Shown here one piece after another: positions 1-64,000 of a stretch of DNA of 64,000 nucleotides. Location of the stretch: contig NC_135885.1 of the NCBI RefSeq assembly GCF_964194155.1, positions 52,266,001 through 52,330,000 of the forward strand. The letters run 5' to 3'. Positions within the stretch are counted from its first letter, which is position 1; each line of letters starts with the position of its first letter. Origin of the DNA: Cetorhinus maximus (lineage: Eukaryota). Position numbers and translations under genes: made by a program. Under the pieces are notes generated by a model that saw nothing but the letters and a program-made list of their open reading frames with translations, was not told where the DNA came from and did not search any database.

Positions 1-280
1 CTCCTATTGATACCCCTTCCACCTGTCCAGCTTCATTTCCTAAAGATAAATCCAGAATCTTGGGGTTCACTACAAACTGGCAAACTACAACATTTTCCTT
101 AATGCACTTTTAAGAATTCTATACCTTTCATACCTTTCACACTGATTTTGTCTCAACTAACATTGGGCTAGTTGAAATCTCCTACCATTATTTCCTTATG
201 GTTTCAGCACTTCTCAGCAAATTGCCTATATATTTGTTCTTCTATTTCCTTCCGATTGTTTGGGGATCTATCATATATTC
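1..280 (-). mobile_element. Decayed CR1 LINE endonuclease (APE) fragment
   Basis: Minus translation RSPNNRKEIEEQIYRQF..IMVGDFN*PN...ILDLSLGNEAGQVEGV, CR1 APE motifs with stops. Confidence 0.75.
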
Positions 281-299
281 TCGGGTTTCAGATAAGAGC

Positions 300-512
300 C
301 CATCAAGTGCTGTAACCTGATGGGCTACAGACCACATGCTGGAGAGTGGGATTAGGCCGGATGGCTCATTTTTCAGCCGGTGCAAGTGGCCTCGTTCTAT
401 GCCATAAACGTTTGACGATTCTAAGAGCAGTTGAAGTACAGATCAGACAATATCTCATTCAATGGCACGACAAGTTTAAGTGACTCAGTGGCCTACTCCT
501 GCTCCTATGTAC
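300..512 (+). mobile_element. Two short CR1 3'-tail fragments
   Basis: 300-423 resembles the CR1 tail at 37270-37405; 431-512 ends in gcctactcctgctcctatgt like other CR1 tails in this window. Confidence 0.65.
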
Positions 513-1499
513 TCATGCCGAATGAATCAAATCTCCTCCGGTTATATCAGAGCTCTCTCAGACATTGCACATTTCCAGTTGTGCATAAACCCCACAAAAA
601 AAAACTTTTTTGCAGCCACTTAACTAGTTAAACTGTAGAGCAAGAGATAATTGTAACAAAGCAAATAATCAAACTTGGCTTTTCTTCTTTACAGTTTCTT
701 GTCTCTAACATCTCAACATAGCAGATAGCTCATTTTAAAATGGGATGTGAGGCATTCCAATTGTATTTCATCCCCCGGAGTTATTCAACATATATTCTAC
801 AAGATGCATCTTCCTTAAATTTGTCTCTACTTTTCTCCCAGCATGCATTTAGATTGGTTAATTTTCTGTTTCTCAAGGGAATTCACAAATCATGGGTGTT
901 CTTCATTGTGTTGATGAAGGCGCCTGAGGCATCAATTTTGTCGTACATTCAGTCTCAGTTTCACAACAAAATATCTATTCCTGTTGAACAACCTCTACAG
1001 TTTCGTTTGCAACAGTCTGAGTTTTCTCAAAACTGCACTTGGGTAATGGACTCTGAAAAAAAGGTTCAGGTCAAAATATATAAATGTTGAAATCTTCTAC
1101 AGTAATGTAGAAAATGAAGTGACCAGACATGCAACTGATCAACAGATTGACAGCTGGAGTGACAAATCACAGGTTGAAAACAATAAGCTTTCTAAAATCA
1201 AAAGTCAAAGACTTAGCAAAAACAGAGATATGGGAAGAAAAATGGAAACCCTAAATTTCCATATAAGTTTGCAAAGTATAAGGCTGTTTTTAAACACAAA
1301 GCCATGTGTAGAGGAATTTATTTTAGTGAAGAGGAGTGGACTTCCTAATGTCATGACAAAAAAAAGTGTTACCAAAAATAAGAAAGTATAATGAAAGTTC
1401 CGTTTACAATGAGAGTGGAAAAGGATCTTAAAATTGCCTGGGACATTTTTGTTCGTTCTTTTCTCCTCTTTGAATAAGCTATTCCTCAGTATCTGGTGA

Positions 1500-2540
1500 T
1501 CAAATTCTGATGTTTATAGAAGGAACAATGAATTGACAGGAAAAAGACAGCAGAAATTTCAGAATTAGATGCAAATAATTTAGATAAAAATTATTTCCAC
1601 AGATTAGTAAGAGACTACATGCTGAATCAGAAAGGCCTTACAAAATATCATGGGTCAAGTAGAATCTAAAAGCTTAGAATATGGATTGGATATGAACACC
1701 AAAAATAAAAACAATGGTAGTTAGAAGGAATACATTAGAAGAAACAAGAGTGAGGACTGAAGTCGGACACAAGTTCAAGGTGAGGGGGCAGGAGGTTTAG
1801 GGGGGGATGTGAGGACAATCTTTTTTACCCAGAGGGTGGTGACGGTCTGGAATGCGCTGCCTGGGAGGGTGGTGGAGGCGAGTTGTTTCAAATCCTTTAA
1901 AAAGTACCTGGATGAGTACTTGGCATGTCATAACATTCAAGGCTATGGGCCAAGTGCTGGTAAATGGGATTAGGTAGGTAGGTCAGGCATTTCTCACGTG
2001 TCGGTGCAGACTCGATGGGCCGAAGGGCCTCTTCAGCACTGTGTGATTCTGTGATTCTGGATGGTGTCACACTGGAACATGTAGATAAGTTTGTCTACTT
2101 AGGACAAATGATAACAGAAGATGGCCGATGCAATGCCGAAGTCAAGAGGCAAGAGATAGCCAGAAGTAATTTCATGAAAACAAAGGATGTATTAAAAATT
2201 CAAGCTTAAAACAAGGGAAAAAACTCATAAGATTCCACATTCTATCCACTTTCCTGTATGCCTCAGGACAATAAATAAAGATCTGTGGAAGAAAATAGAG
2301 GCCTTTGAAATGTGGATGCTAAGACATATTTTAAAATTCCACACAGCCATAAGACAAATGAAGAGGTGTTTGAAATTGCAAGAGCAAAACAAACTCCAAA
2401 AAGTGACATCGAGAAATGAAAATGTTAGTTTTTCAGCCAGTTTTTGATCAGAGCTGAAAAGCTACAGAGATCTCTTCTAGAGGGCAAAGTGGAGGGAAGC
2501 AGAAATGGGGGCTATCCTAGGTATAGTTGGGTGACAGACA
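1500..2540 (+). mobile_element. Decayed RTE-clade LINE, RT C-terminal half (interrupted by CR1 at 1764-2058)
   Basis: Peptides YGLDMNTK, DGVTLEHVDKFVYLGQMITEDGRC, KIEAFEMWMLRHIL, TNEEV and LQRSLLEGKVEGSR..GYPRYSW are RTE-type RT/thumb motifs. Confidence 0.8.
1764..2058 (+). mobile_element. CR1 3' fragment nested in the RTE element
   Basis: GHKFKVRG..FFTQRVVTVWNALP coding end plus a tail ending in (gtgattct)2. Confidence 0.85.
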
Positions 2541-4757
2541 CAGAAGTAAGAGACAAATTCAGGTCTGATATTAGGAAATCCTTCTTCACAAAGAGTGACC
2601 AGCACTCTCAGAGTAGCAGGGGCATAAACCCACAGATACTGCAGTAGCGGGGCTTCAGGATGCTCCTGGATGGGTAAATTGGGATGACCGAATGGTTTCT
2701 CTCATTCATAATTATTGTGTGAATGAAATGAAAAGAAACAGCTTTAATTTAAGGCTATGGCAATATGGATGGAAAGGGACAATTCTGATACCTTTATTAT
2801 GAAAGTGCCAGAATTTCATATTTCTTGACCATCGAAGAACTTTGTTTATAACCAAGCCAAAGCATTTTAAAAAACCTAGTGAAGGCCTATGAATCGATAA
2901 ATAAGTTTCAAGTGTTTGATGGCCAGAAAATTTGCTCCTATCTTCAATGACTTCCCACTCCACTTAGAACATAACATTCAATTTGTGCTGATGATCAGGG
3001 ATGTAGTACCTTCTGTACATAATACTGATTTCCATAAAAAAAGAAAAATTTAGCAATTTGCCAAAATGTTTTCCCAAAGGGCAAAATCTCTAGGGATCCA
3101 TTATATTTGTTGATCCATTGATACACTTAGTAATTGCCACATTGAAATAAATCTTTGCTAATCTATTCATATTTGGATTGTAGGTGCTGAAATATGTTAA
3201 ATCTGCCACTGTCATCTTCTATTTTCATATCAAACTCAAACTTGTTGATTTGCACAACTTGCAAATAAGTTGCATCCTGTCTTTGATGACTGCGCTCAAG
3301 TTTGTAAGAAGCTTTAGTAAAACATTTGCCTCATTCGCAATGAACCAGAACATGTTTGTCAAACAAAATTAAAATACATCTATATCTGAGATTTTTTACT
3401 TACTAGTGTGTTAGAATAAAAACTGCTTCAGATGAAGTTGCTTGCCTAGAAATCTAGATTTTAGCAACAATTGCAGAATATACTTTAAAGTTCCTGGTCC
3501 CAAGGTAAGTTATTTTGTTAATTCAGTAGTTTTTTGTGGTTTTCATCACATTCTACCAATGACACTCCTGTAAACATCTTGCTACATTTTGTTGTTTGCT
3601 TCCACTCCCTGATAATATGGTGCTATTTCTATTGATTTAACTCCATACTGTAATATTCACGGTCATTAACTACATCAACAGATCTTTCATTGTCTGAAAT
3701 TCTTCTGCACCACAAACATCGAATACCCTCAAACCCCATGTATCCACTCACCTTCGTTGTGCTTAAATGTAACAAAACACTGAGAATCTGATTCTCTCAT
3801 CTTAAGTACTATCCAACACATAGGATGCACAGTTAGGACAGCTACATTTTGTTTAGTTTAAAATCTTTAGTTGCCCTTCTAACAAAGTTATAAATACAAT
3901 AATTACTATAAATGATGAAAGTTTAAATTTCTTTCAAATATTGCTCACAAAAAACAGAATTTCAAAACAGATTCATGAAATCATTCATCACCCTTTGCCT
4001 AAAAGCATGCTATAATGCATCTGAAAGCCTTGCAAAAATACAACGTAAGAAGTACCTGATGCAGTATCTGAGCCCTTATTATTTTAGGATAAAAATCGAG
4101 TTAATGCCTTTCACCTTTGACGATGCAAGTTTTAAGTCTTTAGTGGTCATGATCTAAAAGGAATGCTAAGGCAGCCTTGGTTTCACAGTTCATTTGAAAA
4201 TAACTCAAAATTGCAACTGCTTGAAAACTTTCAATATCAATCTTCATTTTACCTGGACTGTAAATCTAAATTAGAATTAAAGACTTAGATTAACAGGCTG
4301 ATTATAATATTGCAGATGAAGAAGTACTTTTTATGTGTGGTGCCTTTGAGAAAAAGATCAACTTGCGTACTGGCTGCACATGTCAATCAGAAATGGATTG
4401 AGGAATCAAATCATTGACATAGGAGTTTTGTTAACCCTTTCAAATTATTGGCACCTCCTGTATGTTCTTTTTTTTATTCATTTACATGATGTGGGCTTTG
4501 CTGGCTAGGCCAGCATTTATTGCCCTTAAGGTGATGGTGAGCTGCCTTCTTGAACGACAGCCATGTGGTGTAGGTACACCCACAGTGCTGCTAGGAAGGG
4601 AGTTACAGGATTTTGACCCAGCGACAGTGAAGGAACGGCGATATATTTCCAAGTCAGGGTGGTGAGTGGCTTGGAGGGGAACTTCCAGGCGGTGGTGTTC
4701 CAATGTGTCTGCTGTCCGTTTCCTTGTAGGTGGCAGTGGTTGTGGGTTTGGAAGATG

Positions 4758-4950
4758 CTCACTGCCTGAAAGGGTGGTAGAGGCAGAAACCCTCATAATA
4801 TTTACAAGTATTTGGATGTGCACTTGAGATGCCATGGCATACAAGGCTATGGGCCTAGCGCTGGAAAATGGGATTAGAATAGTTAGGTACTTGTTTGACC
4901 GGCAAGTCAAAGGGCCTTTTTCTGTGCTGTAGGCCTCTATGACTCTATGA
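4758..4950 (+). mobile_element. CR1 3' fragment nested in the single-ORF LINE
   Basis: ctgcctgaaagggtggtagaggcag... ending in (ctctatga)2, in opposite orientation to the host. Confidence 0.8.
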
Positions 4951-7155
4951 GACTTGATGAGTTTCTGCACTGCATCTTCCAAATGGTAGACTGCTACCAC
5001 TGTGTGTCGGTGGTGGAGGGAGTGAATGTTTGTCGATGTGGTGCCAATCAAGTGGGCTGCTTTGTCCTTGATGGTGTCAAGCTGCCTGAGTGTTGTTGGA
5101 GCTGCACTCCAAGTGCAGGCAAGTGGAGAGTATTCTGTCATACTCCTGACCTGTGCCTTGTAGGTGGTGGATAGGCTTTGGGGAGTAAGGTGGTGAGTTA
5201 CTCGTCGCAGGATTCCTAGTCTATGACCTGCTTTTGTAGCCAGTGTTTATATGGCTAGCCCAGTTCACTTTCTGGTCGACGGTAACCCCCGGGATGCTGA
5301 TAGTGGCGGATTCAGCAATGGTAATGCCATTGAATGTCATGGGGAGATGGTTAGATTCTCTCTTGTTGGAGGTGGTCATTGCTTGGCACTTGAGTGGTGC
5401 AAATGTTACTTGCCACATGTCAGCCAAAGCCTGGATATTGTCCAAGTCTTGCTGCATTTGGACATGGACTGCTTCAGCATCTGAGGAGTCATGAATGGTG
5501 CTAAACATTGTGCAATCATCAGCAAACATCCCCGCTTCTGACCTAGTGATGGAAGGAAGGTCACTGATGAAGCAGCTGAAGATGGTTGGGCCTAGGACAC
5601 TACCCTCAGGAACTCTTATAGTGATGTCCTGGAACTGAGATGATTGACCTCCAACAATCACGGCCACCTTCCTTTGTGCCAGGTATGATTCCAACCAGTG
5701 CAGAGTATTCCCCCTGATTTCCATTGACTCCAGTTTTGCTAGGGCTCCTTGATGCCACACTTGGTCAAATGCTGCCTTGATGTCAAGGGCAGTCACTCTC
5801 ACCTCACCTTGGGAGTTCAGTTCTTTTGTCCATGTTTGAACCAAGGCTTTAATGAGGTCAGGAGCTGAGTGACCCTGGCGGAACCTAAACCGAGCATCAG
5901 TGAGCAGGTTATTGCGAAGCAAGTGCCACTTGACAGCACTGTTGATGACCCCCTTCCATCACTTTCCTGATGATCGAGAGTAGACTGATGGAGTGGTAAT
6001 TGGCCGGGTTGGATTTGTCCTGCTTTTTGTGTACAGGACATACCTGGGCAATTTTCCACATCGCCAGGTAGATGCCAGTGTGGTAGCTGAACTGGAACAG
6101 CTTGGCTAGTGACGTGGCAAGTTCTGGAGCACAAATCTTCAGCACTACTGCAGGAATATTGTCAGGGTGTGTAGCCTTTGCAATATCCAGTGTTCAGCCA
6201 TTTCTTGATATCACATGGAGTGAATCGAATTGGCCATAGACTGGCATCTGTGTTACTGGGGGGCTCTGAAGGAGGCCGAGATGGATCATCCACTCGGCAC
6301 TTCTGGCTGAAGATTGTTGCGAGTGCCTCAGCCTTATTTTTTGCACTAATGTGCTGGGCTCCTCCTTCATTGAGGATGGGGATATTTGTGGAGCCTCCTC
6401 CTCCAGCCTGTTGTTTAACTGTCTACCACCATTCATAACTGGATATGGCAGGATGCAGAGCTTAGATCTGATCCACTGGTCATGGAATCGCTTAGCTCTG
6501 TCGATCGCTTGCTGCTTATGCTGTCTGGCACACAATTAGTCCTGTGTTGCAGCTTCACCAGGTTGATACCTCATTTTTAAGGATGCCTGGTTCTGCTCCT
6601 GCCATGCCCTCCTGCACTCTTCATTGAACCAGGGTTGATCTCTTGGCTTGGTGGGAATGGTGGAGGGGGGACATGCGGGGCCATGAAGTTGCACATTGTG
6701 GTCAAGTACAATTCTGCTGCTGCTGATGGCCCACAGCGCCTCATGGATACCCAGTCTTGAGTTACTATATCTGTTCAAAAATCTATCCCATTTAGCACGG
6801 TGGTAGTGCCACACAACACGACGCAGGGTATCCTCAACGTGAAGACGGGACTTCATCTCCACAAGGACTGTGCGATGGTCATCCTACCAATATTGTCATG
6901 GACAAATGCATCTGCAGCAGGCAGGTCGGTGAGGATGAGGTCAAGTATGATCTTCCCTCTTGTTGGTTTCCTTACCACCTGCCACAGACCCAGTCTAGTA
7001 GCTATGTCCTTTAGGACTCAGCAAGCTCAGTGGTAGTGCTATTGAGCCACTCTTGGTGATGGACATTGAAGTCCCCCACCCAGAGTACATTCTGCACCCT
7101 TGCCACCCTCAGTGCTTCCTCCAAGTGGTGTTCAACATGGAGGAGTACTGATTCA

Positions 7156-7523
7156 GAGGGAGGCGATGGCGTAGTGGTCTTGTCGCTGGGCTAATAATCC
7201 AAAGACCCAGGGTAATGCTCTGGGGACCGGGGTTTGAATCCCACGACTGGCAGATGGTGGATTTGAATTCAATTTTAAAAATCTGGAATTAAAAGTCTAA
7301 TGATGACCATGAAGCCATTGTTGATTGTTGTAAAAACCCATCTGATTCATTAATGTCCTTTTGGGGAGGAAATCTGCTGTCCTTACCTGGTCTGGCCTAC
7401 ATATGACTCCAGACGCACAGCAATGTTGTTGGCTGCCCTCTGAACAAGGGCAATTAGGGATGGGCAATAAATGCTGGCCTAGCCAGTGATGCCCACATCT
7501 CATGAATGAATTTTTTTTAAAAA
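7156..7523 (+). mobile_element. tRNA-derived SINE (full length) nested antisense in its related LINE
   Basis: A-box TGGCGTAGTGG 7167-7177, B-box GGTTTGAATCC 7231-7241. Body matches the LINE 5' region (7969-8230) and tail matches the LINE 3' end. Host sequence appears to rejoin across it (gattca|tcagctg). Confidence 0.9.
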
Positions 7524-10500
7524 TCAGCTGAGGGAGAGCAGTATGTGGTAATCAACAGGATGGTTCCTTGCCCATGTTTGACCTGATGCCATGAGACTTC
7601 ATGGGGTCCACAGTTGATGTTGAGGACTTCCCCAGGCAACTCCCTCCCAACTCTATACCACTGTGCCGCCATCTCTGCTGGGTCTGTCCTGCTGGTGGGA
7701 CAGGACATACCCAGGGGTAGTAGTGATGTCTAGGACATTATCTGAGTATGACTTTGTCAAGCTGTTGCTTGACTAATCTATGGGATAGCTCTCCCAATTT
7801 TGGCACAAGCCCCTGGACATTAATAAGGAGGACTTTGCAGGGTTGATAGGGCTGGGTTTGCCGTTGTTGTTTCTGGTGCTTAGATTGATACCAGGTGGTC
7901 CATCTGGTTTCATTCCTTTTTACTGACTTTTTAGCGGTTTGATACAATAGAGTGGCTTGCTGCGTCATTTCAGAGGACATTTAAGAGTCAACCACATTGC
8001 TGTGGATCTGGAGTCACATGTAGGTCAGACCAGATGAGGACGTCAGATTTCCTTCCTTAAAGGTCATTAGTGAACCAGATGGGTTTTTATGACAATCGGC
8101 AACGGTTTCATGGTCATCATTAAACTTTTAATTCCAGATTTTTTTTTTATTGAATTCAGGTCCCCAGAACATTACCCTGGATCTCTGGATTACCAGTTCA
8201 GTGACAATACCACTACGCCACTACCCCCTCTCTTCATTCTATATAAATTGAGATTGCAGCTTGCTAAACTCCTTAATGATCTGGAACTTGAAAAGTATTG
8301 ATGTGATGGATAGTCATAAATCATCAAATATGTTAAATACCCAATATTCCCATTTTACAGCAACGCTTTTGGTTCATCCCAGCCTGCAGTCTGTTGTTGT
8401 CCAATTGCATCTTTAAGGTCACTATCAGTAAATTAACAAAAGCAAAAAAAAAGAGCCAAGCCATCTAGTTCCTCTTTGGATTGAGAACACAAACAGCTGT
8501 AATCATTGGCACATACGAGCAAGTCCGCAGCAAGGTTCTAATCAGGGTCAGGATAACACCTCTATTTTGCACGCAGAAAGTTTGAAGTCCTTCACAACTT
8601 GGCCAAATGCTTTTGCAGCATCCAATGTAGTTTTTGGTTTTAGAAGTGATGTTCTTTTCTATTAGAATGAATGCAGCTGGTTTGGAGTGTGTCTGGTGAT
8701 GAAAGATTTTTTACAGAATCATAGAAGGCGTAGCACAAAAGCAGCCATTCAGCTCATGTCTGCCAGTGTGATTTTCTTCCATTGAGCCACCTAGCAAAAT
8801 CCGGTCTCCAACTCATCACTATGTCAGTATTTATCTTCCCAAACAACTGCATCAAAATGTGAGTTCAGAAGTTATTTGGGGAAACTGGTCTGAAAGAATT
8901 AAAATTTCAGATTTGAACAGTGGATTCACTTTAAACCACTACAATTGAAAACAAACTTCCTAATTTACGAGTGTTCTGTATATTTCTGTGTCCAATTTAC
9001 AACTGCTTTAATTAATTAATAACATTTGGCATTGGTAGACTCCATTTAATTTCTTAGCTTTGATAGGCCACAATTAAATACATTCCTCTAATTAAATTAG
9101 TAAAGTCAACAATATTGTGGGACTTGATTGCAGTCAGTAAGGTTTCAAGGTCTCCATGATGGGCCAGTAACCCATAGACAATAGAGACTTGCAATGAGAC
9201 TGAAGACAGAGATAAGAGGAGTCCAAAAACCATTCTGTACCTGGAAATGTTTGTTCCAACTCCATGGAACGATACATGATTGGGTCAATGTTGCTACAAT
9301 TTTGTTTTGGGCTATAACTATAGGGAACTTGGTTCCTTCTCAGTTTAGAGGTTCAAGCTGAGGGTGCAACAGGTCAACTTCTGCTCAAATCGACTATAAA
9401 CTGATTATAATGATGAGCCAGCCAGGAACTGATTAACAGCTATTGGTATAATTGGAGTGGTTGGCTATTTAGCCAGCTAAGGAAAGGAACCTTGGGAAAT
9501 ATAGGACATTGTGACCTACCAGCAGTGTTCCCTCTAAGCTGCACAGTCCAGAAGTTCCTACACAGTCCGTGAATAAGTCAGCCCTTTTAAGTTGAAACAT
9601 GCAATTCAGAATGATTTAGTGTCATTTTGATTGGTCCAAGTAGAGTCATCAAAAGGCGACAGGTATGAAACAAGGTTGAAACCTTGAAGCACTGAAGCTG
9701 ATGGTATATGCTGCAAGCTTCTCAGAGCCATTACAGCTTCTCTTCCAAGAAAAATTAGGTTTAAGTGGAAGAATTACTGAGTGAAAGAAAATGTAAAGGT
9801 TCCTGGAATTTCAGTTTGTGTGGAAATGTGTGTCAATGTTTAAGAAGTTACAGCAATTCCTTTTGTTTGAAATGCTCTCTTTTAAAGAAAATGTGTCTGC
9901 TGTTGTCCTCTGGTGTCCCCTGCACCCTCTATTCTGTTCACAGGGCTAAAAGCCATTCAACCCTTTGTAGTTTTGTCTTTGATTAAAATGTTTAAAATGA
10001 TTCCAGAATCCATGTCCTTTCAACAGTGTTCACTGTTTTAAGTTGTTAATTGTACGAACCACTGCTCCTCTTTTTAATGAATTTATAAACTCCACTTCAA
10101 CAATGATTTGGTCTAACCACCCTTTATGTAAAGGAATTTTATGAGCCTCAACATAAATTCTATTTTTTTTAAATTATCTTAAATTACTGATGCCATCATC
10201 CACCTTATTACAACCCAGGTCACCTCAGCTATAGTTTGCAGCATTCTCATCTACAGTTACAAGGCCTCAACTTCTAATATCGCTTTTAATAAGTGAAACC
10301 CCCTCATTCTGTAATGACTAAATAAAAAAGAAGAGTTCAGCAGGGAAATCATTGCCCAGGGGCATTCCCAGAAACCATTATTCTCATTGAGTGTCATCAA
10401 TTAGAATTCAGAAGTCCAAAAGCTGGATTCTCCCTGACCTGTGGACGGAGGGAAATTGCCACTCAGCAGCCATCTGTTTCCTCAGTGTGACTTGGGTCTC

Positions 10501-10599
10501 GGATGTACAGTGAGGCACCAAAACTCTCAAAAGGTGTCTGAAGAAAATTAAATGTAATCCAGTTGCAAAAGAGTTCATGCATATTCTGGATTTCTTGAT

Positions 10600-10783
10600 C
10601 CAAAAGCAAAATATTGAGGATGCTGGAAATAGAAACAGAAAATGCTGGAAATACTCAGCAGATCTGTGGAGAGAGAGTGAGTTGACATTTGAGTTCAAGA
10701 CCTTTCATCCGATCAAAGGTCACAGACAATAAACATTAACTCTGTTTCTCTCTCTACAGATGCTGCCAAACCTGCTGAGTATT
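10600..10783. mobile_element. Palindromic Penelope pseudo-LTR mini-insertion with 16-bp TSD
   Basis: Inverted arms (actcagcagatctgtggagagaga / tctctctacagatgctgccaaacctgctgagt). Flanking direct repeat ttctggatttcttgat at 10584-10599 and 10784-10799. Confidence 0.8.
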
Positions 10784-11677
10784 TTCTGGATTTCTTGATG
10801 TCACTTTCAGCTCTTCCTTTCAACAGAGAAGTTGCTTTTAAGGCTTAAGAAATACAATCGGTTAAAATTGTAGTTTCAGCATTGACTGAAACTTACTATG
10901 GCTGCTTGGTAATTGAAGATCCAATTTTGTTTTTGCCAGGGAAGTTGTGAAGCAATACTTGCTGACTTGTACCAAACAGTGTCAAGGAGAATTTTAATTG
11001 GCCCTAATCTTTTCAGCAAACAAGAAATTAATCCAAGAAAAATAAACAAAATTTTGAAGGAATAGTATTTTTTAAATAAGTTAAACATTGCAACATTATA
11101 CTAAAGCTGCAAGTAATCATTATCATTCATAGCCGTCATTCTTTAACCTTTCATCTGCACAGAGATGATAAAACCAATCCTAATCCTTTCTTTACAGAAC
11201 GTATAAAGGGCTAGACACAGATCTAGAGAAAAGAGAAAACTCTACCACATGTTGGGAAGAGGGAGGAGAACAATGAGACTGGCTTGCGGGAGTGGGAAAG
11301 GTAGCGGGGAGCATTGAACGAGATGCCAATTTCTCTCAGATCTCTGGCAGATTGCACTGTGGAGAACAGCATCGTCAGCTTTGCACATGAAAATAGGAAG
11401 CTGTAAGGACTGAAAGGTGAGTGTAAAAAATAGATTTCCAGGCATACCAGATAGATGTGACAAAAGTAGTGCAGCAGGAAAATATCACAAAAAGTGCTGC
11501 CCTTAGGTAAAGTAAAATGCCCTTTGCTGAAAAGATGAGGGTCAATTAAAAAGGCTTTTATTATAGATATTTAATTCATCAGGAAACCAGAATTTATTTC
11601 TCAACCTTCTTGAGAGGCGATATAAAGTCCAGCTCTCTCCACCATCCATGCTACCTTAAACAGGAAAGAAATATTTC

Positions 11678-12826
11678 CGATCCCCCTTTTTCCAATAATT
11701 TATAATTTTTAAAAAATATATTTTTCTTTTCCCACCTATTTTTAAATTTATTTCCATCTATTGTTTTATCTCCACCTTTTAGCCCATTTCGATCCCTTCC
11801 CCCCCACCCCACCCCCACCAGGGCCATCTGCCACTTAATATCACCACCGTCAACACCCCTTTGTCCTTTTATCTATGACATCTTTGGCAATCTCTTCTTT
11901 GCCTCCAAAAATTCAGCAGGTCTGACAGCTTCTGTGGAGAGGGATACAGTTAACATTTCGAGTCCGAATGACTCTTCATCTGAACTAAGGAAAATAGAAA
12001 AGAGGTGAAATATAAGCTGGTTTAAGTGGGGATGGGGGGGGAGAGACAGGTAGAGCTGGAAAGAAGGCCAGTGATAGGTGGAGATTGCCAAAAGATGTCA
12101 TAGACAAAAGGACAAAGAGGTGTTGACGGTGGTGATATTAGCTAAGAAATGTGCTAATGGAGACATTAAGGGTGGAAAGCAGGGCAAGCAAGGGACAGAT
12201 AGCCCTAGTGGGGGTGGGGGGTCGAAATAGGCTTCCATCCATTGTTTTATCTCTACCTTTTAGCCTATTTCGAACCCCCCCACCCCACCCCCACTAGGGC
12301 TATCTGTCCCTTGCTTGCCCTGCTTTCCACCCTTAATGTCCCCATTAGCACATTTCTTAGCTAATATCACCACCGTCAACACCTCTTTGTCCTTTTGTCT
12401 ATGACATCTTTTGGCAATCTCCACCTATCACTGGCCCTCTATTCAGCTCTACTTGTCCCACCCCCCCCTTAAACCAGCTTATATTTCACCTCTTTTCTAT
12501 TTTTCCTTAGTTCTGATGAAGAGTCATTCGGACTCGAAACGTTAACTGTATCCCTCTCCGCAGATGCTGTCAGACCTGCTGAGTTTTTCCAGGTATTTTT
12601 GTTTTTGTTCTAGATTTCCAGCATCCGCAGTATTTTACTTTTATCTTCTTTGCCTCCACCTATCACTGGCCCTCTATCCAGCTCTACCTGTCCCACCCAC
12701 CTCTACCAGCTTATACTATTTCCTTAGTTCTGATGAAGAGTCATATGGACTCAAAACGTCAACTGTGTTCCTCTCTGCAGATGCTGTCAGACCTGCTGAG
12801 TTTTTCCAGCTATTTTTGTTTTTGTT
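11678..12826. mobile_element. Nested Penelope 3'UTR/pseudo-LTR complex: inverted-repeat insert (11908-12643) inside an older copy
   Basis: Homologous to the 3' UTR of the Penelope at 30543-30990. 15-bp TSD tcttctttgcctcca at 11893-11907 and 12644-12658. Inverted arms ~11910-12233 and ~12262-12590. Confidence 0.88.
12509..12547 (+). ncRNA. Minimal type I hammerhead ribozyme motif in Penelope pLTR
   Basis: AGUU-CUGAUGA-A-GAGUC-auucg-GACUC-GAAAC-GUU^AACU: stem I, conserved core, stem II hairpin and a palindromic minimal stem III. Such motifs are established for Penelope-like elements. Confidence 0.75.
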
Positions 12827-12919
12827 TAAGAAATCTTCAAAGCTATTCTTTCTTAAAATTAACAAATTTCAAATATTTCCACTTGGGTTCCATTCTTCAA
12901 ATTACAGGATGGCACTTAC

Positions 12920-13078
12920 CCTGTGTTTTTCTTTTATCTTTTTTCTATAAGCTTCCTTGTCATATTTGTCCTCCTCACGTAGCCTCTCTTTTGCTTTCTC
13001 CATATTTATTCCTCCTGTGTCATCATCCGGGTCATTGTCCAGTTTGCTTTTTTGCACCGGTGGCCATTGCTGAATCAT
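12920..13078 (-). CDS. DDX10: DDX10 coding exon (159 nt, phase 0/0; probably human exon 15 equivalent)
   Basis: Minus strand cctgaAG|ATG...CAC AGG|GTaagt. Translates MIQQWPPVQKSKLDNDPDDDTGGINMEKAKERLREEDKYDKEAYRKKIKEKHR, matching DDX10 recalled as LVQQWPQMQK...DDDTGGINLHKAKERLQEEDKFDKEEYRKKIKAKHR. Confidence 0.96.
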
Positions 13079-13799
13079 CTTCAGGATTTAAATAATAAAA
13101 CATTAATGTAGAAACAGCAGACTGGCATTGGCCATTACTTGACAATTGCTCCAACTGTATTCTAATGAGTGACATCTCAAAATAATTTGTTGGTAGAAGT
13201 TATTGTCCTAAACACACACAAAAAGTACATTCTTTGTGCAACTTCTACTATAAGAATACATATCGACTTGCTTAAGACATATCTTAAATTCAGCTTTTAA
13301 ACCAGGTTCGGGGTTCAAATTCTAATCTAAGCTTCAAATCAGCTTTTGCCCACAATTAGATCAACAGGGTGAGCAGAAATGAAGATTGTTTTCAAATTAG
13401 GGGGTGGAGGGGGTGGGTGGGAAGAGAAATTGAGCATGACTTCATAGACTCTCAAAACAGAAAACCAAAAAACAATGTTGTATATTTTAAGGAATTCACA
13501 TCAAAAACAGGTACAGGATTATTTATTTATCATTTGACATTAATGTTAGGAAACAGGCTAAGGTTCAAATCTCTGAACCCACAATAGCTCTCCAAAATAA
13601 TTCCTTAAAAGTAAAAAGATGATATAACCAAGTAATCAATTCCTGCAAGACAACCACTTTGGAAGATGGGGTGTATTTTGTAAAGTAATTAGGAAAGGAG
13701 CCATTCTTTCATTTGGAGAATCATCCTGTTGTTTTCGTCTCAGGTAAAAAGTTGTACCTGCTGAATCTGATATTTTGATCAGTCTGAAGCATCCACAAC

Positions 13800-14590
13800 T
13801 CAACCTGTCTGCTTGTAAATTCTTTAGTTTCACTATTAGAGCTGCTAAATAGAACTATAATGAAAAATATTAACTGTTCAGCAGCTGTACTTCTGATCCC
13901 CTCCTCCCTTTCAGAAACAAATTTCACAAATTGCTTAAATTCTCCAATCCGATGTCTATCCATCCTGATCCTACTAGCTCTCCTAAAGAGCAAGGCAACA
14001 TTTTGGATCACTTCTCTCTTCTAACTCTTACATCCAAGCTGTTGCATCCACTAGTATCTGAAGTCCGGTAAGAACTCTGGCGCTGGTTTGCTCAATCCTT
14101 AAGGTATGTTCCTCTTAAACTTCCATGTGTCCTTTGACACCTCATTCGCTTTTTTTTACTTGCAGACCTTCCTTTTTCCATGAAAATTTGCCTATTCTCT
14201 AACTACAAACCTGTTTAACCATTCGTCAGTATTTTCTCACGTTATAAAAGCTGCAATTAACTATCAAATTTCCATCACCTTCAAAGTCTTTGTGCAATCT
14301 ATGATTGCTAGCATGATCTTTGGCATGGCCATTCCACTGATGATGCCTTTGTTATACGTCCTGGAACTCTGCTTTCAAGTACCTCAGTGAATGACCTTTC
14401 ATTACCTCAGACATCTCTAAAACTTTTGACAGGGTTTGGCACCAAGCACTTCTAAACAACTTACCACCACATGGTCTGCCATGAAAGTTATACTGATAGC
14501 ATCTATTTTATTTTATGGCTCATCCTCCAAACTATTTTTCCATGCGTAGAGGGCTTCCCAGGAATTTGTCCTCTCTCCTTTTGCCTCTTG
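13800..14590 (+). mobile_element. Ancient LINE RT remnant inside the short DDX10 intron
   Basis: At ~14410-14478 the + strand reads DISKTFDRVWHQALLNNLPPHGL; a degenerate PQ.FVLSP motif lies at ~14555. The left boundary is uncertain. Confidence 0.6.
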
Positions 14591-15274
14591 GTGGCATCCT
14601 ATCTTAGGAGTTCAATTTGGTTTCTTAATTGAGAGCAGGTTTGTTGGGTTTGCTTAGGACAATCACATTAATTTATCAGTCATCCATGTGACATAATTGG
14701 ACAGGGAACATTACTGGAAACAGGAAGTGAAGTACATCACTTGGCAGAAAAAGCATGCCCTATTTATCAATATAGAGCAACATTTACTGCACTAGTGGAA
14801 AACTGGTCAGAGCTGATGGCCTTTAGGCCTGGAAATGACATTGTGGAGTCTGAATGACCGCAATGAGATAAAATGAGAGAGGAAAAGTACCAATTCTGAA
14901 TTCAAATTTTATGTAACGTGCAGCTCAATCACAGTATTAATAAATTAACAGATACTGTACAATCTAACCAAAAATATAATAATTATTATTTGAAGTATGT
15001 GCCTGTTTAATAACCATATTCAAATATTTATTCATTCAATTCATCTGATTCATTGCAACATTACAATGCATTTAAAGCTAATTATTTATGTCAAACAATT
15101 TGGAACAATTAGTTTCATTTCAGTGGCAAAAATTTAAATTTGGCACAAATACTCCATAATGCAAATGCTCTAAATACAGATTTAATAAGCAAGCTTTCAA
15201 AAAGCTTTTTTACAGTTAAGCTTTGATATTATTTTCTTGATTTCTAGATAAATTTATGAAAATAATTAATATTA

Positions 15275-15652
15275 CGAACATACAAAATAGGAGTAGGCCA
15301 CTCAGCCTCTTAAGCCTGCTCTGTCATTCAATAAGATCATAACTGGTCTGATTATAACCTCAACTCTACATCCCCACCTACCCCTGATAACCTTTCACCC
15401 CCTTGCTTATCAAGAATCTCTCTAATTCTGCCTTAAAAATATTCAAAGACTCTGCTTCCACCGCCTTTTGAGAGTTCCAAAGACTCACGACCCTCAGAGA
15501 AAAAAATGTCCCCATCTCTGTCTTAAATAAGCAACCCTTTATTTTTAAACAGTGACACCTAGTTCTAGATTCTCCCACAAGAGGAAGCATCCTTTCCACA
15601 TCCACTCTGTCAAGACCCCTCCGGATCTTGTGTGTTTCAATCAAGTTGCCTT
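15275..15652 (-). mobile_element. CR1 3' end
   Basis: ORF 15378-15644 MIETHKIRRGLDRVDVERMLPLVGESRTR..RVVSLWNS plus CR1 tail. Confidence 0.88.
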
Positions 15653-16024
15653 ACTTTAGAAATGTAAAGAGTGTTCTGTAAAGAATGTAGCCTGAACCCA
15701 TGGCAATTGCAGGGAGAGTGAAAAGGAAAATGTTAGAATATTCCATAGCTTCTGTGAAATGACTGCCATCATCTAATTAGAACTTGAGATAAACTTTCTT
15801 ACAGGATTCACACTGGTGTGAATTACGGGATTCAAAACAAATATTTGTGATTGCTTTCTGTATCGTATCTTATCAATCAAGCACTTCAATTTTTTTTAAA
15901 CTTGTCTCTTAAGTTCTGAAAATATATACTACATAAAATGACAGATGACTGAAGTTTAATTGATGTAACGAAATGAGTCAGAAAAATAATCTACTTGTTT
16001 GTGTGTCTATCTGAAAAAGCTCAC

Positions 16025-16156
16025 CTCTCCTTCTTCATTGAAAGTGACTTTTGTATTCACTTTAAAATTTTTCTTCAAGGCTTTCTTTGCTTCTTTGACT
16101 TTTGTCTTTTTTGTTGCTGTTTTCTTTATTTTTTCTTTCTCTTCTTTAACAGGTTT
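16025..16156 (-). CDS. DDX10: DDX10 coding exon (132 nt, phase 0/0; probably human exon 14 equivalent)
   Basis: Minus strand tttttatttcttAG|AAA...GGA GAG|GTgagc. Translates KPVKEEKEKIKKTATKKTKVKEAKKALKKNFKVNTKVTFNEEGE, matching the vertebrate DDX10 motif recalled as KKMTKVAEAKKVMKRNFKVNKKITFTDEGE. Joins in frame to the next exon. Confidence 0.93.
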
Positions 16157-16828
16157 CTAAGAAATAAAAATATGAACATAAATGTTTTGACTCTATACAA
16201 ACAAAATCTGACTGGATTACTGGAACCCAGGGCAATCAACTTATATGTACACTTTTATCTTAAGTAGCAAGATTAATGTTTGCTTACAGATCAACAGTAT
16301 TCATAAAGAATGTTGCATTCGTATTGTTCGGGTACAGTTGTAAATGCTTCCGTAAAATTCATTACAACTTGACTTGGCCTACATAAAAACTGCACAGAAC
16401 TAAACCTGCAGCATACTGCGAAAGAAATGTTACAAAACAATAGCAAAAATTCACCAAACCGTAAAGATTTATCAGGGAGTAATTCCCATCATAAAAGAAC
16501 AGGCTTCTTCTTTGCCATTTTTCACATTTGTAATTCTTAGAAATGCAAGAGATCAAAACTGGAGAATTACAATAACTTTTTTTTTGCTGTTTTCAAATTA
16601 ATGTATGTATGTAAATAACACATATGACTTAAAGCATCTCACTGTGGACATTGAATTAAGCAGTCCAGAAAGTTCAACCTTGAATTGTGGGGAAATAGTT
16701 GTTCTGAGCAAAAATGCCAACAGAGGTCTACAAGTGGCCTCCCCTGTGTAAGAGGAGTAAAACAGAGTTCCCACTCTAAATCTAATCCAGTTATCTGAAT
16801 TGCAAAGTGCAAAGATGGACTCAGTTAA

Positions 16829-17702
16829 AACATAAGAACAGAAGAAATAGGAACAGGAGTAGACCATTCAGCCCCTCAAGGTGCTCTGCCATTCAATAAG
16901 ATCATGGCTGATGATCTTGTGTTTCGATTTCCACATTCCCATCTAACCCTGATAACATTTGATTCTCTCGTCTAACAAGTATCTATCTACCTCTACCTTA
17001 AAAATATTCAATGACCCCGCCTCCACCACCACCTGAGGCAGAGAATTAGAAGTCACACAACCCTCAGAAAAAATTTCTCCTCATCTGTCCTAAAAGGGCA
17101 ACCCCTAATTTTAAAACAGTGCCCACTAGTTCTGGACTCAACCACAAGAAGAAACATCCTTTCAACGTCCACTTTGTCAAGGCTGTTCAGGATCTTGTAT
17201 ACTTCAATCAAATCACCCCTCGCTCTTCTAAACTCCAGTGGAAGCAAGTCCACTCTGTCCAACCTTTCCTCATAAGACGATCCACTCATTCCAGGTATCA
17301 ATCTAGTAAACCTCCTTTGAACTGCCTCCAATGTATTTACATCCTTCCTTAAATAGGGAGGCCAAAACTGCACACAGTATTCGAGGTGCAGTCTCACCAA
17401 TGCCCTGTATAACTGAAGCATAACATCCTTACTTTTATGTTCAATCCCTCTCGTAATAAAGGATAGCACTCCATTAGTCTTCTTAATTACTTGCTGTACC
17501 TGCATGCTAACTTTTTGTGACTCGTACTAGAACACCTAGATCCCTCTGCACCTCAGAATTATGCAGCCATTCTCCATTTAATTAGTCCTCTGCTTTTTTG
17601 TTCTTCCTACCAAAGTGAACGACGTCACATTTTCCCACATTAAACTCCATTTGACAGATCTTTGCCCACTCACTCAACCTATCTATATCCATCTGCAACC
17701 TC
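16829..17702 (-). mobile_element. CR1 3' portion (RT C-terminus + tail)
   Basis: ORF 17053-17505 LYRALVRLHLEYCVQFWPPYLRKDVNTLEAVQRRFTRLIPG. Confidence 0.92.
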
Positions 17703-18134
17703 GTGCAGCCAGTTGTGAAGCCTTTTATGGAAACTGGCTCATCAAAATAACTGTTATAAATGAGATTCTAGATAGCTCCTAATGGCCATAAGTTAGAAAT
17801 TTTCACAGAAAAGATGGATTAAAGAAAGAAAAAGCATTTCTAATTGCAACCATAAACAAACCATAACACTGATCAATGAATTTGGCCCCATTTGTCACAT
17901 ATCTCACAGTGGTGAAGTAGTACTAACTACCATGTGAAGACAACAGTTATGAATTTCAAGGAGCAGCCATTTTCTAAAAGAGGATAAAGCAATTTTAAAT
18001 ATTTTCATAAGACCTGGAGTACAGGGAATCTAGCACAAATTCTTAGGTATATATCATAAAATTGTTTTGTGCTCTACTGGCTTAAGTCTCATCAAAGCAA
18101 CTTAAAAAAAACATGGTAATCTACTAAAATGAAA

Positions 18135-18513
18135 GTATTTTCATTTATATGGCATCTTTCACAACCTCAGGACACCCCAAACGATGGCCACTTTTATAAT
18201 ATAGTCAAATGTAGTAGCTGATGTGTAGGTCCCACAAACAACAATGAGACAAGCGGCCAGATAATCAGTTTTACTGATATTGGTAGAGGAATAAATATTG
18301 GACTGGACATTGAGAATTCTCCCGCTCAAATAGTGCCATGGGATCTTTTAAGACCTCAAGGGGGCAAAGGAGGCTTCAGTTTAACATCTCATCCAAAAGG
18401 CAGGACCTCTGGCAGTGCAGTACTCCCTCAGCACTGCACTGAAGTGTCAGCCTAGACTATGGGTTCAAGTCTCTGGAGCGGGGTTTGAATGCCCAGCCTT
18501 CTGACTCAGAGAC
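18135..18513 (-). mobile_element. DeuSINE (SacSINE1/AmnSINE1-like)
   Basis: Reverse complement contains the Deu-domain core (gaggtcctgccttttggatgagatgttaaac...aaagatcccatggcactattt) and an L2-type tail; homologous to 46440-46880. Confidence 0.75.
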
Positions 18514-18559
18514 TGGCTTTAAAAAGACTCATTTTACATGATCATCTGTTACACTCGGT

Positions 18560-18735
18560 TGTTATGATCCCTGTAGAGACCGTTCACAATAAAAAAGAAA
18601 TTCAACGAATTTCGTAATGAACGAAATTACACCAGAGGATTCCACGATTTAAAGCAAATGAATTTACTAGACAACAAACAAGTAAAGCAAATACTACCAA
18701 ATAAACACTGTCTTCAGTGAATACTTATACTTTAA
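18560..18735 (-). mobile_element. Possible LTR terminal fragment
   Basis: Starts tgttatgatc, the reverse complement of the terminus gatcataaca of the LTR-like element at 34519-34528. Confidence 0.3.
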
Positions 18736-18740
18736 TTATG

Positions 18741-19660
18741 TTTTTTATTCCTTCATGGGGTGTGAAGTGGTGAACCACCTTCTTGAACACTAGTCCACTT
18801 GGTGTAGGTACACTCGCAGTGCTGTCAGGGAGGGAGTTCCAGGATTTTGATCCAGCGACAGTGAAGGAATGATGATATAGTTCCAGGTCAGCATGGTGTG
18901 GGGCTTGGAGGAAATCTTTCAGGTAGCATTGTTCCCATTCATCTGCTGCCCTTGCCCTAGGTGGCAGAAGTTGCAGATTTTGAAGATGCTGTCAAATGAG
19001 GCCTGGCGAGTTCCTGCAGTGCATCTTGTATCTGGTACACCCTGCTGCCATTATGTATCAGTGGTGTAGGAAGTGAATGTTTAAGGTGGTGGATGGGATG
19101 CCAATAAAGCAAACTGCTTTATCCTGGATGGTGTCAAGCTCTCGAGTGTTGTTGGAGCTGCACTCATGCAGGCAAGTGCAGAGTAAATGCACACTCCTGA
19201 CTTCTGAGTTGTAGTTGGGGGACAGGCTTTGGGGAGTCAGGTGAGTTGCTCACCCCAGAATTCTCAGCCCTGACCTGCTCTTAGCTACAGTATTTTTATG
19301 ACTGGTTCAGTTAAGTTTCTTGTCAATGATAACCCCCAGGATGCTGATGGTGCAGGATTCAGCAATAGTAATTCCATCAAATGTCAAGCGCAGATGATTA
19401 AATTCTCTCTTGTTGGAGATAGTCATTGCCTAGCACTTGTGTGCTGCCAATGTTACTTGCCGCTTATCAGCCCTAACTGGAATGTTGTCCAGGTCTTGGG
19501 ACACAGACTGCTCAGTGTCTGAGGAATCACAAATGGTATGAACACTGCAGTCAATAGAACATCCCCACTTCTGACCTTATGATGGAGGAAAGGGCATTGA
19601 TGAAGCAGCAGAAAACAGTTGGGCCAGGGACACTACCCTGAGGAACTCCTGCAGTAGTGT
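18741..19660 (-). mobile_element. 5'-truncated copy of the single-ORF LINE family
   Basis: Colinear similarity to 4470-5625 (e.g. ggattttga.ccagcgacagtgaaggaa; ggacactaccctgaggaactc). Confidence 0.88.
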
Positions 19661-20344
19661 TACATTTTTGCTCTGCTATTATTAGAAAGCACCCATAACA
19701 AGTTTACTTCAAGGATAGTATCAAACTTTATTTCCCAATCCATTACAAAACATTTCTGGTACATGATGCCCTTGATAATTTAGTGCACGTTTTAGCTAAG
19801 CTTCTGTTTGTACCATAAGTGCCTCCTCGTGTTTAGTCCGGGCTGTCATTACAAACTCGCCAAGAACAGACGAATAAGGATGGTTGGGTTTGGAAATATT
19901 CATGCAAGGTGAACATTTCACTTAAAAATGGAATGCTTCATAAATTTTCTTGTCACAGTAAAACTGATCAGTTAAAACATGTGTTGTCCATGCTAACTCA
20001 CTCTCTTTAATAGGAATGCCTTAGAGTAAAATTAATTCGACTATAACTGACCCATGGATAAAAATGCTTACAGCTGTGAAAAGAGAAACCACTTTCTAAT
20101 GATGTATGTCAAGCTGTAATATAGTTGAATTTATAACCCCAAGATCTCGGTTTTCCAGTGTGAAGTATCTGACCAAGATGTAGCTCATGAAAAATTTCTG
20201 GTCACGTTCAATCTTTCTGGTGAAATAGCTATGCTTCTTGCACTTTAAAAATAAAAAAATAAAGTGCAAAAGAAAAACTGATATTTGCCATTTTCAAAGT
20301 GCCACTTATTCAGAATGCTACAAATACTATTTTATATAATCTTC

Positions 20345-23300
20345 ATACATTGAGTGGTACATTTGCAGAAGCTATGACATGTAGCTTCTTTGGATGAGAG
20401 TAGGGGCTGCAGGCTGGAAGAGCTGACTGATCATGGCACTGTGGTACAGTAAGCCATTCAAGTGGGGGGAGCAAAAAGGAACGCAGTGGTAGTAGGGGAC
20501 AATATAGTGAGGGGAATTGAAACTGTTCTCTGCAGCAAAGCAAGAGTTCCTGCCCAGTGCCAGGGTTCAGGACATTTGCTCAGAGAGGAACTTAAAGTGG
20601 GAGGTTGAGAATCTAGTTGTCATGGTCCATGTAAGTACCAACAACATTGACAGGACGAAAAAGGAGGTTCTGCATAGACAGTATGAGAAGCTAGGCACCT
20701 AATTAAGCAGAACCTCAAAGGTAACCATCCCTGAATTATTACCTGAGCCATGTGCAAATTGGCACAGGGCAAATAAGATTAGAGAAATGAAGGCGTGGCT
20801 CAAAGACTGGCATGGGAGAAGTGGGTTCCGGTTTGTGGGGCACTGGCACCAGTATTGCGAAAGCGGGATCTGTACCGTTGGGACGGTTTACACCTGAACC
20901 ATCCTGGGGCTGATGGCCTCGCAAGCCGCATAACTAGAGAAGTAGAGAGGGTTTAAACTGAATAGTGGGGGCAAGGGATCAAATTTGGGAAGATGTGGTA
21001 AACCAAAGAGAAGAGACCAGGCAAGAAAGGAACATGTTAATATGGAGAACAGAATGTGATAGGAAGGAATAGAGAGTACTAATCTAAAAGTAAAACAGCA
21101 GTCAAGGCTAAAGGTTACAGAAATAATAAAAGGAAAAAAACTAAAGACTCTGTATCTGAATGCACACAGCATTTGAAACAAAACAGGTGAGCTGATAGCA
21201 CAGAAATAAATAAGTACGATTTGAAAGCCATTAGAGACATAGCTGCAGGATGACATAGATTGGAACCCGAATATTGAAAAGTACATGGCATTTAGGAAGG
21301 TCAGGAAGCCAGGAAAAAGTGGAGGGGTGGCTCTGTTAATTAATGGTGGTATTAGCACATTAGAGAGGGATGACTTATGCTCAGGAAACTGGGATGTCAA
21401 AGCAGTTTGGGTTAAAATGAGAAATGATAAAGGCAAGAAGTCACCTGTGGGAGTGGTGTACAGGCCCCCTAATTGTGATGACACATGGGAGAGAGTATAA
21501 AGGAAGAGACAACGGTAGCTTGTCAAAGATGCAGCAATAATCATGGGGGATTTTAATCTACATACAGACTGGAAAAATCTGATGGGCAAAGGTAGCCCTG
21601 ATGGGGAGTTCACAGAATGCTTTCGGGATAGTTTCTTAGAACAGCACATTCTGGAGCCAACCAGAGAGCAGGCTATATTAGAACTGGTCTTGCGCAGTGA
21701 GATAGGATTAATTGATAACCTCGTAGTGAAGGCACCCCTAGGTAGCAGTGACATAGTATGATTGAACTTTACATTCAGTTTGAGGGGAAGAAGAGTGGGT
21801 CCAAGACTAGTATTTTAAACTCCAATAGGGGCAATTATGAGGCCATGAGAGCATAGCTAGCTAAAGTGAACTGGCTGGCAAATGAGGTTAAGGGATAGGT
21901 CAATAGAAGTTCAGTGGCAAACATTTAAAGGGATATTTCAGAATATACAGAATAGATATATTGCAATGAGAAAGAAAAATTCCAAGGGGAGGACCCACCA
22001 TCCATGGTTCACTAAAAACAGTATCAAACTTAAAGGAAAAGCATATAATTGCGCAAAGACAGGTGGCAGATCAGAAGATTGGACATAACAAAGAAAAGCA
22101 AATAATGACAAAAAGATTAATAAGGAAGGAAAAATTAGAGTTCGAGAGAAAGCTAGCTAGAAATATAAAGGAAGATAGTAAGAGGTATTTAAATAAGAAA
22201 AGAGTTAACAAAGTGAGTGTTGGTCCTGTAGAAAGTGAGTCTAGGGAATTAATAATGGAAAATAAGGAGATGGCAGATGAATTGACCAAGTATTTTGCAT
22301 TCACTGTAAAGGATACAAGTTACATCCCAGAAATAGCTGTAAATCAGGAAATTGAAGGGCAAGGCACTCAGGAAATTACAATCGCCAGGCAAGTGGTACT
22401 TAGAAAACAGCTGCAGGCTGGGTCCTGATGGACTTTATCCTAGGGTCTTAAAAGAAATGGCTAATGAGACGCACTGGTTTTAATTTTCCAGAATTCCGAG
22501 ATTCTGGGAAGGTTCCATTAGATTGGAAAATAGCGAATATAACTCCTTTATTCAAAGAGGGAGGGAGACAGAAAGCAGGAAACTATAGCAGAGCACTTGG
22601 AAAAATTCAAGGCAATCAGACAAAGTCAACATAGTCATAGGGGTTAACAGCACAGAAAAGGGCCCTTCGGCCCATCAAATCTGCGCCGGTCAAACAAGTT
22701 TTGTGAAAGGGAAATCATGTTTAACCAATTTATTGGAGTTCTTTGAAGGAGCCACGTGTGCTGTGGATAAAGGGGAACCGGTGGGTATACTGTACTTGGA
22801 TTTCCAGTAGGCATTTGATAAGGTGCCACATCAAAGGTTATTGCGGAAATTAAAAGCTCGTGGTGTAGGGGGGAACATACTGGCGTGGAGAGAAGATTGG
22901 CTAGCTAACAGGAAACAGAGTTGGCATAAATGGGTCTTTTTCTGGTTGACAGGATGTAATGAGTGGTGTGCCACAGAGATCAGTGCTGAGGCCTCAACCT
23001 TTTACAATTTGTATAAATGACTTGGATGAAGGAACTGAAGGTATGGTTGCTAAATTTGCTGATGACACAAAGATAGGTAGGAATGTAAGTTGTGAAGAGG
23101 ACATAAGGAAGCTACAAAGGGACATAGATAGCTCAAGTGCATTGGCAAAAATCTGACAAATGGAGTATAATGTGGGCAAATGTGAAATTGTCCACTTTGG
23201 CAGGAAGAATAAAAAAGGAGCATAATATCTAAATGGTGAGAGATTGCAGAGCTCAGAGATTCAAAGGATCTGGGTGTCCTACTGCATGAATCACATAAGG

Positions 23301-23667
23301 CTAGTATGCAGGTGCAGCAAGTAATTAGGAAAGCTAATAGAATGTTATTGTTTATTGAGGGGAATGGAATACAAAAGTAAGAAGGTTATGCTTCAGTTGT
23401 ACAGGGTGATACCACATCTGGAGTACTGTGTACAATATTGGTCTCTTTATTTAAGAAAGGATGTAAGTGCATTGGAAGCAGGTCAGAGAAGGTTTAACTA
23501 GACTAACAACAGGAATGGGCGGATTGTCTTAGCAGAAAATTGGACAGGCTAGGCTTGAATCCACTGGAATTTAGTAGAGTAAGAGGCGAGTTTATTGAAA
23601 CCTTTAAGATCCTGAGGGGTCTTGACAGGGTGAATGTGGAGAGGATGTTTCCTCTTGTAGGAGAATT
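20345..23667 (+). mobile_element. Long decayed CR1 LINE: ORF1 SGNH/GDSL-esterase end + ORF2 APE-RT; 3' tail missing
   Basis: AVVVGDNIVRGI, VHVSTNNI and DGLHLN (esterase); YLNAHSI, GGVALL, VVYRPP, MGDFNLH, GVPQRSVLRP, KFADDTKIG, HLEYCVQYW. Confidence 0.93.
22633..22697 (-). mobile_element. Short inverted CR1 tail inserted in the long CR1
   Basis: cagcacagaaaagggcccttcggcccatc is a reversed CR1 tail splitting the host QSQH|GFVKG motif. Confidence 0.7.
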
Positions 23668-24413
23668 TTGCTTATTTATGCAGACTAAAATAATCCTTTT
23701 TTACTTATTTTGGAGCAGCTTGCTGGGTTAGTACTCTAAAATACAAAAATAAAGGTAGTAAACTTTTAAATAATTCATTCCATACCAAAATAAACTGGAA
23801 TCATTCACATTTCTAATGTTTCATTTATAGCAGAAACAAAAGTTAAATCAGCAAAACTGGGAGGGAAATAAAATTAATTGTGCCCATCTAAACCATAAAT
23901 TTAGAGCAGACAAAATGAACAAAAGTCATCGCATTGGTGTACTTAGTTCATTGTAAATGTACAAACTACATAGTCTTAATAGCTTAGACAATGATTTAGA
24001 TCCACATTAAAAGTACACAGCAGTGACTCAACATAGAACTCAAGTAATTGTGTACTAAAATGCTTTCTGTAAAGATACCGCCATACTGTGTAAAAGAAAG
24101 CCTGAAATAATAAAAAGCTACTTGTGAAAAAACAGCACTGTAATTGAGACTTAAGAAAGGATTGTGCACACTGAACTTCTCAATATATTTTGGCACGAAA
24201 AATTAATCTTGCACTTTGTATATTGAAGTTTCTCTAATTTCTGTAATAATCCTGTATCTCTGATGTCACACATTTCTATAGGCCATTTTATTCACCAGAG
24301 AAGCTTCCCCAATGCAAAATAATGCCTGCCAATCTTTAAAAACTAAGAAAAATTGTGTACAGTATATATAAAAAAAACTAGTAGCCGGGCAGAATATGAA
24401 TTAGCAAAGATAG

Positions 24414-24868
24414 GATCATAAGAAATTGGAGCAGAAATAGGCCATATGACCCCTTGAGCCTGTTCCACCATTTAATAAGATCATGGCAGATCCTTGACCA
24501 CAACCCATCTTTTTGCCTACCCTTATGCCCCTCAATTCCCTGAGTACACAAAAATCTAGCACTCTCAATCTTGAATATACTCATTGACTGAGCATTCACA
24601 GCGTTCTGGAGTACAGAATTCACAAACATGTGAATGACGAAGTTCCTCCTCATCTCAGTGCAAAATGGCTGACCCATTATCCTGAAGCTATGACCCTTAA
24701 TTCTAAACTCTCTGGTCAAGGGAAACAGCCTCTCAACATCTACCTTGTCAAGCCTTCTAAGAATTTTACAGATTTAAATGAGATTACACCCCTATTCTTC
24801 TACACTCCAGGGGGATATAGGCCCATTCGAATTAATATCTCTTCACAGGACAGCCTTCTCATCCCAGA
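24414..24868 (-). mobile_element. CR1 3' end
   Basis: ORF 24378-24719 EFRIKGHSFRIMGQPFCTEMRRNF and a CR1 tail. Confidence 0.82.
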
Positions 24869-25674
24869 AAAAACGTTAGAGATGTGAGAGAAAGTTGATC
24901 TGATTCTTCTAAGTCACAAGTATCTTAATCAGTTAATAAATTATGGTAATACACATGGGAATCTGAAGAATAACCGCAACATTTTCACAAATTTGTAACT
25001 CACACTAGCACCAGCAACTACAGAAATGAAATGCAATTCTGGGGCCACTATAAGTTGTAGTAATACAAATCATATTGTTCAATCATTTACCTAGGCACTT
25101 TTTTTTTAACCGTGCTTTTTCTAAATTAACAGCCTATACCTGGTATATGTAGAATATGCTGTAAAGTTCTTTAAATTTTTTTGTAAGCATTAGTAAACCA
25201 GGAAGAAATTTTGGAATATCTACAATTCTTTTACAACTTTTAACTGAATGTTCAGAACTTTGGATCTGCTTATGCTATTCATATGTGGCATCAATTAATT
25301 AACTACTTTTCCAAGTGTTACTTCTATCAACGTCAAGTTTCCATAGGCTACTCATTCCAATTTAAATGGAAACCACAGGTAGCACAAACTGAAATGGCAG
25401 TATATTACTATCATCATACAATTGCTATTTTTTCCATTAATACGAGTTTGTCAGATCTAAGCTCAGCAAAATTTAAAGTCAGTGAAATATCCACAATTTG
25501 CCATTAAATGACGTACTAATTTTAAGTATACTAAAATTTTGGTCTTGTAGCCTAATGATGCAGCAACTTAGTTCTTGGTGCACTAAGTAACAATACACAG
25601 AGTTAGCAAAGAACAAATCTTCCCTAAATTTCTCTGCAAAGAGTTTCTGATATCAATGAACCTATTTGAAGGAA

Positions 25675-25778
25675 GGGTCTGAAGAAGGGTCATACGGACT
25701 TGAAACGTTAAATCTGTTTCTCTCTCCACAGATGCTGCTAGACCTGCCGAGTTTTTCCAGCGTTTTCTGTTTTTGTTT
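25675..25778 (+). mobile_element. 104-bp Penelope pLTR insertion beginning at the hammerhead core, 13-bp TSD
   Basis: ctgaagaagggtcatacggacttgaaacgtt; TSD ctatttgaaggaa at 25662-25674 and 25779-25791. Confidence 0.82.
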
Positions 25779-27778
25779 CTATTTGAAGGAAATACCGAGT
25801 AGAGAAGAGAAATGACCAAATTCTATCAGTAAATGGCATCGATCTATGTGCTACAACGCACGAGCAGGCTGCACTGGCTCCAAAGGGGGCAGGCCAGATT
25901 GTGACTATGATTGCTCAATACAGACCAGAAGGTAAGAACTGTGGCCTGAACTGAAGTGCCTTTAAGGATGATTATATTGATGTTTGTTTGATGAGCTTAA
26001 TATATGGACAACTAGTCCGGCTTTGGGTAAGCATAGCCTAATTATTAAGAGTCCAGAGAGAGCTTTAAAGTAACCTATATCAAAACAGGGTTGCATAAGG
26101 ATTGAAGGACTAAGCTTTGAAAACCCAAAATTCTGTGATAATCACAGAACAGATCTTCTTTTTCTAAAGTGGTCCATTCATATTTTTCTTACTTTAATGT
26201 GAGAAATTTGTCTTATTTGTCTTTAGTGTTTGAATTCAAAATATTGTGGAAACTCTGTAATTTATATATTCAAAATGGATACCAGCTTCTCTCGAGTAAG
26301 TGGGATGTCTGATCTACAAAGGTGGTGGTTCTCGGAATTGTGCCATGCCCTGGGAGCTGAGAAGAAATAAATTTCAAATTGTTTTAATCTTCATACTCAA
26401 ATTGCAGGTCAGTTAATCAATGGATCAATGACAACTGTCTTTACCTTTGCTGCGTTCTACACTTGATTTCAGTAGACATGGATTCTGCTGGACCTATCTG
26501 GGATTCTTTTGGTGAAATTTCTGGACAAGCTCTAACTGAAGGGACATAATTGACGCAAGCATTAAAAATGCCTCCCATCTGTACCGCAGTTTCCTGTCAG
26601 AAATTAAATAGGACAAAAATCTGGTGGTTCAAGTTTCCACTTCGAATTTGTGGCCCTGTCAAGAGAATTAAGCCCCAGTTGTACCTGTTTCTCTCACTTC
26701 TTCAGAGACATCCTCTCAAATTTTTAATGAAATAAATGAAGCAATCAATTTATCAAGAACAATAATATCAAAGTGAGGAAAATGCATCAGGACACAAGCA
26801 ACTAATTAAAACAATTTCTTGAGTTCAGTAACTTCTGTACTGCAACCTGAATTGGTATCAAGGTAATGTTGTGGATTATAAGTATACTTTTATCTCAAAA
26901 AACATAAGATAATTATTTTTGGAATTGGAAATGGTGCATAGATGTGGTAATAGATGCAATTCTGAGTTTTGAATTTGTCAGATTGTTAAAGCAGAGTAAG
27001 AGAAAACTTGCAAATCCATCTAACCAATAATATATTTAACCCTAGTTTGTTTGATGTCGGCATTTGGAGGAGATTTACATTAGCTGTTACTTAGCAGCAT
27101 TAATGGCACCACCCATCATGATCTGATATGCTAAATAATCCTATAATTATTGGCTATTAGATTGCCATGATATTGTTGATCTTTGAAAGCATTTACAAAA
27201 AAAGTCTTGCATTTATATAGAGCCTGCTAACTAATAGAAGACAGAGAGTTGGGATAAGGGGAGCATTTAAAATCCTGAAAGCAATTCCCAAGTTTGCAGT
27301 TACTTTATTCAGCATTAGACAGTCCTTCATGTAAAGCACCCTTGTTCTTTAGCAGAAACCAGCAAGTGATGTGGGCACTCCATCTATGGATCAATTTATA
27401 ATCTGAAGTAAAGATCACAAAACTCTAGCATCCAAAGCTGTTATCCGCAGCATTCCCAGTTAATTATCAAACACAATGAGGTGAGATGATGGTGATAGTT
27501 TTGTAAAGAATGTTGTTTTCATCATTTTAACATGGTGTGAACTTCATATTCTTACACTGAACAGTTACATAAGGCACAGCCAATAAATTCAATGTACATT
27601 CTGTGGGTTAGACCTTTAAGTAACATCTTCAGACTTGTGCAAATCTAAATAAAGTGTTTAATAAATAGATATGTGGCGTGCCTTTGGTTTGGTCACAGTC
27701 AAATAAAATTCAGGCAATCCTTTATCTTCACCAACTGGGAATCACTAAAATGCACGCTATCTGAAAGAAACCTTTACA

Positions 27779-29482
27779 TGTAGAAAGACTTTTTCTGTTT
27801 GGAAGAAACTAATTGTTAGATTCTGGCAGTTGACTGTCTACCAGGACATGGTCTTCTGGCCATATCCATGGAGTTGGATCGATGTCTATCCTCTCAAACA
27901 TGACACACTAACTAGGTGGAAACTTAGTGCAGGCGTAGGGAAAGTCATATTTAATAATTAGTTTTGAGGTTTGTTATGCGTAATGATCAAATAATTGAAC
28001 CATATTAATCAATTAACCTAATGTGATGTTCTGCTTAATTGTAATCAATATAGGACACCAGTATCATGTAGCATCCTTACTTGACAAGTGAGATACACCA
28101 CATGGCCCTAAGTCTGTGGAAAGCTACACTTTAAAAGTTTAATTACAGAATAAATGCTGTGAAGTTCATCAAAGTTGGAGCAGCTAAGGCCTATAACCTT
28201 TAACTCCCCAGTCATTGACACTTTTCAGTTATACTTGAATTAGAAGGTCCTACCTGTGTGAAAAAAAACAGCTGTGAGGTTTCAAACCTTCAGCTCCATG
28301 TCCTAAATTAATTTAGCCTTCCTTTTAACTTGTAGTGCCTTGAAGAGAAACAGTCACTTTCTTTCAAATTACAACAGGCCTATGTATTGCTTTGGTTCTG
28401 TAAACTCTATGTAATTCCTTTGGTTCTTACTACTTATAAACATGTATCAACTAAATGTATCATGCTGTATTTTAAAAGTGTATATTGCTACCTTGTCTTT
28501 AACGCACTGATTATCTTTGTATACATTTTATGTACGAAGTAACTTTGTAATTTCTGTATTAGTTTAAGGGATGTGCTACTTTGTACTCTTTTAATTAACT
28601 TTGTTTTATAGCAGATGCTGATGTTTGGAACAAGTAGCTTCCTTCAACCAAAACACACTGATAGGCACACACTTAAGGAGAACTCTACAGGATACCTGTA
28701 CACCAATTAGGCATTTGGGCCACTGAGCCCAGAAATATTAATCATTAAGACCTGACAATACATGCTTTTTATCTCAAATAAGCAAACAAAGAAAACATCT
28801 AAAATGTCCCATTATCTCAGTAGAAAGCTATAAAAGTTAATGAAATAGTAGAAAAAGCTACAATGAGGGGGACTATCCCATAAATAATTGACACCTTAGG
28901 GAACTAGTCAGGAGATAGCAGGAAATGACATCAGTAGAAGACAATCACCCTTAAGAAACTAATCAGAGATTGATCATGTGCTGTCTGAACCAAGTGGAGT
29001 TCAGGAACACCATCTAATTATTCACATGGGCTGTGCTAGAAAGAGTTAATAACCATCAGCTTTCAGCTGCACAGTGCACCACTCGAGGCAGATGAGCAGG
29101 AAGGAGATAGACTACAGTCAACAGAACAAGAGACAGCACTGCGATGACAGGAGGATCGCGAGCCAAAGTTCCAGTGTGTATCGCTGCCTTTCTTAAGTGT
29201 CACATTTTTGTATGCATTGTGACTTACTTAATAAACTCTGCGAAGCTTGTGACAACATAACCAGCATGGTCTGTAGCTAAAAGCAAAATACTGCGAATGC
29301 TGGAAATCAAACAAAAACAGAAAATGCTGGAAAACCTTAGCAGGTCTAGCAGCATCTGTGGAGAGGGAAACAGAGTTAACATTTCGAGTCCATATGATCC
29401 TTCTTCAGAGCTGAAGTCTGTATTACCCTTCTTCTGGTCTGTAGCTAGTCTGAACAAAGGGTCCAAAATTGAAACTTAAACA
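27779..29482 (+). mobile_element. LTR-like element (putative solo LTR)
   Basis: TG start and CA end, AATAAA near 29230, LTR-like composition. No TSD found, so boundaries are tentative. Confidence 0.3.
29280..29434 (-). mobile_element. Penelope pLTR mini-insertion with 13-bp TSD
   Basis: TSD tggtctgtagcta at 29267-29279 and 29435-29447; degenerate hammerhead on the minus strand. Confidence 0.82.
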
Positions 29483-30542
29483 AATGAAATTTACACAGGG
29501 GAATTCTGAGGATGTTAAACTGTTCGTCAACTGGTCTTTGTTCAGCCTTTCCCCTATGCAGTTTCAATATTTTGCCCCTCAAAGCAACATTGGCACTGGT
29601 GAATAGCATTGTCAATTTATAGTCTGTAATCAGCACCTCCCAGATTCCACATTAAATCTATGTAAATACTTGAATTCTTTCTGCTTCAAGTTGAGTTCAG
29701 CAACTTCAAACTGTGCTCAGGCCACCTTAACTGACCTTTGATCTTAACCCCTATAAAGAAAAAAAACAAGAGCTCAGTGTTTAGAATACTGGCGGGCCAC
29801 CTGAAATTTATGGTAGTATGAAGGCTATAGGAATATTTTCATGTTCTTTGATGTGGCGTCTATAGTGTCCAGTTCCCACAGAAACAGCAGGGACAATGCC
29901 ATACACATTCCACAGTTAGTCTTAATTTCCAGCTTATGTTTATCCAACATATGGCTTTCAGTAGAATCTGAGCAGGTATTCCTAAATTGATGAACCACTT
30001 ACATAACTAAGATGGGTGGGCTGCTGCCAGGTAAGTAAATTACTGGTCTGGACTCATTTGTGTTCAATGAACTGAAATAGTGGTGTGTAAATGAAGTGCC
30101 ACCTGGAATGTAATTTCAATTTTCTTCAGACTGATCAATGGGCTATAATTCTCAGCTGCAGACACGAAGCAGTTGCTGATAGCCTGGTCCAACACATGGG
30201 CAAACAAGTGAACAGTCATAGGCTGAACATTCACAGCAATAGTTTATTTGGCTGTGCTCTTTGCTTGTAATCTTTTTAAGTTCAACAGCTTTCCATCTGT
30301 CTTGAATTGGATGTATACTCCTTTATATGTTTGCTTTGCCTTTATATTTCTCCTATCTCTATCTTGCAACAAAAGATCATATCCACAATGATTTCTCAAA
30401 ATTAAAATCTGCATTGTGTCTCAAGCAGAACATGGTCTCCAATAGTATTATTCAGAAGTTCAGGGAGGATGTGCTCAAGGATCTTCCCAGCCACAGACAG
30501 AAGCAAGATGTTATTGTAGTTAACACAACATCTTTACCATTA

Positions 30543-31552
30543 CAAAAACAAAAATACCTGGAAAAACTCAGCAGGTCTAACAGCATCTGTGGAGAGGAAC
30601 ACAGTTAACATTTCGAGTCCTCTTCAACAGAACTAAGGAAAAATAGAAAAGAGGTGAAATATAAGCTGGTTTAAGGGGAAGGGGGAGAGACAGGTAGAGT
30701 TGGGTAGAGGGCCAGTGATAGGTGGAGATAACCAAAAGATGTCATAGACAAAAGGGCAAAGAGGTGTTGAAGGTGGTGATATTATCTAAGGAATGTGATA
30801 ATAAAGGTACACATAGCCCTAGTGGGGGTGGGGTGGGGGGGAAAGGATCGAAATAGGCTACAAGGCAGAGATAAAACAATGGATGGAAATACATTTAAAA
30901 ATAATGGAAATAGGTGGGAAAGGAAAAATATATATAAATACTTGGAAAAAAGGGGGATCAGAAAGGGGGTGGGGATGGAGTAGAGAGTTCATGATCTAAA
31001 ATTGTTGAACACAATATTCAGTCCGGAAGGCTGTAAAGTGCCTAGTCGGAAGATGAGGTGCTGTTCCTCCAGTTTGCGTTGAGCTTCACTGGAACAATGC
31101 AGCAGGCCAAAGATGGACATGTGGGCATGAGAGCAGGGTGGAGTGTTGAAATGGCAAGCGACAGGGAGGTCTGGGTCATGCTTGCGGACAGACCGAAGCT
31201 GTTCTGCAATGCGGTCACCCAGTTTGCGTTTGGTCTCTCCAATGTAGAGGAAACCGCATTGGGAGCAGCGAATGCAGTAGACTAAATTGAGGGAAGTGCA
31301 AGTGAAATGCTGCTTCACTTGAAAGGAGTGTTTGGGCCCTTGGACGGTGAGGCGAGGGGAAGTAAAGTGGCAGGTGTTGCACCTTCTGCGGTTGCATGGG
31401 AAGGTGCCGTGGGAGGGGGTTGAGGTGTAGGGGATGATGGAGGAGTGGACCAGGCTGTCCCAGAGGGAATGATCCCTGCGGAATGCCGCCGGTGGGGTAA
31501 AGGGAAGATGTGTTTGGAAGATGTGTTCCAGCATCCGCAGTTTTTTGCTTTT
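30543..31552 (-). mobile_element. 5'-truncated Penelope-like element (Neptune-type) with GIY-YIG endonuclease
   Basis: ORF 30989-31600 PCNRRRCNTC...NLVYCIRCSQCGFLYIGETKRKL...PVACHFN...LGTLQPSGLN. Short inverted pLTR piece at ~31526-31552. TSD atct(t/c)accatta-type at 30530-30542 and 31553-31565 (1 mismatch). Confidence 0.93.
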
Positions 31553-31619
31553 ATCTTCACCATTATGTTTGTGCAACATGACAACAGGCACAACTGGCAA
31601 TTCAAGGGTTTCTGCTCAC

Positions 31620-31835
31620 ACCTCCACATCCAATTTCCACTTTAAGTCACACACCATCCTACAGTGGCATACCTCATTGTTCCTTCATTGCTGTTAGGTA
31701 TGGAGTTCTAGGATTTTGACCCAACAGCATTTTGGGAGTAGCTGCACTCCACTTAGATTATAGCAGTTCACTAAGGTGCCCCACCACCACCTTAAGAGCA
31801 ACAAGGAGTGGGCAATTGCTGACAATGCTCATAAA
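31620..31835 (+). mobile_element. Old 3' end of the single-ORF LINE family
   Basis: aagtcacacaccatcct...ttccttcattg...caccaccaccttaagagcaa..gggcaat matches the family tail. Confidence 0.6.
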
Positions 31836-32847
31836 AAGCACCATCTCTTCATTCTAATCAAATTCTAAAGAAGTGTTTTGCAATACCTGAACTACCATTC
31901 TGAATAATTCAGCTCGGATACCATTAAAAGATAGGTATTTTGCCACTCAGCCTCATTAATGGCCTTGTATACTCCACAAAGTGACAGTTTCAAAAAATTT
32001 TGGATCAACTGCTGTGGAGTTCCGGCTAAGGTGGTATCATCTATGAATGTAGGACACTGGAGGGTCTTATCAAATTCTCAGCCCAACGTGCCAATAGCTT
32101 GTGTTTCTGTGAATAGTGTTGAACCATCTGCATGCCTGTAGGGAGCAATATTTGTTTCATACATAATCTTCAATCCTTCAGAGTTATACAGATATTCATT
32201 TGAGAGTCCTTCATTTCTTTCAGTTCAGTCTTGTATTATGCTTTTGATGTTGGCACAGGGTTTCCTCTTTGTGAAGGTTTATTGTCATTCAAGTATCTGA
32301 GGCAAGTGGCACATTTTGCAACAAGGGGAGCTGGAATCTTCAAATATTTTTTGTCAAACCAATCCTAGTGATGACAATGCATTATTTTTAATTGATTTAA
32401 AGATAGATAATTGGATTTCAGCTATTCACCTTCCTCGTCCAGAGGCCATTGATTTTCCTTATTGTGCCTATGACTGCCTCACATGAAATGTGGGATACCA
32501 GGTAACACTCATGCAACCTTTTACATGGTCTTGACACGCAAGATGATAAGATGTGGCTTTAAGTTGATTAGGCAGTGACCTCACAATCAACACGGTTAAA
32601 GTCCTATACACCTCGAGTGACAATGCAGTACAACAATATATCAAATAGATACAAATGTTTTAAGCAAAATTGCATCTACAGGGCTTTATATATCAGATTC
32701 CTGAAATGAGATGTTGGCAATCACCTAACAATAAAATCTGATTACATACTGAAAGCTATTAAAACTACAAAGAACTTACTCTTCATGTTTGGCACTTCCA
32801 CTAAAGAATGCAGAGACTGAGGTACCTAATTTGTGGAAAAACATCAG

Positions 32848-34528
32848 TGTTAGGAAATAGAGATAGTTTAGGTAAGTTATATTGTAGGTGTTAGGAGTGA
32901 GTTTTAGCTTTAATGTTTAAGTTTGATTTGTATTTCTGTATCTGTGTGTTAAGAAGAGGTCAAATTGAGTTTTAACTTCACTTTAAATGGTGCCTGCATT
33001 TCAAATGAGAGTTTTACGACTGTTGCAGCTAAGTGAAACAAACAATAGTAGAGAAACTGGGCTGTTGCCTAGCAATAGGGGTCCAGAGGGGCAGATCCCT
33101 CCCACAGACAACAGAGGAAACTAGAAACAGCAGTTTGATTTGGAAGCTGTTTGAGTTCAGTTGGTTTTCAAAGTAGCTGCAAGGAGAGACTGGAGCAAAG
33201 GAGACAGATAGCCAGTCTCAAGCTAAAGAAAAGACCCCAAAACCCAGGAGAGTGGAACAGGAGAAAGTCCCAAGACAACGTTCTAGACAAATGAAAGGGC
33301 AGGAACTAAGGAAAGGGCAGGAACTTGGTAAAGGTCCTGTTAAGTGAAGTTAAGAGTGAGGGCCAAGAGAGAAAGACTCCAAGCTTTAGATTTAAAAAGA
33401 CAAAAGCTGCAGAAAGCAGATTTAAAGCGAGAACAGCTTGCAAGAGGCCAGAAAGTCCAAAGAGATGGCTGAAGGACTGTAACTCTTTGCTATGGGCATG
33501 TGAAGCAGTGGTGTACTGTTGACAGCTGAGTTGGTGAGAAAGAGTGCGGAAGACAGCCTGAATGCATGTGGTGACCCAGGGAAGAGGGAAACCAGAAGGA
33601 GAGCTCAAAACCCTGGAGGTGAACCCTTGCAAAAAGCATCTGAAAGAAAGTGATGGTTTGGGAGAAGATTCCAAGGAGAGTTCTTGGAGATTGGAAACCC
33701 TCGTGTGAAAGACGGAGTTCAGTGAGACTGATTGGCTCACGGTGTGACAAGTGTCCAGGGGGGGAGGGGGGAGTTGAGGAAAGATCCATAGCATTTGGTT
33801 GAGGTGACATCTGTCACTTGGTTTCAGAGTGTGGTATGCCTGACTACAGGTCACCAATTGGTTTATATGGACTCTGTACTTACTGTGAACATTACAGTAT
33901 AAGATAGTTTTTGTAACTTGTGCTATCTTTACAAATCTGTATACACCTTGGTATATATCTTTTTTATTTGTTCATGGGATGTGGGCATCACTGGCTAGGC
34001 CAGCATTTATTGCCCATCCCTAATTGCCTTTGTTCAGAGGATAGTTAAGAGTCAACCACATTGCTGAGAGTCTGGAGTCACATGTAGGCCAGACCAGGTA
34101 AGGACGGCAGATTTCCTTCCCTAAAGGTCATTAGCGAACCAAATGGGTTTTTATGACAATCAACAATGGTTTCATGGTCATCATTAGTTCCAGATTTTTA
34201 CTAAATTCAAATTTCACCATCTGCTGTGGTGGGATTCAAACCCAGGTTCCCAGAGCATTAGCCTGGGTCTCTGGAATACTAGTCCAGTGACAATACCACT
34301 ATGCCATCGCCTCCCCTATAGTTTTGGGTGAAAGAGTATTGTAATCTAGTTCATTTTTTCTTGTTGAATAAATGTTTTATTCTTTTGTTAAAAGTTCATC
34401 AGTTGACTCCTGTTCAATAGCTAGTCTCCATGCATCTAAACAAATAAATAAAAATTAGGATCTATCAAGCTGGGTTTCACCTTGGGATCAGGCTTGTCCA
34501 ATGGTAACGTCAGCTAGTGATCATAACA
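32848..34528 (+). mobile_element. Putative solo LTR (Gypsy-like, ~1.3 kb net) carrying a SINE insertion
   Basis: TGTTA...TAACA termini and AATAAA signals near 34367 and 34443. The TSD is imperfect (atcag/atag). Confidence 0.6.
33960..34316 (-). mobile_element. Second full-length copy of the tRNA-derived SINE
   Basis: Minus strand ggggaggcgatggcatagtgg (A box), gggtttgaatccc (B box), same body and tail as 7156-7523. Confidence 0.9.
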
Positions 34529-35439
34529 ATAGCTAACATTATCTTGCCACACTACTATAGTGAGAATTAAAACAATATAATTTAAAGTTAAGATACTAAA
34601 GGCCAGATTCGCTAGTTTCTTTCTGATTACTACTTAATTAAATAATATTGTGAAGTTTACTAGCAACTGCCCTATGTGGTTCAGCAGCAGTTGGATTTAT
34701 TTCCATCCCAACCTTTAACATTTTAAAATGATACCATCAGCCTAATATTGTACAACATGTAGAACTCAAAATGATGAGTGGCTAGAACAATAGCTTGTTC
34801 AGCCCATTGTTTTGGTTCAACAATATTCATAATCAAGTTTCAAATACTACAAATTAAAGAGAACAATCCTTTAGAATACACAGATACTTCATAATTAGAT
34901 CTCAGGAAAGTTACCGTTTGTCTTGTTGAAATAGGCTCAGCACAAGCCACGCTGTTAAGCTCAACAGTGATTCATTGCTAATTTTGAAGAAGCATCTGAA
35001 ATCATGCTTACATGGAAAAAGTCACAGACTGCTGACTCAGTTCCTAGTTTCATTAAATGTTTCAAACTGACCTCCAAACTCAAGACCTATTGCATGGCTC
35101 AGTTTCAAACCTATCATTAGGGATTCTAGTATGAAGCCCTCTTTCAAAATTTAGGGTTTTTTCTTAAATTACTTCCAGAACACAATTTGTAAGGTTACGA
35201 AATACACCACATTACTTGGCAATAAGCTGTGCATAGTACGTGACTATTTTAAAATAATACTGAAAAAAGCATTTGGTTTGGCAGATGTTGTACAATGCAC
35301 TGAAGTGCGAAGTTGTACATTGAGAAAGTAGTAAAATCCTAAAAACATAGGATAAAGAAAGAGTTCCAGGAAGCAGATAAACAGGAGTTAAATGAGGGCA
35401 TCAGATTAAACAGGCCACTTGCCTTGCCAACCCTACCTC

Positions 35440-36000
35440 CCTGGCCACTTATTGAGGCTGAACTAAATCATGTCAAGGTTCAGAATGCTGTTAAACCAAG
35501 GCCTGAGCTTCCAACCTCACTTCCTTTCTATCATGAAGACCATCGACTTCCACCACTACAGCACTGCTTACTTCTGCCCTTAATTCTTCCATTATGTTGA
35601 AAACATCCATGTAGATTGGATTTCTCCAAAGTCCTTGCTGTCCTCCCACACTCCTTCAACTCCAATTTACCCAAAACACAGCTGCTGAGACCATGTACCA
35701 CACTAAGCCCTGCTCGCCCATTAGCTTACATCCTCCTTGACTTACACTGGTCCCCTCTACTGCAAAGCATTCTCTCTAAGATCCAACTCATCTCATATTC
35801 GTAGACCTCTTCTAATCTCATGTGCCTTTCCATAATCTTTGGTCTTCCAAGAACCTTCTATCACCCTGTTGCCCTATCACTTGTGTCAGAACCTTCAGCT
35901 GCCTTGCTCTGCTCTATGGAATTCTCCCCCTAAACCACACCATCAAACGCCATTTAAAAAAAAACTTTCAAAACTGATCTTTCTGATCAGACTCTCAGTA
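35440..36000 (+). mobile_element. L2 LINE 3' fragment (old)
   Basis: LLDLHWSPL motif (ORF 35616-35804) and the L2 end ccttcagctgcct...tggaattctccccctaaacc. Confidence 0.6.
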
Positions 36001-36177
36001 ACATAGGAATCACTAGATGACAAAGACTAAGATCCATCTAGTTCACCTTCTACCATCCTGATCGTTGCATGATATACCTCTGAGTCTCCACCCTTAATTG
36101 CTCAACACCCTTCCTTTTGATATTATTCTTTTCTTCCATATAAAGCATTTTAGCACATTTGCAATGTTAACGATATT

Positions 36178-37408
36178 ATGGATGGATTTGTTAAGAGAAG
36201 GTTGTGTCTGACTAATTTGATTGAATTTTTTGAGGAAGTAACAAGGAGGATTGATGAGGATAGTGCAGTTGATGTGGTCTACATGGATTTTAGCAAGCCT
36301 TTTGACAAGGTTCCACATGGTAGACTGGTTAAAGATATAAAAGCCCAAGGGATCCAGGGGAATATAGCAAGCTGGATACAAAATTAGCACGGTGGCAGAA
36401 AACAAAGGGTAATTGGGGTAATTGTTGATGGGTATTTTTGTGACTGGATGACTGTTTCCAGCAGGGTTCCGCAGGGCTCAGTGCTAGGTCCTCTACTTTT
36501 TGTGGTATATATAAATGATTTGGACGTAAATGGACGACACAAAAATTGGCCACGTGGTTAATAGCTCTAGACTGCAGGATGGGCAGAAAAGTGGCAAATG
36601 AACTCAACCCAGAGAAGTGTGAGGTGATGCATTTGGGGAGGTCAAACAAGGCAAGGGAATAGACAATAAAGGGGAGGATAGTGAAAGAAATAGAGGAAAT
36701 GAGGGACCTTGGAGTGAATGTCCACAGATCCCTGAAGATAGCAGGATAGGTCGATAAGGTGGCTGAGAAGGCATACGGAATCCTTTCATTTAGTAGCCAA
36801 GGCACAGAATACAAGAGCAGGGAGATTATGCTGGAACTAAAACAAACATTAGTTAGGCCACAACTTGAGGACTATGTGCAGTTCTGGTCATCTCATTACA
36901 GAAATGATGTAAGTGCACTAGAGAGGGTACAGAGGAGATTTATGAGGATGTTGCTAGGTCCAGATAATTACAGCTATGAGGAAAGATTGGATAGGTTGTT
37001 CTCCTTGCAACAGAGGAGACTGAGGGGAGATTTGTTTGAAATGTACAAAATTGAGAGGGGCCTGGATAGCGTGGATGGGAAGGGCCTATTTACTTTAGCA
37101 GGGAGGTCAATGACATGGGGCATAGATTTAAAGTGACTGAAAGAAGTTTTAGAGGGGAGATGAGGAAAATATTTTTTATCCAGAGGGGTGTCGGGATCTG
37201 GAACCCTCTGCCTGAAAGGGTAATAGAGGCAGAAACTCAACTCATTTGAAACGTGTCTGGATATGCACCTGAAGTGCTATAACCTGCAGGGCTACGGACC
37301 AAATGCTGGAAACTGGGATTAGGCTGGGTAGTACATTTTCTGCCGGCACAGACATGATAGACCAAGTGGCCTCTTTCTGTGATGTAAACTTCCTATGATT
37401 CTGTATGA
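36178..37408 (+). mobile_element. CR1 RT-to-tail fragment
   Basis: CLTNLIEFFEEVT..VDVVYMDFSKPFDKVPH; VRPQLEDYVQFWS; tail ctatgattct. Confidence 0.92.
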
Positions 37409-37771
37409 AGGCAAGTTCTTCCTATTAATGCATGCTCACTTATTGACCTTATGCTGTTGCTAATTAAATTGGGACATGACTGTTAGCCAACATTATTCAA
37501 GCTTCTCACCTACTAGTTTACCACTCCCCTAAACTGCCTTTTTCCACTGGCTCTGCAATCGGTGCAACAACCGGAGAGCAAAGTGGCACCTTTAAATAAC
37601 TCAGACTAAACATTTTAATAATATATAAAAAGAAGTACAAGCATCCTAGATCAATTTCATGGGTGGAATCTCAGGATTCAGGCAATCAGTTATCAGTCAT
37701 TTGAGTTTATCATCTGAAGCCCCCGATTTAGATAACTGGTTTGCTGTCATTTGACACATTCATTTTTCAGT

Positions 37772-38105
37772 TAACAACAATAACAGCTGGTGTTTATCTG
37801 ACACAATTAGCATAATAAAACATCCCAAGGCATTTCACAGGAGCAGTTAAGGAGGTATTAGGTTAGATGACCAAAAGTGGGCTATCAGGACCGTCCTAAA
37901 GGTGGAAAGAAGATTAGGGACATGGGACTTAGGAGCAGTAGTAGGCCAGCTCCTAAATCCTAAAGAGAGGTGTAGAGCGGAAATTCCAGAGTTTAGGGCC
38001 TAGGCAGCTGAAAGCTTGGTTACAATTGTTGTGAGATTAAAATTGGAGATGCTCAGGTCAGGAGATCAGGATTAGATGAGCATAGATATTTCGGAGGGTT
38101 ATAAC
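37772..38105 (-). mobile_element. L2 3' end
   Basis: Homologous to 42012-42345 and 47190-47520 (aattccaga..ttagggcctaggcagctgaa). Confidence 0.65.
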
Positions 38106-38414
38106 TGTGATGATGTACGCTCTCACCTTGGCCAAAAATATCTGGGCGTTTTCTAAATGATGTTTGAAAATAATTTCCATAAGCCAACAACTTAGATCAC
38201 GAGAACCGTCAATTAATTTCTCACCTCAACATGTCAGCTTGTTAAATTTTTTAAAATCTAGCACGAAATTTCAACAAATTAACAAATCAATGTGAAAAAA
38301 GATTTTAAAAATTAAGACATAAAATTAAGAATGTTAAAAATTGATTGTAACAAAATTGAAGATTACACATTGCAACAAAAATACATGCTCAATTTTAGGC
38401 TTCATCATTTTGTC

Positions 38415-38625
38415 AACCAGCACAGAAGCCAATTTGCATACAACAAGGTTCCACAAACAGCAATGAGATAAATGACCAGCTAATCCAGTGTGTGTGGTGT
38501 TGGATGAGAGATAAATATGGGTCAGGAGATAAAGAACTTTCAACTCTACTTTGAATAGTGTCCTGGGATTTTTGACAGCCACCTGAACAGGCAGGTTTAA
38601 TGTCTCATCTGAAAAATGGCGCCTT
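38415..38625 (-). mobile_element. DeuSINE fragment
   Basis: Similar to 18135-18513 (cccacaaaca.caatgaga..ccag.taatc; gggat.ttt; gtttaa.gtctcatc). Confidence 0.6.
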
Positions 38626-39119
38626 TTAGCGATAGAGAACTGTTATAAACAGTAACTCAAAACAATTCAGAGTTTGATGGTTACTGGTTATATATTGGTT
38701 ACTTTAATAGCGAATGGAGTATTTAAGTTATTAAAAAGATAATGACTCTGATTTTGGTCAAAGAATATTCTAGCCATTCAATTCTTTGCACACTATAGGC
38801 TTTTCCACATTCAAGATGTGCACCAAAATCAAATTATTTAAATTCCGAGATAGCTTTACCTCCCAAATATATATACATTACACACCAACCTTTAGCCCAT
38901 TCAACAAAATTGAAAACATGTTGCAGCTTTTAGAAGAACTCTGATAATTAGTTTGCACGAAAATCAAACCTGCAAAATAACTACACTGATGGGCAGCAGT
39001 ATTGATGCATCTGGCAATTCTCAATACTGCCAGTCATTTCTTCCTTTCTCCAGACTACATATAAATAAATATCTAAAAAAAAGTGCTCCACTCCATTTGT
39101 AATTCCTCAGATAATAAGG

Positions 39120-40160
39120 AATCCTGCATGCAGCAAGGTCTAGACAACATACAGGCTTGGACTGAGTGAGAAATTTATTCAGGTATACAAATGCCAGGTA
39201 ATGACCATCTCCAATGAGACAAAGTCAATCCATCTCCCTTTGACATTCAATGGTATTACCATCACCAAGTCCCCACCATCAACATCCTGAGGGTCACCCT
39301 TGAACAGAAACTTAACTGAATCAGTTATGAAAATGTTGTGGCTACTAGAGCCAGCTCAGAGACTGGGTATTCTACAGCAAGTGATTCACCTCCTACTCCC
39401 AAAAGCCTGTCTACAAGGCACAAGTGAGAATGTGATGGAATATTCTCCACTTGCCTGGATGAGTGCAGCTGCAATACCACTCAAAAAGTTCAACACCTTC
39501 CAGGTCCTTCTGTGACTCTATGAAACATGCACTCATTCCCTCATTGGCACAACGGAGCTGCAGCATGTATTGTCTACGAGCAGTGCAACAACTCACCAAA
39601 GTTTCTTCACCTCCACCTGGAAGAACAGGGACAACAGATACATGGGAACACTAACACCTCTATGTTCCCCTCCCAAGTCACACACCATTCAGACTTGAAA
39701 ATATAATCACCATTCCTTCATCATCGTTGTGTTAAAATTATGAAATTACTGACCCAAAAGTATTGTGGGAGCTCCTTCACCATATGGACTGCAGCAGTTC
39801 AAGAACAAGGTCCACTACCACTATATGTTCTCATGGGTAACTAGGGGTGGGCAATGTATTGATCCTTATGTCTGTGACATCTTTTGATTATCTGCTCTTA
39901 TTACTGCTTGCTTATCTCCACAATCACCACACCCTCAACTTCTCTCTCCCCCCGCCCCACCACCTTAAACCAGCTTATATTTCACCTTTCTCCTAACTAT
40001 GCTTCAGTTCTGCCGAAGGGTTGTGAAGACTCGAAACGTTAACTGATTTCTTCTCCACCGATGCTGCCAGACCTGCTGAGTTTTTCCAGGTAATTCTGTT
40101 TTTGTTGTGGGCAATAAATGTTAGCTTTGTCAGCAAAACCCATATTCCAAGCATGTTTAT
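39120..40160 (+). mobile_element. 3' third of the single-ORF LINE family, with a Penelope pLTR inserted in its tail
   Basis: QRLGILQQVIHLL, VMEYSPLAWMSAA. The tail is split by insert 39856-40106 with TSD gtgggcaat (39847-39855, 40107-40115). Confidence 0.85.
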
Positions 40161-40587
40161 TTGAAACCATAATCAGAAGAGTTTCTACTAGTGTAAAAGA
40201 GGGTTTACTTTCCTTTTTCCACCTCCTGAGCTTAAATTATCAAAACATTCGAAAGGCCTCTAGTTCTATTCTATTCAACTGGTAATTTGAACAAAGCCAT
40301 TATTCTCATCCCACTGTGAACAATCTGGCCAGCTAGAACAGAAAATAGCATTGCATTAGATGATTATCCTTTAATTAGTTTATATAAATGAGACAACTCT
40401 TGGTCCTTGCTTTTAAAAAACCTCAGGATTACTTTTATATAATGATAAATGAAGGCAAGTAATGCAAAAGAACTTGTCAATGAGCAAGACACACATTATG
40501 TCTGAGCAATTAAATTGCGTGTCATTATCAAACTCTGCCAAATTTGGAAATCATAAACAAAAAAATTAGCCTCTAAATAAAGGTAGG

Positions 40588-40790
40588 CCTTGTCCTGGCC
40601 AACACTCTTCACTCAGCCAAAAATATACTCTGATCATTAATTCATTTTCTATTTGTTGGACTTTGCTGCATTCAAACTGGCTGTCATATTTGCCGACATA
40701 ACTACAAAAGTAACCCATCAGTTGCAAAAAGGTTTTGGAACATCTGAGGACATTAAAGACACATGCTACAGAAATGCAATTTTGTGCTTT
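40588..40790 (+). mobile_element. DeuSINE 3' half
   Basis: tgtcctggccaa...gctgtcatatttgccgacataac...ttttggaacatctgaggacattaaagacacatgctacagaaatgcaa. Confidence 0.55.
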
Positions 40791-42011
40791 CTTTGCCAGC
40801 ATGTCAAAGGACTCTGGCAGCTTCCAGACCTGTGATTTGAGATAGATGTTTTCTCTTTCTCCTTAAAAATAAATACTTTGCTAATCACAGGGAGATCTAG
40901 ATTAGCTCTCAGGGGTTGCAGTTGCAAATCTGCACCAAAATAACATTTTCTCGGAGAACTCTGCAAATGAAGAAACACCCTGTGGTCTTGTACAGTTTTC
41001 AAATGCTCCATCATATTCATTATTAGCAATTTAGTGATTTCCTCCAAAACCACTTTGAGACAAGGCGAGTAGCTTTTTTTGTTGTCTTCCTTCCACCATT
41101 TTTCTCTATAAATGTTGCTAAGATACATTTTATTGCGTATTTCCTCACTCATTCTCTATTACTCTGTAAACTGCTTCTTCCCCACATTTCCTTACTAATT
41201 CATTCAACTTGTACATCTTACATTTGTTGATGTACATGGCACACTATAAAATGGCAGCCAATGGAATCAGGCTGCAGTAATGTATTAAGCTCAACTGGAA
41301 GATCGCCAATGAGCTAGCACAGAACATGTAGATGAAAGAGAAACTGAAGCATTAGGACTTTTTGCTGAAGCCATGAGACAATGGAGGGATGGCCACATGA
41401 GATGGAGAGGGCAGCAATGATTGGCTTGGAGTTTGGGAAGGAATTTGGGGTGAGGCAGGCAATCTGGGCTTGAAATCAAGCACGGAGGAAAGGTACAACC
41501 TGACAGCACTCAGTGGAGAAGGAGTGATCATAGTCTGGTAATACTCAGGAGATGGAAGGGAAAGGAAGTACAGGACTACATCAGGAACCAGGTATTGGCA
41601 AGATGAGAAAGGCAGCATTATTTTAAAAATATATTGGCTTTGTAATGGAAGCCTGGCCACATGGTGGGCTCTGAGAATTGTGGCGCAGTTGTTTAGTACA
41701 AGTCCCAAGCCCTGGGTCAGGCCATTTTTCTAAAAAAAAGAACATTCCGGCTGTCCCCTGTCCAGTTGCACCAGGACAAAAGGCACAGGATAAACTCCAG
41801 TAATAAGGATCTGGATTTGCAGAGAAGTTGTTGAATTGATAGGAATAGGGGAAGTTGACAGATGATTTACATCGTTAATTTTTGCATGTGTTTATCACGT
41901 CAGAATTATTTTTATATGGGAGTATGTAGTGGAATGGGTGGGGAACCAATACGACTTCTCAAAAGAAAGAAAATTATATAACTAAACCCACAGAAGGTAA
42001 ACTACTCAACT

Positions 42012-42345
42012 TAACAGCAATTGGAATTTATATAGTACCTTTCATGTAGCTAAATTTCTGAAGGCACTTCACAGGAGTGTTGTCAAACAGAAACTGATAC
42101 CAAGACACACAGGCAGAGATCAGGGCAGGTGATCAAAGCCTTGGTCAAAGAGGAAGATTTCAATGAGCATCTTAAAAGAGAGAGAGACAACAAGGCACAG
42201 AGATTTAGAGGGAGAATTCCAGGCTAAGTACCTAGGCAACTGAAAGTTTGGCTGTCAACGATGGAGCAGTGAAAATTTAGGTCATACAAGAGGTCAGAAT
42301 TGGAGGTGTGCAGAGATCTTGGAGAGTTGCAGAACAGGAGGAGGT
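42012..42345 (-). mobile_element. L2 3' end
   Basis: L2 tail (tttatatagtacctttcatg...aaggcacttcacagg) and coding end; ORF 42224-42412 RSLHTSNSDLL. Confidence 0.7.
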
Positions 42346-44539
42346 GCAGTTGTCCCAACCTGTGAACATTCTGTTCCATATACAATAGATAATGGTCCAA
42401 AGAATAACCCACATAAAATCTTTATGAAGTTCTCCCTGGGAATACTGTACCCATCTGCTAACTTGTCCTCAAATATCAGTTACTGTTGATTAATTCAATT
42501 CTACAGGCAGAAGATAGCTCATTTGCTAAGCAAAGCCCTAAATATATTTCACACCAGCATGATACATATAATGGAACTAATTTATAGTTGACTTATATCT
42601 GGTGAACAAAAATCAATATTCCAATTCCTTTCAGGCACAACTGAAATTAATCCAACTACTGTCATACCAAAATTGGATCTATTTAGTGAAAAATGGAGTA
42701 CTTATTGTGTAAGCTTTAGCTCATAAACAGCAATGGAATATGTATCACAGATCGATGGAAACGAGTAACTCCGGTCTTGAAGAACTTAATCTTGGTCACC
42801 ACGCTGACTGAGTTACTTAAAGAGAACATTTGATTCAGTTAACCATAGAAAATAACCCCAGGATTACAATCAAGTCAACACAAGTCACATGCTAAACAGC
42901 ACAGATCTCAATTCTAAGTCACTAACTTCCATGAATCAAGCTAACTTGCCTACTTTTCCACAATTCAAGGTGCTAACCAAACATTAATGCCAAATCAGTA
43001 AAATATTTGATGCATTGACGTTTCTCCCCACCATAGATTTTACTTTCAAAATTCCACTATATTTATTAGTGCATTTAGCAACCGAAACAAACTTTCCACT
43101 TAAAATACTCCTGCAGATTATAACAATTTTTCAGACATTCCACAAAGTTTTTTAAAAATGAGTTTTTACTGGGCTAAATTTCATGTTGAAATGTCTGACA
43201 AAATAAATGCCAACTGGCAAATGTATTACCAGCATAAGAACATTAGAAATGGTATCAGGAGTAGCTTAAAATGTATATATAGCTCTCTATCTCATAATAT
43301 GACCAACTGGCTGAATTTTCTAAAAAAAAAAATTCCACCTAATCTCTGAAAGACCTACACATACCCTTGTGTTTTTAAATACAAATACAAGATTGGGGGA
43401 AGAGAGCAGGAAATTGAAAAGCTTGTAGGAGAGAACCATCAAGGCTATCATGAAAAGTTTCCCCATAGGTTACATTAGTGTCAGATCATTGCAAATTTCA
43501 TACAATATATCCTGGGTAAAGTTACAACAGCATGTTGAAGCACCAACATGATTTGTTCTTGATCCCAACTATGCTACCACTGAAGAGATTGAGCAAAAGT
43601 CAAGCACTTCCCGACAAGAAAGAGGCCTGCATTTATATAATGTCTTCCACAATCTAAGGACACCTCAAAGATCCCCTTGAACTAGGTGACTTGAGTATAT
43701 TTTTCCTACCTTTTTAACTTCACCACTCGTATCTAAAATTGGAAATTAATAACTAAACATATGAAAAACTGCTGCTTCTTGGCATGTTTTTTAAAAACAC
43801 ACAATACAAAATATAGTGAAGCAATACATTTTCTCAAACCAAATGAACATTTTACTACTAAATTGCTATTACAGAAAACTGATTTGAAAAGTATAGAAAG
43901 CATGGCACGAACAATGGAGGAAACATATTACATCTATATCCACTGACATACATGTTAAGCAACGTAAGGCAAAGGTGACTGAAATGCAATGGTTTCAAAT
44001 CTCTCTTATACTTAAGTAAAGAAATGAATTTAAACAATCTAAATATTCTTTTTTCTGATGATTAGCAAAAATAAAATATATGCTATTCAATTCTACACAA
44101 AAAAAGCAAATACAAGCACTGAAATTTATCTTCATTCTAAGAATACATCAGCACTATGTGGAAGGCGATTTAGGCCTTCCCAATGCAATTTTATTGGCAA
44201 GGTAATGCTGACAGCAACAATTTCTAACGTCGGTATAATACCCAGTATACACACAATGCACTCCTGGAATCTGCAGAAAATGCAAATACTTATTCACCAG
44301 ACACTTATAATTGTGATTATCTTTCATCCTGCTTCCACTTGGTACACAATTTGCAAGCCTCCAGAGTCTTAATTGAAGGGAATTTTTAATTAGCATAATA
44401 TAGCACTGCTGGTGTATCCTTAGTACCATTCCAGCATTGAAATAAAAGTTAATTTGATATTGAGAAAACATTTTTTAGGTGAAACAAAAGAGTTAATCAG
44501 CTCCATTCATTCACTTTGCTGAATACCTCCATTCAGTCT

Positions 44540-45125
44540 GCAAAGGTGACCACTAGCTGCTGGTAGCTTGCCATTTTACTGTCCTAATCCCATTCCAACC
44601 TATCTGCCCTGATTTCTTATACAGTTTCAATGAAGTTCAACAAAGCTGAAACAACAGCACCTCATCTTTCAATTAGGCACTTTACAATCTTCCTGACTCA
44701 ACATCAACTTCAACAATTTCAGACAAATAATCCCTGCTCCAATTTTTCAGAGAGCAGGTATTGGTAATAACTCTTCTGTTGCCATTTACACTTCCTCTAG
44801 ACCCATCTTTTCTTTCTCTACTTGGGCCATTACCGCCCTTTTTCCTTGTACCATCATGCCTTGCCATTTAATCACTCCTGTCTTCCACACTATCACAGAT
44901 TTACCCTTTGTTCTTTCTTCCCCTTCCCCTCCACCCACCACCCCCACCAACATCCACCACCCCCCACCTCCCTCCACCGGCCCCTCCTCTGTACTTGCTT
45001 AAACCCTTTCACATCTCTTAGCCTTTTCAGCGCTGAAAGACTACCAACCCGGAACAGTAACACTGTTGTTCTCTCTCCACAAATAGCCAGATCTGTTTGA
45101 GTACTTCCAGCATTTTCTGTTTATA
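44540..45125 (+). mobile_element. Penelope 3' end (GIY-YIG C-terminus + UTR/pLTR), old
   Basis: KLKQQHLIFQLGTLQSS*LNINFNNFR at ~44643-44723, followed by a pLTR-like tail. Confidence 0.8.
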
Positions 45126-45817
45126 TTTATTCTTTCTTTTAGGCACACAATTTCAATTCTGCCGTGACTGCATAACTTTACAACTTGACTATCATCAAAA
45201 TGTACCATATGCCCTAGATAATTTACAGCTTCCATGGCAGAGTGGAATATACACAGCAGTTAACAATTAGTGAAGAATCATTATATCTGCTCAGTTTGGA
45301 GGTAACTCGCTATCACACAGCTCATTCTTTAATTTTCTTTATCCACAAATTCACCACCACTATGTTCAACTTCAGCTAGATACAAGGAAATTATTGAATT
45401 GTGGTTTTTGTTAAGAATTAACAAATCAAATTAAAAATGTTCAATTTCCTCTATTTATAAAGGAGGACATTGTTGGCTATTATCCTCCTTGTCAGTTGCA
45501 ATTGAAAGCTGCTGAAACAAAGTGTGCCACTCGATCTGGAAGTTAGCCCAAAATTGATCTATGGCACCTTTATATACCCCCATATTCAGCAAGATGAGCA
45601 ACTCAGAGCAAATTAGAAGGGTCAAGAATAGGTTAATGTTGAGTGATTTCAATTGATCATCTATTAAGTAGATTGATGAACGCAGATAAGTTTAGAAGGA
45701 AGCAAGGTAGATACATTCATTAATGATGTTAGTGATTGCTTTCTTGTTCATGTTGGGCTGAATATAATCTATCAATTTAATTTAATTCTTCATAGCAACA
45801 CTGATGAAAGCCGATGC

Positions 45818-46215
45818 ACATAAGATTATAAGAAACAGGAGTAGGCCATTCAGCCCCTCAAGCCTGCTCCACCGTTCAATATGATCATGGTTGATCTGAC
45901 TGTATTAAACACCACGTTCGTGTGCCCCCCCCCACCCCACCCACACAGGGAGAGTTCAGCGCTTCAGGGTCCACGTCACACTGGGTGGGCCTTAATTGGT
46001 GCACAGCCAATCACGCCCAGTACCCCCAACAGGGAGAAAATTCTCCCCATATGTTTTAATAAGATCACCTCTCATTCTTCTAAACTCTATTCAGCTCAAG
46101 CTGCCCAACCTTTCCTCATAAGACAACCCTTCAACCCAGGAATCAACCTAGTGAACCTTCTCAGAACTGCTTCCAATGCAAATATATCCCTATTTAAGTA
46201 TGCAGCCCAAAACAG
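45818..46215 (-). mobile_element. CR1 3' fragments
   Basis: aggccattcagcccctcaagcctgctcc tail; ccaggaatcaacctagtgaaccttctc (RRFTRLIPG on the minus strand). Confidence 0.75.
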
Positions 46216-46439
46216 TGCATGCTGGGGAAGAATCTGGCAATTGTGCTAATTTTATCATCAGGTTTCAGTTGTTAGGAAAATTATTGTAGCAAATAGTTTA
46301 CTGTTAAAAGCTGATATCAGGAGGTGGCAGTTTTGAAACTCGAGAAGAGATTTAAGGAAGCTAGGTTTGGGTGTGCAGCTAGACAGGTGCAATAAAGAAA
46401 TATAAGTTTTTAAAAATGTATAATCATTGGTGTGGTCAC

Positions 46440-46880
46440 GGTCAGCCATGGCTCAGTTGGTAGCACTCTCACCTGAGTCAGGAGGTTGCAGGTTTAAGTC
46501 CCTGTCCAGGACCTGAGTATTAAAAATCTAGGCTGACACTCCAGTGCATTGTTGGGGGAGTGCTGCACTGCTGGCGGTATCATCTTGCAGATGAGCCATC
46601 TCAGTTGAATATAAAAGATTCCATGGCATTATTTTGAAGAAGCGAAGAAGAATTATCCCTGTGTCCTGGCCAATATTTATCACTCAATTAACATCACAAA
46701 AACAGATTAGTTGGTCATTATTCCTTCGCTGTTTATTGGAGCTTCCTGTGCACAAATCAGCTGCTATATTTCCTACATTACAACCATGGCCACATTTCAA
46801 AAAACACTTCATTTGACTGTAATTTGCTTTGAGACATCTCATGTCTCTATACATGGCCCTATACAAATGCCAGCCTCTGT
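46440..46880 (+). mobile_element. Full-length tRNA-headed DeuSINE (SacSINE1-like)
   Basis: A-box tggctcagttgg, B-box-like ggtttaagtcc, Deu core aaagattccatggcattatttt...tgtcctggccaatatt, L2-type tail ctatacaaatgc. Confidence 0.78.
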
Positions 46881-47189
46881 TTGACATGGAAACGTTTTAA
46901 ATTCTGCAGATTAAAAGGAAGGCAAATGATAAAGTGATACCTAAATGGTTAAATAAGGCGGCTCGTGGAGAAATCAGCATATAAAAATTAATATTTCACA
47001 GGCCATAAAGCCATCAACTGGCAGCAGAATCAGAAGAGATGGAAGATATTTGAGGATAACTAAAACCGCTGTTAGGTGGGAATAAAATTTATAACGGACA
47101 GGCACTAGTAGATGGTAAAGCATTTGTTAGGTACAGACACCTGGAAATGACCACAGACCATATAGGTCCTTTAAGAGAATTAGCAAGGC

Positions 47190-48030
47190 AGGTAACAACA
47201 CTTGCATTTATACAGCACCTTTAACATAATAAAGTGCTTCACAGAGGCATCATAACACAAAATAGGATACCGATGTATTTAAGGAGATGTTAGTGCAAAT
47301 GACTAAAAACTTAGTCAGAGATTTTTTTTAAAAAAAGAGTATGTTTCAAAGGAAGAATCTGAGGTAGAGGCAGAGGGGTTCAGTAAAAGAAATCCAAAAC
47401 TTGGGATCTAGGCAGTTGAAGGTACAGCCATCAAAGGTGGAGCGATTAAAATTGAAGATGCTCAAGAGAGTGGAATTAGATGAGCTGGGATATCTTGGAG
47501 AGGCGAGAGGCAACACCATTGAGGGATTTGAAAACAAGGATGAGAATTTTAAAATCAAAGCATTGCTTAATTGGGAGCCAGGGTAGGTCAGCGGACACAG
47601 GGGTGATGGGTGAACAGGATTTGGTGCAAGTTAGGACACGGCTAGTAAGGTTACTCCAAGGTTACAGAGGGTAGAATGTGAGAGGCCAGCAAAGAGTGCA
47701 TTAGAACAGTCTGGGGGTAACAAAGGCACAAATGGGGGTTAGGCAAGGGCAGGATCAGGTGATGTTATGGAGGTGGAAACAGGCGGTCTTACAGGCAGTA
47801 CAGAATTGTGGTTGAAAACTCATCTCAGGGTCAAGTAGAATACAGCGATTGCACACAGTATGGTTCAGCCTCAGATAGTCACCAGGGAGAGGGATGGAGT
47901 TGGTGGCGAGGGAGCAGAAATTGTGACGGAGACCAAAGGCAATGTCTTCCATCTTCCCAATAGTTAATTGAGGGACCTTTCTGCTCATGTAGTACTGGAT
48001 GTCAGACAAGAAGTCTGAAAATTTAGAAAG
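47190..48030 (-). mobile_element. L2 3' portion
   Basis: ORF 47755-48051 LSDIQYYM..LTIGKME..NHTVCNRCILLDPEMSF..KTACFHLHNI; ORF 47346-47558 TFNCLDPKFW. Confidence 0.8.
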
Positions 48031-49234
48031 AGGTGTTAATGTCATCAGCATACATGTGGGAACTGATAGGTTTTCTATTAGATTAGAGGAACAGGATTTG
48101 GCTGAAGAGCTAAAGAGGTACTTTACATCTGTTTTTATTATTGAAAATGATGCTAAGGTGCAAGAAATGGTAGCTAACAGTGCTGCAACAACTGATTTTT
48201 ATAAAAGCAAATGCAGAAATAGTTTTAGCCAGGATTAAAGTGCCCAAGGTTAATTGAGCTACAGGATCTGATAGCGTTTATGAACACAACAGTCCCCACA
48301 GAAATTAGGAACTATTGAGCCAGACATTCGCTCAGATTCAATTTTTCATCGAGATCTTCCAATGATCTGGAGATAGGGACATGCAGTTCCAATATTTAGA
48401 TACCAGAAACCACTGCCCTGTTAATTTGACATTTGATGGCCTACTCCTACACCTATGTTCCTATGTTACAACAAAAAGACTGCAGGACATTATAGGGCTT
48501 GTAATTTTTCCCATCTGAGAAACCATTAGACAATCCCAGCTTGGCTTTAGGAAAAATGATTCAGTCACACTAACCTGATTCAGTTCTTCAAGCTACAATC
48601 CCCAGAGTTTATGGCAGGACACATTCACGTGAACTCAATCTAGCTGCTATACATAGTAACAGCTGTATAACAGCAACTGCGCGAAACATTAATAAAATTC
48701 AAAAATAAAACAGGTAAAGATATTTATTAGGAGGGGAAATGGGTTTCCAAATCTTCAAACTGTATAGCACAGACCTTGGGAGAACTACGGACCGCGGGAG
48801 CTTCTAATCCAGCCCACAGATCTGCATCGGGGAAGCACGCAAGGTGCACCAGCGACCACAATGCAACCAGAGTGTGTCTGGCACCTGGTCAATTGGTGTC
48901 GGGGGCTGAAAGTAAAATGCTGATTCTGGAGAGATTAAAGGAATCACTTCAAGGCCAATGGAAGTACTTCCAGATAAGTTGGAGTTGGCTCATGATCCGG
49001 AGGCCAGAGACACGCTTTACTTGGAGAGTGCAGCCAGCATGTTAAAGAAGGCAAACACAAGTGAAGCAGCATGAGAGCAGCACAAGGTAAGTGTGCATTT
49101 AAGATTACTTATTAGATTACTGTAGTTTTGCTTTGCTTTTTGGTTTTGCAAGTATATACACTGTATTTTTAAACTTCAACCTATTTCACATTTAGGTTTT
49201 AGTACTCTTTATGAAAAGTCGAGTCAACTCATAT

Positions 49235-49428
49235 AAAAGCAAAATACTGCTGGAAATGTGAAATAAAAACCAAGTGCTGAAAAAAAACTCAGCAGGTCTG
49301 GCATCTCCGTAGAGAGAGAAAAAGTGTTAATGATTCGATGACTTCTTCAGCTCTGAACAGTTAACTCTGTTTCTCTATCCACAGATGCTGCCAGACGTGC
49401 TGAATTTTTCCACCACTTTGTTTTTACT
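49235..49428. mobile_element. Palindromic Penelope pLTR mini-insertion
   Basis: Inverted arms; TSD tcaactc(a/t)tat at 49224-49234 and 49429-49439. Confidence 0.75.
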
Positions 49429-49959
49429 TCAACTCTTATGTAGTTTTGTTTTCTCCATTTTTCTCTTTTCCTCACTGAAAGGGCTGATTCTTGCTGAGGT
49501 CTGGTGCCATGGGTGCTGGCAGTCCAGGATTTGAACCTAGGACCTTCATGTCTGCATTGCATTAGTTACACCTATACCCACCAGAATGGTTATATATCTA
49601 CAATCTATTAAAAAATCTTGCATCTGTATGTATGTCCTGTTAACTTTTACATTATAAATTCCTACTGCCACCTCAAAACTGAGAAAGTCAAGAGTAGATT
49701 TAATAGAGGTGTTCAAAATCATGAAGGGTATTGATTAGGTAAATAAAAGAGAAACTGTTTCTGGTAACAGAAGGGTCAGTAACGAGAGGACACACATTTA
49801 AGGTAATTGGCAAAAGGACAAGATAGCAAATTTGTAGACTGAGAAAAAAAACTTGATCTACAGTTCTGCTTATGAACAGGGAATGAGATATTGAAGCAGA
49901 AATGCTGCTCTATACAGTGAGTCCCATGATATGTATGACTAAAGGTCTCCACAAGCAAT

Positions 49960-51128
49960 AAAATAAATACTGAGAATACTGGTCATCTGAAATAAAAACA
50001 AAAGTGAAAAAACTCAGGAAGTCTGGAAACATCTATGAAGAGAGAAACAGAGTTAATGTTTTGAGTCGAATATGACTCTTCCTCAGATCTGCTGTAGAAG
50101 CGGGCTGTTTGCGGTTGGGGGGGGGCAAGAGCTGTGAAGATGTGAAGGGAAGATCTCCAGAGGAGAGGAGGGCAGCGACAGTCCTGGAAACAATTGCTTA
50201 GTGTTTGGTGATGGGGTCATGATCAAGGGAGAGATAGGAAGAAGTGTCTGAGAATTGGCTCTCAGCCTCTGCAAAGTAGAGGTCAGTACACCAGACATCA
50301 ATAGCACCCCCCTTGTTAGTAGGTTTGATAACAATGCCTGGGTTAGACCTGAAAGAACTGAATGCAGCAAGTTCAGAGGGAGACAGGTTAGAGTGAGCAA
50401 GGGGAACAGAAAAATTAAGGTGGCCAATGTCATATTGACAGTTCTCAATGAAAAGATCAAGAGCAGGTAAGAGGCCAAAGGGAGGAGTCCAGGTGGAGGG
50501 AGAATACTAGAGGTGGGTGAGAGGGTCCGCTGGTTGGGGAGGGTGGACGCCTGCCCAAGGAAGAGAGTACGGAGGCAAAGGCGACAGAAGACAAGCTCAA
50601 CATCATGCCAAGCTCAAAATTCACTGAGGTGGGGCATAAGGAGATAAAACTGAGTCATTTCCTAGGAACCGATCGTTCAGCGTTAAAGGGGTGGTGGCGG
50701 AGGCAGGAGCATCAGAAGGTATTGTGAATTCATGGCAAGAGGTGGGACTAGAAGAGGAGATGGAGTCAGAGGGAAGTGAAAGGAAAGATAGATCCGTAGA
50801 GGTGTTGGAGCATATGTTAACACCTAAAAGGAAGAGAAAAGGCTTTTAAAGCACCGGATGAGACAAAGGATGAAATTAACCTCCAGACCAGAACAGCTGT
50901 GAGGTAGGGTGAGTCGATGCTGCTGGAGAGAGGTTGGGTGTGTACATGCGGTGACACATGGCCCTGAGTGTGCATCTCAGGATACAGCGAGATCAGTAGT
51001 TTGAAGAACGTTGGCTGTCTCAATACCTGTAATCCTGGGTTGATCTGAAACATGAAGGATGGAACTTCAGTTGGAGTCCACATGTTCTGAAGTGTCGCAT
51101 TTGATTTGATAGACCTGCTGTTTTTATT
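49960..51128 (-). mobile_element. Penelope derivative: ORF N-terminal region joined directly to pLTR; 15-bp TSD
   Basis: Minus HSNLSPSELAAFSSFRSNPGIVIKPTNKGGAIDVWCTD (PLE DKG motif) running to PQTARFY, then hammerhead/pLTR. TSD gtctccacaagcaat at 49945-49959 and 51129-51143. Confidence 0.82.
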
Positions 51129-52491
51129 GTCTCCACAAGCAATCACATTTTGAGATCAGCATCTCAGTGATTAATTTTTGGAAGTGCATAAACAACTACG
51201 GTTGAAGAGCATCTTCTGTTCCTGCCAAAGGTTTAGATTTTAGAAGAAGAATGATGAATGTAAGAGAAAGAGAAGAACATGTGATTTTAGATTAGGGTTT
51301 TATGTTCTGAATAAAATGAAAATTAGGAACGTGTGCCTGAACAGTTGTTGAACAGATGACAGATGCACTTGATAGCACCTCCTAAAACGTGCTGTAAGGT
51401 TTTTAAATCCCAGCTCTAGGAATGAGGGGTAGAAATACATTTCACTGTATTCCCCACAGGTATGGTGACTGCCTCGGAAATGCCTTTTAGCCTCTCCACA
51501 TTTTCTTTCTCTTTTCTTTACTGTCTTTCCCCTGGTAGTTCTTGCAACATCATATTGTAGATCACAAAGCAGCATTTACACTGTACTGGCAAAAGGAAAG
51601 TACTGTGGACCCTGAAAATCTGAAATAAAAACATGAAGTACTGAAACTACTCTGGAGGCCAGACATGTATGGAGAGAGCAAAAGAACAAAACCGGAATTT
51701 GATGCCACTGTAGAGACCGGTGACTGTTCACATTTAGCCAAGGAGGCGTGAAAAAGGAGGTTTGTTTGGTTTTGTTTTTGCGCAATGCATTGTTATATTG
51801 GTATAGTTATCACAATCATAAAGGTTTTATATTTATTTGCACAACAATTTATCTTTGATTTAATTATTTTAATTATAACTGTTAGTTTCTGGGGCATTTA
51901 TGGACACCTCTCATACAATTTCCATACCCAGATGTGGCCTTCCAGCCGAGAAGTTTGCTCAACCCTGGTCTAGGTACTGCATTTAATGCTGCAATTGTTT
52001 CTGACCTTGTCGACAACATTTTGATAAGTTTTTAAGCGGTAACAATTTGTTATTTTTTTTAAATGGGACATATTTATGTAAGAAAATATATTACTAAACA
52101 ACTCTTGTAAATTCCCTGAAAAACAGCAACTTTTCTTTAAACAAAATGCCTGGGAGACAAACTGTTCATTTTCATATATATTCTACAGCAGTCACAATAA
52201 AGTCTTGCAAAAAATCAAAAAGTCTTAGATTTACCAACAGGCCAAATGCATCCTGCTATCATCACACTGAATCAGATGCTTTAAGGAAAACTTAAAAAAG
52301 TGTGAACAGGGTGAATAGTAAAGGTAAAGCTGAAAAAGTTCTCTTATTGTCTCTCTCCATCAATGAGTCCATATTGGGAGAAATATCTTACACAGCAGGC
52401 AGATTTTGGTGAAGGATTTTCATTCAAAAATTATTAAAATGAAGTCTGTTTCAACAAGGTTCCTTTACTGGATTCAAGAGGACCTTAAGAA

Positions 52492-53360
52492 TGTTGTCGT
52501 GCCCAGTAAAGGCACATCCTATAACTTTTAAAAACATGAACTGTAATCAGTGTGGAATCTCCTGGAATGGACTTTTCTTCTTTAAAAATTGACATTAAAA
52601 TGCTGAAAAAGATGGCTGCCAAGAATTACCTGACTTGGTCTGTTGGGTTGAAACTTCCACACTGTCTCAAAAGGACACATTCCAAGTTAAGTAGTGTCAT
52701 TACTCATCTCCTGAGACCATCCTGAAGAGATTTCCTGACCTGAACAGGTCTTTTCAGAAACAAAGACAGTAATTATCTCAAACCCCCAGGGTGAATGTCT
52801 GCACACAATAATCCAGGTTGTGGCTAATCAACGCCACATGGTAACGCAGCCATGTTGATCTCCCTATTTAATCTTTAAACGCTGTCTGGAAGACACAACA
52901 CACCAACTGGAGAAATAGCAGCAGCAACAACAGCAGGAAGGGCAGCAACGCCTATGCCTTAAGACCTGAAGACTGTAACATCATACGGTCTCCAAGCCTG
53001 TTCCTTTGCAAGTCCACCAATGGAGAAAACCAACCTCCTGGTAACAAGATTACAGGTAATTAACTTTGTGACCTACAGAAACTCCATCTCCTCAAGAGAA
53101 TCCTGCAACGTCTATAGTATTCCACTTCAGCTATTGAATTCACACAGCTGCACTTCAGAAGTAAAAATCCTCTTCTTCACCAGGCCTGCACTGTATTTCT
53201 TCCAAGATGAGCCAATCATGTGAATTACGCACTATTCTTTAGTTTATGACTCGTAGAAGTGCACTGTTCTCTTTAACTGTATTTACTTCGGTGCAAGCAT
53301 GAAAGAGGTATGTGCTTGAGAGAGGTGCACTCTGTGAGGTAGCATTAGATTTTCGGGGTG
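52492..53360 (+). mobile_element. LTR-like fragment
   Basis: TGTT start and non-coding composition similar to other LTR-like pieces; 3' end not found. Confidence 0.3.
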
Positions 53361-53392
53361 AACTTCCTACATACGGACAAGGACTACTTCAA

Positions 53393-53920
53393 TATCTGAG
53401 GAGTTATGATTGGTACTGAACATTGTGCAATCATCAGCAAACATCTCCACATCTCTCCTTATATTGGAGGGAAGGTCGCCAATAAAGCAGCTGAAAATGA
53501 TTGAGCCTCGCCAATAAAGCAGCTGAATATGATTGAGCCTCGGACACTACTAAGAGGAAATCGTTCAGCAATGTCCTGGGCTGAGATGATTGGCCTCTAA
53601 CAACATAACCATCTTCCTTTGTGCAAAGTAAGACTCCAACCACTGGAGAGTTTTCCCCGATTCCCACTGACTTCAATTTTACTAGAACTCCTTGATGCCA
53701 CTCTCAAATGCTTCCATGATGTCAAGGATAGTCACTCTCGACTCAAGAATTCAGTTCTTTTGTCCATGTTTGGACCAAGGCTGTGATAAGGTCTAGAACC
53801 AAGTGGCCCTTGCAGAAGTCAAACTGAGCATCAGTGAGCTGATTATTGGCAAGTGACGCTTAATAGCACTGTCAATGATACCTTCCATTGTTTTGCTGAT
53901 GATTGAGAATAGGCTGATTG
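53393..53920 (-). mobile_element. Internal RT fragment of the single-ORF LINE family
   Basis: Colinear with 5478-5990 (tgtgcaatcatcagcaaacatc = MFADDCT on the minus strand). Confidence 0.85.
53476..53539. repeat. 32-bp tandem duplication
   Basis: tcgccaataaagcagctgaa(a/t)atgattgagcc x2. Confidence 0.9.
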
Positions 53921-54819
53921 CAATCATGGTACTTCATAGATCATTTGACAAAAATCGCCTACATTTATCTCTGCAATTTACAATCTCTAACATTGCCTCA
54001 TCAGTAATATGTGGTTGTCAATGGATATAGATCTGCCTCATGTGGTATCCTGCAGTGATCAGTGTTAGGACCCATACTATTTACTATTTTTCGTTATATA
54101 GTTAACGAAATTAACTATTTTTGTTAATGGTCTATCGATATGTTGGGTTATATTTCATCTAAGCTACATGCCTGCGTGGCTGCTCATCAACTAATGAGGT
54201 GCCATGCAATTATTACATCAGCACAATCCTTGTGCTTAGGTTAACATGCTTTCACTCATTTTCTCCCTGCTTCTCTAATCACAGGCTGGTTTCCCCCTCT
54301 CACACATGCTGCTAACAGGTTCATTAGTATGATTCAATTAAGCTTATTAGCAGCAAGCGCAGGAGGATATAAAGCCTCAAAAGGAGCAGGGAGGGGGAAA
54401 TGGATGAAGGCATGTTACTCCGAGCACCATAGCGGTGATGGTGCTGAGAGGGGCTTGGTCACCAACGGATGGGCTCCAGGAGCTCGGTCACCGATGGAGG
54501 AGCTCCAGGATTCCCTGAGGGAGAGTATCATTCACAAACTATAAAATCACAATGAAGAAATTTAGTTAAGCACAATTTTGGTAATTCATGAGAAATTCAA
54601 TGATTCCATGTTCTGTACTATAAATAAAATCTAAAATATTGCACCAAGAGAAAGCATTTACTTCTGCAATATTTCAATAGTTTCTGTCTGTAGTTATGTG
54701 AATTCGCTAGGGTCATTGACCTGAAATGTTAACTCTTTCTCTCCAAAGATGGTGTCTGACCTGCTGAGTATTTGCAGCAATTTTTTGTTTTGATTCCTGG
54801 AGTTAAGTGCACAGTGTTA

Positions 54820-55308
54820 TTCTCCATATTTAAGGAATGATATACTTGTATTGGAGGCAGTAAAGTGGAGGGGTCACTGGGTTGGTTCCTATGATGAGAG
54901 GCTGAATAAATTGTGCCTATATTCTGGAATTTAGAAGAATGAGATGATCTCATTGAAACATACAAGATTTTGAAGGGCTTGGCAGGGTGGGCACAGAGGT
55001 TGTTTCTCCTGGCTAGGGAATCTGGAACATGGGGGCACAGCTTCAGAATGAGGGGTTGATCATTTAGGACTGAGGAGGAGGAGAAATTTCTTCACTCATC
55101 AAAGGGTTGCGCATCTTTGGAATTCTCTGTCTCTGAGGTTGTGGATGTTTCATCATTAAATATATTCAAGACCGAGAAGCACAGATGTTTGACCTTTCAG
55201 GGAATCAAGGAACATGGAGGGCAAGCAGGAAAATGGAGTTGAGGCATGACCGTGTTGAATGGCAGAGCAGGCTTGAGGGGCCACATGACCTACTCCTGCT
55301 CCTATTTC
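54820..55308 (+). mobile_element. CR1 3' end (preceded by a Penelope pLTR piece ~54710-54795)
   Basis: LEFRRMR.DLIETYKILKG; tail gacctactcctgctcctattt. Confidence 0.8.
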
Positions 55309-58300
55309 CACCAGAGTGGAAGAACGTGAAGCAAAAAATTAAGTGGCCCAGCAGACCACAGAATTTGCCTCAGGGGTAAGTCTCTTGCAGGAAGGCAGCA
55401 TGATCAAATTCTTTGTAAGAGATGCAACTTGTGCTGTTCACTGGAAAGTTGTCATTTACATTAACTAACTGTAGCTAACCAATCATAAGCCAAAAAAAAG
55501 TGGAAAAATATAATTATAATGGTCAAAAGTTGGAGCCCATTCAAGGGATTTCCCTGCCACCCCCATAAGGTCAATGGAATGAGTGAATATTATATATATG
55601 AATTTGTGTGACCAAAGGGTACGATTAGCCTAATGAGGCATTTTCCACAGCACAGACAAAACAATGTCTAACTGAATAAATCATCTGTCAGCAATGGTGA
55701 AAGCATACTGTAGTCCACGGCACACCTTACAGTACATGAATGACAACAAGTGTTGAAATTGAGATGAGAACAAAGTTATATGAAGCCTCAGCAGAGGGTA
55801 CAATCTGGCCCACCCAGATACAACAGCGTAATCTTTCCTTCACTAATCTGCAGTGCAATTATTATTGTAAATACTAGAAGGTTTCTCCACTCTGTTGGAG
55901 CAAGACAAAACATCAAATCTCAGAAATCCTTTTCTCCTTCTGCTTTTAATCAAAGAGGCAATGCTCCTTGTCAATATATAGGGATAGCTGAACACAGGTT
56001 TTATCACGTCTAACAAAAGGTTGTTTCCCCTTTCATCTGATAAAATAAGAATTGACTACAATTCAATCAAATGAAACCAATTTTGTTACTAAAATATAGT
56101 GTGCCTAGTCAAGCATTAGTTAAGATAATAAAAAGTCCCAATAATAGCATATGAATAAAGGACATAGTAGAACTGTCCTCAGCACCCTTTAGGATCTCCA
56201 AATATCAAAGATTATTTTTTCCTAAACTTTAATTCTAAACCAGCTTGCTTGGAAAGGAATTGCTTTTTCTCCCAAAAATCACACTGTATTATAACAACTT
56301 ACCACAACTTTATAGCAGATTTAACACACTCAAGGAGAGACTTTAGCAGCTGCAATTAACAAATTAGTGCTTTCAATCAGGATAGCTTGCAACAGTTTCC
56401 ATAAGATCCAAACCAGTAACATCTCTGGATGCACGGACATTACAGGTTCAACAACAATGCAAAATAGTTCTGGCTTCACAACAACACTAAACCCGTGTTT
56501 TGTAAATCAGATGGTAAAACCTCAATTGATTCCAATTGGTTCAGGGGGTCCCACTTCAATGTCAGGTCAAGTCCTGACTACAATATAAGTGCAGCACCTA
56601 TGTCAAGCAAAGCAGTTTTGCACAGGTACTTTAGTTGTGTTATAAAAGCACCATCTGAATCAAAAAGGTAGAAGAATTAATGGCCACCAACAGCAACAAA
56701 TCAGATTAAACAAGTCAGCTTCAGTGTTAAATAATGGTTGACTGGGTTTCTTCTTTCCACTGGGCAAATATATAAACTTCACACATTTGGCAAACTTGCA
56801 AAATGTGTATGGCTGAAAATGAAAGTGATGGGGAAGTGGAGGACAGCTACTCAATCTACATCTATAAAGAGATGAACAAGGTTCACCCTAACATGCCTAT
56901 CTCCCCAAGGCCATGAGCATTGTGAACTCCTTTGTGAATATTTTAAAGCGCTGGTGTAGTTTCGCGCTTAGCTGATTACAACAAGTAATCGACCATAGCT
57001 GCTGGGTAATCCAGACCAGTATGTGCCTACTGCTGCTTGAGCACAAGATGTCAGAAGGGACAACGGCTGTGAAAAGAACACCAGTTCCAAGCAAAATTTG
57101 GTGCCAAAGAACCCTGCAAAACGCACAAAAAACGGTGCAAAAAAATGGCTAATGAAGATGGGTAGGCACTGGTACACTTAGCATGCAAATAATCAATGAG
57201 CATTCACAACTTGAAGCTCTTTCAGTTTTCCTTTTCTTAGTCTCATCTATCTTTTTTTAAATGTCACAGGGAATCAAATAGTACTGTGAAATGATTTTCA
57301 TAAATGCATTTTGGCTATAATACAGTTTGTACTATATGTGCATCCATAGCATTATTTTCTACATTTTCTCATGGTTCAAAAATAAGTTAATTTAACAAAC
57401 ATGTAGATTGCACAATATAAATACCCAGAAAGATTTAAATATCAATATATCAAATACCATATGATCTCATTCACAAATCAAAATTAGTCTTTGGCATATC
57501 TCAAAAACAAAGAATGGCTGGTAAATTAGGTTCTTCAGCATTTCAACATTTATTTATTGCATTTTGCTGAAAGAATGGGGCTGTAAGAAAAGGGACAGAA
57601 GCAAAGAGCTTCTTTAATAGTACGAGTGCCGCAAATGAATTCAGTTACGAAATGCATCATATGCATGGAAAGCAACAAGATTTGCATTCATTCCAGCCCA
57701 GTTGTTCTGAGCTTGGGCAGTTGTGGAAGGTGATGTACTTCATCTCCATACAAACATGTGAATAGATTGTATCCCATTGTCAACTCCCCGCAGGCAATAG
57801 TCCCTGGGATAAATCCATGAGCCAAATCACAGCATCAGTTGTTTTCTGCACAAGTCAATGGATCAATGGAACCAATTCAATTTTTAAAGTTAATATTGTT
57901 AAAATGCAATAATTATACCAACAACTACAAAAATATGCACTAAATCAACTAGCTTGATAAAAGGACTCGATACCCTGATTTCAGTATTTCTGATTGTGAA
58001 TGTCTCAAATCAACATCTATAGAGCATGATACACAAGACTTAACTGTTGCATCCTGCATCCTGTAACGAGACAGAAGTTCTGCTTCTTGACTAATTTATG
58101 TAACATTAAGAAGGTGGGCAGGTGTATCGATGTTCGCCAAGTACTAAAATGATTTGAAAGCTTATAAAACTGCTCAGGCAATTGACTGGATTCCTTGGCC
58201 ACTTTTAAACTATGGATTCACAGTGGAATAAAACTATAATATGCCACACTTAAAATCAAAACAATGTGAAACAATCTATGGGAGGTAGCCTTACATCATG

Positions 58301-59194
58301 AGACCTCAATGTGCTTAGGCATTAGAATGAGACCTTCCTCCAGAGTTATGAGTTTATGTCTGCATCCAAAACAGCTTTGCACTAACACAAAAATGGAACT
58401 ATAACAATAATCGGTCCTCTGTGCAGGACAACGGCTTACAGAATCAACTGCAGCATGGGACTGAGGAACTGCACAAATTGAACAGTAGTAACAACCAATG
58501 ATGGAGCATTTCTGCATACTGTTGACCATGAAGATTAACAGACCTAGTGTTGTATTGTGGCGCCAGGCAGTAATGGATAATCATTAATTTAATTGTGCTT
58601 AACAAAATACAGGTGGCAGTGAAATTAGCAAACATTAGCTTATACAAGCAGAAATTTATCCAATTATGTAGCTAATATATGAAATATACACACCCAACGT
58701 CAGTGAAGCTAAATGACTTCAATTCTGCTGGTTAAGTGCCACTAATGTAAAAATATGATTAACATTTATATACATTAGCAGGGCTATCAAGATATCATTC
58801 ATATAAGCAGGGGAATGAGAAAACTTAAAGTGGACGATGAGAACTGGAAATTATGCTGATTCAAATGACTGGGGAATGGGATAATTGTGATCGAAGGGAA
58901 TGCTAGTGTCTGAGAACTGTCAGGGAAGCCAGATGTAGGTACTAAACATAAATGAGGAGCATAAGCACTTGGAGCGGTAGTGAAATTTCCTCGAGTGAAT
59001 GGGTGGAGGAAAAATTAGAGCTTTGAGGAGGTAAATATGACTGGAAGTTCGGAGAAGTTTAGAGCTGGGGACAGCAAGAGCAACAGACTACAGCAGAGAA
59101 CAAGCAAATATAATTCTAAAGTTAGCACTAAATTCCAGCTTTCAACAGTTCCATTCTGCTTCTCCACCCTCTTCCTCATACTTTTATAATGCTG

Positions 59195-59530
59195 AAACAT
59201 AGGAACAGAAATAAGTCATTCAGCCCCTTGAATGTTTTCCATCATTCAATGAGATCATGGCTGATGTATATCTTAACTCCATCTGGCCTTTACTGCATCT
59301 CCTATTTCCTTCACCCCACGATTGGCAGCCATGCCTTCAGCTGTCTAGATCCCACTGAGTGTGTTCAGAGCAGAGGTCGATAGATTTCTCGATGCCAATG
59401 ACATCAAAGGATACAGGGATAGTACAGGAAGATGGCGTTGAGGTAGAAGATCAGCCATGATCTAGTTAAATGGTGGAGTAGGCTCAAAGGCTGAATCGCC
59501 TACACCTGCTTCTATTGTTCCTATTCCTAC
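59195..59530. mobile_element. Cluster of CR1 tail fragments in both orientations with an L2 scrap
   Basis: cattcagccccttg..gagatcatggctgat (-) and gatcagccatgatct...gcctacacctgcttctat (+). Confidence 0.65.
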
Positions 59531-60689
59531 TTTCAAGAGGGTCATTGTATGTCTTGTAAAAATATTTCTAACAGTCTTGAAGAACCAGCTGAGTTTATGA
59601 TCAGCACCTAATCTGCTGCAACAATGCTAAGAACCTAATTCTGGAAGCAGACACAACAATAAAATTGATATACCAAATACAAGGGACCTGTTAACAATGA
59701 AATTCTCAGACAACCATGGAGTCGAGAGTGTGGGTATCTTCTAGATCCATACGAAATTGGGGCATGCACATCTTCTGGTGTGCATGGTAAATGAGGTTGC
59801 TTTTGGAACAGGGGTGATTCAAACCCCAACACCAGAAAAATAGACAAAAAGAAATCCAGTAACAATCCATTAGTCATCATAACTTTCAGTCCCAGATACA
59901 GCTGTTACTTTGGAACATTTTGAAGTGCGAAGACAGGCTGTGTCTGTTGTTTTACATTGTAAAAGGACTTGACACATTGAAGGTAGTGCATAGCTCAATT
60001 TGAAAGTGCCCATGGTTTCAGGGTAACTTGTGTATGTTTTACAGTGCAAGTTATTAATTGGGACTGTCAATAGGTGTCCATTTTTTGACAGTGTCCATTT
60101 ATACAGGTTTAACTACATTTCCTCCTTCCCAGAACTATCACGACTGCAAGCTTTAAAAAAAGCCAAACTCACAGATGTTCAACAATTCACAACTTAGAGG
60201 TGATCCCACAAACTAGAAGCATTTTGGAAGGGGGCACCATGAATCAATATGCAGAAGGCAGGGAGCAAATTAAGATATTAAACACTACTCAAACCATCTA
60301 ATTGAGCCACATAAACACAAAATCTAGTGCTAGCATTTTTTCTGTTCCTAAAACAATATAAAAGCACCTGAATTATCAGCGTTATTATATAGATAAAATA
60401 ATTTGAATATAAGATATCAAATGAGAATTATCTAACTGCCCATAGATAAACTTATGAAAAAGTTGACTGCCACGTTTGTCTGTAAAACAATGATTATTCT
60501 TCACTGTGAAGAGCTGCGAGGTGTCCTGAGGACATGGAATGCCCTATATAAATATTGGCTCTTTCTTTAAAGGGCAAAATTTTGAAAGGCCCTTTAACTG
60601 CTTCAGCAAATGTACAATCAAGTTAAATCTGGCTACCTCATAAGCTAGCTCTACAAAAGGTCAACAAAATGTCCACAACAATCTTTAGT

Positions 60690-61035
60690 CTACATGTAGT
60701 ACTGAGGAAGTGCTGCACTGTTGGAGGTGTCATCTTTCGGATGAGACATTCAACTAACACTTCCCTGTCAGGTGGTACAAAGAATCCCATGGCATAGAAA
60801 GCAGAATGTTCCACTGGATGTACCTTATTAATTATTTATTCTTCAACTAACATCACAACAGCAGCTTATCTGGTCATCGTCTCTGGTTATGTGTGGTGTT
60901 TTGCTGTGCACATATGGTTTAGGATATGGGGCAACAATTAACAGTGGCTACATTTCAAAAGTTAACCATTGGCTGTAAAGCAATTCTTAAAATTCTGAGG
61001 TCATGAGAGGCATTATCAATGCCAGTTCATTATTT
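60690..61035 (+). mobile_element. DeuSINE (5'-truncated)
   Basis: gtgctgcactgttggaggtgtcatctttcggatgagac...atcccatggca Deu core. Confidence 0.75.
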
Positions 61036-62149
61036 ATCTAATTTTTACATGCTGTTAGAATTCAGCTGACATTAATTAAAATTTAAGAGTGAACACCCAC
61101 TGAACCAGCTTGAAAGTTCAACACATCAGTGGGTCCATCAAAGCAAGTCATCACTACAGACATGTAATCGTTCAAACCACATAAGTTTCACAACCTGAAC
61201 CATGGTTAAAATAATACCCAATCACACAGCTTACATAGATCAAAGTGACAGTTTACTTGCTGTACATATTTTCTAAGTAGTGGCAATCATTCACTTAACT
61301 GAAGCATGGATAAAAATATTATTGATGTTATACTGAATTAATGTATGCTTTTATATTATTTAAGAGTAAATTTTTCAATTCTATGATATATTGAGATGTT
61401 AATTCAGGTAATACAATATTTCCTGTAAGGCACCTAACTGGAACACAAAACTTATCACGCGAAGGTAGTTGCAAGAGATTGTTTTCTATTTATATGCTGA
61501 ACATTAGATCACTGACCATTTTCAACCCCAGGCTGAAAAACCTTACATTGTCAGAAGAAAAGGTTACCACTCGAAGCAGGACACATGTACCATATATGCA
61601 CAGTGACAGAATATAAAGGGTATGGGATATAGAAACCACATCTTGCAAATGAACATTGAAAGGTCAGACAATGCCTTTGTACACCATTAAGGATGACAAA
61701 ATAAAAACCGGGTGACTTTTTCCAAGTGATTAACTAAGTGTTTAGGAAGAATTATGCATTTCTGAAATGTAGTTTCCTGCCAGTAGATGGTAATTTCCCA
61801 AGAGCTTTTGAGTCAGTGTAAAACTGCAAACCATAACTTATATCAATGTTGTTGCTTCAGGGCAAACAACTATCATCAGAGCAGTGAGAAAGACCCAATT
61901 TGTAACACTCCACACTGGCCATGCAATCAGTTACTTATGCCATTTCCCTCCTTTCCCTACCCCACCGGGTCAAACTTTATTTAAACTGCCCCTCCCCCTA
62001 CCACCCCAACTATAGCCCTGAACTTGCATCTTTTTCTAGTTTCTCTCCTTTCTTCCCTCATGCCCCACTTTGAGCTCAAATTATTCATGAGGCCCATCTC
62101 CTGCCCCTTCGAAACTATTGGATAATATTGGAATAATTGGATATTGAAA

Positions 62150-63217
62150 ACTGTGGGTACAAAATTGGCTGAAAAATAGGAAGCCGAGAGTAATGGTTAA
62201 TGGATGCTTTTTCAGGCTGGAGAAAGGTTTGTAGTGGAGTTCCCCAGGGGTTGGTATTAGGACCCTTGCTTTTCCTGATATATATTAATGATCTGGATCT
62301 TGGTGTGCGGGGAACAATTTCAAAGTTTGCAGATGATACAAAGCTTGGGAATGTTGTGAACTGTGAAGACGACAGTGTGGAACTTCAAGAGGACATAGGC
62401 AAGTTGGTGGAGTGAGCAGACAAGTGGTAGATGAAGTTCAATGCGGAGAAGTGTGAGGTGATGCATTTTGGTAGGAAGAACATGGGCAGATAAGATAAAA
62501 TAAGGAGTGAAATTTTGAAGGGGGTGTAGGAGCAGAAAAATCTGGATGTATATGTGCATAGATCATTGAAGGTGGCAGGGCAGGTGGAGAGAACAGTTAA
62601 TAAAACATATAGTATCCTGGGCTTTATTAATAGGGGCATAGGGTGAAGAGCAGGGAGATTATACTGAATTTACATAAGACCCTCGTTAGACCTCAGCTGA
62701 GATATTGTGTACAGTTCTGGGCACCATATTATAGGAAGGATGTGAACACATTGAAGAGAGTGCAGAAGGTTTACAAGAATGGTCCCAGGGATGAGAAACT
62801 TCAGCTATGAGGATAGATTGGAGAAGTTGGGATTGTTTTCCTTGGAGAGGAGAAGGCTGAGAGGAGACTTGATATAAGTTTTCAAAGTCATGAGGGGGCT
62901 GGACAGAATAGATTGGGAGAAGCTGTTCCCAATTGTAAAAAGATCAAGAACAAGAGGGCACAGGTTTAAAGTGATTTGAAAAAGAAGCAAATGAGGAAAA
63001 ACTTTTTCACACGAATGGTTCGGGTCTGGAATGCACTGCCTGGAAGCGTGGCGGAGGCAGGTTCAATCGAGGCACTCAAGAGGACATTAGATGATTATTT
63101 GAATAGAAACAAGGTGCAAGGGTACGGGGAAAAGGCACTAGGTCATTTGGAGAGCCGGTGCAGACACGATGGGCCGAATGGCCTCCTTCTGTGCCGTTAA
63201 GATTCTGTCATTCTATT
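62150..63217 (+). mobile_element. CR1 RT-to-tail fragment
   Basis: SGVPQGLVLGPLLFLIYINDLD..KFADDTKLG; FFTRMVRVWNALP; tail gatgggccgaatggcctccttctgtg. Confidence 0.93.
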
Positions 63218-64000
63218 CCCACTAAACTGCCGACCAGCCAACTTCCCATCCTGGCTCCCATTTTAGCTAATATTGTTAGCAGTTCTCTCTCTTCGGGTAT
63301 TGTCACTCTCTCTTTCAGAGTTATCAGTTCTCTGCAGATGCTGCCAGACTTGCTGAGTATTTCCAGCATTTTCTATTTTTATTTTACATTTCCAGCATCT
63401 ACAATATTTTCTTTTATATTAACAAATTTAAATCTGTGTTCAAAAAGATTTCTGAAATAGTTAGTGTCATACACTTGCTGAGCAACTTTTGTCCTTTGCG
63501 ATTATAGTACTTTTAAATTAGTGGGGGCCATAATAGTAGTGTACAGTTACATGGAGCTAATGGGGATTCCAGATGTGACTAATAGCATTTCTGATTAATA
63601 ACTAGGTTATAGTCAGTATTGCTGGGCGTGTGATCTCAAGAACATACTCCCATTGCATTCTCACATGTTCTTTAACCTTTTAGTGCTTTTGTTGGTAAAA
63701 TGGTTAAGACAACATGCAGTGTATGCGAGTGTTTTTTGCCATTGCTTTACTTCTTTCATTACTTGGGTGAAAGACTGCAAAATTTTGCACTGAGGTGCTT
63801 GTTAACTAATTATACAAGTGAAGTACATTTACCTGTATTGTGAGAGGCAATTCTGCTAAAACGTGTACATAAGCTAAAATGGTATCCCCTCACGCATTTG
63901 TTATTATAATGATATAGTTCAAAGGGTGCTATCTTCAAATAGGTTTCTTGTCAAACTAAACCTCCTTTCTCAATATTAATTCTTTACTTTACAAAAAGTG

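Follow-up and report, generated by a model that had tools for sequence, protein, structure and literature searches.

How can a LINE with a tRNA-derived head express its protein? This question is raised by a decayed element on the minus strand (8230-4468) of a 64,000-nucleotide stretch of the shark Cetorhinus maximus (contig NC_135885.1, positions 52,266,001 to 52,330,000), which as a whole is the window analysed here. In the usual division, LINEs are Pol II units, whereas SINEs are non-coding Pol III units. In this family, a tRNA-type promoter, the lack of T-runs and the usual lack of a usable start codon together point to likely Pol III transcription, which would call for an unusual, possibly virus-like, RNA knot for translation. 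The best explanation as a whole, to which we assign a probability of about 0.4, is a tRNA-headed LINE that would be transcribed by Pol III and translated from the knot without cap or AUG.

The locus and its family

The locus is a dead copy of a LINE family that is probably of CR1-Zenon type. It is full-length but decayed, with 83-90% identity to the family majority, numerous frameshifts and two nested inserts. The preliminary description had given its length as ~3.2 kb and noted the absence of ORF1; with both inserts removed the element measures 3,207 nt, and it indeed has no ORF1. The 5' end is formed by the head (8151..8230), which contains the A box already recognised in that description (TGGCGTAGTGG, 8220-8210), an anticodon-like arm, and a long variable-arm hairpin. 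The leader (7976..8150) is common to the SINE body and has several upstream ATGs, none of which opens the majority ORF. It is followed by a hairpin (7948..7975), an in-frame GCT (7933..7935), and an Arg/Lys-rich N-terminal extension (7834..7932) as in relatives. The APE endonuclease domain (6830..7833, Pfam Exo_endo_phos_2) is split by a SINE insert, and the reverse transcriptase domain occupies 5221..5958 (Pfam RVT_1, E 2.7e-24). A short 3' UTR and an A tail (4468..4518), common to the SINE, complete the element. All these features are on the minus strand.

The two inserts are on the plus strand, antisense to the LINE. One (7156..7522) is a SINE, in which the LINE head and leader are joined to the LINE 3' end; it has no target-site duplication. 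The other (4760..4948) is the 3' tail of another repeat, presumably a CR1-type tail, which is present also at 1857-1983 and 37208-37402. In addition, the window contains a second SINE copy with both the A and B boxes intact (33960..34316, minus strand) and an older copy of the LINE family (18767-19655). The match of the locus head and body to the SINEs at 7156 and 33960, reported previously, was found again. The local SINE corresponds to the first ~294 or ~315 nt of the LINE joined to its last ~70 nt, the middle being deleted, and the SINE and LINE have the first 294 nt in common. It resembles the SIDEs, in that it is an internally deleted LINE, as Persaeus is derived from Zenon. It also resembles the tRNA-derived SINEs (SINE2) in having a head with A and B boxes; unlike in these, the head in the shark family also tops a protein-coding element. 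According to Kojima (2018), SINEs cannot encode protein, and only the 5' regions of RTE and Vingi have been found in SINE bodies (PMC5786205). A MetaSINE identity of the body was considered and rejected: the 66-nt Meta domain was not found after the head in a by-eye comparison with bivalve MetaSINEs (PMC4824008 supplement).

The family is a 3.29-kb single-ORF APE-RT LINE, with at least 4,821 exact copies of one leader-ORF junction in the shark genome. Its copies are dispersed and have a common 3' end with an A tail and variable 5' truncation. No target-site duplication adjoining both ends was found in 25 full-length copies; elements of the CR1/L2 group commonly lack such duplications. The majority sequence of 61 copies has one open frame of 975 codons. 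The shared non-CpG variants are 40 synonymous and 29 non-synonymous (dN/dS about 0.22), which shows purifying selection on the ORF during its evolution. Among the 80 loci examined, none was fully intact, and the longest family ORFs were of 549 and 524 codons.

Start of the reading frame

It had been described that the head runs straight into the ATG of the APE frame at 7968. As a working start this ATG did not hold: it is in frame solely via mutations private to the locus copy. The commonest form in the family is ATG-GCC-TAG (exact in 36 of 92 copies), and the T at the first position of this stop was found in 66 of 86. A TAA three codons ahead of the GCT, present in 26 of 92 copies, is the only stop shared among 69 variants; in this subfamily the frame is open for 967 codons counted from the GCT. 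In most cases, then, no AUG precedes the endonuclease in the ORF, and the stop two codons past the ATG in most copies sharpens the translation question posed by the preliminary description. In the majority ORF, Met first occurs in frame at codon 291, and AAG and AGG are the only near-cognate codons in frame between codons 7 and 47. A start without AUG between codons 7 and 43 seems moderately probable.

The hairpin at 7948..7975 suggests how such a start might be set. It has a 7-nt loop (7963-7957) with AGC in loop positions 3-5, and the in-frame GCT, which is complementary to this AGC, lies 12 nt downstream as a candidate P-site or first codon. ATG 7968 lies within the hairpin, as does the TAG two codons on in most copies; the inner stem of the hairpin is mutated in the locus copy. 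Pairing of the loop AGC with the in-frame GCU would set the frame like pseudoknot I (PKI) of the dicistrovirus intergenic IRESs. A similar arrangement is seen in L161, the closest relative with DNA, an invertebrate sequence (37% identity) without a tRNA head: a 12-bp hairpin with an unrelated stem and a 7-nt loop carries AGC in positions 3-5, followed by an 11-nt linker and an in-frame GCT ACA. Dinucleotide shuffles yielded any such hairpin-codon match in 2.4% and 4.8% and a GCT match in 0.07% each, the AGC:GCT knot being one that rests on these two sequences and was defined after looking at them. A hairpin-codon match of any kind was found in 2 of 25 relatives, and one of these was weak.

The likeness in form to the dicistrovirus intergenic (type 6) IRES extends to the anticodon-like hairpin loop, the 11-12 nt linker and the complementary in-frame codon of PKI, as well as to the absence of AUG, a leader of about 200-230 nt and a GCU at the start region. 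The viral PKI helix is longer than 3-4 pairs, whereas the shark knot has 3-4 loop pairs only. Furthermore, the shark GCU is the paired codon and not the next one; in the viral IRESs, decoding usually begins with a GCU that lies beside the knot, outside it (PMC12221177). Rfam gave no IRES match for the shark or L161 leader and no ribozyme match to the heads or leaders, and no consistent model of a PKII/PKIII ribosome-binding domain with L1.1, SLIV and SLV was obtained from the helix lists. It should be mentioned that L161 has an in-frame Met five residues ahead of its first endonuclease motif, and that the proteins of other close relatives start with Met. An apparent restriction of stem decay to copies with an open AUG frame (stem intact in 1 of 11 versus 47 of 63 copies) was set aside as support, because these copies share ancestry and the allele in question is frequent among SINE-like copies as well (14 of 20). 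We put forward tentatively, at somewhat below an even chance, that the AGC:GCU knot sets the translation start. More tentative still is an extended proposal. Since the knot is present in an invertebrate relative without the tRNA head, it might be older than the promoter and might have allowed the polymerase switch; the family would then be a Pol III LINE with a factor-independent, dicistrovirus-like knot, and the SINE body would be a leader remnant.

A start of the Pol III transcript at ATG 7968, used directly by the lineages whose frame is open and with the TAG and TAA lineages expressed by stop-codon readthrough or moved in trans, is rather unlikely. In its favour, the family conserves this ATG in frame, an open frame starts from it in 12 of the copies with an ungapped segment, and CAA, which makes for leaky termination as in tobacco mosaic virus, comes after each of the two stops. 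GAG or AAG replaces TAG in a minority of copies (17 of 86), 11 of these 17 being open from the ATG through codon 6, and the GAG copies are younger on average (median 4.9% versus 8.3% from the majority). However, this reading has to accommodate the predominance of TAG and the copies that bear TAG and TAA together (17 of 86). The oldest subfamily, which has TAG, differs from the rest in 20 synonymous and 11 non-synonymous codons and has no shared ORF stop or frameshift, and this fits autonomy. Moreover, at least eight ATGs lie upstream, so that an uncapped RNA would still need internal entry. Of the GAG copies whose stem is altered, 20 were sampled; 6 run on into the ORF, where 5 meet a stop after 8 codons and therefore have neither an open AUG nor a perfect stem.

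It is also unlikely that a non-AUG or frameshift start of the Pol III transcript is set in another way, with the AGC hairpin arising by chance or serving another role, although the shark and L161 leaders have no significant overall similarity (score 24, shuffle mean 22.5). In one variant, translation would begin at the out-of-frame ATG 7913, a conserved codon whose short frame overlaps the N-terminal extension, and a -1 frameshift would follow. No canonical slippery heptamer was seen by eye, however. At codon 35, most of the shared variants are silent in the APE frame and every one alters the residue in the other, and the basic extension of the relatives is in the APE frame.

The tRNA-derived head and the depletion of oligo-T

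The tRNA head is part of the replicating unit and a family trait. Queries free of the head retrieved copies reaching it in 19 of 30, 15 of 30 and 17 of 60 cases, with the B-box motif in 10, 11 and 8 of these, respectively. The head-less copies are 5'-truncated and start at scattered internal points. Independent insertions thus share the head; a different 5' UTR or an ORF1, either of which would have made the locus a one-off chimera, was looked for and not found, and no alternative 5' end occurred among 120 copies. Three variants in the head or leader are linked to variants of the ORF at distances of up to 2 kb (p<0.005 for 11 of 15 pairs), which argues that the fusion is not a one-off chimera.

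The A and B boxes sit at tRNA-like spacing from the LINE 5' end. In the subfamily majorities with good sampling, neither box is damaged, and both match the SINE boxes exactly. The loss of the B box from the locus copy, as described before, is due to a deletion of 30-36 nt; the box is intact in many other family copies. In one subfamily majority, a gap of one base proved to reflect varied deletions within a G run. The head aligns locally to a host tRNA-Leu(AAG) gene with a score of 43, against a maximum of 34 in 2,000 shuffles, Leu genes alone having been compared. The heads were not recognised as tRNA by ARAGORN or Rfam, and none of the 25 relatives with DNA had a B box in the 500 nt preceding the endonuclease.

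The sense strand is poor in T. Outside the inserts, the locus copy has a single run of four or more T (6781-6777) against 15 A4+ runs, as had been stated, and the view that this run arose after insertion was upheld: the family sequence there is TTTCG, and the run is explained by CpG decay with a 1-nt insertion. CpG decay has produced T4 at this site in 36 of 105 copies, a share in keeping with the other CpG sites (median 25%, maximum 42%). The CR1 at 20345-23667, previously noted as rich in sense T4, has 8 runs. The family majority has no sense T4 in 3.29 kb. T4 runs at the expected frequency would have spoken against the preliminary description, and this check came out in its favour. Absence of T4 on its own reaches only P=0.085 against synonymous-codon shuffles; the strong signal is that of T3, with 4 runs in the ORF against about 12.7-12.8 expected (0 of 5,000 shuffles). 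TTA is absent among the 88 Leu codons of the majority ORF; the shark CR1 majority has 7 T4, 36 T3 and 14 TTA in 900 codons. Compared with 43 related ORFs, the T3 count is the lowest and its z the most negative (-3.4). Oligo-T is avoided beyond the effect of codon usage or host composition.

Judged from these sequence features, Pol III transcription of the family is likely. TFIIIC and TFIIIB would bring Pol III to the head with its internal A and B boxes; since T4 is absent, the polymerase could read through 3.3 kb and would then stop at a T run in the flanking DNA. Through target-primed reverse transcription, the LINE protein would copy both the RNA that encodes it and that of the SINE.

The head might instead be a passenger acquired by 5' switching, with transcription from a Pol II promoter in the leader or by read-through and T-poverty due to other reasons; we consider this quite improbable. 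LINE promoters are thought to be Pol II and are often replaced (PMC2881922; 10.1101/2022.11.04.512097), 2 of the 43 relatives, both without the tRNA head, likewise have no T4, and the B box is gone from about one third of heads in one sample. The query of that sample itself had no B box, however, so that the loss rate is biased, and the end points of the deletions varied among copies. A passenger head also accords poorly with A and B boxes intact in the subfamily majorities and identical to those of the SINE, with the clustering of 5' ends at the first G run of the head, and with a T3 depletion stronger than in any other of the 44 ORFs. If template switching had joined a SINE to a truncated LINE, once or repeatedly, as in the U6-L1 chimeras, this might explain the first 294 nt common to both, and some LINE copies may have SINE-derived 5' parts, but the at least 4,821 exact copies of one junction, the single 5' end and the linkage of head variants to distant ORF variants make such a chimera highly improbable.

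Relatives and biological meaning

In a quick IQ-TREE analysis of RT sequences, the shark RT groups with lepidopteran, lancelet and crab proteins in a 40-row clade (SH-aLRT 89) apart from the shark CR1; the tree contains no named Zenon sequence, and the lepidopteran member P0078 is annotated as hypothetical. The endonuclease motifs resemble those of Zenon-1_Hmel when compared by eye (PMC6740152 figure S3). Zenon of Lepidoptera and bivalves is likewise ~3.3 kb long (PMC6740152 table 1), with one APE-RT ORF, no ORF1, an A tail and internally deleted derivatives. In contrast, Zenon-1_Hmel has an in-frame ATG, whereas the shark family usually has no open AUG; the tRNA head and the absence of sense T4 also set the shark family apart, and the lepidopteran Zenon 5' ends have no tRNA homology or Pol III promoter (PMC6740152). 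A "CR1-Zenon like LINE" has been counted in the whale shark genome (10.1101/443036). R2 and L1Tc also have uncapped RNA with putative IRES-like translation (PMC6765202), but there an HDV-like ribozyme releases the RNA from Pol I or polycistronic co-transcripts, whereas the shark element has a promoter-like head.

A sister Zenon family in the same genome was sought and not supported: 30 loci examined of 150 matches to the L161 endonuclease, and 20 examined matches to the copy at 18767-19655, all belonged to the tRNA-headed family. Four scans of viral contigs found no relatives, and prokaryote genome contigs gave two distant eukaryote-like fragments, which are uninformative. The stretch is covered with 80-99% identity by short contigs from X19 and X20, two runs labelled coral metagenome and metagenome RNA, and this material looks elasmobranch; run X21 gave 4 reads, in the leader only, and run X22 none. 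Being contigs from mixed samples, the RNA runs give neither transcript start, strand nor covariation information.

A tRNA-headed LINE family was not found in the literature searched, Repbase and Dfam lying outside that search. IRESs of this kind in non-LTR elements were raised merely as a possibility in a 2013 commentary (PMC3894237), and no instance of the proposed factorless, AUG-free initiation in such elements was found in the literature searched. A family with a SINE head on its own ORF and thousands of full-length copies breaks the LINE/SINE division. It also offers a direct route from LINE to SINE, in which the middle is deleted and the promoter is already present. If Pol III transcription holds true, the family would offer a naturally occurring protein-coding Pol III RNA of 3 kb; a working knot would provide an example in a cellular genome of factorless, AUG-free initiation.

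Anatomy of the family and its tRNA head

Two inserts in antisense orientation interrupt the LINE at 4468-8230 on the minus strand: a SINE at 7156-7522 and, at 4760-4948, a repeat tail. Without them the LINE measures 3,207 nt. Endonuclease and reverse transcriptase (RT) pieces were recognised in it with Pfam, and its closest named proteins are from sharks and rays. In agreement with the preliminary description, a deletion has removed the B box, and the A box occupies 8220-8210. Four older copies of the family, 5'-truncated or fragmentary, occupy 18767-19655 (-), 53363-53918 (-), 39093-39855 (+), and 31618-31816 (+), at 67-81% identity to the family majority. An inverted repeat of 186 nt at 12034-12468, 96% complementary with arms 63 nt apart, is made of two repeat copies.

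The family majority is the column majority of 61 copies, each 2.9-14% away from it. This element of ~3.29 kb has a single frame of 975 codons, measured between stops, preceded by a head of ~100 nt and a leader of ~230 nt; behind the frame lies a short 3' UTR with an A tail. Neither an intact copy nor a target-site duplication was found among the copies examined. The 69 shared non-CpG variants of the frame (149 projected copies) comprise 40 synonymous and 29 non-synonymous changes; dN/dS is ~0.22.

The 4.0-Gb genome was searched for copies. A head plus ORF-start query gave 14,235 candidates, of which 40 places were scored; 29 loci besides the window copy align across head, leader, and ORF start, and their flanks are unrelated. 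This query has no B box and therefore favoured B-box-deleted copies. Of 30 loci found with head-free endonuclease DNA, 19 reach the head, eight begin within the leader, and three begin within the ORF; the corresponding numbers for a foreign endonuclease protein (30 loci) are 15, 10, and five, and those for RT or 3' queries (60 loci) are 17, three, and 40. No alternative common 5' end was seen among these loci. An intact B-box motif is present in 10/19, 11/15, and 8/17 of the heads reached, respectively; the fusion of a head with intact B box to the ORF, anticipated from the window copy, thus exists in other copies. Three head/leader sites co-segregate with ORF variants (p<0.005 in 11 of 15 pairs), which means that master elements carried both parts. 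A 19-nt leader-ORF junction specific to the LINE has 4,821 exact genome matches, and its controls have none. The anatomy of tRNA head plus single ORF is real and family-wide.

The SINE majority (30 copies) equals the first 294 nt of the LINE, bar five CpG transitions, followed by its last 70 nt. One SINE junction has 7,485 exact matches (controls, 0); in a second form the junction lies ~20 nt further along. The alignment of the head with a host tRNA-Leu(AAG) gene beats all 2,000 shuffles, chiefly via the T arm; within this comparison, restricted to Leu genes, tRNA-Leu is a candidate parent.

Several side observations should be mentioned. Many heads have lost the B box (window 8156-8150) by recurrent deletions that span a long predicted hairpin and differ in their end points; directly before the start hairpin, short direct repeats flank recurrent 12-nt deletions. 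Six copies of low divergence (L105, L114, L118, L120, L129, L130) have nearly coincident 5' ends inside the ORF (element ~1606-1635), three of them on one unplaced contig; this may reflect a truncation hotspot or segmental duplication. L150 and L159 are near-identical copies that lack the same internal parts of the element (~320-479 and 1131-1200); they probably arose by duplication or form a non-autonomous sub-lineage. In read run X21, from another organism, four of ~10 million reads match only the leader end (L095:594-729) at 90-95%, a hint, too small to count, of a related SINE body outside the present lineage. Predicted host proteins of several sharks (P0001, P0008, P0060, P0061, P0065, P0070, P0073, P0075) contain LINE pieces, by exonisation or as annotation artefacts.

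Classification and oligo-T depletion

In a quick IQ-TREE of 99 RT regions (102 gathered; no named Zenon included), the shark element groups with L161 (its closest relative with DNA), P0079, and one protein each from a lancelet and a crab within a 40-row clade (SH-aLRT 89). The clade includes a lepidopteran protein; shark CR1 and Jockey-like proteins fall outside. The endonuclease motifs of Zenon-1_Hmel, compared by eye, agree with this placement, and tree and motifs together point to CR1-Zenon. This label is already counted in the whale shark genome (10.1101/443036). In the lepidopteran Zenon 5' ends of PMC6740152 dataset S1, several helices are, judged by eye, kept via compensatory changes.

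The window copy has, with inserts removed, one sense-strand run of four or more T (6781-6777) and 15 of four or more A. The T run sits at a CpG-decay site and is post-insertional, as had been proposed. The majority element has no T4 and six T3. Against synonymous-codon shuffles, the majority ORF has no T4 versus 2.1 expected (P=0.085). For T3, the count is four versus 12.8 expected, a value as low being reached in 0 of 5,000 shuffles; TTA codons are absent, and A4 and C4 are at the expected level. The contrast with CR1 was borne out, since a CR1 majority built from 25 copies in this genome has seven T4, 36 T3, and 14 TTA over 900 codons. An ORF of at least 600 codons is present in 43 of the 82 related loci drawn from metagenome and genome contigs; in these 43 the minimum T3 count is 10 and the minimum z is -2.9, compared with -3.4 for the shark LINE, and two of them also have no T4. 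In the 25 relatives with upstream DNA, the 500 nt before the endonuclease start contain no B box. Pol III transcription would predict both the purging of T runs and the gain of A and B boxes, which do not prove it.

Start of translation

In most copies, GCC TAG comes right after the ATG at 7968, previously taken as the ORF start, with T at the first stop position in 66 of 86, and the ATG-GCC-TAG form has 2,846 exact genome matches. A subfamily (26 of 92 copies), marked by linked ORF changes of its own, has an additional TAA at codon 6; its frame is open for 967 codons, counted from codon 9. The earliest in-frame Met of the majority ORF is codon 291, and the only near-cognate codons between codon 7 and Asn 47, which we take to be the first endonuclease motif of the APE domain, are AAG and AGG.

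The ATG and TAG sit within a hairpin (7975-7948, minus strand) whose 7-nt loop carries AGC at positions 3-5, and an in-frame GCT ACA follows 12 nt past the stem (GCT, 7935-7933). L161 is a metagenome contig with 37% identity to the shark element, seven T4, and no tRNA head. Its 12-bp hairpin differs in stem sequence but carries AGC in the identical loop positions; an 11-nt linker follows, and then in-frame GCT ACA, 28 codons upstream of the endonuclease. At L161:440-660, this invertebrate LINE of Zenon type has a structured leader that ends in a very stable hairpin with an anticodon-like loop. In 3,000 shuffles, framed after the pattern had been seen, the generic hairpin-codon shape was matched in 2.4% and 4.8%, and the GCT match in 0.07% each. 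A match of any kind occurs in two of 25 relatives, the second being weak and AT-rich. The geometry resembles pseudoknot I of type 6 IRESs (PMC12221177, PMC10275262). The viral knot usually stops right before GCU, unlike the shark model, in which GCU itself would pair with AGC.

Other observations argue against such a start. No IRES was matched in the shark or L161 leader with Rfam, and no model of upstream IRES-type domains was obtainable. L161 has Met at the endonuclease start, and other relatives begin with Met. UAG-CAA is a leaky stop context. GAG or AAG replaces TAG in 17 of 86 copies, on average younger, and 11 of the 17 are open from the ATG; an AUG start therefore exists in some copies. 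The GAG form has 220 exact genome matches. In a sample of 20, the sequence beyond the leader is SINE-like or unrelated in 14; among the six LINE copies, one is open and five stop after eight codons, so that some copies have neither start route intact. Such copies may have been mobilised in trans or have arisen by SINE/LINE recombination.

In the open literature searched, we found no autonomous LINE with a tRNA head or Pol III transcription, and no account of the 5' end of this family; as far as searched, the anatomy is undescribed, and Repbase, Dfam, or SINEBase may list the family. We class it as a LINE of the CR1-Zenon type that carries a SINE-type promoter. We propose, tentatively and with a probability of about 0.35-0.4, that the family combined Pol III transcription with knot-driven translation. 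If true together, they would constitute a new mode of LINE expression.

Follow-up and report, generated by a model that had tools for sequence, protein, structure and literature searches.

Coding LINEs are usually transcribed by Pol II and short non-coding SINEs by Pol III, the latter being mobilised in trans by a partner LINE that recognises their tail. The closest described system to the elements reported here is a deletion pair from Lepidoptera, formed by the SIDE Persaeus and its CR1-Zenon parent LINE. According to the published description, the parent is approximately 3.3 kb long and carries one APE-RT ORF, as is the case here. Persaeus itself measures 260-390 bp and keeps the 5' UTR, the ORF start, the ORF end and the 3' UTR, with breakpoints that vary, again as found here; it is described there as having no tRNA homology, no Pol III promoter and a variable middle (PMC6740152). 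A second group consists of the bipartite SINEs derived from RTE and Vingi LINEs (Bov-tA, AfroSINE and CoeSINE4), in which the partner LINE has contributed its 5' end to the body and its 3' end to the tail, an arrangement shared by the shark element. As the survey of these SINEs presents them, however, the tRNA head was added later to a bipartite LINE, whereas here head, body and tail are all found in an autonomous LINE; the same survey records SINE bodies with 5' LINE parts only from RTE and Vingi (PMC5786205). CR1-Zenon-like LINEs have been reported in the whale shark (bioRxiv 10.1101/443036).

Architecture of the LINE and the related SINE

We analysed a 64-kb window of Cetorhinus maximus DNA (64,000 nucleotides; all positions are those of the window). 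An earlier note on this DNA had read a SINE within it as the 5' end of a LINE fused to the 3' end of the same LINE, with the breakpoint at the LINE start codon. The features on which the comparison is based are as follows.

7969..8230, minus strand: LINE 5' UTR, equal to SINE head plus body; the A box lies at 8220-8210, the window copy has lost its B box by deletion, family 5' end at about 8226-8230
7741..7968, minus strand: ATG and first open stretch, with an N-terminal extension and the start of the APE domain
6856..7154, minus strand: endonuclease (APE) region on the downstream side of the nested SINE (Exo_endo_phos_2, E 2.5e-5, below the curated cut-off)
5224..5958, minus strand: reverse transcriptase domain (RVT_1, E 2.7e-24)
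4762..4946, plus strand: the other nested insertion, derived from the 3' part of a CR1-type LINE, antisense to the host LINE
4468..4530, minus strand: LINE 3' tail with stem-loop; about 14 nt deleted in the window copy
39128..39860, plus strand: 3' fragment of an older copy from this LINE family, retaining the tail segment missing at 4530
7155..7522, plus strand: SINE copy A, lying antisense in the LINE endonuclease region, where it separates two codons; no target-site duplication
7167..7177, plus strand: A box of SINE copy A
7231..7241, plus strand: B box of SINE copy A
7445..7522, plus strand: tail of SINE copy A, equal to the last four LINE codons, the stop and the 3' UTR; predicted stem-loop as in the LINE tail
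33960..34316, minus strand: SINE copy B; junction at 34033/34032, A and B boxes intact

The LINE is a decayed copy on the minus strand, extending from about 8230 to 4468, with stops and frameshifts that break the coding frame. Once the two insertions are subtracted, it is 3,206 nt long and contains a single APE + RT ORF, without an ORF1. The ATG at 7968-7966 is in frame with the endonuclease start. At the head, the copy is short by approximately 33 nt, including the whole B box, and at the tail about 14 nt were lost between two short direct repeats. The missing tail piece is present at 39829-39855 (20/24 letters, by eye) and corresponds to the last four LINE codons and the stop, which places the start of the SINE tail four codons before the LINE stop. 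The window RT is 31-47% identical to the CR1-type pieces in the window and by eye resembles hagfish CR1-7_EBu. The parent is a CR1-group LINE that is Zenon-like in layout. The CR1-type insertion at 4762-4946 also matches 37208-37402 and 1857-1983, and in another copy of the LINE family the tail is split by an abundant short repeat (39860-40105) and resumes near 40107.

The two SINE copies are 84.6% alike and share one architecture, in which the first ~260-270 nt of the LINE are followed directly by the four final codons of its ORF and the 3' UTR. As the earlier note had it, the junction between head and tail is identical in both (7444/7445 in copy A, 34033/34032 in copy B), and the match between SINE head and LINE 5' end reaches as far as 7969, with 79.6% identity over 274 columns for copy B (E 4e-63) and 74.3% for copy A. 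The match of the tail is likewise real, at 84-86%, but extends over 50-56 nt of the window LINE (4525-4470) rather than the ~70 nt originally given, because this LINE copy has lost the ~14 nt mentioned above. Internal A and B boxes are present in both SINE copies. The tRNA fold itself is weak: copy B scores 14.8 bits against the Rfam tRNA model (E 1.6, cut-off 29), tRNA is not among the 8 weak matches in 7000-8400, and ARAGORN reports nothing at default settings and a tRNA-Thr for copy B when the score is lowered. The tails of the LINE and of both SINEs fold into one common predicted stem-loop (z -0.9 to -2.4), which may be the structure recognised by the LINE protein. No target-site duplications were found around the LINE, SINE copy A or SINE copy B.

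The SINE is a multi-copy element, with two copies in the window and at least 287 loose ends carrying the same tail at 7969 in one public sequencing run (X4, see below). Both window copies moved as units, and the mobility attributed earlier to the fused product is thereby borne out. The antisense nesting of copy A within the APE region of its own parent, which had been singled out, is real; copy A lies between two in-frame codons and lacks a duplication. However, the four pieces of the LINE family occupy 8.3% of the window, so that one of two SINEs lying inside this family is unremarkable and expected by chance. The nesting shows only that copy A is younger than its host LINE copy, and that the short SINE was still moving at that time.

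tRNA-like head and junction across the family

Contigs of four public runs (X1, X4, X15 and X17; four organisms) were aligned to 7524-8300 at 80% likeness. The set excludes X20, a coral metagenome run (share 0.04), and X15 and X17, which are presumably RNA, do not count here as evidence of expression. Over the ORF-start bins (7524-7965), the summed contig depth, which shows high repetition and is not a copy number, was 1.1e5-6.5e6 in X1 compared with 82 on the flank, and 1.5e4-1.8e6 in X4 compared with 19. The ORF start is highly repeated in all four runs. Each of them shows a steep drop in depth at ~8226, amounting to two to three orders of magnitude, which demonstrates that the 5' end of the family is the head, with nothing ORF1-like upstream. 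Among the 32 pieces listed, one bridges the junction at 7968 by 31 or more letters on each side; it differs at 35 letters and hence represents another copy. Joints from ORF to head account for 8 of the 15 joints listed.

A phmmer search gave five hits, three of which are whale shark gene models (P0001, P0003 and P0005); the remaining two (P0002 and P0004) are repetitive proteins and were dropped. P0003 starts with a 14-residue translation of the SINE body followed by APE, and these 14 residues reach best scores of 62, 49 and 40 at the three window copies, compared with 24-31 for 8 shuffles. P0005 contains the translated SINE body through the junction and then APE, while P0001 begins at the homologous ATG. 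The gene models are possibly spliced and, having been found via open-frame similarity, are biased to open copies. The tRNA-like head, putatively with both A and B boxes, is a trait of the LINE family, and full-length copies begin with it. The family is seen in the four organisms of the public runs and in the whale shark, with an RT piece in the horn shark. In the latter, the first ~125 residues of a 'FERM domain-containing protein 7-like' model (P0006) correspond to the LINE RT at 64% identity; this may reflect exonisation or an annotation error.

The headed LINE could in principle be a local accident, in which a SINE without a tail inserted, at this locus only, immediately upstream of a LINE truncated at its 5' end. 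There is indeed a single headed LINE copy in the window, and no target-site duplication delimits the whole element. Nevertheless, the junction is crossed by other copies in the public runs and in the whale shark gene models, and long forms of the SINE hold sequence from beyond the junction. An accident confined to one locus is therefore very unlikely and largely refuted. The bipartite reading, in which the SINE combines the 5' and 3' termini of a LINE with a tRNA-like head, is upheld for the family by both the public-run contigs and the whale shark models. The structure, a SINE in which both ends of such a single-ORF LINE are joined, is real and family-wide.

The exact position of the breakpoint is less uniform. 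At least three junction forms occur within ~30 nt of the ATG among the loose ends of the four runs (forms are those among 24 of 2,682 loose-end entries, and letter variants, used further below, those among 40 of 284). The form present in the window, at 7969, accounts for at least 287 records in X4. A longer form keeps ~24 nt (~8 LINE codons) past the ATG before the tail, with at least 338 records in X1, 348 in X4 and 36 in X17; its consensus agreement is only 0.48-0.55, and it is mixed with LINE copies. At least three X17 pieces end at 7950-7951, and a shorter form at 7973 is represented by at least 25 records in X17. The proposal of a breakpoint at the start codon is consequently retained in part: the junctions cluster near the ATG, yet they vary between subfamilies, and a TAG often follows the ATG. 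A junction that varies between copies and bears no relation to the ATG had been named beforehand as grounds for rejection, and the observed pattern goes halfway towards it. This TAG is the third codon (two codons past the ATG) in the loose-end consensus of three of the four runs (X1, X4 and X15), whereas X17, P0001 and the window copy have an open frame past the ATG. As the X15 consensus with the TAG continues LINE-like, some LINE copies may not start at this ATG, and 7968-7966 is best regarded as a putative protein start for the family as a whole.

Direction of descent and mode of transcription

Over 247 shared columns, the LINE has 24 private differences, SINE copy A 20 and SINE copy B 8. 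At sites where the runs often differ from the window LINE (among the variants listed), copy A carries the other letter at 14 of 14 and copy B at 11. Taken together, these counts indicate that the LINE head has had no long separate history and that much of the difference reflects decay of the window copy. Its distance from the SINEs is roughly the distance between the two SINEs themselves. At three sites that are split in the runs, among those listed (7977, 8064 and 8090), copy B has the LINE letter and copy A does not, a hint that head subfamilies cut across the boundary between SINE and LINE.

The closeness of the LINE head, together with LINE sequence from both ends of the ORF in the long junction form, favours deletion from the LINE. 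We consider descent from LINE to SINE reasonably probable, as judged from the three copies in the window and the junction forms in the runs. A tRNA or an older SINE would at some time have been the source of the LINE head, whichever the direction. Internal deletions, most likely template jumps in reverse transcription, would then have removed nearly the whole ORF. The remainder, comprising the 5' UTR with 0-8 codons, the last four codons and the 3' UTR, has the structure observed in the copies, and would have arisen by this route if the direction is correct. With a Pol III promoter in the 5' UTR and a stem-loop in the tail, such a deletion product would be a complete SINE that could be mobilised in trans by its parent. 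One or several deletion events followed by trimming may account for the long, short and shorter junction forms.

The reverse order, which the earlier note offered alongside deletion, would require that an existing long-form tRNA SINE, sharing only its tail with the LINE, passed on its initial ~285 nt through template switching, whereupon the LINE took an ATG of the SINE body as its start. A tRNA-like head must stem from a small RNA at some point, and a TAG past the ATG, as in three of the four runs, would be natural for non-coding SINE sequence. The shared part is also deeper than the ORF part in contig depth, and module exchange is described as common among SINEs (PMC5786205, PMC4824008). On the other hand, the SINE body is without a Deu, Meta or UCON3 motif that would imply an older independent history, and the LINE head is no more diverged than the SINE copies are between themselves. 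Furthermore, a tail that begins inside the ORF end and junctions that cluster at the ORF start reproduce the Persaeus pattern. We regard an origin of the LINE head from a pre-existing SINE as the less likely order.

A further property of the LINE sequence bears on whether the parent makes use of its tRNA-like head. Pol III terminates at runs of four or more T (PMC4758252). On the LINE sense strand there is a single such run in 3,206 nt, at 6781, which is probably a later lesion because the frame shifts exactly there. Runs of A4 on the same strand number 15 compared with 16.8 expected, and the shortage is hence specific to T. When pooled, the LINE family has 3 T4 runs in 5,315 nt and the CR1-type pieces 16 in 3,446 nt (0.3-0.6/kb versus 4.6/kb; binomial P 8e-5, or 7e-4 adjusted for T content), a post hoc contrast between pieces that are homologous and overlapping. 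About 6 T4 runs in 1,540 nt were counted by eye in hagfish CR1-7_EBu. The scarcity is significant relative to mononucleotide shuffles (P=0.016) but not to dinucleotide shuffles (P=0.27); when protein and codon usage are preserved in the null (858 codons), P(0)=0.015, or P=0.10 if the run at the frameshift is counted. SINE copy A contains two internal T4 runs. The scarcity of T4 is a moderate hint, and no proof, that the LINE may be transcribed by Pol III.

Transcription of the parent LINE by Pol III from its own head, which would fit the absence of both ORF1 and T4 runs, is accordingly a possibility to which we give somewhat less than even weight. The head may instead be a genuine part of a LINE that uses Pol II, through an internal promoter or read-through, with the A and B boxes of consequence only for the SINE derivatives; this would be compatible with either direction of descent, and we put it at about an even chance. 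Use of Pol II by non-LTR elements is stated by Kojima (2024), who also argues for the processivity of Pol III as a limit on how long an element can be (PMC10886601), and Pol II is the polymerase given for all characterised LINEs in the accounts consulted (PMC10886601, PMC5786205). Zenon, a single-ORF LINE described without any tRNA head (PMC6740152), illustrates that a missing ORF1 needs no Pol III. The B box is missing from the window LINE copy, uncapped Pol III RNA is poorly translated, and the dinucleotide-shuffle result points the same way. Against the use of Pol II stands the T4 density in the family, which is far below that of the CR1-type pieces and CR1-7_EBu, with A4 runs at the expected level. 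The combined proposal, that the LINE maintains 3.2 kb without T4 terminators and gives rise again and again to finished SINEs via simple internal deletion, is put forward tentatively, and we hold it to be rather doubtful as a whole.

A high-copy vertebrate LINE with a complete SINE head would allow the birth of a SINE in one step, by a single deletion, with parent and product both available. The origin of SINE bodies, presented as an open question in the survey of bipartite SINEs (PMC5786205), becomes testable in such a system. Should the parent use Pol III, its RNA would be a coding Pol III transcript of 3 kb and would pair naturally with the earlier report that retrotransposition of Pol III transcripts can dispense with ORF1p (PMC2666806). 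In practical terms, shark repeat annotation would split one family into 'SINE' and 'LINE' parts.

Comparison with known elements

In the literature covered, no tRNA-headed CR1-group LINE or matching SINE is described; most subscription journals lay outside this scope, and Repbase, Dfam or SINEBase may already name the family. A sequence-motif search of papers yielded chance primer matches only. DNA pattern scans for the element gave 0 matches in viral contigs and 0 in metagenome contigs, and RT scans found no relative in viral contigs or GTDB genomes. The RT scan of metagenomes recovered only two distant LINEs, L001 (31% identity) and L002 (46%), with no DNA match to the head, so that neither is informative about this family. 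The former (L001:440-4868) is a two-ORF LINE on a metagenome contig, distant from the shark family, whose ORF1 is of the CCHC type and whose APE-RT frame is open over 965 residues. A word-index search with the N-terminal 77 aa gave no match, and the ESM Atlas returned generic RT clusters only.

Several SINE identities were considered and rejected. The first candidate was SacSINE1/DeuSINE, but the Deu motif is absent from both SINE copies. The 66-bp Meta domain that follows the head in MetaSINEs gives 0 matches with up to 3 mismatches, and the UCON3 domain is absent, by eye against the published alignment. We take the SINE body to resemble neither the V nor the CORE domain. Elsewhere in the window, the Deu motif occurs at 18379-18394, 38595-38610 and 60739-60754 (3 found, 0.01 expected); these matches are distinct from the SINE studied and are probably SacSINE1-type copies. 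A 682-nt inverted repeat at 11907-12588, 89% self-complementary, is formed by a pair of short repeats from an abundant family, presumably HE1/V-SINE-like, that occurs many times in the window and also supplied the insertion at 39860-40105.

Among elasmobranch elements, SacSINE1 (Deu, with an L2 tail) and HE1 (a V-SINE) are, like the present SINE, tRNA-headed with LINE-derived tails, but the accounts of them report no sharing of 5' sequence with a LINE (PMC5499810, PMC3747384). RTE-1_DAn is likewise reported to be a LINE with a tRNA-like sequence that matches many SINE2 elements; in contrast to the shark parent, it is an insect element of the RTE clade, and the survey treats it as a source of accidental hits, with position and function not given there (PMC5786205). 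The TRIMp3 elements (Cassandra, Helenus and Ajax) also place a small-RNA Pol III promoter outside classic SINEs, but belong to the LTR elements, are non-autonomous and do not exceed 1.3 kb; their autonomous partners are expected to use Pol II (PMC10886601).

The comparison with Persaeus is the most instructive. As in that element, homology extends to the LINE 5' UTR/ORF start and to the ORF end/3' UTR, the short form being without the ORF start and the long form keeping ~24 nt of it. A SIDE of the Persaeus type is defined by having neither tRNA homology nor a Pol III promoter, whereas A and B boxes are present here; the shark SINE thus works in a SIDE-like manner without being a plain SIDE. 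Deletion derivatives of this kind are already known, and the most interesting part here is a parent LINE with a tRNA-type head. Unlike the parent of Persaeus, the shark parent itself probably carries the A and B boxes, and its derivative is a SINE2 by structure.
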